Positions 1 through 32,000 of a DNA stretch of 32,000 nucleotides are shown one piece after another. Position numbers and translations under genes: made by a program. The DNA comes from Mycolicibacterium smegmatis. Its GTDB lineage: Bacteria; Actinomycetota; Actinomycetes; Mycobacteriales; Mycobacteriaceae. How positions within the stretch are numbered: position 1 is the first letter of the stretch; each line of letters opens with the position of its first letter. A model generated the notes under the pieces. It made no database searches and was not told the origin of the DNA. It saw only the letters and a list, made by a program, of their open reading frames with translations. The stretch is from positions 2,850,001 to 2,882,000 of the forward strand of contig NZ_LN831039.1 of the NCBI RefSeq assembly GCF_001457595.1, given 5' to 3'.

Positions 1-141
1 CCAGTCGCCTTCGGCGAACGTCTCCTCGGGCAGCATGCCGACATTGACCTTGCGATGCTCACCCGCGACGTCGACCAGGGCGAGTTGTCCGCCGTAGCCG
101 TCGAGCATCCGGACCACCCGTCCGGGAATTCCCAGGCACAT
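1..141 (-). CDS. hypC: HypC/HupF-type [NiFe] hydrogenase assembly chaperone, N-terminal 47 codons (gene continues past the left edge)
   Basis: Manual minus-strand translation from ATG (139-141): MCLGIPGRVVRMLDGYGGQLALVDVAGEHRKVNVGMLPEETFAEGDW. The MCLG(I/V)PG N-terminus with Cys2 is the HypC signature. The start lies 1 nt after the stop of the upstream protease gene. Confidence 0.85.
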   Translation of the reverse strand, partial: MCLGIPGRVVRMLDGYGGQLALVDVAGEHRKVNVGMLPEETFAEGDW

Positions 142-142
142 G

Positions 143-625
143 TCAGGTCCTCCGCACCGGGGTCCGGTGATCTGCCACCGCGGATCTGATCGCCTCGACC
201 GCAGCGGGGACGGCGGCGGCGACCGCGTCGGACAGTCCGATGCCTTCGGCGACACTGCCCACCTCACAACCGATCACGACCGTGGGCGGCACGGCGCCGC
301 CGAGGGCGCGCACGGTCGCGAACACGGCCGCGGGATCCATGGCGTGCGCATCGAGGCCGGGGGTCGTGTCCATGGGGTCGGCCTCGAAGACGCGTAGGGT
401 CCCGGGCCGGACGCGACACGGCAGGGCGTCGACCAGCACCAGGAGGTCCCAGCCCTCGAGCAGGTCGTACGCCAGGTGCAGCCCGCGGATTCCGTAGTCG
501 CACAGACGGACACCCGCGGCAGCCACGTCCGGTGGCACACGGCGCAGCACCTCGGGACCGAACCCGTCGTCACCGAGGAAGATGTTGCCGATGCCGGCCA
601 CCAGGACCGAGTGCGTGATCGTCAC
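143..625 (-). CDS. [NiFe] hydrogenase maturation endopeptidase (HupD/HyaD/HycI family), 160 aa
   Basis: Track ORF. N-terminus VLVAGIGNIFLGDDGFG matches the GxGNxxxxDDGxG motif of hydrogenase C-terminal processing proteases. The co-encoded large subunit carries a 22-aa extension after CxxCxxH, the expected substrate. GTG start sits 3 nt after the micro-ORF stop. Confidence 0.85.
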   Translation of the reverse strand: MTITHSVLVAGIGNIFLGDDGFGPEVLRRVPPDVAAAGVRLCDYGIRGLHLAYDLLEGWDLLVLVDALPCRVRPGTLRVFEADPMDTTPGLDAHAMDPAAVFATVRALGGAVPPTVVIGCEVGSVAEGIGLSDAVAAAVPAAVEAIRSAVADHRTPVRRT

Positions 626-628
626 TCC

Positions 629-748
629 TCACATACGCCGCATCTTCAGATACCGCTGCGCGTCCGGTATCGAACGAACTCCGACCACCACGCCCGCGAC
701 CACCACGGCCGCGACGACGACGACCGCGGCCCACCCGACTGCTTCCAT
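629..748 (-). CDS. 39-aa single-pass membrane micro-protein (not in the ORF track, below its size cutoff)
   Basis: Manual translation: MEAVGWAAVVVVAAVVVAGVVVGVRSIPDAQRYLKMRRM. ATG at 746-748 is preceded by GAGAGGAG with a 6-nt spacer. It fills the otherwise empty gap between the 441-aa ORF (stop 774) and the protease (start 625). 31 of 39 codons end in G/C, like neighbouring genes. Hydrophobic helix followed by a basic tail. Confidence 0.55.
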   Translation of the reverse strand: MEAVGWAAVVVVAAVVVAGVVVGVRSIPDAQRYLKMRRM

Positions 749-773
749 CTGGCACTCCTCTCACTGCGTCCGC

Positions 774-2099
774 TCATATGGGTTCGATTTCGTCCGGCGC
801 GAAGTACAGGTAACGGCCGTACCAGTCGTGCAGGTCGGCCGCCGGATCGTCGTCGAGCACCACACCGACATGCCGTTCGCCGTCGACGTCCTCGTGAATG
901 GAGGCCACCCAGGCGATCCGGTTGTCGAAGAACAGATCCTGTGCGTCGGCGCGGCGAGACGGATGCAGCCGCACCCGGCAGCCGCGGCTGACCGCGACAC
1001 CGTTGACCAGCACGGCATCGACCGCCGGGTCGACGGCGTTGTCCGCCAGCGGATCCCACCACGGCACGCCGTCGGGGACCTCCGGGAGCAGGCTGGACCG
1101 CTCATCGTCGGTGGTGCGCAGTACGCCGTGCAGGTCGAGCATCGCCTCGGCGGACATGGCGTCGCACCGGTCGATGATCTGCGCGGCGAGCGGGTCGGTC
1201 GCGCGCGCCAGCAGCTTCTCCTCGTCGGTCAGCGCCATCACGCGCAGGGTGAGGATCTCGTCGATCTCGCACGAGTCGTACAGGGCGCCCCGGCTCTGCG
1301 CGGCGATCTGGGGGTGGTCGTAGAGGATGATCGGTGAGACCAGCATGAGATCTCGGGTCCCGTCGGGCCCGGCCAGAACCGGGAAGCAGCGGTGCCGCTC
1401 ACACCGCGACACTGCTTCGGCCGCGCGATCATCCGGTTCGAGCAGTGACACGAACTCGCCGTCGTCGATCTCGGCGATCAGGTGGGTGCCGAGGAACGAC
1501 ACCGCGGTCGCGCTCTGCCTGTCCTCGACCGGAGCGGCGCGGTTGCGCACCGTCATCGTCACCCGGAACAGGTCGCCGTCGGGTTCGGCCCGAAGGAGCA
1601 GTTCACCGCACAGGGCCCGGCGGGTGCGAACCAGACGCCCGCCCTCGACGGTCTCGATCTCGCGGCCGCCTTCGACGGTGATCGGGTGCGTTCGCGAAGT
1701 CGTGAGATCATCGACATCGAACGGGCCGAGGGTGACCTGCTGCGCGACGGCCTCGTCCCAGCTCAGCCATGAGCCCGCGGTGGACACGAGTTCGTCGACG
1801 GGGACGAAACTTTCGCGCGCGGCGTCGTCGAGGTGGCGGCGCTCGGCCGACCTGTGCTGCAGCTGCAGGAAACGGACCGTCACCGAGAGCCGTCCGCGGC
1901 CGTCGCCGCGGACGAGGAGCTGTGCGGACATCGAGCTGTTCTCGCCGATCCCGGCGGATTCGGCGCCTTCGGGCCCCAGAACGCCCCACTGCCAACGGCA
2001 CTGGTTCTTGGCCGCATCCCCACGGTAGGGGTACAGCAGGTAACCCTCGTAGAGCACGGCATCGGCGACTGCGAGGACCTGTTCTGTGGCGGTGCTCAT
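774..2099 (-). CDS. Hydrogenase-operon protein of unknown function, 441 aa
   Basis: Track ORF 774..2606 trimmed to ATG 2097-2099 (MSTATEQVLAV...), which overlaps the upstream gene stop as ATGA. The longer version would overlap the upstream gene by about 500 nt. No motif I can assign. No hydrophobic segments. Confidence 0.75.
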   Translation of the reverse strand: MSTATEQVLAVADAVLYEGYLLYPYRGDAAKNQCRWQWGVLGPEGAESAGIGENSSMSAQLLVRGDGRGRLSVTVRFLQLQHRSAERRHLDDAARESFVPVDELVSTAGSWLSWDEAVAQQVTLGPFDVDDLTTSRTHPITVEGGREIETVEGGRLVRTRRALCGELLLRAEPDGDLFRVTMTVRNRAAPVEDRQSATAVSFLGTHLIAEIDDGEFVSLLEPDDRAAEAVSRCERHRCFPVLAGPDGTRDLMLVSPIILYDHPQIAAQSRGALYDSCEIDEILTLRVMALTDEEKLLARATDPLAAQIIDRCDAMSAEAMLDLHGVLRTTDDERSSLLPEVPDGVPWWDPLADNAVDPAVDAVLVNGVAVSRGCRVRLHPSRRADAQDLFFDNRIAWVASIHEDVDGERHVGVVLDDDPAADLHDWYGRYLYFAPDEIEPI

Positions 2100-2752
2100 G
2101 GGATGTCCTCCCGGGCCAGCAGTGTGCCGACCGCTTCGTCGAACGACAGCAACCCCCGCTGGGTCTTGTACCCGGCGAGCCGCTCGAGGGTGTCGCGGTC
2201 CAGCCGCAGCCAGCCGGTGTGGGGGAAGTGCCGCTCCATCAGGAGCTGCCACACCGCGACGGGCATGTCGACGTGGTCCTCGCGGTCCCACGGGATGTGC
2301 TGGACCGCGAGCCCGCCTGCACCGCGGGTGAACACGGTGCCGCTGAACAGGAATTGCAGCGGCACCGTGCCCTCCCGCAGTGCGTGCAGATATTTCGACG
2401 CCGCGACCTCGAAGTCGTACGTGCAGTTCAACGCCAGGTCGATCTGTGTGGCGCCGGTGAAGCCGGGGACCATCGCCGCCGTGTGCTGCCACAGGAACGT
2501 GTGCTGCGTGGTGTTCCAGCGGTCGCGGGGCCCGAACAGATCCAGTAGACCGGCGGCCTCGGCGTCGGTGTAGGCGCGCCGTAGCGGGTCGATGCGAACC
2601 TGACACCGCAGCGCGATCGCGTGCACAGGGTCTTCACCCGTCGCGGACACGCCCAGCCGCGCCGTCAGGATCGGTGTCACCGCAAAGGGTTCCGGCGCGA
2701 TGTCGAGAACCGCGAAGGTGACCGCGAGCGGATCTGCGCCAAGGCTGGTCAC
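2096..2752 (-). CDS. Hydrogenase-operon protein of unknown function, 218 aa
   Basis: Track ORF 2096..3451 trimmed to GTG 2750-2752 (VTSLGADPLAVTFAVLDI...), which overlaps the upstream stop as GTGA. Strong GC3 bias. No recognisable catalytic motif. Confidence 0.7.
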   Translation of the reverse strand: MTSLGADPLAVTFAVLDIAPEPFAVTPILTARLGVSATGEDPVHAIALRCQVRIDPLRRAYTDAEAAGLLDLFGPRDRWNTTQHTFLWQHTAAMVPGFTGATQIDLALNCTYDFEVAASKYLHALREGTVPLQFLFSGTVFTRGAGGLAVQHIPWDREDHVDMPVAVWQLLMERHFPHTGWLRLDRDTLERLAGYKTQRGLLSFDEAVGTLLAREDIP

Positions 2753-3399
2753 GGCGGCACCTCCGTGCCCCGCTCGCGCAGCGAGTCGAAGAACTCCGCG
2801 ATGTACCTGCGGACGTCCTGACCGCCGTCGAAGCCGCGCCACAGCAGCCGCAGCCTCCCCACGAACTCGTAGCACGTGTCGATGGGCACGAGATGACAAG
2901 CGGGAGCGGTGTTCTCGTCGTCGCCCTGGTCGACGCGGAGCATCAACGCCTCGGTGTCGTCGGCGAGCAGCGTGGCCCGTGGATCGGCGTTCTCGATGTC
3001 CTGCCAGGCGGTGAGGTCCAGTTCGGATTCGGTCGCGCCGGCCGGGCCCGGATAGAACGCGGCCACCCGTCCGAGGACGGAGTTGCGCATGAAGAACACC
3101 ACACCGACCGGAATCTGCAGCGCCTCCAGTTCGCGCCTGTCCAGGGCGAATTGCGGAAACGTCAGGTAGCGATCCGGCACGGCGCGGTACCGCAGCTCGG
3201 CATGATCGTGGGTGAACAGCAGATAGCAGGCCCGGCACACGCACATCAGCTGCCGGCCTTCGACGTTGACGACGTGCTGGTGGTGCCCGCCGATCGGTTC
3301 TGCGCACATCTCGCAGCACTCGTCGGTGCTCGCAGCCGGGCCGCCACGGACGTCCCGGGTCGCGCGGATCCGGGCCAGGACGTCCTGCGGGCCGGTCAC
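2749..3399 (-). CDS. Cys-rich hydrogenase-operon protein of unknown function, 216 aa
   Basis: Track ORF. GTG start 3397-3399 overlaps the hhyE stop (GTGA). N-terminal cluster CCEMC-x20-CVCRAC (CCxxC...CxCxxC) looks like a zinc-ribbon/rubredoxin-type or Fe-S metal site. Confidence 0.75.
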   Translation of the reverse strand: MTGPQDVLARIRATRDVRGGPAASTDECCEMCAEPIGGHHQHVVNVEGRQLMCVCRACYLLFTHDHAELRYRAVPDRYLTFPQFALDRRELEALQIPVGVVFFMRNSVLGRVAAFYPGPAGATESELDLTAWQDIENADPRATLLADDTEALMLRVDQGDDENTAPACHLVPIDTCYEFVGRLRLLWRGFDGGQDVRRYIAEFFDSLRERGTEVPP

Positions 3400-4319
3400 G
3401 GTCCGGCCTCACCTGCGGTGGACCACAGGGCCAGCGTCGGCACACCGTCACGCATCAGGACCGGCACGGGTTCGAGCTGGGCGGAATCCGACAGGCCCGC
3501 GTGGACCACGTCGAAACCGGTGGCGCAGTGCGGGCATCGCAACACCTGCCCGGTGAGCACCGCACCGGCGAACGTGCGGCCGCACGATGCGCAGCGGTCG
3601 TGGTAGGCGAAGTATTCGTCGCCGACCCGGCAGGCCATCACCGTGGCTCCGTCGACGCGGAACCCACCCACCTGACCGGGGGAGAGGCCGTCGAGCTCGG
3701 GGACCGCATGCCATTCGACGTGGCGCCTGCCGTCGGAGTGCACACGCGCCAGCAGCGATTGCGCGGGGATCACGGCAGCAGGTTCCGGTTCGGCGTTCAC
3801 CACCTCGATCGACGACACCTCCGGGGCCGCGGCCAGCACGGCGTCGGAGATCGCGAGCTCCAAGGTGGCCGCCGACGACGGGCAGCTCTTGCAGCTGCCG
3901 CTGAACCGCAACCGCGCCACCGCACCGTCTGCCCCTGGCACGACGTCGAGCAGTCGGACATCACCGCCGTGGGAACCGAGATACGGCCGCACGCGGTCGA
4001 GGGCGTCGGCGATGCGGCGGTGCACCGGATGCGGGTGCAGGCCGTGCACCAACAGCAGGCTCGCCACCAGATCGTCGGCCGCGAACGTCCCGGCGAGCTC
4101 CGGTGCGGCCGTGACCGCGGCGCGCACCATGCGTTCCAGCGCGGCGCCGTAGAGGTCGGTGACCTCGCGCACCAACTGCTCGGCGCGGGCCCGCGCGGTC
4201 GGGCCGGCCGCGGCGTCGAGGAGGCTCTCGATCCGCTCACCCGCCGTGCGCCATCGGGCCTCGTCGCCGGACTGTGTGTCAACGGGAACGTCGGCAAGTG
4301 GCGTGACGGCGGGCGCCAT
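3396..4319 (-). CDS. hhyE: Putative iron-sulfur protein: NifU-C-like domain plus Rieske-like domain (HhyE-type), 307 aa
   Basis: Track ORF, starts 3 nt after the hhyL stop. The central segment RVRPYLGSHGGDVRLLDV...GSCKSCPSS resembles a NifU C-terminal CxxC module. The C-terminal segment HDRCASCG-x15-CPHCATGFD resembles a Rieske fold with altered ligands. The position matches the Fe-S protein reported as required for Hhy activity in M. smegmatis (from memory). Confidence 0.8.
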   Translation of the reverse strand: MAPAVTPLADVPVDTQSGDEARWRTAGERIESLLDAAAGPTARARAEQLVREVTDLYGAALERMVRAAVTAAPELAGTFAADDLVASLLLVHGLHPHPVHRRIADALDRVRPYLGSHGGDVRLLDVVPGADGAVARLRFSGSCKSCPSSAATLELAISDAVLAAAPEVSSIEVVNAEPEPAAVIPAQSLLARVHSDGRRHVEWHAVPELDGLSPGQVGGFRVDGATVMACRVGDEYFAYHDRCASCGRTFAGAVLTGQVLRCPHCATGFDVVHAGLSDSAQLEPVPVLMRDGVPTLALWSTAGEAGP

Positions 4320-4322
4320 GCG

Positions 4323-6119
4323 TCAGTCCCCGGTCGCGGACTGTGTCGGAGTGTGCAGCAGGTCCAAGGTTTTTCCGCCGCCGAGGTACATGTGCACACC
4401 GCACGGCAGGCACGGATCGAAGCTGCGCACCGTGCGCATGATGTCGATGCCCTTGAAGTGCTCCCGATCGTTCTCCTCGAAGATCGGCTGACCCTGCACG
4501 GCGTCCTCGTAGGGCCCCGGTGTGCCGTAGCTGTCACGGGGATTGGCGTTCCACGGCGTCGGTGGGTACGGGTGGTAGTTCGCGATCTTGCCGTCGCGGA
4601 TCACCATGTGGTGGCTCAGCACGCCGCGAACGGCCTCGGTGAACCCGCAGCCGATGCCCTCGTCGGGCACCTCGAACTTCTCCCACGTCTTGGTGCGGCC
4701 CGCGCGGATCTCGGTGAGTGCCTTCTCGGCGAAGTGCAGCGCACACGCCGCGGCGTAGGCCTGGAAGTACGTCCTGGCGCGGTTGCGTTCGATGGTGTTG
4801 CTGCCCTTGGCCGGGATCTTCCACTCGAATTCGACGGGTCCCTTGAGCGCGGTCTTGGGCAGGTTGATCTGCACGCTGTTGCCGGTCGACCTGACGTAGC
4901 CGATGTCGACGAGGCCTGCCAGCGCGGTCGCCCACAACCGTGCGAGCGGTCCGCCCCCGGTGTCGAGGGCGAGGTGGTCCTTGCCGTCGAACCACCGCGG
5001 CGACATCACCCAGCTGTAGTTCTCGTCGAAGTCGCGCTTCTGCGGCTTGGGGTTGGTGTGCTGATTCCACGGATGCCGCCGGTCCACCGGATTGCCCAGC
5101 GGATCGGTCTTGACGAACATCTCCTGGTCTTCCCAGTCGTCGTAATAGCTGTGGCCCAACAGGATCCGGATGCCGAGGTTGATATCCACCAGCGATGTGG
5201 TGACCAGCTTGCCGTCGACGACCACGCCGGGGGTGACGAACATCTTGCGGCCCCAGGCCTCCATGTCGCGGTAGCTGAAGTTGCAGTGCTCGGGGTCCTG
5301 GAACGAACCCCAGCACCCCAGCAGCGTGCGGCGCAGACCCACCTGCTCGTACCCGGGCAGTGCCTCGTAGAAGAAGTCGAAGAGGTCGTCGTGCATCGGG
5401 ACGACCTTCTTCATGAACTCGACGTAGCGCATCAACCGTGTCATGTAGTCGGTCATCAGCTGGATCGTCGCCACGGTGCCGACCCCGCCGGGATACAGCG
5501 TGGACGGGTGCACATGGCGACCTTCCATGAGGCAGAACATCTCTCGGGTCCACCGGCTGACCTGCAGCGCCTCACGGTAGAACTCGCCGGTGAACGGGTT
5601 GAGGGCCCGCATGATGTCGGCGATCGTCCGGTAGCCGTGCATGCCCGCGTGCGGCGCCTCGGTGTTCTCGGCCTTGGCCAGCACACTCGGATTGGTCTCG
5701 GAGACCATCTTCTCGCAGAAGTCCACCCCGACCAGGTTCTCCTGGAAGATGTTGTGGTCGAACATGTACTCCGCGGCCTCACCCAGGTTGACGATCCACT
5801 CGGCGACGTGGGGCGGTTGCACGCCGTAGGCCATGTTCTGGGCGTAGCACGAGCACGTGGCGTGGTTGTCACCGCAGATGCCGCAGATGCGACTGGTGAT
5901 GAAGTGCGCGTCCCGCGGATCCTTGCCCTTCATGAACAGCGAGTAGCCCCGGAAGATCGACGACGTGCTGTGGCATTCGACGACCTCGCGGTTCTCGAAG
6001 TCGATCTTGGTGTAGATGCCGAGGCTGCCGACGATGCGTGTGATGGGGTCCCACGACATCTCCACCAGTTGGCCCGGCTCGCGTTCGGTGTCTGACGGCT
6101 TGGGAGCTGTGGTGGTCAT
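4323..6119 (-). CDS. hhyL: [NiFe] hydrogenase large subunit, group 1h-like, 598 aa
   Basis: Track ORF 4323..6221 trimmed to ATG 6117-6119 (MTTTAPKPSD...). N-terminal Ni-Fe ligand motif TSRICGICGDNH. C-terminal motif SFDPCLPCGVH followed by a 22-aa tail (MYLGGGKTLDLLHTPTQSATGD). Confidence 0.95.
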   Translation of the reverse strand: MTTTAPKPSDTEREPGQLVEMSWDPITRIVGSLGIYTKIDFENREVVECHSTSSIFRGYSLFMKGKDPRDAHFITSRICGICGDNHATCSCYAQNMAYGVQPPHVAEWIVNLGEAAEYMFDHNIFQENLVGVDFCEKMVSETNPSVLAKAENTEAPHAGMHGYRTIADIMRALNPFTGEFYREALQVSRWTREMFCLMEGRHVHPSTLYPGGVGTVATIQLMTDYMTRLMRYVEFMKKVVPMHDDLFDFFYEALPGYEQVGLRRTLLGCWGSFQDPEHCNFSYRDMEAWGRKMFVTPGVVVDGKLVTTSLVDINLGIRILLGHSYYDDWEDQEMFVKTDPLGNPVDRRHPWNQHTNPKPQKRDFDENYSWVMSPRWFDGKDHLALDTGGGPLARLWATALAGLVDIGYVRSTGNSVQINLPKTALKGPVEFEWKIPAKGSNTIERNRARTYFQAYAAACALHFAEKALTEIRAGRTKTWEKFEVPDEGIGCGFTEAVRGVLSHHMVIRDGKIANYHPYPPTPWNANPRDSYGTPGPYEDAVQGQPIFEENDREHFKGIDIMRTVRSFDPCLPCGVHMYLGGGKTLDLLHTPTQSATGD

Positions 6120-6199
6120 CAGGATCTTCTTCCGTGAAGGACGCTGCGGGGGAGGAGATGTCGACACCGCGTCGAGGCGGTGGCGGACGTGGCTGCGGA

Positions 6200-6219
6200 G
6201 CCGACCCGCGCGGGCCGGC
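6200..6219 (-). other. GC-rich intercistronic stem-loop in the hhyS-hhyL spacer
   Basis: mRNA sense is GCCGGCCC-GCGC-GGGUCGGC: 8-bp stem with one G.U pair and a 4-nt loop. It starts 2 nt after the hhyS TAG stop and has no U-tract. It lies in an unusual 102-nt gap in an otherwise tightly coupled operon. Confidence 0.4.
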
Positions 6220-6221
6220 AC

Positions 6222-7277
6222 CTACCAGGTGCGGGTGGCCCCGGATTCCAGCTTCGTACCGCGATGCCGCCACCGTGGTTCCTTGTCCACGGTGCGGCCG
6301 GTGATGTGGCGCAGGCTGCGGATGGCCGAGCCGTAGAGACCCGATGCGGCAGTGGAGACCTTGCCGCCGGGCGGCTCGTCCATGAACGGCATGAACTTGT
6401 CGGGGAATCCCGGCATCGTGCACCCGATGCAGATGCCGCCGACGTTGGGGCAGCCGCCGATACCGTTGATCCACCCGCGTTTCGGCACGTTGCACTTGAC
6501 CACGGGGCCCCAACACCCGAGTTTGACAATGCATTTGGGGGAGCCGTACTCGGTGGCGAAGTCGCCCTGCTCGTAGTATCCGGCGCGGTCGCACCCCTCG
6601 TGCACCGACTGTCCGAACAGCCACTTCGGCCGCAGCGCGTCGTCCAGCGGGATCATGGGCGCCTGATCGGTGGCCATGTACAGCAGGTAGGTCAGGGTCT
6701 CGGCCAGGTTGTCGGGATGGATCGGGCAGCCCGGCACGCACACGATCGGTATGCCCGCCTTGCTCTTCCAGTCCCAGCCCAGATAGTCGGGCACGCCCAT
6801 GGCGCCGGTCGGGTTACCGGCCATGGCATGGATCCCGCCGTAGGTGGCGCACGTGCCGACGGCGACCACCGCGGTGGCCTTCGGGGTGAGCCGGTCGAGC
6901 CACTCGCTCGTGGTGATCGGTTGCCCGGTCGCCGGGTCGTTACCGAACCCGCACCAATACCCTTCGTTCTTGATCTCCTCGTTGGGGATCGAGCCCTCGA
7001 CGACGAGTACGAACGGGTCGAGTTCACCGCGTTCGGCTCTGAAGAACCAGGCGAGGAAATCGTCGGCCCCGCCCGTGGGCCCGCATTCGAAATCGATGAG
7101 GGGCCAGTGGACGGCGATCTTGGGCAGGCCGGGGAGCGCCCCGAGAGCGATCTCCTCGATGCTCGGTTGCGTGGCGGCAGTCAACGCCACAGAATCACCG
7201 TCACAACTCAATCCGGCGTTGATCCAAAGCACATGGATCAGTGCCTGTTCCGCCTTGACTGCAGCCTCCGTTGGCAT
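6222..7277 (-). CDS. hhyS: [NiFe] hydrogenase small subunit without Tat signal, 351 aa
   Basis: Track ORF. It begins MPTEAAVKAEQALIHVLWINAGLSCDGDS with no RRxFxK twin-arginine leader. Fe-S ligand-rich segments: GTCATYGG, CVPGCP, GCWGPVVKCNVP, CPNVGGICIGC. No C-terminal membrane helix. Confidence 0.95.
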   Translation of the reverse strand: MPTEAAVKAEQALIHVLWINAGLSCDGDSVALTAATQPSIEEIALGALPGLPKIAVHWPLIDFECGPTGGADDFLAWFFRAERGELDPFVLVVEGSIPNEEIKNEGYWCGFGNDPATGQPITTSEWLDRLTPKATAVVAVGTCATYGGIHAMAGNPTGAMGVPDYLGWDWKSKAGIPIVCVPGCPIHPDNLAETLTYLLYMATDQAPMIPLDDALRPKWLFGQSVHEGCDRAGYYEQGDFATEYGSPKCIVKLGCWGPVVKCNVPKRGWINGIGGCPNVGGICIGCTMPGFPDKFMPFMDEPPGGKVSTAASGLYGSAIRSLRHITGRTVDKEPRWRHRGTKLESGATRTW

Positions 7278-7342
7278 ACGTCACAGCTTTCCGGGGCCCG
7301 GGCTGGGGGTCCCAACGTCCCGAGTGAAGACGCGCGCGGTGT

Positions 7343-7358
7343 GTTCCAGCGCTGGAAC
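7343..7358. promoter_or_regulatory. Perfect 16-bp palindrome GTTCCAGCGCTGGAAC in the hypB-hhyS spacer (candidate operator or RNA hairpin)
   Basis: Read directly from the sequence. It lies in the 109-nt gap between the hypB stop (7387) and the hhyS start (7277). Confidence 0.3.
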
Positions 7359-7386
7359 TCGGTTTACTCCGGCGAGATCGGCTTTG

Positions 7387-8160
7387 TCAATGGATCCTTT
7401 CGCCCAACCACTCGTACCACGCCGAGAGACCATCGCCCCGCGTTGCCGAGGTCTGCAGGATGGTGACGGCAGGGTTCACCGATCGTGCGTAGCGACAACA
7501 GGTTTCGATGTCAAAGTTCACGTAGGGAAGCAGGTCGATCTTGTTGAGGATCACCAGCCCGGCCGCGGCGAACATGTGGGGGTACTTGAGGGGTTTGTCG
7601 GTGCCTTCGGTGACCGAGATGACGACGACCTTCTGGTACTCGCCGAGATCGAACAGCGCCGGACACACGAGGTTTCCGACATTCTCGATGAACAACAGCG
7701 AACCGGGGGAGGGATCGAGTGCGTCGATTGCACGGTGCACCATCGACGCGTCGAGGTGGCATCCGGCGCCGGTGTTGACCTGAACCGCGCGTGCGCCGGC
7801 CGCACGGATCCGGTCGGCGTCGAGCAGGGTCTCCTGATCGCCCTCGATCACCGCGACCGCGTGGTCACGCCCGAGATCGCGGATCGTGCGTTCGAGCAGC
7901 GTGGTCTTGCCCGCCCCCGGCGAACTCGTGATGTTGAGCGCCAGGATCCCGCGCGCGGTGAGCCATTCGCGGTTCTGTTGGGCGAGCATGTCGTTCTTGG
8001 CCAGCACGCGCTGTTCGAGCGTGACGGTCTCGGTGGGCGGGTGGTCGTGGGTGTGTGGGTGATCGTGATCGTGCTCGTGGTGGTGCGGCGGCGCTTCGCC
8101 GGCGAGGGTGACCGGGACACCGGCGCCGTCGGCCCCGCCGCATCCGCAGGTTGCGCACAT
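7387..8160 (-). CDS. hypB: Hydrogenase nickel-insertion GTPase HypB, 257 aa
   Basis: N-terminal MCATCGCG metal-binding motif, His-rich stretch HHHEHDHDHPHTHDH, and P-loop SSPGAGKTTLL. The ATG lies 1 nt after the hypA stop. Confidence 0.95.
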   Translation of the reverse strand: MCATCGCGGADGAGVPVTLAGEAPPHHHEHDHDHPHTHDHPPTETVTLEQRVLAKNDMLAQQNREWLTARGILALNITSSPGAGKTTLLERTIRDLGRDHAVAVIEGDQETLLDADRIRAAGARAVQVNTGAGCHLDASMVHRAIDALDPSPGSLLFIENVGNLVCPALFDLGEYQKVVVISVTEGTDKPLKYPHMFAAAGLVILNKIDLLPYVNFDIETCCRYARSVNPAVTILQTSATRGDGLSAWYEWLGERIH

Positions 8161-8161
8161 G

Positions 8162-8491
8162 TCAGCTCACCTCCATCGACAGGATCCTGAGTTCGGCGCC
8201 CGCGGTCACCTCGACGTCGGCGCTGCCGCACGGGCACAGCAGGATGAGGTCGCCGAGGGTGAAGTCGGCGCCGCAGGTGCGGCAGTGGGCGGCGCCGGGG
8301 CGGATGTCGAGATCGAGCCGCGCGCCGTCGGCCGCCGTGCCCTCGGTGATCAGGTCGAAGCAGAACAGCATCGAGTCGGGGACCACCGCACACAACGCGC
8401 CCACCTCGAGGCGCACGCTGTGCACGCGCCGTCCCGCCGCGTGCTCACACACCGCATCGACGACGCTCTGGGTTATCGCCATCTCGTGCAT
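8162..8491 (-). CDS. hypA: Hydrogenase nickel metallochaperone HypA, 109 aa
   Basis: N-terminus MHEMAITQSVV (the MHE Ni-binding motif). Zinc site CRTCG...CPCG. Confidence 0.9.
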   Translation of the reverse strand: MHEMAITQSVVDAVCEHAAGRRVHSVRLEVGALCAVVPDSMLFCFDLITEGTAADGARLDLDIRPGAAHCRTCGADFTLGDLILLCPCGSADVEVTAGAELRILSMEVS

Positions 8492-8589
8492 CGCTGTCCG
8501 ATCGGACCCGGGATGCTCCCACGGTAGGCCTGTCGTGTGCCGTCCGGCGCAAAACCGCGATGCGGGTCCGGACAGCTCGGCGTGTCCAC

Positions 8590-8617
8590 TTGAATCGAAC
8601 AGGTGTTCGTCTACTGT
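8590..8617 (+). promoter_or_regulatory. LexA-controlled recA promoter: -35 TTGAAT, SOS (Cheo) box TCGAACAGGTGTTCG in the spacer, -10 TACTGT
   Basis: GAAC-N4-GTTC core at 8597-8608 matches the mycobacterial SOS box consensus TCGAAC-N4-GTTCGA. The hexamers are 16 nt apart. The element lies about 100 nt upstream of the recA ATG. Confidence 0.8.
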
Positions 8618-8637
8618 GGTGAAGAGTTCGACCGGAC

Positions 8638-8660
8638 TTGTCGGTGGTCTGCTCTAACGT
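8638..8660 (+). promoter_or_regulatory. RecA-NDp (LexA/RecA-independent, PafBC-type) promoter motif
   Basis: TTGTCGGTG-N8(GTCTGCTC)-TAACGT fits the published consensus tTGTCRgtg-N8-TAnnnT exactly. It lies 56 nt upstream of the recA ATG. Confidence 0.75.
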
Positions 8661-8715
8661 CACGGCCAACCGATCGGAACACCGGTCAGACACGACTACT
8701 CGGAGAGGCACCACC

Positions 8716-9765
8716 ATGGCGCAGCAGGCCCCAGATCGCGAAAAGGCCCTCGAACTGGCGATGGCCCAGATCGACAAGAATTTCGGCAAAGGCTCGGTGA
8801 TGCGCCTCGGCGAAGAGGTGCGCCAGCCGATCTCGGTGATCCCCACCGGTTCCATCTCACTGGATGTGGCGCTCGGCATCGGCGGCCTGCCGCGGGGCCG
8901 CGTCATCGAGATCTACGGCCCGGAGTCCTCGGGTAAGACCACCGTGGCCCTGCATGCCGTCGCCAACGCGCAGGCCGCGGGCGGTATCGCGGCGTTCATC
9001 GACGCCGAGCACGCGCTGGATCCCGAGTACGCCAAAAAGCTGGGTGTGGACACCGACTCGCTGCTGGTGTCGCAGCCCGACACCGGTGAGCAGGCGCTGG
9101 AGATCGCCGACATGCTGGTGCGGTCCGGCGCGCTGGACATCATCGTCATCGACTCGGTCGCCGCCCTGGTGCCGCGCGCCGAGATCGAGGGCGAGATGGG
9201 TGACAGCCACGTCGGCCTGCAGGCCCGCCTGATGAGCCAGGCGCTGCGCAAGATGACCGGCGCGTTGAACAACTCGGGGACCACCGCGATCTTCATCAAC
9301 CAGCTCCGCGAGAAGATCGGTGTGATGTTCGGCTCGCCCGAGACCACCACGGGCGGTAAGGCACTGAAGTTCTACGCCTCGGTCCGCCTCGACGTGCGCC
9401 GTATCGAGACGCTCAAGGACGGCACCGACGCGGTCGGTAACCGCACCCGCGTCAAGGTCGTCAAGAACAAGGTCTCCCCGCCGTTCAAGCAGGCCGAGTT
9501 CGACATCCTCTACGGCCAGGGCATCAGCCGCGAGGGTTCGCTCATCGACATGGGCGTCGAGCACGGCTTCATCCGCAAGTCCGGGTCCTGGTTCACCTAC
9601 GAGGGTGAGCAGCTGGGCCAGGGCAAGGAGAACGCCCGCAAGTTCCTGCTGGAGAACACCGACGTCGCCAACGAGATCGAGAAGAAGATCAAAGAGAAGC
9701 TCGGTATCGGCGCCGTCGTGACCGCTGAAGCCGATGACGTCCTCCCGGCCCCGGTTGACTTCTGA
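8716..9765 (+). CDS. recA: Recombinase RecA, 349 aa, intein-free
   Basis: Track ORF 8638..9765 trimmed to ATG 8716, preceded by GGAGAGG. Sequence [33 protein letters not shown], with Walker [10 protein letters not shown]. Confidence 0.97.
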
Positions 9766-10300
9766 GCCGTCGGACGTCCCCGACGGCGAGCAGGCGCAGG
9801 ATCCTCGCACCCGTGAGGAGCAGGCCAAGAACGTCTGCCTGCGCCTGCTCACCGTGCGGGCACGTACCCGGGCCGAGCTCGAAACCCAGCTGACCAAGCG
9901 CGGCTATCCCGACGACGTCAGCGCCAGGGTTCTCGACCGGCTCACCGAGGTCGGCCTGATCGACGATGAGGACTTCGCCGAGCAGTGGGTGCGTTCACGC
10001 CACCTCAACGCCGGAAAAGGCAAGCGCGCCTTGGCTGTCGAGCTCCGTAAGAAGGGCGTGGACGACGAGGTGATCTCGTCGGCTCTGGCCGATCTCGACC
10101 CGGCCGCCGAGCGTCAACGGGCCGAGCAGTTGGTGCGCGACAAGTTGCGCCGCGAACGTCTCGACGGCACACCGGAAAACGACGTCAAGGTCACCCGCAG
10201 GCTCGTGGGCATGCTGGCGCGCCGCGGATACAACCAGTCGATGGCCTACGACGTGGTCAGCGTCGAGTTGGCCAACGAGCGGGAGCGCCGGCGGGTCTAG
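9734..10300 (+). CDS. recX: RecA regulator RecX, 188 aa
   Basis: Track ORF. Shows the RecX repeat architecture ([31 protein letters not shown]...). It overlaps the recA 3' end by 32 nt in another frame. Confidence 0.9.
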
Positions 10301-10357
10301 CGGTCGTGAGTCGGCTCCGGCACCGTCGTGACCGGGGACCACCGGGGCGGCGATCCG

Positions 10358-11257
10358 TTACTTGTCGGCCTGCCCGGTGAGCACATCGGCACCCGGCGCG
10401 CCCTCCTGTTCGACCGCTTCTGCGTGCATGGGTGCGGGGCCGCGGGTGGATCTGCGCAGCCTGCGTTCGATGCGTGTCGCCAGGGCCGACAGCGCGAAGT
10501 TCACGCTGATCATCAGGACCGCGATCACGATCAGTGCCGGCAGGTAGTTGCCGTAGGACGAACCGATGACGGTGCCTTGCCGCACCATCTCGACGAACGT
10601 GATCTGGTAGCCGATCGCGGTGTCCTTGAGCACCACCACCAACTGCGATACCAGCACGGGCAGCATCGCGGTGATGGCCTGCGGCAGCTGGATCATCCGC
10701 ATGGTCTGCCACCACGACAAGCCGAGCGATGCGGCCGCCTCGGATTGCCCGCGGGGCAGGGAATGCACACCGGCGCGGACGATTTCGGCGATGACCGAAC
10801 CGTTGTAGAGCGTGAGCCCGGTGATGACGCCGGCCAGCGCGAGGTGCTTGGACGGGAACACGTCGTACGCCGCGTAGAAGAAGTACGCGAAGATCATCAT
10901 GATCAGCACCGGGACGGCGCGGAAGAACTCCACGATGACCGTGCACACCCAGCGGATCGGCCGGATCGGCGCCAACCGGCCGACCCCGAGCGCCAGCCCC
11001 AGGGCCAGCGCCAGCACGATCGACACCGCGGCCGCGGTCAGCGTGCCCTGCACGCCCGGCAACACGTAGGTCTTCCACAGGTTCGCGGTGAGGAACGGTT
11101 CCCACTTCTCCGACGTCAACTGGTTCTTGGTCCACAGTTGCCACAGCACGAACGCGACCACCAGTGTGCCGATCACCGCCGACACCGCGGTCAGGATCCC
11201 GTTGCGTACCCGCGCGCGCGGTCCGGGCGCGTCGAACAGAACCGATGCTCCGGTCAC
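10358..11257 (-). CDS. gluD: Glutamate ABC transporter permease GluD, 299 aa
   Basis: Polytopic His/Glu/Gln/Arg-type permease. GTG start overlaps the gluC stop (GTGA). Last gene of the gluABCD arrangement known from Corynebacterium glutamicum. Confidence 0.85.
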   Translation of the reverse strand: MTGASVLFDAPGPRARVRNGILTAVSAVIGTLVVAFVLWQLWTKNQLTSEKWEPFLTANLWKTYVLPGVQGTLTAAAVSIVLALALGLALGVGRLAPIRPIRWVCTVIVEFFRAVPVLIMMIFAYFFYAAYDVFPSKHLALAGVITGLTLYNGSVIAEIVRAGVHSLPRGQSEAAASLGLSWWQTMRMIQLPQAITAMLPVLVSQLVVVLKDTAIGYQITFVEMVRQGTVIGSSYGNYLPALIVIAVLMISVNFALSALATRIERRLRRSTRGPAPMHAEAVEQEGAPGADVLTGQADK

Positions 11258-11934
11258 CGCGCCACCGCCAGTCTCTTCCCCAGCCAGCCGAACAACAGGC
11301 CCACCGGAAGCGTCAGGAGGATGAAGCCCAGCGCCATGATGGTGCCGACCGTCAGCAGCGCGGCGGTGTTCTCGATCATCGCCTTCATGAGCAGGGCGGC
11401 CTCGGCGACACCGATGGCCGAGGCGATCGTGGTGTTCTTGATCAGCGCGATCAACACCGACCCGAGCGGGATGATCACGGCGCGAAAAGCCTGCGGCAGC
11501 AGGATGTATCGCAGGTTCTGCCCGAACGTGAAACCGAGTGAGCGGGCCGCCTCGGCCTGACCCAGCGGCACGGTGTTCACACCCGACCGGATCGTCTCAC
11601 ACACGAAAGACGCGGTGTAGACGGTCAATCCGAGCACGGCGAGCCGGAAGTTGCTGTCGGCGATCGACGTGGGGGAGTTGGGGTCGACCAGCGTGATCCG
11701 CAGGGTCTGGCCGACGCCGAACGAGCAGAACAGGATGATGAGCGTCAGCGGGGTGTTGCGGACCACGTTGACATACGCCGTCCCCATCCAGTTCATCACC
11801 GGGATCGGTGCCAGCCGCATCGCGGCCAGCACCGTGCCCAGGATGAGCGCCCCAACCGCGGAGTACACCGTCAGTTGGATGGTTGTCCAGAACGCCGCGA
11901 AGATCTCGTCGCGGTACTCGTCGAATATTTCCAC
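11254..11934 (-). CDS. gluC: Glutamate ABC transporter permease GluC, 226 aa
   Basis: Track ORF. Amino-acid ABC permease with an EAA-like loop (GQAEAARSLGFTFGQNLRYILLPQA). Confidence 0.85.
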   Translation of the reverse strand: MEIFDEYRDEIFAAFWTTIQLTVYSAVGALILGTVLAAMRLAPIPVMNWMGTAYVNVVRNTPLTLIILFCSFGVGQTLRITLVDPNSPTSIADSNFRLAVLGLTVYTASFVCETIRSGVNTVPLGQAEAARSLGFTFGQNLRYILLPQAFRAVIIPLGSVLIALIKNTTIASAIGVAEAALLMKAMIENTAALLTVGTIMALGFILLTLPVGLLFGWLGKRLAVAR

Positions 11935-11952
11935 GGTTGAGGCGGCGTCCGA

Positions 11953-12774
11953 TCAGTCGCGGTCGACGGCGGGAGGCTGCGGTGCCTGGATGCCTGCCGG
12001 TCCGAGGTTCTTGTCGAAGGCCTCTTTCCAGGCGCCGCTGGATTCCATCTTCTCGATCGCGTCGTTGATCTTGTTGCGCAGCTCGGTGTCGTCCTTCTTC
12101 AGGCCGATGCCGTAGCGCTCCTCGGAGAACGTGTCACCGACGAGCTTGAAGGTGCCTGGGGACTGTGCGGCGTAACCGGCGAGGATCACCTCGTCGGTGG
12201 TCAACGCGTCGACCGCGCCGTTCTTGAGCGCCTCGACGCACGCCGAGTAGGTGTCGTACTGCTGCAACTGCACGCCCGGGTACTCATCCTTGATCCGCTG
12301 GGCCGGCGTGGAACCCGACACCGAGCACAGCTTCTTGTTGTTCTCCAGCGACGCGGCGCCGGTGATGTCGTTGTTGTCGGCGCGCACCAGGAGGCTCTGC
12401 CCCGTGATCAGGTACGGCCCGGCGAAGTCGACCTTCTCCTTGCGGGAGTCGGTGATCGAGTAGGTGGCGGCGATGAAGTCGACCTGACCGTTCTGGATCA
12501 GCGTCTCCCGCTGCGCCGACGGGGCCTCCTTCCACTCGATCTGGTCCTCGCTGTAGCCCAGCTCGTTGGCCACGTACTTGGCGACGTCGACGTCGAACCC
12601 GGTGAGCGTGCCGTCGGGCTGCTTCAGACCGAGACCCGGCTGGTCGTACTTGGTTCCGATGACGATCGTGTCGCTGTCGCCGCCGCTGTCGCCACCACCG
12701 CATGCCGTCGCCGCGAACGGCAGGGCGATGGCGAGTGCGACAGCACCGGCGACGCGTTTGGGAATGGACCGCAT
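11953..12774 (-). CDS. gluB: Glutamate-binding lipoprotein GluB, 273 aa
   Basis: Track ORF trimmed to ATG 12772-12774 (MRSIPKRVAGAVALAIALPFAATACGGG), preceded by AAAGGAA. Signal peptide plus lipobox-like ATAC. Family-3 solute-binding protein body. Confidence 0.85.
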   Translation of the reverse strand: MRSIPKRVAGAVALAIALPFAATACGGGDSGGDSDTIVIGTKYDQPGLGLKQPDGTLTGFDVDVAKYVANELGYSEDQIEWKEAPSAQRETLIQNGQVDFIAATYSITDSRKEKVDFAGPYLITGQSLLVRADNNDITGAASLENNKKLCSVSGSTPAQRIKDEYPGVQLQQYDTYSACVEALKNGAVDALTTDEVILAGYAAQSPGTFKLVGDTFSEERYGIGLKKDDTELRNKINDAIEKMESSGAWKEAFDKNLGPAGIQAPQPPAVDRD

Positions 12775-12799
12775 TGTTCTGATTCCTTTCACCGGAACG

Positions 12800-13585
12800 T
12801 TAGTGATGCAGGATTTTGCCGAGAAAATCTTTGGCACGTTCGCTTTTCGGGTTGTCGAAGAACTCGGCAGGTGAGGAGTCCTCGACGATGGCGCCGTCGG
12901 ACATGAACACCACGCGGTCCGACGCCCGGCGCGCGAAACCCATCTCGTGGGTGACCACGACCATGGTCATGCCCTCCGATGCCAGCGACGACATCACGGC
13001 GAGGACCTCGTTGATCATCTCCGGGTCGAGCGCGCTGGTGGGCTCGTCGAACAGCATGACCTTGGGGTTCATCGCCAGCGAGCGGGCGATCGCGACGCGC
13101 TGCTGCTGACCACCTGACAACTGGGCGGGGTACTTGTCGGCCTGGTTGGCCACCCCGACGCGTTCGAGGAGGGCGAGCGCGTTCTCCCTGGCCTTGTCCT
13201 TGGCGAACCTGCGGACCTTCATCGGCGCGAGGGTGACGTTCTCCAGGATTGTCTTGTGCGCGAACAGGTTGAACGACTGGAACACCATGCCCACATCCGA
13301 ACGCAGCTGTGCGAGCCTGCGCCCCTCGGCGGGCAGGACCTTCCCGTCGACCATGATCGTGCCGGAATCGATGGTCTCGAGGCGATTGATCGTGCGGCAC
13401 AACGTCGATTTGCCCGAGCCCGAGGGGCCGAGCACCACCACGACCTGACCCTTGCCGACGTCGAGGTTGATGTCCTTGAGCACATGGAGTTGCCCGAAGT
13501 GCTTGTTTACTCCCTGAAGTGAGATCATCGGCACATCTGATTGCGCCGCACCGTCGACCTGCGGCTGCTCGCCGGGGCTTCCCAT
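12800..13585 (-). CDS. gluA: Glutamate ABC transporter ATPase GluA, 261 aa (alternative start at MISLQGV 19 codons downstream)
   Basis: Walker [10 protein letters not shown], signature LSGGQQQRV, Walker [12 protein letters not shown]. Near-collinear with C. glutamicum GluA as I remember it. Confidence 0.9.
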
Positions 13586-13680
13586 GGGTGGAGACCTTAC
13601 CCAGGGATCGGCCGGTCTGCCTGCATCTTGTGAATCCGCCGGGTTAACGTCCCGCGTGCGTACGTCCGTACCATGGGTCC

Positions 13681-15228
13681 GTGACTTCGATGGTGACCAG
13701 GGACGAGACAGCCGAGGCCGAGGGCCTGCGACCCGCTGTCGGCTCGTCGCGCGTTCGCACCTATCAGGTCCGCACGTACGGCTGTCAGATGAATGTGCAC
13801 GACTCCGAGCGGCTGTCGGGGCTGCTGGAATCCGCCGGCTACCAGCGTGCGGCCGAAGGTACCGACGCCGACATCGTGGTGTTCAACACGTGCGCGGTAC
13901 GTGAGAACGCCGACAACAAGCTGTACGGGAACCTGAGTCATCTCGCACCGCGCAAGCAGGCCGATCCGAACATGCAGATCGCCGTGGGCGGATGCCTCGC
14001 GCAGAAAGACCGTGACGCGGTGCTGCGCCGCGCCCCCTGGGTGGACGTCGTCTTCGGCACCCACAACATCGGGTCGCTGCCGACGCTGCTCGAGCGGGCC
14101 CGGCACAACCGCGAGGCCCAGGTCGAGATCGTCGAGGCGCTGCAGGAGTTCCCGTCGGCGCTGCCTGCCTCCCGTGAATCCGCTTACGCGGCATGGGTTT
14201 CCATCTCGGTCGGCTGCAACAACACCTGCACGTTCTGCATCGTGCCGTCGTTGCGTGGCAAGGAGGTCGACCGTCGGCCGGGCGACATCCTCGCCGAGGT
14301 GCAGTCACTCGTGGACCAGGGCGTGCTCGAGATCACGCTGCTCGGCCAGAACGTCAACGCCTACGGGGTCTCGTTTGCCGACCCGGAACTGCCCCGCGAC
14401 CGCGGCGCGTTTGCCAAGCTGCTGCGGGCGTGCGGTGGCATCGACGGTCTCGAACGTGTCCGCTTCACTTCGCCGCACCCGGCCGAGTTCACCGACGACG
14501 TGATCGAGGCCATGGCGGCCACCCCCAATGTGTGCCCCACGCTGCACATGCCGCTGCAGTCGGGTTCCGACCGCATCCTCAAGGCCATGCGGCGCTCCTA
14601 CCGCGCCGAGCGCTTCCTCGGGATCATCGACAAGGTGCGCGCGGCCATCCCGCACGCGGCCATCACCACCGATCTCATCGTCGGTTTCCCCGGCGAGACC
14701 GAAGAGGACTTCCAGGCCACGCTCGATGTCGTCGAGCGGGCGAGGTTCGCCGGCGCGTTCACGTTCCAGTACTCGAAGCGTCCGGGAACCCCCGCCGCCG
14801 ACATGCCCGATCAGTTGCCCAAAGACGTTGTCAGCGAGCGTTATCAGCGCCTGATCGCGTTGCAGGAGCGCATCTCGCTGGAGCAGAACTCCGCGCAGAT
14901 CGGCCAGACCGTCGAACTTCTCGTCGCCACCGGCGAGGGCCGCAAGGACGCGAGCACCGCGCGCATGTCCGGGCGGGCCCGCGACGGGCGCCTGGTGCAT
15001 TTTCTGCCCGGGGACAACGTGATCCGGCCGGGTGACGTCGTGACCACCACCGTCACCGGGGCGGCGCCGCACCACCTGATCGCCGACGCCCCGATCATCG
15101 AACACCGCCGCACCCGCGCGGGCGACGCGCACGCGGCAGGCCAGAAACCCCGCACCGGTGTGGGTCTCGGCATGCCGCGCATCGGCGCGCCCGCGCCGAG
15201 TACGGCGGCAGAAGGGTGTGGCTGTTGA
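13681..15228 (+). CDS. miaB: tRNA (i6A37) methylthiotransferase MiaB, 515 aa (GTG 13681, or ATG 13690)
   Basis: UPF0004 N-domain [11 protein letters not shown], radical-SAM motif [11 protein letters not shown], and a TRAM-like C-terminus. Confidence 0.92.
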
Positions 15229-15851
15229 ACGCCAAGAACCACGACAAGGACTTCGAGCAGTTCAAGGGCGATCTCGACGCCGTCGAACGCAAGGTCGCAG
15301 GCGAGTTCGATCCCGGTGCGCGTGCACTGGTGGTCGCGATCCTGGTGTTCGTGCTGCTGGGTTCGTTCCTGCTGCCGCACACCGGCAGCAGCAAGGGTTT
15401 CGACGTGCTGGTCGGCAATGCCATCGCGGTCGGCGACGGTGTGTCACTGCCGTCGCGGGTGTTCACCTGGCTGGCGCTGGTGTTCTCGGTCGGCTTCTCC
15501 GTGCTGGCGCTGCTGACCCGCCGGTGGGCGCTGGCCTGGGTGGCCCTGGCCGGCTCGGCGGTCGCCAGTGCGCTCGGCATGCTCGCGGTGTGGTCGCGCC
15601 AGACCGCGGGGGACAACCCGGGCCCGGGATACGGCCTGATCATCGCCTGGCTGACGGTGATCGTGCTCACGTTCCACTGGGCGCGGGTGGTGTGGTCGCG
15701 CACCGCGGTTCAACTCGCCGCCGAGGCGCGGCGCCGCGACGCGGCCGCGCAGCACCAGCAGAACGGACTGCTCGACGGACTCGACAAACCCGACAAGACC
15801 GGTGAGAAGGACGACGGCCCCGGCAAGGACGAGCCGGGGGCCGGTCACTAG
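15216..15851 (+). CDS. Conserved mycobacterial membrane protein (Rv2732c-like), about 208-211 aa
   Basis: Track ORF with four hydrophobic helices. An alternative TTG start at 15225 overlaps the miaB TGA (TTGA), suggesting translational coupling. Confidence 0.75.
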
Positions 15852-15858
15852 CCCCCGG
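15834..15858. terminator. Candidate bidirectional stem-loop between convergent genes
   Basis: CCGGGGGC-(9 nt)-GCCCCCGG, an 8-bp GC stem spanning the stop codon at 15849-15851. The next gene's stop is at 15870. No U-tract. Confidence 0.3.
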
Positions 15859-15869
15859 GGCCCGTCACC

Positions 15870-17198
15870 TCAGCGGCGCTTCTCCAGCGATTCTGCCGCG
15901 GCCTCGGCCCACTGCCGCCACTGTGCGGCGCTGGCACGCGCCTCCTCGGCATCCTTGGTCCGCCCCGCGGCCTCGGCCTTCTCGGCCTGCCGTTCGAACT
16001 GCTCGGCGCGGGCACGGAACTGATCGGCACGCGCCTTGGCCTCGGGATCGACACCACCCGTGGGTGCCTCCCGGATCTTCTTCTCGATCGCGCGCAGGCG
16101 GCGTTCGAGTTCGGCGGCGCGTTCGCGCGGCACCTTGCCGATGGCGTCCCACTTGTCGCCGATCACGCGCAGCGCGGCCCGCGCGGCCTCGTTGTCCGAC
16201 AGGTCGATCTTCTCGGCCTCGGCCAGCAGGGCCTCCTTGGCCGCGGCGTTCGCCTTGAACTCGGCATCACGCTCGGCATGGGCGGCGTTGCGCGCCGAGA
16301 AGAACGTGTCCTGGGCGGCCTTGAAGCGCTGCCACAGTGCGTCGTCGACGTCCTTGGCGGCGCGCCCCGCGGCTTTCCACTCGGCAAGCAGGTCGCGGAA
16401 CGCCGCGCTCGTGGCGCCCCAGTCGGTCGAATCGGCCAGTGCCTCGGCACGCTCGCACAGTGCCTCCTTGGCCTGGCGGGCGCTCACTCGGCTGCGGTCG
16501 AGCTCGGCGAAATGCGAACCGCGGCGACGGTTGAACGTCTCGCGGGCCGCCGAGTAGCGCTTCCACAACGCGTCGTCGGTTTTTCGCTCCAGCCCGGTGA
16601 TGGTGCGCCACTCGTCGAGGATCTCGCGCAGGCGGTCGCCCGCGGCCTTCCACTGCGTGGAGTTGGCGGCGATGTCCTCGGCCTCGGCGGCCAGCGCCTC
16701 TTTGCGCGCGGTCTGCGCGGCGCGGTACTCGTCGCGCTGCGCGCGCTCGTTCTGGGCGGCCTCGTCGGCCTGCTCCAGGATCGAGGACAGACGCGCGCTC
16801 AATGCGTCGACGTCGCCGAGCACAGATGCGGTGGGCAGGCTCTCGGCGAGCGCGGCCGCGGCGGACTTGATCTTGCGGGCGTCGCCGGTACCGGTGGCCA
16901 GGCGCCGCTCCAGCAGCGCGACCTCGGTGTGCAGATCGTCGTAACGCCTGCCGAAGTGCGCGAACGCCGACTCGGTGTCACCGGCCTGCCATGCGCCGAT
17001 GACCCGTTCGCCGGATCCGGTGATCAGCCACACCGTGCCGTCCGGGTCGACGCGCCCGAACCGGTGCGGATCACTGGACGGCGCTGCCGCGACGACCGGA
17101 GCCACCCGACTGGGACGGGGAACGGGCCGGGGTGTTGGGTGGGGCGTGGGCCGGGGGGTGGGCTTGGGGGTGGCGCCGCCTGGCTCACTGGTTGTCAT
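15870..17198 (-). CDS. DUF349 repeat protein (Rv2731-like), 442 aa
   Basis: Track ORF trimmed to ATG 17196-17198 (MTTSEPGG), preceded by GAGGAG. Three or more copies of the helical unit KEAL..AE......W......L..EW...G...K..DDALW.RF..A...F. Pro/Thr-rich N-terminus [19 protein letters not shown]. Confidence 0.85.
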
Positions 17199-17360
17199 AT
17201 CCGCTCCTCGTACTCCGCGCGGTGGCCCGCGCATCTGCCGCGCGACGCGGCGCCCGATTGCTGTCAGCTTCGACCGCTATTCAAGCAGGTCGTGCTGCGC
17301 TGTGCCCATGGCTTTAGGCTCAATGCCCCCACAAACTCGAATGACGGACCTGGAGGCGGG

Positions 17361-18248
17361 ATGAATCGGGCGGACATCGCGGCCCTGCTCGCGCTCGGAG
17401 CGGCCCTGTGTATCGCCATCGGCGACGTCATCCACCAGCGGTCCGCCCACGACGTCACCGACGATTCCGTGAGCCACCTCGGCCTGTTCAAGCGGCTGTT
17501 GCGCGACGGCCGGTGGTGGCTGGGCAGCGGTGTCGCGGCGGCCGGCTTCGCCCTGCAGGCGGCCGCGCTCGGGCTCGGATCGGTGTTGCTGGTGCAGGCC
17601 CTGCTGGTCACCTCGCTGCTGTTCGCCCTGCCCATCAACGCTCGGTTGACCCGTCGTCGCGTGACCCGTTGGGAGTGGATGTGGGCCGCGCTGCTGGCCG
17701 GGGCGGTCGCGGTCATCGTGACCGTCGGCAACCCGACCGCCGGGCATGCGCGTGCGCCGTGGGAGGCCTGGACCCTGGTGCTGGCCGTGCTGGGACCTGC
17801 CGTGGCGGTCTGCCTCGTGGGAGCGCGGATCTTCACCGGCGCGCGCAGCGCGGTGCTGCTTGCGTTGGTCTCCGGGGCCCTGTGGGGCGTGTTCGCGGTG
17901 CTCACCAAGGGTGTGGTGAACCATCTGCTGGTCCACAGCTGGGGCGGGGTGTTCACGCTGCTGCGCGTGCCCGAGCTGTACGTCTGGATCCTGGTGGCGA
18001 TCGCGGGCACGGTGGTGCAGCAGTCGTCGTTTCGCGCCGGGGCGCTGACTGCATCGTTGCCGACCATGACGGTCACCGAACCGGTCGTGGCCTCGGTACT
18101 GGGCATCGTGGTGCTCGGCGAGACCCTGCGCCCGGGTGACGCGGGCTGGGTCACGCTCGTCGCGGCCATCGCCGTCATGGTGGCCGCGACCGTGGCGCTG
18201 GCGCGCGGTGAGGCCGCCGAAGAACCGGCAACCGTGCCCGCACACTAA
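17361..18248 (+). CDS. Polytopic membrane protein, DMT/EamA-like (Rv2729c-like), 295 aa
   Basis: Track ORF 16278..18248 trimmed to ATG 17361, preceded by GGAGG. About 9-10 hydrophobic helices. The upstream part of the track ORF is antisense to the DUF349 gene. Confidence 0.75.
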
Positions 18249-18257
18249 TTTGGTCAC

Positions 18258-18944
18258 GTGCTCAGCGCCATCGCGATCGTCCCCGCCGCACCCCTGCTGG
18301 TGCCCGAACTCATGGGTGCCGCGGCCGCCGAGATGGCGCCGTTGCGCGACGCGGCACTCGCGGCGGCCGCCGAGTTGCCCGCGCGCTGGGTGTCCGTCGG
18401 GACCGGCGCGGCCGACGCGACCTTCGGGCCGGACCAGTGCGGGACGTTCGCCGGATACGGCGCCGACGTCCCGGTGACGCTGGGACCTGTGACGAACATC
18501 ACCCCGGTCGAGCTGCCGCTGAGCGCCCTCGTCGCGGGCTGGTTGCGGGGCCGGGTCGCCCCGCAGGCAGTGGTGGACGCCCGGGTGTACGCCGCAGCGA
18601 CGCCCGCCGGAGATGCCGTGGAGATCGGCCGCGGGCTGCGCACCGAGATCGACGCGACCGCCGAACCGGTCGGCGTCCTCGTCGTCGCCGACGGCGCGCA
18701 CACCCTTTCACCGTCCGCGCCGGGCGGTTACCGGCCGGAGTCGGTGGCCGCGCAGCACGCGCTCGACGAGGCCCTGGCCTCGGGGGACGCTTCGGCGCTC
18801 GCGTCGTTGCCGGACGTGAGCGTGGGCCGGGTGGCGCACGAGGTGCTCGCGGGTCTGGCCGGGGCCGCGCCGCGCACCGCCCGCGAGCTGTACCGCGGGG
18901 CGCCGTACGGCGTCGGGTATTTCGTGGGTGTGTGGTTGCCGTGA
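18258..18944 (+). CDS. Conserved Ala/Val-rich protein of unknown function (Rv2728c-like), 228 aa; possibly a class III extradiol dioxygenase/MEMO-like fold
   Basis: Track ORF with a GTG start. The stop overlaps the miaA GTG start (GTGA). The fold guess rests only on the N-terminal pattern [18 protein letters not shown] and an internal [12 protein letters not shown]. Confidence 0.65.
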
Positions 18945-19849
18945 ACCGTCCTCTGGCCGTCATCGGGCCGACCGGCACCGGCAAGTCCGCGCTCGCGCTG
19001 GAGTTCGCCGAACGCGTCGGCGGTGAGATCGTCAACGCCGACGCGATGCAGCAGTACCGCGGCATGGACATCGGCACCGCCAAGCTGACGGTCGAGGAGC
19101 GCCGCGGGATCCCGCACCATCAACTCGACGTGCTCGACGTCGTCGAGACCGCGACCGTGGCGCGTTATCAGCAGGCCGCGGCCGCCGACATCGAGACGAT
19201 CGCCGCGCGCGGGGCGACTCCGGTCATCGTCGGCGGATCGATGCTCTACATCCAGTCGCTGCTCGACGAGTGGTCGTTCCCCGCCACCGATCCCGCGGTG
19301 CGTGCGAAGTACGAGGCGCGCCTGGCCGAGATCGGCGTCGCCGCGCTGCACGCCGAACTGGCCCGTGTCGACCCCGCGGCCGCGGCGTCGATCCTGCCGA
19401 CCGACGGCAGGCGCATCGTGCGCGCCCTGGAGGTCGTCGAGCTCACCGGCGAGCCCTTCGCGGCGTCGGCCCCCACCATCGGCGCACCGCGCTGGGACAC
19501 CGCGATCATCGGATTAGATTGGGACACAGCGGTTCTCGACGAACGTCTGGCGCAGCGAACCGACAAGATGTTCGCCGACGGGCTGGTGCGCGAGGTGGTC
19601 GACCTGCTGGAGCGCGGACTGCGTGACGGCGTCACGGCCGCGCGGGCGCTGGGATACGCGCAGGTGCTCGCCGATCTCGACGCCGGCGGCGACGGATCCG
19701 GCGCGCGTGAGCCCACGTTCATCGGCACCCGCCGGTACGTGCGCCGCCAGCGGTCGTGGTTCCGCCGCGACCATCGCGTGGTGTGGCTCGACGGCGCGTC
19801 CGAAGGGCTGGTGGACGACGCGCTGCGGGTGTGGCGAGCCGTATCCTGA
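18941..19849 (+). CDS. miaA: tRNA dimethylallyltransferase MiaA, 302 aa
   Basis: Track ORF trimmed to GTG 18941. Sequence [48 protein letters not shown] (P-loop plus the DSMQ/AMQ-Y motif). Confidence 0.92.
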
Positions 19850-19853
19850 ACGG

Positions 19854-20729
19854 GTGATCTTCGCCAAAGGGCACGGCACCGAGAACGATTTCGTGGTGCT
19901 GCCCGACCTCGACGCAGCGCTGTCGCTGACCCCGTCCGCGGTGGCCGCGCTGTGCGACCGCCGCCGCGGTCTCGGCGCCGACGGCGTGCTGCGGGTGACC
20001 CGGGCCGGTGCGGCCCGGGCGGCGGGAGTGTTCGACCGGCTGCCCGACGGGGTGGCCGCCGGTGACTGGTACATGGACTACCGCAACGCCGACGGTTCGA
20101 TCGCCCAGATGTGCGGCAACGGCGTGCGGGTGTTCGCGCACTACCTGCGGGCCTCGGGTCTGGAGAGCGGCGACGAGTTCGTCGTCGGCTCGTTGGCCGG
20201 TCCGCGGCCCGTCGTCCTGCACGGATTCGACCCGGCACGCGCGACGACGGCCGAGGTCACCGTCGAGATGGGCAAGGCCAACCAGTTCGGCGCAGGAAGC
20301 GCCGTGGTGGGCGGCCGCAGCTTCGACGGCCTGGCCGTCGACGTCGGCAACCCGCACCTGGCGTGCGTCGGGATCAGCGCCGACGACCTTGCGGCCCTCG
20401 ACGTCGCCGCGCCGGTGTCGTTCGATCCTGCGTTGTTCCCCGACGGCGTCAACGTCGAGGTGCTCACGGCCCCGGTCGACGGCGCGGTGTCCATGCGCGT
20501 GCACGAACGCGGCGTCGGGGAAACTCGGTCATGCGGCACCGGAACGGTTGCGGCGACCGTGGCCGCGCTCGCCCACGACGGCGCCGACACCGGGACCCTG
20601 CGCGTGCGCATCCCCGGCGGCGAGGTGACGGTCACGGTCACCGAATCCACCAGCTACCTGCGCGGACCCTCTGTGCTCGTGGCCCGCGGCGAACTCGATC
20701 CACACTGGTGGCACGCTGTTGCCGGCTAA
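19854..20729 (+). CDS. dapF: Diaminopimelate epimerase DapF, 291 aa
   Basis: Track ORF trimmed to GTG 19854 ([18 protein letters not shown]). Two catalytic Cys contexts: QMCGNGVR and ETRSCGTG. Confidence 0.9.
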
Positions 20730-20774
20730 TTGGGGTGCGCGATACCCGTCGGCCGTGCCAACCTGGAAGTACAT

Positions 20775-22187
20775 ATGACCTATCCAGAGAATTCCGTCGC
20801 GCCCAGCACCGGTGAGCTGGCCCTCGAAGATCGCGCCTCACTGCGCCGTGTCGCCGGGCTGTCCACCGAACTCGCCGACGTCAGCGAAGTCGAATACCGC
20901 CAGCTGCGGCTGGAGCGCGTCGTGTTGGTCGGGGTGTGGACCGAAGGGTCCGCGGCCGACGCCGAGGCGAGCCTGGCCGAGTTGGCCGCGCTCGCCGAGA
21001 CCGCGGGCTCCGAGGTGCTCGAAGGCCTCATCCAGCGGCGCGACAAACCCGACCCCTCCACTTACATCGGCTCGGGCAAGGCCGCCGAGCTGCGCGAGGT
21101 GGTCCTCGCCACCGGCGCCGACACCGTGATCTGCGACGGCGAGCTCTCACCGGCACAGCTCAACGCGCTGGAGAAGGCCGTCAAGGTCAAGGTGATCGAC
21201 CGCACGGCGCTGATCCTCGACATCTTCGCCCAGCACGCCACCAGCCGTGAGGGCAAGGCCCAGGTATCACTGGCCCAGATGGAGTACATGCTGCCGCGGC
21301 TGCGCGGCTGGGGCGAATCGATGTCCCGGCAGGCAGGCGGACGCGCGGGCGGCGCGGGCGGCGGCGTGGGCACCCGCGGTCCGGGCGAGACCAAGATCGA
21401 GACCGACCGTCGCCGCATCCGTGAGCGGATGGCCAAGCTGCGCCGCGAGATCCGCGACATGAAGAAGATCCGCGACACCCAGCGCGGCAGCAGGCGACGC
21501 AGCGAGATCCCGTCGGTCGCGATCGTCGGCTACACCAACGCAGGCAAGTCCAGCCTGCTCAACGCGCTCACCGGAGCGGGCGTGCTGGTCGAGAACGCGT
21601 TGTTCGCGACGCTCGAACCCACCACGCGCCGTGGTGAATTCGAAGACGGCAGACCGTTCGTGCTGACCGACACCGTCGGGTTCGTGCGGCACCTGCCCAC
21701 ACAGTTGGTCGAGGCCTTCCGGTCCACGCTGGAGGAAGTGGTCGACGCCGATCTGCTGATCCACGTGGTCGACGGATCCGACGTCAACCCGCTGGCGCAG
21801 ATCAACGCGGTCCGCACGGTGATCAACGAGGTCGTCGCCGAGTACGACATCGCTCCGCCGCCGGAACTGCTGGTGGTCAACAAGATCGACGCGGCCACCG
21901 GGGTGGGGCTCGCGCAGCTGCGACGCGCGCTGCCCGACGCGGTGTTCGTCTCGGCGCGCACCGGCGACGGTCTCGACAAGCTGCGCTCGCGCATGGGGGA
22001 GTTGGTGGAATCCACCGATGCCACCGTCGACGTGACCATTCCCTACGACCGCGGTGACCTCGTCGCGCGCGTGCACACCGACGGTCATGTGGACGCGACC
22101 GAGCACACCGACGCAGGTACCCGCATCAAGGCGCGTGTGCCGGCACCGCTCGCCGCGACGTTGCGCGAGTACGCCACGTTCGCCTGA
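20775..22187 (+). CDS. hflX: Ribosome-associated GTPase HflX, 470 aa
   Basis: Track ORF trimmed to ATG 20775, preceded by GGAAG. HflX N-domain (IDRTALILDIFAQHATSREGKAQV), G-domain motifs GYTNAGKSSL, DTVGF and NKID. Confidence 0.92.
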   Translation: MTYPENSVAPSTGELALEDRASLRRVAGLSTELADVSEVEYRQLRLERVVLVGVWTEGSAADAEASLAELAALAETAGSEVLEGLIQRRDKPDPSTYIGSGKAAELREVVLATGADTVICDGELSPAQLNALEKAVKVKVIDRTALILDIFAQHATSREGKAQVSLAQMEYMLPRLRGWGESMSRQAGGRAGGAGGGVGTRGPGETKIETDRRRIRERMAKLRREIRDMKKIRDTQRGSRRRSEIPSVAIVGYTNAGKSSLLNALTGAGVLVENALFATLEPTTRRGEFEDGRPFVLTDTVGFVRHLPTQLVEAFRSTLEEVVDADLLIHVVDGSDVNPLAQINAVRTVINEVVAEYDIAPPPELLVVNKIDAATGVGLAQLRRALPDAVFVSARTGDGLDKLRSRMGELVESTDATVDVTIPYDRGDLVARVHTDGHVDATEHTDAGTRIKARVPAPLAATLREYATFA

Positions 22188-22207
22188 CAGACGTGCCCGT
22201 CAGGAGG

Positions 22208-23938
22208 TCAGGCCGCGTCCTTCGCGTCGGACGCCGCCTTGGTGTCCTTCGCGTCGGTGGTGGCCTTCTTCGGGTTCGAGCCGCCCTTGGCCGGGCGGTC
22301 GATGCCCAGCGCCTTGCTGACCGACTTCACGAGATCGCGGACCGGATGGCCTTTGATGCCAAGGGCTTTGCGCAGTGACGGCAGTTGGGCCTTGCCGGAG
22401 GTACCGGTGCCTGCCGTCATGCCCTCGTTCGGCTTGGCGATCGGGCTGATGCGGATCAGCGGCTTACCGTTCGCCTTCGGGGTCTCGACCGCGTCGGTGT
22501 CGGCGGGTGCGGTAACTTCGGGCGCCGCGGCCGCCGTGACATCGCCCGTGACCGTGCCCTGATCCGTGGGCTGGTCGGTGGGCTGGACCGGTTCGGTGCC
22601 CGTGTCGGTGGTCTTGACGTCGACTTTCGGGTCGACAGTCTTGACGTCGACTTTGTTGGTGTTCTTGCCGACGACGTCCGTGACGGCCTGGATGCGATTC
22701 TCGGTGTCACCGGTCTGAGGGGCCGGCGCCTGGACCGTCGCGGTGACCGTGGGGCCGGTCGACCCGGGCAGCGGCGTGAGGCCCGGCGTCAGTGCCGCGT
22801 TGATGCCTTCGGGGATGTCGTTGATGAGGTCGCTCACCAGCTTGACCAGATTGATGCGGGGGATCAGCCCGGCCGGGGTGGGCCTGCCGTAATTGGTCCG
22901 GTCGTAACCGGTTTCGATCAGGGTCTGGGTGAGCGGTGAGATCAGGTCGACGATCGGGATGATCAGCGCCGAGGTGCCCGTCGCGGCGCCGAGATCCAGC
23001 AGCGGCTGCATGATGGGCAGGGTCTTGGCGGGCAGCGTCACGTAGATCGTGTCGCCGTGGCGCTGGCAGTGGTTGGCTGCCGTGCACCCGTCGGGCGCAT
23101 TGGCGGCCTCGATCGCCATTTTCACCTCGTCCGGGGTGTAGCCGTACGGCGTCGCGGTCGGGGGCTCGTCGTCGTCGGGCGCCAGATACGTGCCGTGCAC
23201 GTACCAGAACCCGGCCAGGGCGTTCGCGGTCGCCAGCAGGTTCAGCGGGTACGCCGGGAAGTCGACGACGCCGTCGTACATCAACGCGAAGTCGGTGGCG
23301 CAGTGGGTGCCGTCGGAATGCTCACACGTGTCGGTGGGCGTCGGGTTACCGAAGGTCGCGTCGAGGATCGGCACCGTGCCGAGGAACGCGAGCCGTTCGA
23401 AGAAGCCGCCGTTGGGGCGCTGCGGGTTGCCGATGAAGAAGAAGTTCAGGTGATCGGCGTTGTCCGGGTTGTCGAGGTTGCCCTTGACGATGCTCGCCAC
23501 CGTCGCGCCCTGCGAGTACCCGAAGATCGAGATGTCGTCGGTGTCGGTGAAGTCGGGATTCACCAGCACGTTGTTGTACCGGGTGGTCAGGCTGGTGACG
23601 CCGCTGCCCACCGACACGTTCCACTTGGCGCCTTCGAGCCCGCCCCAACCTGGCAGCGGGATCGGCCAGAACTGGGCGATGTAGGGCACCGCGATGGGCG
23701 GTTCGCACCCGCCGACGCAGTCGCCACCCGGGACCAGGTAGTGGTTGACCGCGTTCTCCATGTAGTTCTGCACGACAGCCGGGTTGGGGGTGCCCGTACC
23801 CGGGACGATCAAGGCGTACGTGGCCACCAGGCGCACGGCCGACGAGATCGTCGACGCGAACGCGAGTGCCACGGTGCCGATCAGCACCACCAACGTGATC
23901 AGCAGTGTCCGAGAAACCGAACGTGCGTGAGTACCCAT
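22208..23938 (-). CDS. Secreted or anchored PE-PPE-domain serine hydrolase with a repetitive C-terminal tail, 576 aa
   Basis: Track ORF, ATG preceded by GAAGGAGA. N-terminal hydrophobic anchor or signal. The YALIVPGTGTP...ISIFGYSQGATVAS block (GxSxG nucleophile elbow) is typical of the mycobacterial PE-PPE C-terminal hydrolase domain. No PE or PPE N-domain is present. The last roughly 180 aa are Thr/Pro/Asp/Lys low complexity. Confidence 0.8.
   Translation of the reverse strand: MGTHARSVSRTLLITLVVLIGTVALAFASTISSAVRLVATYALIVPGTGTPNPAVVQNYMENAVNHYLVPGGDCVGGCEPPIAVPYIAQFWPIPLPGWGGLEGAKWNVSVGSGVTSLTTRYNNVLVNPDFTDTDDISIFGYSQGATVASIVKGNLDNPDNADHLNFFFIGNPQRPNGGFFERLAFLGTVPILDATFGNPTPTDTCEHSDGTHCATDFALMYDGVVDFPAYPLNLLATANALAGFWYVHGTYLAPDDDEPPTATPYGYTPDEVKMAIEAANAPDGCTAANHCQRHGDTIYVTLPAKTLPIMQPLLDLGAATGTSALIIPIVDLISPLTQTLIETGYDRTNYGRPTPAGLIPRINLVKLVSDLINDIPEGINAALTPGLTPLPGSTGPTVTATVQAPAPQTGDTENRIQAVTDVVGKNTNKVDVKTVDPKVDVKTTDTGTEPVQPTDQPTDQGTVTGDVTAAAAPEVTAPADTDAVETPKANGKPLIRISPIAKPNEGMTAGTGTSGKAQLPSLRKALGIKGHPVRDLVKSVSKALGIDRPAKGGSNPKKATTDAKDTKAASDAKDAA
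22612..22655 (-). repeat. Exact 17-nt direct repeat, 27 nt apart (encodes KVDVKT twice)
   Basis: gtcttgacgtcgacttt occurs at 22612-22628 and 22639-22655. The adjacent 12-nt unit encodes PTDQPTDQ. Confidence 0.8.
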
Positions 23939-24023
23939 CGGCCCGTGTCTCCTTCTGCCGAATCAGCAAAAGGAATCTTCGCACCAGAGGGCGATTGTCA
24001 CGTGGAAACGCGAAAAGTTTCCG

Positions 24024-26315
24024 TCAGCGCAACGTGCGGATCACCGGTGGCTCATGAGCCCGGACCGGTGGGACGGGTCCGGAAAACTTCTCGATCTCGA
24101 CGAGGACGTGCGCGCCCGTGCAACCCTTGGCCAGTGACGACGTGCCGACATCATCGGTGAGGACGTTCGGATTTCCGTGCAAACACAAAGAATCCGGATC
24201 GGCGGGATCGGCCGGGTCATACCATGCGCCGGTCGCGAGTTGCACCACGCGCGGCAGCACGCCGTCGTCGATCACCACCCCGGCCAGGCACGCGCCGCGG
24301 TCGTTGAACACCCGCACCACATCACCGTCGGTGAGGCCGCGGGCGGCGGCGTCCGACGGGTGCATGCGGACCGGTTCGCGCCCTTGGACTTTCGAGGACT
24401 GGCTGGTCGCGCCGCCGTCGAGCTGGCTGTGCAGCCTGCTCGCGGGCTGATTGGCCAGCAGGTGCAACGGATACCGGCGGGCGCGTTCGCCGCCCAGCCA
24501 TTCGGCCGGCTCGTACCAGCGGGGGTGGCCCGCACAGTCGTCGTAACCGAAGCTGTCGATGTCCTCGGAGAAGATCTCGATGCGTCCGCTCGGTGTGCCC
24601 AGCGGATGTGCCTGCGGGTCGGCGCGGAAGTCCTCGAACAGCGTCAGTCCGGTGTCGGTGGGCAGCTCCACGTGGCCCGCGGCCCAGAACTCGGCGAAGC
24701 TCGGGACCGCGAAATCCAGCCCGGCGGCCCACTTCTCGTACAGATGCACGAGCCATTCCCACGCAGTGCGGCCCTCGGTGAACTGCTCGCCGAAGCCCAG
24801 TCGTTCGGCGAGCGCCGAGAAGGTCGTGTAATCGTCGCGGGAGTCGGCGTACGGTTCGGCCAACTGCGGCATGGCCACCAGCAGCGGATCGTTATTTGAC
24901 CCCGAGAAGTCGTTGCGCTCGAACGACGTTGTCGACGGCACGACGATGTCGGCGTGCTTGGCCATCGCCGTCCAGTACGGATCGTGCACCACGATGGTGT
25001 CCACGCGGCCCAGCGCGCGGCGCAGCCGCGGGATGTTCTGGTGGTGGTGGAACGGATTGCCGCCCGACCAGTACACGCACTTGATGTCGGGGTAGGTGAG
25101 CCGTAAACCGTTGTAGTCGAACGGCTCACCGGGATGCAGCAGCATGTCGGTGACGGCCGCCACCGGGATGAACGTCCGCACCGGGTTGGGGCCCTGCGGC
25201 AGCGAGGGCAGGCGGCACCGCAGCGGCGCGAGTCCGGGTTCGTTCATCGAGCCGTAGCCGTGGCCGAATCCGCCGCCGGGAAGCCCGATCTGGCCCAGCA
25301 TCGCGGCCAGCGTGACACCCATCCACGGCGCCTGCTCGCCGTGGCGCGTGCGCTGCAGCGACCAGCTCACCGTGACGATGGTGCGCTCGGCGGCCATCCG
25401 GTGCGCCAGTGCCCTCAGGGTGTCGGCGCTCAAACCGCTGATGTGTGCCGCCCATTCGGGAGATTTCGCCACGCCGTCGTCGTGGCCGAGCAGATAGCGT
25501 TCGAAGCGTTCGTATCCCGTGCAGTGGGTGTCGAGGAACTCGCGGTCGGCCAGGCCCTCGGTGGCGAGCACATACGCCAGCCCGAGCATCACCGCGACAT
25601 CGGTGCCGGGACGCAGCGCCAGCCACTGGCAGTCGCCGTCGACGTCGTCACGCAAAGGACTGAACGACACGATGCGTCCGCCGCGGCCGCGGAAACGCCG
25701 CAGCGCGTCGCGCATCGGGTGCGCGGAGGTGCCGCCGTCGTTGATACCCGTGTTCTTCAGCGGCATCCCGCCGAAACACACCATCAGACCGGTGTGTTCG
25801 ACGATGACATCCCACTGGGTCGAGCGTTTGAACAGGTCGTCGTGTGTGCCGACCACGCGCGGCATGATCGCCCCGGTGGCGCCCAGGCTGTAGGAGTGGC
25901 GCGAAAAGGTGTAACCGCCAAGCATCTTCAAGAAGCGGTGCACCTGGCTCTGGGCGTGGTGGAACCGGCCGGCGCTCGACCAGCCGTAGGACCCGCCGTA
26001 GATCGCCTCGTTGCCGTAGGTGTCGACCACGCGCCGGAGTTCGGTTGCGAGCAGGTCGGTCAGCTCGTCCCAGGACACCGCGACGAACTCGTCGGCACCG
26101 CGCTCGGTGCTCGGTCCCGGGCCGTCACGCAGCCATCCGCGCCGCACGGCCGGGCCGGTGATGCGCGCGCGGTGCCGGATCGAACCGGGCATGTTCCCCA
26201 GCAGCGGTGACGGATCGGCGTCGTCGGGGGGTGGGTTCACGGCCGCGATGTCGCCGTCGACGATCTCAGCGGAGAAAACCCCCCAATGCGTGAGGCTCGT
26301 GGGGGAGTGCGGCAT
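24024..26315 (-). CDS. bisC: Cytoplasmic molybdopterin oxidoreductase, biotin/methionine sulfoxide reductase BisC family, 763 aa
   Basis: Track ORF. The N-terminus LTHWGVFSAEIVDGDI...DEFVAVSWDELTDLL...YGGSYGWSSAGRFHHAQSQVHRFLKMLGGYT is collinear with E. coli BisC as remembered. No Tat leader and no N-terminal 4Fe-4S Cys group. Confidence 0.85.
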   Translation of the reverse strand: MPHSPTSLTHWGVFSAEIVDGDIAAVNPPPDDADPSPLLGNMPGSIRHRARITGPAVRRGWLRDGPGPSTERGADEFVAVSWDELTDLLATELRRVVDTYGNEAIYGGSYGWSSAGRFHHAQSQVHRFLKMLGGYTFSRHSYSLGATGAIMPRVVGTHDDLFKRSTQWDVIVEHTGLMVCFGGMPLKNTGINDGGTSAHPMRDALRRFRGRGGRIVSFSPLRDDVDGDCQWLALRPGTDVAVMLGLAYVLATEGLADREFLDTHCTGYERFERYLLGHDDGVAKSPEWAAHISGLSADTLRALAHRMAAERTIVTVSWSLQRTRHGEQAPWMGVTLAAMLGQIGLPGGGFGHGYGSMNEPGLAPLRCRLPSLPQGPNPVRTFIPVAAVTDMLLHPGEPFDYNGLRLTYPDIKCVYWSGGNPFHHHQNIPRLRRALGRVDTIVVHDPYWTAMAKHADIVVPSTTSFERNDFSGSNNDPLLVAMPQLAEPYADSRDDYTTFSALAERLGFGEQFTEGRTAWEWLVHLYEKWAAGLDFAVPSFAEFWAAGHVELPTDTGLTLFEDFRADPQAHPLGTPSGRIEIFSEDIDSFGYDDCAGHPRWYEPAEWLGGERARRYPLHLLANQPASRLHSQLDGGATSQSSKVQGREPVRMHPSDAAARGLTDGDVVRVFNDRGACLAGVVIDDGVLPRVVQLATGAWYDPADPADPDSLCLHGNPNVLTDDVGTSSLAKGCTGAHVLVEIEKFSGPVPPVRAHEPPVIRTLR

Positions 26316-26572
26316 ACCGCGAGTTTACGGTCGCCCGTCGGGCGTCGTGCGTCCACCGTGACGCCGCCGATTCCGGCTCATCCGGGCGCACGTAACCTGG
26401 ACTGCTGTCTGCGCGGATTTCCTTCTGCAGCCGATTTTCGGAAGTATTACACCGAATTTGTCCGAGTTTTTTGGTCAAGATCGGCGATGGTCCTTTGTAA
26501 TCGGAGCTTGCTGACGCAGAGTTGTCGGCGAGATAGATTTCGGGGAGCTTTGCCGAGCTAGCGGGAGGGTGC

Positions 26573-29008
26573 ATGACGAGGCCGGGAGCGAAGCTGAACA
26601 CCGCTGTTCGGCGGCTGACGATCGGCCTGCTCGCAGTCGCCCTTGCGGGACTGCTGGTGCCGTCGGTCGCGGCTGCGACGCCGGAGTCCGACGCCGACGC
26701 GGCGATCAACTCCGCATGGGAGGTCAGCGGCGGCGACGGCGGCCCGCTGGGACCCCGGCAGGGTGATGTCTACGCGATCGGCGCGGGATTCGGCCAGGAC
26801 TTCACCGGCGGCAAGATGTTCTTCACCCCCGACACCGGCGCCCACTACGTCCAGGGCGCGATCCTGGAGAAGTACGAAGCGCTGGGCGGCCCTGCCGACA
26901 GCGATCTCGGGTTCCCGACCATCGACGAGGGCGCCGGACGCGCACCCGACAGTCGCAACTCCACGTTCAGCGCCCCCGACAATCCGGTGATCTTCTGGAC
27001 CCCCGACACCGGTGCGCGCGTGGTGCGCGGCGCGATCAACGCCGCGTGGGACAAGCTCGGCGGTTCGGCCGGCGTGCTGGGTGTGCCCGCCGACGACGAG
27101 ACCTACGACGGCGACGTGGTGCGCCAGAAGTTCACGGGCGGCGAGCTGTCGTGGAACCGGAAGACCAAGGCGTTCACCACGGTTCCGCCCGAACTCGCCG
27201 ATCAGCTGAAAGACCTTCAGATCCCGGATGATCCGGCCTCGGCGATCGCCGCCGCGCGCCGCGCGGCAGGCGGCCCGATGGGCCCGCTCGGCGCAAAGGA
27301 CGGCGACGTCTACAAGATCGGCGACGCGGGCGGCCTTGGCCAGAACTTCGCGGGCGGCAAGATCTTCTACAGCCCGGAGACCGGCGCCAACGTGATCAGC
27401 GGCCAGGTCCTCGAGAAGTACGAGAGCGTCGGCGGCCCGCAGGGCGATCTGGGTTTCCCGACCAGCAGCGAGGACGAGGGCGGGCTGGGCCCGAACAGCC
27501 GGATCGCCACGTTCGCGGCCCCCGACAAGCCGGTGATCTTCTGGACACCCGACTACGGCGCCGTGATCGTGCGCGGCGCCATGAACGCGGCGTGGGAGAA
27601 GCTCGGTGGCGCGACCGGGACGCTCGGCGCGCCGACGGCCGACCAGACCGAGGACGGCACCGTCATCACCCAGAAGTTCAGTGGTGGCGCCATCTCGTGG
27701 GACCGCGCCGACAACACCTTCACCACCGAGCCGTCGAACCTGGCGTCCGAACTGGCGGGGCTGCAGATTCCCGGGGCCGAGCAGGCGCCGCCGCCGGCGG
27801 CCGAGGCGCCACAGGCCGAAGACGAGTCCAAGCCGTTCTCGTGGCACTGGAGCTGGTGGTGGCTGGTCGCGCTGATCCCGGTGCTGCTGCTCGCCGGGCT
27901 CGTGGTGGGTGCGGCGCTGTGGCACCGGCGCCGCAACCGCGACGACGGATTCGACCACGAACCGTTCGACGACGACCACTACGACGATCGGCATGACGAT
28001 CGGCACGACGATCGCTACGGCGACTCCTACGAGGACCGTTACGACGACGGCCCGCACGACGACGGTCCGCACGACGACCGTGCGCCGCACACCGACTACC
28101 GCGAAGGCCGCTTCGACGCCGACCGCTACCGCGACGAGGACGCTGCGGGAGTTTCCGATGCGGATCCGTACGCGCCCGACGCCGACACCCGCGCCGACAC
28201 CCTCGACGACGCCGTGACATCGCGGTTTGCCGATCCCTACCACGAGAACGAGACCGCCGGGTCGCCGTTCGACGGCCCGACCGACGTCTCGATGCCGATC
28301 AGCCAGTGGGCCGCCCCCGGCGACCGTCCCGGCGAGGACCAACCCGAGAACCCCGAAGAGCCGGCGCAACGGGACGATTTCGGAGACGACTTCGACCATG
28401 CCGAGGACGACGCGTTCGAACGCGACGAGGCCGACGACGAGTTCGACGACGACCGCGAGGACGACGACTTCGACACCGACGAAGATCTGGCCGACCGTGC
28501 CGACGTCGAGGCGGACCTCGAAGATGATCTGGAAGACGACCTCGAAGACGACTACGAGGACGATCTCGACGAGGAAACCTCCGGTGGGGCAGGAGCCGGG
28601 ACCGCGGCCGCCGGAGCGGCGGCCGCGGCAGCTGCTGCGGCGAGCACGTTCGGCGGGCCGGTGCCGGTCGGCGCGGGGTTCAACCGTCCGGCGTTCGAGG
28701 AGCAGGAAGACCCCGACAATGTCGACACCGCACCGACGCGAGTGGTGACGCCCGCGGATCTGCGCAGTGACCCGCCGAGCGGGCGCCACGCGGCGATCGA
28801 ATTCGACGAACCGATTCCGAGTGCCACCGCGCTTCACCTGCCCCTGGACGATCCGCAGGAGGCTCCCGACGGCTATCCGATCAAGGCGGACACCAAGACC
28901 GGCATGTACTGGGCGCCCGACAGTGCGGACTATGAGGACGCGGTCGCCGAGATCTGGTTCGCCAGTGAGGAGTTCGCCCGCACGAACGGATTCGTACGGG
29001 CGAACTGA
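26573..29008 (+). CDS. LGFP-repeat cell-envelope protein with one TM helix, a hyper-acidic cytoplasmic tail and a short conserved C-terminal module (Rv2721c-like), 811 aa
   Basis: ATG is preceded by GGGAGGG. Signal peptide ends near VAAATP. Six LGFP-type repeats (DLGFPT, LGVP, LGAP). TM helix WHWSWWWLVALIPVLLLAGLVVGAALW. About 215 aa are rich in Asp/Glu. C-terminus GYPIKADTKTGMYWAPDSADYEDAVAEIWFASEEFARTNGFVRAN. Confidence 0.9.
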   Translation: MTRPGAKLNTAVRRLTIGLLAVALAGLLVPSVAAATPESDADAAINSAWEVSGGDGGPLGPRQGDVYAIGAGFGQDFTGGKMFFTPDTGAHYVQGAILEKYEALGGPADSDLGFPTIDEGAGRAPDSRNSTFSAPDNPVIFWTPDTGARVVRGAINAAWDKLGGSAGVLGVPADDETYDGDVVRQKFTGGELSWNRKTKAFTTVPPELADQLKDLQIPDDPASAIAAARRAAGGPMGPLGAKDGDVYKIGDAGGLGQNFAGGKIFYSPETGANVISGQVLEKYESVGGPQGDLGFPTSSEDEGGLGPNSRIATFAAPDKPVIFWTPDYGAVIVRGAMNAAWEKLGGATGTLGAPTADQTEDGTVITQKFSGGAISWDRADNTFTTEPSNLASELAGLQIPGAEQAPPPAAEAPQAEDESKPFSWHWSWWWLVALIPVLLLAGLVVGAALWHRRRNRDDGFDHEPFDDDHYDDRHDDRHDDRYGDSYEDRYDDGPHDDGPHDDRAPHTDYREGRFDADRYRDEDAAGVSDADPYAPDADTRADTLDDAVTSRFADPYHENETAGSPFDGPTDVSMPISQWAAPGDRPGEDQPENPEEPAQRDDFGDDFDHAEDDAFERDEADDEFDDDREDDDFDTDEDLADRADVEADLEDDLEDDLEDDYEDDLDEETSGGAGAGTAAAGAAAAAAAAASTFGGPVPVGAGFNRPAFEEQEDPDNVDTAPTRVVTPADLRSDPPSGRHAAIEFDEPIPSATALHLPLDDPQEAPDGYPIKADTKTGMYWAPDSADYEDAVAEIWFASEEFARTNGFVRAN
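26699..27772 (+). repeat. Tandem internal duplication of an approximately 175-aa three-LGFP module (aa 43-218 and 223-400)
   Basis: The two units align along their full length. Examples: PVIFWTPDTGARVVRGAINAAWDKLGG vs PVIFWTPDYGAVIVRGAMNAAWEKLGG, and FTTVPPELADQLKDLQIP vs FTTEPSNLASELAGLQIP. Confidence 0.85.
27983..28018 (+). repeat. 3 x 12-nt tandem repeat (DDRH/DDRH/DDRY) within the acidic tail
   Basis: gacgatcggcat / gacgatcggcac / gacgatcgctac. Further short in-frame repeats follow: DDGPH twice near 28035-28065 and LEDD three times near 28517-28555. Confidence 0.8.
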
Positions 29009-29017
29009 CAGCCGCGG

Positions 29018-29749
29018 TCAGATCTTGCGGATGACGGTGACGACCTTGCCCAGGACGGCCGCGTCGTTGCCGGGAATCGGGTCGTAGGCCGGGTTGTGCG
29101 GCATGAGCCACACCTGACCGCGTGCGCGCTTGAAGGTCTTGACCGTGGCCTCGCCGTCGATCATGGCCGCGACGATGTCGCCGTTGTCCGCGACGTTCTG
29201 TTGGCGCACCACCACCCAGTCGCCATCGCAGATCGCGGCGTCGATCATCGAGTCGCCGACGACCTTGAGCAGGAACAGCGAGCCCTCGCCGACCAGTTCC
29301 CGCGGCAGTGGGAACACGTCCTCGACGGCCTCCTCGGCCAGGATCGGACCGCCTGCGGCGATACGCCCCAGAACCGGCACGAACGTGGGTTCCGGTAGCG
29401 CGTCGGAGCCCGCGACGTCGGTGGTGACCACGGCAGCGGCCGCCGGATCGTCGGCCGCGCGGACATCGACGGCCCTGGGCCGGTTGGGATCCCTGCGCAG
29501 ATACCCCTTGCGTTCGAGGGTGCGGAGTTGGTGGGCCACCGAAGAGGTGGACGTGAGGCCGACGGCGTCGCCGATCTCTCGGATGCTCGGTGGGTAACCC
29601 CGACTGGTCACCGAGGCGCGGATGACCTCGAGGATGGTGCGCTGACGTTCTGTGAGGCCGTTGTCGACGGCGCGGCGCCGACCGGCGCCGTCCGCATCGG
29701 CCGGGCTTTCGGTACTGCCGTCCGTGAACTCGCCGGTGTCGTCGCTCAT
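29018..29749 (-). CDS. lexA: SOS repressor LexA, 243 aa
   Basis: Track ORF trimmed to ATG 29747-29749 (MSDDTGEF). Winged-helix region [52 protein letters not shown]. Cleavage site and S24 peptidase region AAG...GDSM...VKTF. Confidence 0.95.
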
Positions 29750-29781
29750 GGCGCCGAATCTAATACCTGTCCGAACATTAA

Positions 29782-29797
29782 TCAAACATGTGTTCGA
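29782..29797 (-). promoter_or_regulatory. lexA autoregulatory SOS box
   Basis: In lexA sense it reads TCGAACACATGTTTGA, one mismatch from the palindromic consensus TCGAAC-N4-GTTCGA. It lies 33-48 nt upstream of the lexA ATG. Confidence 0.75.
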
Positions 29798-29897
29798 GGC
29801 GTGTCGCCGCGCTGACGTCGAAGGATGGCTCGCGTGGGGGTGTCCTGGGGCTGTTCGGAGGCGCGTGCGATGCGGTCGCGGCCGACGCCGCCCGGAG

Positions 29898-29920
29898 TTG
29901 TCGGTACCCCGTTCTATATT
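29898..29920 (+). promoter_or_regulatory. RecA-NDp-like promoter motif facing the chiZ-like gene
   Basis: TTGTCGGTA-N8(CCCCGTTC)-TATATT against the consensus tTGTCRgtg-N8-TAnnnT. It lies 93 nt upstream of the ATG at 30013. Confidence 0.6.
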
Positions 29921-29930
29921 TCGCAACAGT

Positions 29931-29988
29931 TCGATCACACGTTCTATCCTTCGAACATGTGAGCGACTATATTCGAACACAGGAGCGA
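29931..29988 (+). promoter_or_regulatory. Cluster of three degenerate SOS-like boxes around a second -10 (TATATT 29968-29973)
   Basis: TCGATCACACGTTCTA (29931-29946), TCGAACATGTGAGCGA (29951-29966), TCGAACACAGGAGCGA (29973-29988). The last two share a perfect TCGAAC left half and an identical GAGCGA right half, 22 bp apart. Confidence 0.45.
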
Positions 29989-30012
29989 ATACGCCGGACG
30001 AAAGGCAGTCAG

Positions 30013-30558
30013 ATGGCCATCCTCGACATCCCCGTCGACATTCCCGTCGCAGCGAACGTGGCCACGCGCCGCACGGGCGGTGCCGGCGCACGCGCCGCGG
30101 CTGCGCGGACCCCGGATCGAGGTTCTGTCCGGACCGTGCCTGCGTCTCGGCGTGTGCGGCCGCGCGGGGAGCGTCCGGTGCGCCGTCCGCAGCCCGGCCG
30201 TCCCGGCGGTGCGGCCCTGCGTCACCGCGGCACCGGTGTCCTGATGTCCCGCGCGTCGCATCGTCGCCCGATCACCCCGGCCACCACGGTGGTGCTGGCC
30301 CTGGTCGCCGCCGGTATCACGGTGTGGCTCGGTCTCGTCGCGCAGTTCGGCGGGGTGCTGGGCTCGTCGGCGCCGGTCTCGGTGCCCAGTGAGCTGGCCG
30401 TCGTGCAGGTGCAGTCGGGGGAGACGTTGCAGCAGGTGGCCCGCCGCGTCGCGCCTGACGCCCCGGTCGCCGCGGTGGTCCAGCAGATCCGTGACCTCAA
30501 CCAGTTGGAGTCCGCCGCGCTCGACGCCGGGCAGACGCTGATCGCCCCCGTCGGCTGA
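30013..30558 (+). CDS. chiZ: ChiZ-like (Rv2719c-like) DNA-damage-inducible LysM membrane protein, 181 aa
   Basis: Track ORF 29788..30558 trimmed to ATG 30013. Arg/Pro-rich disordered N-terminus, TM helix [23 protein letters not shown], and C-terminal LysM ([16 protein letters not shown]...IRDLNQL...[10 protein letters not shown]). Divergent from lexA, as in M. tuberculosis. Confidence 0.8.
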
Positions 30559-30719
30559 GGCTCGAAATGGGCGGTGAATCGGCCTGGCAGGCAATACCGC
30601 TCGCCGGCGAGATGCGCCGATATGCGCCACTGCAGACGGCGGTGAGTCAGCCGCGACCGACACAGGTACGCTCAAGAGCGCTCGAACTGTTGGTCTGGCG
30701 GCGTGACGAAGGAGCGGTG

Positions 30720-31172
30720 ATGCATTGTCCGTTCTGCCGTCATCCTGATTCCAGGGTGGTCGACTCCCGCGAAACCGATGAGGGGCAGGCCATCCGGCGA
30801 CGACGCTCGTGCCCCGAGTGCGGCAGGCGTTTCACCACGGTCGAGACCGCGGTGCTCGCGGTGGTCAAGCGTAGCGGCGTGAGTGAACCGTTCAGCCGCG
30901 AGAAGGTCATCCGCGGAGTCCGGCGCGCATGTCAGGGCCGCGACGTCGACGACGACGCGCTCAACGTCCTGGCGCAGAAGGTCGAGGACGCCGTGCGTGG
31001 CCTCGGCACCCCCGAGATACCCAGCCATGAGGTCGGTCTGGCCATCCTGGGACCGTTGCGTGAACTCGACGAGGTCGCCTACCTGCGCTTCGCGTCCGTG
31101 TACCGGTCGTTCTCGTCCGCCGAGGATTTCGAGCGGGAGATCGAGGCGCTCCGCGCCCACCGCGGTGCGTAG
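30720..31172 (+). CDS. nrdR: Ribonucleotide reductase transcriptional repressor NrdR, 150 aa
   Basis: Track ORF trimmed to ATG 30720, preceded by GAAGGAG. Zinc ribbon [17 protein letters not shown]...[15 protein letters not shown], followed by an ATP-cone. Confidence 0.95.
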
Positions 31173-31190
31173 AGGTGTGCCCAGAGCCGC

Positions 31191-31880
31191 CTAGAGTTCG
31201 AGCTGCCTGGTCCCGTCGTTGACCACCCGGCCCGCCACCTGAACCCAGCCCTCCGGGCTCCACCTGGTGCGAATCACCGAGCCCTTGCCCTGCACGATCG
31301 TCAGATCCCGGCTCAGATAGTCGGTGATCCGGACCGCGGCCGCGCCGGTCGCCTCATCCTCCCGGATGCCCAGGTTCGTCGCGAACATGCGGGATCGCAG
31401 GACGCCCTCGTTCTTGTCGCTCCACGTCCACAGATAGTGCTGGACGTCGTCGTCGTAGTCGTCCGGGTCGGCGGACATCAGTTCCTCGGCGGAGGGCAGG
31501 TCGTAGATCGCGAACTCCGGCGCCCATTCCGAACGTGCGCTGATCGCGGCGAGGTCGCCGTCGTAGGTCACCTGCACGATGCCCGCGGGAACCTGCAGCG
31601 TCTTGATGGGCCTGCCGATGTCCCGGAGGTACCACGCCGCGCCGACAGTGGGATGCCCGGCGAAGGGCAACTCCGAGGCCGGCGTGAAGATGCGTGCGTG
31701 GGCGGTGTGGCTGTCGGGTCCTGGGAGATCGATGAATATCGTTTCGCTGTAACCCAATTCCTTGGCGATGCGCTGCCGGTCTGCGGGATCCACAGTGCTG
31801 TTGTCGACCACGCCGAGCGGATTGCCGAACTTGCCGTCGGAGTCGGTGAAAACTCGCAACACGGTCACGTCGATGGCCAT
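31191..31880 (-). CDS. PhzF-family isomerase-like protein, 229 aa
   Basis: Track ORF. N-terminus [18 protein letters not shown] and the [11 protein letters not shown] motif are typical of the PhzF/YddE fold. Confidence 0.8.
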
Positions 31881-31886
31881 GACACG

Positions 31887-31892
31887 ATGCTA
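31887..31892 (-). promoter_or_regulatory. Candidate -10 (TAGCAT) for a leaderless phzF-family mRNA
   Basis: Minus-strand sequence is TAGCAT-CGTGTC-ATG. The -10 hexamer ends 6 nt before the A of the start codon, and no SD is present. Confidence 0.4.
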
Positions 31893-31915
31893 CGTGCCTG
31901 AAACGGCCCGTACGG

Positions 31916-32000
31916 TCAGGTTGCGCTGCGCTCGTCGACGCCCATCGCCTCGATGACGGCGACCTGCGTGTCGAGGGACCCGCTCATCGTCGAGCGGTTG
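31916..32000 (-). CDS. 3' end (27 codons plus stop) of an unidentified gene that runs off the right edge
   Basis: Manual translation ...NRSTMSGSLDTQVAVIEAMGVDERSAT-stop (TGA at 31916-31918). Strong GC3 bias. Too short to name. Confidence 0.45.
   Translation of the reverse strand, partial: NRSTMSGSLDTQVAVIEAMGVDERSAT

Follow-up and report, generated by a model that had tools for sequence, protein, structure and literature searches.

Organization of the hhy locus and translational coupling

The window (the whole 32,000-nt stretch of Mycolicibacterium smegmatis DNA analysed here) is the locus of Hhy, a group 1h [NiFe]-hydrogenase. Four ORFs, called A to D hereafter, are located between hhyE and hupD; given the identity of the locus, A, B and C are by position MSMEG_2717, 2716 and 2715. 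The genes considered, in their order on the minus strand, are:

hhyS, 6222-7277, minus strand: small subunit, without Tat leader as judged from the translation
hhyL, 4323-6119, minus strand: group 1h large subunit
hhyE (MSMEG_2718), 3396-4319, minus strand: protein with a NifU-like and a Rieske-like domain
ORF A (MSMEG_2717 by position), 3399-2749, minus strand: 216 aa, GTG start; DUF5947
ORF B (MSMEG_2716 by position), 2752-2096, minus strand: 218 aa, GTG start; DUF6084
ORF C (MSMEG_2715 by position), 2099-774, minus strand: 441 aa, ATG start
ORF D, 748-629, minus strand: 39 aa, ATG start; DUF6893 micro-protein
hupD, 143-625, minus strand: [NiFe]-hydrogenase large-subunit C-terminal endopeptidase
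hypC (5′ end), 1-140, minus strand: starts with MCLGIPGRVV and runs off the window

The original prediction had presented A to D as a module in which A to C are chained to hhyE and to one another by 4-nt overlaps, and its coordinates, ORF sizes, overlaps and the spacings of D and of the protease gene were all confirmed on the minus strand. Stop and start codons overlap as GTGA between hhyE and A (3399-3396), GTGA between A and B (2752-2749) and ATGA between B and C (2099-2096). The ATG of D is found 25 nt after the C stop, with GAGAGGAG upstream, and the protease GTG (position 625) lies 3 nt past the D stop. The overlaps are kept in 73 of 82 loci for A/B, in 74 of 82 for B/C (an overlapping start being available in 81) and in 44 of 80 for hhyE/A. 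Since A, B and D match Pfam families with strong E-values and C has many homologues (see below), A to D are real genes and not chance ORFs.

The flanking genes had been named as those of an Fe-S protein, HhyE, and of a maturation protease. This was borne out by a Pfam NifU match in HhyE (E 6.6e-17; a Rieske match, E 0.0087, is under the gathering score) and by matches of HupD to TIGR00072 (E 1.5e-36) and Pfam HycI (E 1.1e-12). HhyL carries the L1 motif TSRICGICGDNH and the L2 motif SFDPCLPCGVH, followed by MYLGGGKTLDLLHTPTQSATGD. The presence of both motifs, as defined for group 1h (PMC5364354), and of a HhyS N-terminus without RRxF motif places the cluster in this group. Published primers HhyR and HhyF also match exactly, at 4323-4340 (hhyL) and 7258-7277 (hhyS), respectively. 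Past its DPCxxCxxH motif, HhyL has a 22-aa C-terminal extension, the expected protease substrate. L1 was found in 73 of 87 loci and L2 in 81 of 87, the misses fitting contigs that end inside or before hhyL; wherever the relevant part of hhyL is retained, the motifs of group 1h are accompanied by a conserved, cleavable extension of 21-25 residues.

Families and predicted structures of the four proteins

ORF A matches Pfam DUF5947 (PF19372; 236.6 bits, E 1.8e-70, profile positions 2-176 of 177) and ORF B matches DUF6084 (PF19562; 313.6 bits, E 7.4e-94), the gathering score, 25 bits for both families, being passed in each case. The sequence of ORF A is that of 'DUF5947 family protein [Mycolicibacterium smegmatis]' (100% identity). 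Its N-terminal region is rich in Cys and His, and an alpha/beta domain follows at the C-terminus. The CCxxC-x20-CxCxxC metal site proposed earlier is present (C28-C29-x2-C32-x20-C53-x-C55-x2-C58), but C28 is not conserved in the cross-phylum alignment. Residues invariant across phyla are C29, C32, H40, H42, C53, C55, C58 and C176, that is, six Cys and two His in the pattern C-x2-C-x7-H-x-H-x10-C-x-C-x2-C plus C176. No match of ORF A to the ferredoxin, rubredoxin or Rieske profiles of Pfam was observed. The AF2 model is mostly confident for the C-terminal domain, against a pLDDT <50 for the Cys region; Foldseek found no significant structural neighbour of this model in the PDB.

Neither Cys nor His is among the 45 invariant positions in the cross-phylum alignment of ORF B, and no conserved Cys/His motif or hydrophobic segment was found in this protein. 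No relationship of B to A or C was detected by hhalign. B is missing from one lineage (L082), where A and C are fused.

ORF C has no family match in Pfam, NCBIfam or PADLOC. It is nevertheless widespread, with at least 8000 homologues scored and 3678 cluster representatives. A conserved N-terminal helix (YEGYxLYPYR) is followed by a large beta-sandwich core and then by a helical region; a disordered linker leads to a small SH3-like domain at the C-terminus (AF2 mean pLDDT 75, about 90 in the core). The protein harbors no conserved Cys/His cofactor motif and no hydrophobic segment; its invariant acidic and His residues are E18, D261, D275, E278, D302, H206 and H324. SH3-like folds are widespread and imply no specific function. 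The last 70-80 residues superpose in Foldseek on PetP, an SH3-like peripheral subunit of the cyanobacterial cytochrome b6f (TM 0.78 and 0.66, rmsd 2.1-2.3 Å). For the rest of the protein, Foldseek returned DrmA (DISARM system) at an E of 5e-6, yet with a TM of 0.22 and an rmsd of 22 Å. In view of this TM and of the absence of sequence, profile or PADLOC support, the match is taken as a weak local similarity, which we leave unexplained. PDB sequence searches with the module ORFs were negative.

ORF D belongs to Pfam DUF6893 (PF21833; 55.3 bits against a gathering score of 24.6 bits, E 6.4e-15, profile positions 2-32 of 32). A single transmembrane helix, predicted at the N-terminus, precedes a basic tail, which carries the conserved motif PD-x2-RY-[LM]-[KR]-x-R-x-M at the C-terminus. 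No conserved His is seen in its consensus. With a 19-aa Kyte-Doolittle maximum of 2.82, compared to 1.55 or less for every other operon protein, ORF D holds the only transmembrane-grade segment of the operon. The operon had been said to encode no cytochrome b, no Tat leader and no other membrane anchor: no Pfam match to a b-type cytochrome anchor or quinone reductase, no multi-pass protein and no Tat leader on HhyS were found, and the helix in D is the sole hydrophobic element. On these predicted features, D is a candidate membrane tether and the sole reasonable one among the four proteins. Annotation often misses this small ORF.

Profile searches thus place A, B and D in Pfam DUF families and C in none, and point to no well-characterised unrelated family. 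The module can hardly be called undescribed, as had been proposed, since Pfam already contains DUF5947, DUF6084 and DUF6893 and orthologues have been published as conserved ORFs of unknown function, with speculation about electron transfer (PMC4377017, PMC6883350, PMC7174314, PMC13332983).

Association with group 1h hydrogenases

In a comparison of 80 genomic, 80 metagenomic and other loci from at least four phyla, the module is located between hhyL/NifU-like hhyE and hupD in every locus with enough flank, and hupD/hypC/hypD/hypE are found downstream, with hypC after hupD. Among metagenome loci with enough flank (upstream flank in the case of HhyL), HhyL was present in 29/29, C in 46/46 and HupD in 35/35. 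Co-occurrence with the group 1h large subunit is complete across such loci, and none of the A-C homologues inspected, for C the closer members of its family, was seen outside a group 1h locus. This strict synteny agrees with the proposal that the four proteins form a set and are tied to the hydrogenase. The slot they occupy is the one filled by accessory genes in hya/hox/hup operons.

ORF D was recovered by ORF scan in 76 of 78 scannable actinobacterial loci; among the 35 metagenome loci with enough flank, 28 contain it. It adjoins hupD wherever found. Its order relative to C varies (C-D-HupD or C-HupD-D) and that of A-C is fixed. In non-actinobacterial metagenome loci, a leaderless YceI-like gene usually comes after D (YceI in 30 and D in 28 of the 35 loci with enough flank), whereas in actinobacterial loci D is present without YceI. 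YceI-family proteins bind polyisoprenoids.

The closest known system is the cluster of the 'actinobacterial-type' hydrogenase (AH/Hof) on pHG1 of Cupriavidus necator H16, where PHG067, PHG068 and PHG069 are the orthologues of A, B and C (34.5% identity over 99% of the length between PHG069 and C). The order hofK-hofG-NifU-DUF5947-DUF6084-hypothetical-protease matches that of M. smegmatis, and the genes overlap. The two loci differ in that no match to the DUF6893 micro-ORF was found in C. necator and that its NifU protein has no Rieske-like domain. These observations do not support the view that only atmospheric-H2 oxidisers possess the module: C. necator, with an enzyme reported to be cytoplasmic and of low affinity, has A, B and C, and the module genes are reported to be absent from Methylacidiphilum fumariolicum SolV, where the group 1h enzyme is of high affinity and associated with the membrane (PMC7174314). 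As this strain reportedly produces a mature, working group 1h enzyme in their absence, the genes are not universally required.

Natural fusions of ORF C

In-frame C::HycI/HupD fusions occur in 7 of 10 long cluster representatives and, as a single frame, in 77 of the best 120 clusters; several phyla are represented, and named sources include Thermoanaerobaculia, Gemmatimonadaceae and Ilumatobacteraceae. Seven such loci checked at the DNA level are uninterrupted ORFs in the usual hhyL-NifU-DUF5947-DUF6084 setting. Two architectures were observed, one with a long linker in which D is nested out of frame, the other with a short linker and D after the protease, which therefore suggests at least two independent fusion events. 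Rarer are A::C fusions (P0463, P0476) and a C::D fusion (P0443). ORF C is thus the hub of natural fusions and a Rosetta-stone (functionally linked) partner of the HupD endopeptidase, and the A::C, C::D and C::HupD fusions are consistent with the earlier claim that these proteins act together.

Could A-C be linked to the hydrogenase by co-regulation alone, as proteins of regulation or stress protection or as an unrelated enzyme? They have no homology to any characterised family, the invariant acidic and His residues of C could form a catalytic site, and C has the weak local match to DrmA. We nevertheless consider this hardly credible in view of the complete co-occurrence with hhyL, the conserved translational coupling, the fusion of C to a hydrogenase-specific protease and the confinement of the homologues inspected, for C the closer family members, to group 1h loci.

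A proposed role in hydrogenase maturation

Much of the atmospheric H2 taken up by soils is attributed to group 1h hydrogenases. Two issues arise: their maturation in air without the accessory proteins of other O2-tolerant hydrogenases, and the membrane binding and menaquinone access of an anchorless enzyme. The module, whose genes specialists know as 'hypothetical proteins', is the obvious place to look. New here are the 441-aa protein as partner of the maturation protease, drawn from recurrent fusions; the invariance of the DUF5947 Cys/His pattern across phyla; and a membrane micro-protein beside hupD in most lineages that is missing in C. necator, with its soluble, low-affinity enzyme.

The best explanation, to which we give about an even chance, is that A, B and C are group 1h-specific accessory proteins, most likely for maturation/assembly of HhyS/HhyL, and not permanent electron-transfer subunits. 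The biochemical roles that we infer for all four proteins would be as follows. C would act as a cytoplasmic scaffold or chaperone beside HupD at the last maturation step, presumably the removal by HupD of the 21-25-residue C-terminal extension of HhyL, and may hold the HhyL precursor or gate its cleavage. A would supply a Cys/His metal site alongside the NifU-like HhyE and could handle metal or an Fe-S cluster, or guard the redox state in aerobic maturation. B may be an auxiliary partner, dispensable in some lineage, and D, a predicted single-pass membrane peptide, would probably bring the machinery, or else the mature enzyme, to the membrane.

This maturation role is favoured by the recurrent C::HupD fusion in normal gene context, together with the A::C and C::D links, and by the fixed position of the module between the NifU-like gene and hupD/hypC/hypD/hypE. 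The lack of a cofactor motif in B and C, and the fact that the standard accessory families were not among the Pfam hits, favour it as well. Published biochemistry points the same way. The enzyme purified from M. fumariolicum contained HhyL and HhyS only, seen as two bands (PMC7174314), the C. necator enzyme is cytoplasmic and made of two subunits (PMC4377017), and for the M. smegmatis Hhy activity band, HhyS and HhyL were the only subunits among the 'selected' proteins published. As these protein lists are 'selected' or come from detergent-purified material, loosely bound partners could have been lost. Deletion of hhyE, the gene translationally coupled to A, causes the loss of dye-linked (NBT-stained) Hhy activity, complemented in trans (PMC6883350). 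Since even the NBT-stained activity is gone, this is an assembly-type defect and not the loss of a downstream electron acceptor.

A parallel is offered by the accessory proteins of group 1d enzymes, HoxL/O/Q/R/T/V of the R. eutropha MBH, HyaE/HyaF of E. coli and HupF-K of Rhizobium. Like the module, their genes are clustered with a specific endopeptidase downstream of the structural genes. According to work cited in PMC6883350, one particular enzyme depends on them for its aerobic maturation, and they include a Cys-rich metal protein, the rubredoxin-like HoxR. No sequence, profile (Pfam, NCBIfam) or structural match links the module to them, however, and HoxO/Q-type chaperones would find no Tat leader to bind on the small subunits of group 1h. 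We know of no protease fusion for group 1d accessory proteins. No profile of HypA-F, HupH, HyaE/HoxO, HupK/HoxV or rubredoxin-type HoxR matched A-D at E <=0.01 (Pfam, NCBIfam), no group-1d-type accessory family was among the Pfam hits of seven gene-called loci, and Foldseek found no structural similarity of A or C to known hydrogenase chaperones. 'Maturation factor' thus denotes a proposed function and not family membership.

Several points weigh against maturation. Fusion shows functional linkage and not the type of function, and a permanent subunit could also fuse with a neighbour. The eight invariant Cys/His of A could bind a redox-active Fe-S cluster. Hhy is strongly membrane-bound (bioRxiv 769216) and the operon encodes a membrane peptide; finally, the SolV enzyme reportedly matures without the module genes (PMC7174314). 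If the maturation role is correct, the genes are probably needed to make air-stable, high-affinity hydrogenases heterologously for biocatalysis.

Possible roles in membrane attachment and electron exit

Alternatively, A-D could be stoichiometric subunits that tether HhySL and relay electrons from the distal HhyS cluster to menaquinone, A contributing an Fe-S site and D the anchor, as HucM does for Huc and cytochrome b for group 1d. HhyS and HhyL have neither cytochrome b, Tat leader nor membrane anchor; Hhy is held firmly at the membrane and is sensitive to HQNO (bioRxiv 769216), and no subunit that anchors it was known as of 2026 (PMC13332983). A has invariant Cys/His, and work cited in PMC6883350 proposed that PHG067, the orthologue of A, accepts electrons. 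D is a conserved peptide with a predicted transmembrane helix, absent from C. necator with its cytoplasmic enzyme, and the 4-nt overlaps agree with synthesis in fixed ratios. A precedent is HucM of the M. smegmatis group 2a enzyme Huc, a small, formerly unannotated operon ORF product that proved to be scaffold and quinone conduit and explains membrane association and menaquinone access without cytochrome b (PMC10017518). However, no homology of the module to HucM was detected. HucM is an amphipathic coiled coil that co-purifies with HucSL; in contrast, A-C are not coiled coils, as judged by the AF2 models of A and C, and are not in purified group 1h enzymes, and D is a predicted transmembrane helix of 39 aa. 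Likewise, the cytochrome b subunits HyaC/HoxZ/HupC, multi-pass haem proteins, provide the membrane anchor and quinone reductase function that the operon appears to lack, whereas D supplies a single helix with no conserved His. We consider permanent subunits unlikely, since many lineages have C joined to the maturation protease, A-C are kept in C. necator despite a soluble enzyme, SolV reportedly does without A-C, and active purified enzymes consist of large and small subunits only. Moreover, B and C have no cofactor motif and no amphipathic or hydrophobic element, and no protein resembling a quinone site was found. Of the roles originally predicted, namely assembly, tethering and quinone coupling, assembly fits the evidence best; tethering or quinone coupling by A-C is disfavoured because purified enzymes contain HhyS/HhyL only, B and C lack motifs and C is fused to the protease.

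Function might also be split, A-B-C serving maturation and D, with the YceI-like protein in non-actinobacteria, serving Hhy anchoring or the supply of isoprenoid quinone. D shifts relative to C and is missing in C. necator while A-C are fixed, the YceI-like gene usually follows D outside actinobacteria, and selection on D persists even where it lies out of frame within the C::HupD linker. On the other hand, D always adjoins the protease gene and is once fused to C, which ties it equally to the maturation genes; actinobacterial D occurs without YceI, and its 14-residue cytoplasmic tail is a small docking surface. On balance this division of labour seems improbable.

A bolder combination, which we hold to be quite doubtful, would see in D, C and A the membrane-docking and electron-exit apparatus that has been missing from group 1h hydrogenases. 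A scaffold made of C would be anchored by D at the cytoplasmic face, the putative Fe-S cluster of A would relay electrons from HhyS towards menaquinone, YceI-like lipid binders would deliver menaquinone in non-actinobacterial lineages, and the protease fusion would reflect assembly on the same platform. If true, this would be a membrane coupling unrelated to cytochrome b or HucM.

Identity and layout of the locus

The window covers the Hhy locus of Mycolicibacterium smegmatis, which encodes a group 1h [NiFe]-hydrogenase; its genes lie on the minus strand in the order hypA, hypB, hhyS, hhyL, hhyE, A, B, C, D, hupD, hypC. Two primers published for mc2155 have exact matches in the window, HhyF where hhyS starts and HhyR where hhyL ends, and ORF A (216 aa) is 100% identical to the NCBI 'DUF5947 family protein' of Mycolicibacterium smegmatis. 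Since hhyS, hhyL and hhyE are MSMEG_2720, 2719 and 2718 in the literature numbering, A, B and C are by position MSMEG_2717, 2716 and 2715. Every coordinate, length, overlap and spacing of the original prediction was correct when checked on the window sequence, and purine-rich Shine-Dalgarno-like sequences are located a few bases 5′ of all four ORFs. The upstream boundary of the cluster is marked by a pair of genes:

8638–9765, plus strand: recA, divergent to hypA and directly upstream of the hydrogenase cluster
9734–10300, plus strand: 188-aa ORF overlapping the recA 3′ end, at a guess recX

Three of the four ORFs fall into Pfam families: A in DUF5947 (E 1.8e-70), B in DUF6084 (E 7.4e-94) and the micro-protein D in DUF6893 (E 6.4e-15). 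ORF C has no family in Pfam or NCBIfam. Its own family is very large, with at least 8000 scored homologues, all source-named ones being called 'hypothetical'; an exhaustive search yielded 3678 cluster representatives, and E was 1e-30 or better for 889. PDB sequence searches with A, B and C returned nothing meaningful. Part of C weakly resembles acyl carrier proteins (E 0.5–0.9), a lead rejected as the phosphopantetheine serine is missing, and common ancestry of A, B and C was rejected on hhalign probabilities of at most 1.3%.

The module had been presented as undescribed, which is wrong, the field already knowing these genes as hypothetical or unknown proteins. A 2026 comparative paper includes four hypothetical proteins in the Hhy cluster, still without an identified anchoring subunit (PMC13332983). 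Schmitz et al. (2020) raise the electron-transfer idea for Pyrinomonas too, and report that M. fumariolicum SolV does not encode homologues of the module (PMC7174314). A full-text literature search with the three DUF names gave one unrelated paper only, and no functional study was found with the locus tags.

Conservation of the module in group 1h loci

Loci were collected in two scans, of which the best 80 were taken each time: one of genomes, started from a diverse alignment of C, and one of metagenomes, started from the C. necator-type DUF6084. All but one of the genome-scan loci are labelled Actinomycetota, and wherever the contig allows, each of the 80 keeps the order hhyS-hhyL-hhyE-A-B-C-(D)-hupD. 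Among metagenome loci with enough flank, hhyL was present in 29/29, A in 57/57, C in 46/46 and hupD in 35/35. Group 1h signature motifs occur in every locus keeping the relevant part of hhyL, and no homologue outside a group 1h locus was seen among the closest 80 loci of each scan. The 4-nt overlaps are also kept, A/B in 73 of 82 loci, B/C in 74 of 82 and hhyE/A in 44 of 80.

The module was further found in annotated records of Cupriavidus necator pHG1, Methylocystis parvus and a Mycobacterium intracellulare plasmid, and on gene-called contigs of Thermoanaerobaculia, Gemmatimonadaceae and Ilumatobacteraceae. On pHG1 the order is NifU, DUF5947, DUF6084, hypothetical protein, protease, presumably PHG066-070; the proposal of PHG067 as an electron acceptor is said to originate with Schafer et al. 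(2013). Published accounts describe the C. necator enzyme as cytoplasmic, two-subunit and low-affinity (PMC4377017, PMC7174314), so that the predicted specificity to atmospheric-H2 oxidisers does not hold.

After the C-terminal histidine of HhyL (DPCxxCxxH), each locus keeping this part of hhyL carries an extension of 21–25 residues with the consensus MYLGxGKxLExxHSPT:

4323–4391, minus strand: HhyL C-terminal extension, conserved across phyla

Conservation of the extension itself suggests that it is recognised by more than the protease active site.

In the same three annotated records, RefSeq gives the small subunit of group 1h the name 'hydrogenase expression protein HypE', a systematic mis-annotation as judged by position and homology to HhyS, and one remarked on previously (PMC13332983):

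L081 (C. necator locus) 4223–5278: small subunit named 'HypE'
L168 (M. intracellulare plasmid locus) 1933–2988: small subunit named 'HypE'
L169 (M. parvus locus) 2278–3357: small subunit named 'HypE'

On the 437-kb M. intracellulare plasmid, a nuoA-G (NADH-quinone oxidoreductase) operon directly follows the complete Hhy cluster (L168 9944–15302).

Fusions of ORF C

Of the cluster representatives related to C, the 10 longest include 7 with a C-terminal HycI/HupD protease domain. With one of these fusions as query, C::HupD fusions made up 77 of the best 120 clusters, at identities down to 45%, and some sit on multi-megabase contigs. The seven fusion loci inspected all (7/7) carry uninterrupted ORFs in standard Hhy contexts. 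Four of them (L083, L087, L170 and L171) have a long linker, of about 60 residues as measured in L083 and L171, and an intact DUF6893 gene in another reading frame within the C-to-protease region. In the other three (L085, L086 and L172) the linker is short (10–29 residues) and DUF6893 follows the protease. These two architectures suggest that fusion took place independently at least twice. Through the fusions, C is linked to the endopeptidase responsible for the final step of large-subunit maturation.

Direct A::C fusions occur in two cluster representatives (P0463 and P0476), with DUF6084 missing from the locus. An in-frame C::DUF6893 fusion in one cluster (P0443) was given little weight since it could result from an indel. 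On the metagenomic contig L082, A and C form one fused gene and DUF6084 is missing from the locus; the contig includes two tandem hhyS-hhyL pairs (1969–4844 and 6391–9319) with a PAS histidine-kinase gene between them.

The micro-protein D

D is the sole operon product with a transmembrane-grade hydrophobic segment. An ORF scan detected it in 76 of 78 scannable actinobacterial loci, with 39 aa and a C-terminus ...PD-x2-RY-[LM]-[KR]-x-R-x-M, and it is present in 28 of the 35 metagenome loci with enough flank. It always adjoins hupD, on either side. In the long-linker C::HupD fusions, the low-complexity linker is an alternative-frame reading of the DUF6893 micro-ORF, which is a nested overlapping gene:

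L083 9181–9282: micro-ORF inside gene 7812–9836, different frame
L087, ending at 9537: micro-ORF inside gene 8001–10013, different frame
L170, ending at 4579: nested micro-ORF, different frame
L171, ending at 4441: nested micro-ORF, different frame

In these Thermoanaerobaculia-type loci the TM helix and the PDxxRYLKIxRM-stop are intact and conserved; even a D nested out of frame within such a linker remains under selection.

D had no match in the C. necator locus, and is not in the PLSDB gene table of the M. intracellulare record, a table that is incomplete. The coincidence in C. necator of a missing D with a reportedly cytoplasmic, low-affinity enzyme comes from comparing just two or three organisms, yet it places D first among the operon products as a candidate membrane tether, whether for the assembly machinery or for the mature enzyme.

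An extra ORF of 105–186 aa, with no Pfam match, separates D from hupD in some loci of Nocardia, Nocardioidaceae and other actinobacteria:

L039 11429–11755
L046 11592–12101
L049 3193–3519
L053 3794–4309
L061 11801–12127
L077 10637–10978
L078 3996–4556

Predicted structures and conserved residues

The AF2 model of ORF C (mean pLDDT 75) predicts an N-terminal helix bearing a nearly invariant YEGYxLYPYR motif, a large confident beta-sandwich (residues 56–255), then helices, a disordered segment and, at the C-terminus, a small beta domain. This last modelled domain groups with SH3-like PetP in Foldseek. A Foldseek match of ORF C (window 777–2099) to DISARM DrmA (7s9v_A, 7s9w_A) had a probability of 1.0 and E 5e-6, but was geometrically poor, with a TM of only 0.22. 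DrmA was dropped as a functional clue for C as neither sequence comparison, PADLOC nor PDB profile searches supported it, and in the DISARM structure paper no domain is described that would account for the match.

In the ORF A model (mean pLDDT 71), the C-terminal alpha/beta domain is mostly confident, with no significant PDB neighbour in Foldseek, and the N-terminal Cys/His region is poorly modelled. Eight residues of A are invariant across phyla (C29, C32, H40, H42, C53, C55, C58 and C176), a pattern that fits a CxxC...CxxC knuckle site with further ligands. The putative site may hold Zn, Fe or Ni, or else an Fe-S cluster. In the cross-phylum alignment of ORF B, no Cys or His is invariant.

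Maturation versus tethering or quinone coupling

The slot between the NifU-like protein and hupD/hypCDE is, in hya/hox/hup operons, that of isoenzyme-specific accessory genes. In group 1h the module takes this slot, and none of the known hya/hox/hup accessory families shows up in the Pfam annotation of seven gene-called group 1h loci. Deletion of hhyE, whose translation is coupled to that of A, removes even dye-linked activity and hhyE alone rescues in trans (PMC6883350), which led us to reject a polar effect on A-C as the cause of the phenotype. Loss of dye-linked activity would be expected if no active enzyme is made, but not if only the physiological electron acceptor is lacking. The purified SolV enzyme is composed of two structural subunits only (PMC7174314).

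Taken together, the C::protease fusions, the operon slot, the two-subunit enzymes and the hhyE phenotype favour maturation or assembly, and we put the chances that A-C form a group-1h-specific module of this kind at about even. In this reading C would act as a scaffold together with HupD, A would handle a metal or redox state, and B would have an auxiliary part and could be lost. The original interpretation is partly supported: joint action of the proteins, with one another and with the hydrogenase, is retained and an assembly role is plausible. It is wrong on novelty and on atmospheric-H2 specificity, and its case for tethering and quinone coupling by A-C is weak. Although already listed as unknowns in a model organism, the module genes touch on a real open question, which the fusion and micro-protein data make directly testable.

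Accessory genes of non-actinobacterial loci

Acidobacteriota- and Gemmatimonadota-type loci have a small ORF of 67–80 aa between hhyS and hhyL, absent from the window and with no Pfam match:

L083 3869–4093
L086 4101–4343
L087 4064–4267

A leaderless YceI-like gene follows hupD and DUF6893 in 30 of the 35 metagenome loci with enough flank (L088–L167). It is absent from the window and from all 80 genome-scan loci, with none in Actinobacteria. Further occurrences are:

L085 9977–10489: YceI-like gene
L087 10022–10555: YceI-like gene
L082 12879–13430: YceI-like gene

YceI proteins are polyisoprenoid binders. Quinone supply is therefore a conceivable role in non-actinobacterial lineages, in which the YceI-like protein is a possible quinone- or lipid-handling accessory.

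Follow-up and report, generated by a model that had tools for sequence, protein, structure and literature searches.

A DUF6893 micro-protein in the group 1h hydrogenase cluster of Mycolicibacterium smegmatis: conservation, family range and a possible role at the membrane

Introduction

How a hydrogenase that carries no membrane segment of its own is kept at the membrane is the question raised by a 39-codon reading frame in the group 1h (Hhy, 'atmospheric H2') hydrogenase cluster of Mycolicibacterium smegmatis. A large share of the atmospheric H2 that is consumed biologically is attributed to group 1h hydrogenases, and since 2014 there have been reports of membrane-associated enzymes of this group that have neither a transmembrane (TM) segment nor a signal peptide nor a cytochrome b partner. 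Electrons from Hhy are passed to the respiratory chain. In M. smegmatis, Hhy is found in the membrane fraction only and resists 5% cholate, although it shows neither a signal peptide nor an obvious TM region; Huc, unlike Hhy, is freed by cholate (10.1101/769216). The Hhy cluster encodes no cytochrome b-type anchor (PMC6883350). The same anchor puzzle has been described for Hyd-1h of Methylacidiphilum, in whose operon other membrane proteins are reported (PMC7174314), and the group 1h enzyme of C. necator is cited in that paper as having been purified from the cytoplasm.

The small frame lies within a stretch of 32,000 nucleotides, referred to here as the window, to which all coordinates apply. 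An earlier note, made from the letters of the window, had proposed that the frame encodes the only membrane element of the hydrogenase operon. The analysis below addresses whether the frame is a gene, to which family its product belongs and what that product might do.

The hydrogenase cluster and the reading frame at 629-748

On the minus strand, read from high to low coordinates, the window contains a group 1h cluster of canonical makeup. It comprises HypB (7387-8160), HhyS (6222-7277), HhyL (4323-6119), the NifU+Rieske protein HhyE (3396-4319), DUF5947 (2749-3399), DUF6084 (2096-~2800) and a conserved hypothetical protein of 438 aa (774-2090), here called HhaC, which belongs to the group 1h-specific PHG069/MSMEG_2715 family. 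Beyond the small frame lie a HycI/HybD-type [NiFe]-hydrogenase maturation protease, MSMEG_2713 (143-625; PF01750, TIGR00072), and the start of a partial HypC (1-~140), all on the same strand. The named members of the 90%-identity cluster to which the protease belongs are from M. smegmatis.

HhaC has at least 7998 homologues and no match in Pfam. Its AF2 model has a pLDDT of 71.6. The best Foldseek match is DrmA (E 8e-7, with a TM-score of only 0.23), and the C-terminal part has a small beta domain similar to PetP/BAH-type folds; no function was identified from either. Four longer proteins that appear to fuse the C-terminus of HhaC to the micro-protein (P0084, P0159, P0178 and P0221) were considered as Rosetta-stone evidence and set aside, as three of the four have garbled helices resembling frameshift errors and there are none among the 120 HhaC homologues listed.

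The micro-ORF, likewise on the minus strand, consists of 39 codons and a stop (629-748), with its ATG at 748-746 and its TGA at 631-629, and translates as MEAVGWAAVVVVAAVVVAGVVVGVRSIPDAQRYLKMRRM. It is preceded by the Shine-Dalgarno (SD) sequence GAGAGGAG at 762-755, from which the ATG is separated by the 6-nt spacer TGCCAG (749-754). G or C ends 31 of its 39 codons, and the neighbouring genes are slightly higher in this respect (GC3 0.86-0.91). Some of its codons are unusually AT-ending (ATA, TAT and GAT). The frame occupies the gap between HhaC, which has its stop codon at 774-776, and the protease, whose GTG start (625) follows the TGA of the micro-ORF by 3 nt and is, in this strain, in frame with it (TGA-GGA-GTG). 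The ribosome-binding site and its spacer, the third-position bias, the fit to the gap and the short distance to the protease had all been put forward in favor of the gene, and each was found to be as described. A scan of the window with the DUF6893 HMM, the family model discussed below, finds exactly one copy.

When the gap was shuffled 5000 times by mononucleotides, 353 of the products (7%) also contained a closed ORF of 39 codons or more, as is expected at about 69% GC, so the frame taken alone is statistically unremarkable. Its reality is therefore to be judged from conservation among orthologues and not from ORF length by itself.

Family identity and earlier record

The peptide matches Pfam PF21833 (DUF6893) at an E-value of 6.4e-15 and 55.3 bits, against a gathering cut-off of 24.6, with residues 9-39 aligned to profile positions 2-32 of 32. 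The features that define this family, namely one hydrophobic helix, a length of about 39 residues and the terminal sequence S-I-P-D-x-x-R-Y-L-K-x-R-x-M, are all found in it. On the strength of this profile match the micro-protein is a bona fide member of DUF6893, and as a sequence feature it was already known. An identical peptide is present in NCBI, UniRef and nr (518 contigs), and relatives carry the NCBI label 'DUF6893 family small protein'. The description of the frame as unlisted, under which it was first brought forward, is thus true of the ORF list then in use but not of the databases.

When 1.84 billion cluster representatives were searched with a profile, 371 clusters matched at E <= 1e-3, and among the best 150 of these nearly all representatives are exactly 39 residues long and end in ...RY[LM][KR][MI]RxM. 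The family also includes PHG071 of C. necator H16 (AAP85824.1), which is recognized by Pfam and has been annotated since 2003. In M. smegmatis, a published microarray table lists MSMEG_2713 as a peptidase, MSMEG_2714 as a 'hypothetical protein' and MSMEG_2715 and MSMEG_2716 as conserved hypotheticals. Since the micro-ORF lies between the peptidase MSMEG_2713 and MSMEG_2715, it is almost certainly MSMEG_2714, an assignment made by position.

A literature search for DUF6893 and PHG071 found no mention of either, and MSMEG_2713 to MSMEG_2715 are not mentioned in the supplementary data of the M. smegmatis omics studies that were checked. A sequence search of the PDB returned no related chain, the one match (E 0.71) being attributable to chance.

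Conservation and selection in Actinobacteria

One genome per species was scanned with an alignment of HhaC, which yielded at least 585 stretches encoding a relative. The best 80 loci were kept, and these span Mycobacterium, Nocardia, Rhodococcus, Arthrobacter, Aeromicrobium, Jatrophihabitans, Pseudonocardiales and Micromonosporaceae. In all 80 of these actinobacterial loci an orthologue of the micro-ORF, 39 codons in length, is located directly 3' of HhaC, with one copy clipped by the end of its contig. For codon-level comparison, 80 complete orthologues, drawn from the HhaC scan and from other fetched loci, were combined with the copy in the window to give 81 distinct nucleotide sequences.

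The start codon is ATG in 78 of these sequences and GTG in the remaining 3, and every one has an SD-like 4-mer within 20 nt of the start, typically of the form GAAAGGAG. Residues that do not change are encoded by codons that do: the invariant G5, D29, R32 and Y33 are specified by 4, 2, 5 (AGG included) and 2 synonymous codons respectively, and the near-invariant S26, P28 and R37 by 4, 4 and 5. The final residue, M39, is invariant (81/81). Nei-Gojobori (NG86) estimates of dN/dS are about 0.35 overall, about 0.65 for the helix codons 6-24 and about 0.20 for the tail codons 25-39, figures that are rough because dS is saturated (above 1). The earlier note had suggested looking at the syntenic position for a preserved frame and substitution biased toward synonymous changes, and both are present across the 80 genome loci (80/80). 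Judged by this pattern of codon change, the micro-ORF is a real protein-coding gene under purifying selection.

The same set of sequences bears on explanations at the level of nucleotides, according to which the frame would be a chance ORF, an RNA element or, by read-through of its stop codon, an N-terminal extension of the protease. Each has a feature of the window in its favor. Shuffled gaps produce frames of this length at the rate given above; a perfect 7-bp inverted repeat, GATACCG-N9-CGGTATC, lies inside the ORF at 649-671; and only TGA GGA stands between the ORF and the protease, with which it is in frame here. Against chance, the frame, the length and the residues are kept amid synonymous codon turnover in the 81 sequences. 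All 7 pairs of the hairpin are kept in just 3 of the 81 orthologues, and no covariation is seen. An Rfam search of 400-1000 gave no match at E <= 1, and the folding energy of the region shows no excess over shuffles (z-score +0.87). The frames of the micro-ORF and the protease are related in all three possible ways at nearly equal rates (26/24/28 over 78 loci), so read-through is not a conserved feature. On these comparisons such explanations can be taken as already refuted, with a negligible chance of being correct.

Between the stop codon of the micro-ORF and the N-terminus of the protease the median distance is 11 nt (78 loci), and in L086 and L088 the stop and start codons overlap. Some actinobacterial loci (about 10) have other small genes between the two.

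Relatives in other group 1h clusters

Five DUF6893 members were picked without regard to genomic context, and all five are found within 1h clusters, adjoining the protease. The layout in each of the five is HhyS-HhyL-NifU-DUF5947-DUF6084-HhaC-(X)-HycI, where X is the small gene. In every context sampled, the DUF6893 gene is confined to the group 1h system.

The family is not limited to Actinobacteria. Three 1h clusters carried on plasmids have HhaC directly against the protease or overlapping it, and in these the small ORF that shares the ending comes just 3' of the protease. On pHG1 of C. necator this is PHG071, MKGFLKYLVLPALVVALLANIKDIRRYIRIRSM. In S. fungicidicus it is a 38-mer ending ...ANVWPDVRRYLRIRSM, which Pfam recognizes as DUF6893, and in Methylocystis parvus it is a 32-mer, MGLFEIILGLLILALIAFNFRDIVRYIKITMM, which keeps the tail motif at the same position and falls below Pfam recognition. 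A tblastn search of plasmids with the peptide found no matches, and since plasmids of M. intracellulare, C. necator and Streptomyces do encode homologues, this result is a failure of sensitivity and not a sign of absence.

A metagenome scan anchored on the HhaC of C. necator gave 80 diverse loci with GC contents of 42-74%, of which 58 were long enough to be scored. A hydrophobic small ORF that ends in the tail motif is present in 49 of the 58 assessable loci. It is located downstream of the protease in 42, between HhaC and the protease in 3, and in a locus without a protease in 4. The motif of these divergent relatives, which is retained in Proteobacteria-like loci and in others, can be written ...D-x-x-R-Y-x-[KR]-I-[RS]-x-M-stop. 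Among the 9 loci scored as negative, most have looser variants of the motif, and three (L093, L111 and L117) seemingly have no ORF. In L005, a variant ORF lies 3' of DUF5947, remote from the protease.

Longer forms of about 80-95 aa also exist, in which the last 12 residues are kept and the N-terminal part is different. This arrangement supports the C-terminal motif as the functional unit. The Methylocystis 32-mer, forms of about 80 aa and EIPxxxRExRIxRM forms all fall outside the Pfam model, and the family is wider than DUF6893 as Pfam defines it.

Anatomy and predicted topology

The peptide was described at the outset as one hydrophobic helix followed by a positively charged tail, and this description stands. 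Residues 6-24 (677-733, minus strand) form the hydrophobic TM helix, with a Kyte-Doolittle 19-residue maximum of 2.82, and residues 25-39 (632-676, minus strand) form the basic C-terminal tail, RSIPDAQRYLKMRRM, which ends in Met directly before the stop codon. With a family alignment, AF2 predicts helices at 2-25 and 28-38, separated by a break at S26-I27, at a mean pLDDT of 91.6. A column profile of DUF6893 built from 160 members shows a helix whose sequence is free to vary among hydrophobic residues, so that hydrophobicity is conserved, and a fixed G5 and tail. Within the tail D29, R32, Y33 and M39 are invariant, and P28 and R37 are nearly so.

A crude Kyte-Doolittle scan of the other operon proteins in the window (HypC in part, the protease, HhaC, DUF6084, DUF5947, HhyE, HhyL, HhyS and HypB) found no TM-grade segment, with 19-residue maxima of at most 1.55. 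The proposal that the micro-protein is the only membrane element of the operon therefore holds for the proteins of the window, which does not include the remainder of the hyp cluster.

The tail contains 4 Arg and 1 Lys against 1 Asp, for a net charge of about +4, and the N-terminus has 1 Glu (-1). By the positive-inside rule, this difference predicts an N-out/C-in orientation, with the tail in the cytoplasm. HhyS has no twin-arginine signal, which would place the Hhy enzyme on the cytoplasmic side, the same side as the predicted tail. The hydrophobic moment of the tail is low (0.19, or 0.19-0.26) and under the shuffle mean. A tail with so low a moment is unlikely to be a mere amphipathic helix at the lipid surface and is more likely to be a specific docking motif.

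Possible roles of the micro-protein

The gene is real, conserved and restricted to group 1h clusters, and it combines a variable helix with an invariant tail. The preferred reading is that the micro-protein would be a membrane tether whose tail holds the Hhy enzyme complex, a tentative proposal with somewhat less than an even chance. The 39-residue protein would then be a single-pass inner-membrane protein and a dedicated component of the group 1h system. For its topology, its mode of insertion, the binding of a protein by its tail and the identity of that partner, we infer the following arrangement. Insertion would be post-translational, because a 39-residue chain should be released before its helix clears the ribosome tunnel. 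The short acidic or neutral N-terminus would face outward, and the basic tail, S-I-P-D-x-x-R-Y-L-K-x-R-x-M-COOH, would be in the cytoplasm, the same compartment as the signal-less Hhy. The helix would be a generic anchor only and the tail the working end, docking a soluble protein of the Hhy system and so keeping that protein at the membrane. The favored cargo would be the hydrogenase complex, either mature or at the last maturation step, and an enzyme complex tethered in this way could account for the detergent-resistant membrane association of Hhy in spite of its having no TM segment.

Several observations stand against a tether. The gene sits in the accessory block and not beside hhyS and hhyL. 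DUF6893 is present both in M. smegmatis, where Hhy is membrane-bound, and in C. necator, which has PHG071 and yet has an enzyme that is reportedly cytoplasmic, going by the citation in PMC7174314. The three metagenomic loci that appear to have no ORF also count against it, as does Methylacidiphilum, whose operon reportedly has other membrane proteins instead.

In a more specific form of the tether, the product of MSMEG_2714/PHG071 would be the missing membrane subunit of Hhy. Its tail would clamp HhyLS(E) to the inner face of the membrane, cause the resistance to cholate and be required for the delivery of electrons to menaquinone. If so, it could be needed for the physiological high-affinity oxidation of atmospheric H2, a behavior that is lost when the enzyme is handled in soluble form. 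This version is doubtful, though a serious candidate. Because the constant neighbor of the micro-ORF is the maturation protease and not the structural genes, a role in maturation is about as likely as that of a structural anchor.

[quoted passage not shown] The protease is the neighbor common to both gene orders, HhaC-X-protease in Actinobacteria and HhaC-protease-X elsewhere (C. necator, S. fungicidicus, Methylocystis, L171 and the 42 metagenomic loci), and the tight spacing, the overlapping codons in two loci and the position of the micro-ORF among accessory genes all point the same way. The association has exceptions, however, in the roughly 10 actinobacterial loci where small genes part the two and in the variant that follows DUF5947, far off the protease. 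Furthermore, a role in maturation would leave the resistance of mature, membrane-bound Hhy to cholate in need of another explanation, and we know of no HybD/HycI-type protease that requires a membrane partner.

A third kind of role would leave Hhy out of the interaction altogether. Many bacterial single-TM micro-proteins, such as CydX, KdpF, AcrZ and MgtS, modulate larger membrane complexes, and the DUF6893 protein could likewise act on a nickel permease, a menaquinone-linked respiratory complex or YidC/Sec, being co-regulated with Hhy without binding any Hhy protein. The HoxN-type Ni transporter near the C. necator cluster and the entry of Hhy electrons into the respiratory chain would both suit such a modulator. 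But in these micro-proteins the conserved contacts are usually in the TM helix, whereas in the DUF6893 protein constraint is weakest in the helix and strongest in the soluble tail, and the limitation of the gene to 1h clusters in every context sampled also argues against it. We consider this role improbable.

Less probable still is a role in cis. The peptide would then have no function as a protein, and its translation would set the expression of the next gene, either by translational coupling or as a leader or arrest peptide like MifM, SecM and TnaC. An N-terminal TM segment with a conserved C-terminus is the layout of MifM-type sensors, and conservation extends here to the last codon; the SD is strong, and the ORF always has a co-directional maturation gene close behind it (the protease, hypA, hypC or hypF). 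That downstream gene differs by lineage, however, with a spacing that runs from -16 nt (an overlap) to about 100 nt and can reach 590 nt. Only 15 residues follow the helix, so the TM segment is still in the exit tunnel at termination; given the length of the tunnel, force-sensing of membrane insertion would be physically implausible. No conserved RNA structure accompanies the ORF, as the hairpin counts, folding energy and Rfam search given above indicate, and the invariant G5, the near-fixed actinobacterial length of 39 residues and the conserved hydrophobicity of the helix would be needless for arrest in the tunnel.

A link between DUF6893 and the membrane association of Hhy appears to be unexplored in the literature searched, and the value of the present analysis is in tying a database family to an open problem. 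A TM micro-protein found in every actinobacterial 1h locus examined, and in most others, is a concrete target for the anchor question. A true tether would be relevant to the purification or engineering of native-like Hhy for biocatalysis, and a micro-protein that serves the protease would represent the first membrane-linked step described in [NiFe] maturation.

Comparison with known systems

The arrest peptides MifM, SecM and VemP resemble the micro-protein in being hydrophobic near the N-terminus and conserved at the C-terminus, and in being encoded 5' of another gene. They differ from it in that its helix-to-stop distance is too short for force sensing, its downstream gene and spacing are variable and it has no conserved RNA switch. 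CydX (of cytochrome bd), KdpF and AcrZ are similar in size (30-50 aa), in their one helix and in being encoded inside the operon of the complex that they serve. Their contacts are, however, largely in the helix and made with an integral membrane partner, whereas the micro-protein has a conserved soluble basic tail and no integral membrane partner encoded in the window.

A tether would also recall HucM, of the group 2a hydrogenase Huc of M. smegmatis, an additional small subunit from the gene cluster through which a signal-less, high-affinity, O2-insensitive hydrogenase is joined to the membrane. HucM is reportedly much larger and soluble, oligomerizing into a tube that reaches the membrane, and is said to have no TM helix. 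There is no sequence relation between the two proteins.

If the anchor reading is true, a further likeness is to the C-terminal TM tail of group 1 small subunits, such as HyaA and HybO of E. coli and HoxK of C. necator, a tail that HhyS does not have and that fixes an otherwise soluble hydrogenase dimer to the membrane by one hydrophobic helix. These are not homologous to the micro-protein: their helix is part of the subunit itself, is found on the periplasmic side once Tat has exported the protein and touches a cytochrome b, whereas the micro-protein is the product of a separate 39-aa gene, is encoded with an enzyme predicted to face the cytoplasm and is accompanied by no encoded cytochrome b. 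The closest counterparts are the members of PF21833 themselves, among them PHG071, which have the same length of 39 residues, the same helix followed by a ...PDxxRYLKxRxM end and the same setting in a hydrogenase cluster, and to which the micro-protein is related by direct membership.

Possible translational coupling and the micro-ORF/protease junction

The start and stop codons of HhyE and DUF5947 overlap in the accessory block (window 3396-3399), and in the Streptomyces and Virgisporangium loci L086 and L088 such overlaps occur at HhaC/micro-ORF/protease. These overlaps along the block suggest that the structural genes and the maturation genes after them are translationally coupled as a single unit.

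At the end of the micro-ORF, the 39-codon DUF6893 gene, the minus strand reads stop codon TGA, then GGA, then the GTG start of the maturation protease, all in one frame (window 626-631). In this strain, one read-through event would thus yield a protease anchored by a transmembrane helix. However, the in-frame junction looks incidental, because the relation between the two frames is random across 78 loci (26, 24 and 28 over the three frames), and such a fusion was rejected. The micro-ORF also contains a perfect 7-bp inverted repeat, GATACCG-N9-CGGTATC (window 649-671), which extends over codons 26-34 (S-I-P-D...R-Y-L) and in which the rare codons ATA and TAT are used. Because all pairs are kept in just 3 of 81 orthologues, the repeat does not represent a conserved RNA hairpin.

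In some loci, the micro-ORF is separated from the protease by one or two small, highly acidic proteins that appear to be disordered. Their hosts are Nocardia, Nocardioidaceae, Jatrophihabitans, Pseudonocardiales and some MAGs, and their conserved motifs are EEPQxERGxPGSRDTGSDEPxGGPxDRP and PPYEGRKExAD. The insert regions are located at L051 7429-7755, L057 7576-8101, L060 2952-3519, L064 3778-4309, L076 7502-8097, L084 7522-8077, L085 5540-6091, L079 7578-7766 and L170 5151-5357 (all group 1h loci).

Longer and divergent relatives

Relatives of about 80-95 aa are present in metagenomic group 1h clusters (L129 6878-7120, L148 6893-7135, L097 5257-5541, L127 7635-7868 and L163 6221-6769, as well as L138, L144, L167 and L113). 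They consist of a polar N-terminal stretch, one hydrophobic helix, an internal element (NPxxRRYM or HPxxRxQV) and a terminal motif, PD[VF]ERY[FLM]K[LIM]R[SAK]M, which is the same end as that of the micro-protein. The internal element and terminal motif may reflect duplication of the tail motif within the protein.

A divergent tail, (K/R)EIPxxxRExRIxRM, follows a hydrophobic helix in L005 (about 12211-12356) and L115 (6009-6272). In Streptantibioticus cattleyicolor, where the cluster is rearranged (protease, HypB, HhaC, HhyS, HhyL, HhyE, DUF5947), the divergent-tail gene follows DUF5947 rather than adjoining the protease, and its product extends 11 residues beyond the Met.

Genomic context

A complete group 1h cluster, including the micro-ORF (14304-14423), is present on the 437-kb Mycobacterium intracellulare plasmid NZ_CP012886.2 (L001), where a nuo (NADH dehydrogenase) operon comes after it. 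This micro-ORF is absent from the PLSDB gene table and was missed by tblastn with the 39-aa query, although it is present in the plasmid sequence.

In the window, the hydrogenase cluster is preceded, a few kilobases upstream, by a set of ABC amino-acid transporter genes (10358-13585, minus strand); their translations show an ATPase and a lipoprotein-type solute-binding protein together with two permeases.

HhaC

HhaC (438 aa, window 774-2090, minus strand) has no match in Pfam or NCBIfam, and at least 7998 homologues were found. Its AF2 model (pLDDT 71.6) has a beta-rich core that is confidently predicted at residues ~50-210. Foldseek ranks the DISARM-system protein DrmA first (E 8e-7), but with a TM-score of only 0.23, and a small C-terminal beta domain in the model resembles PetP/BAH-type SH3-like folds.
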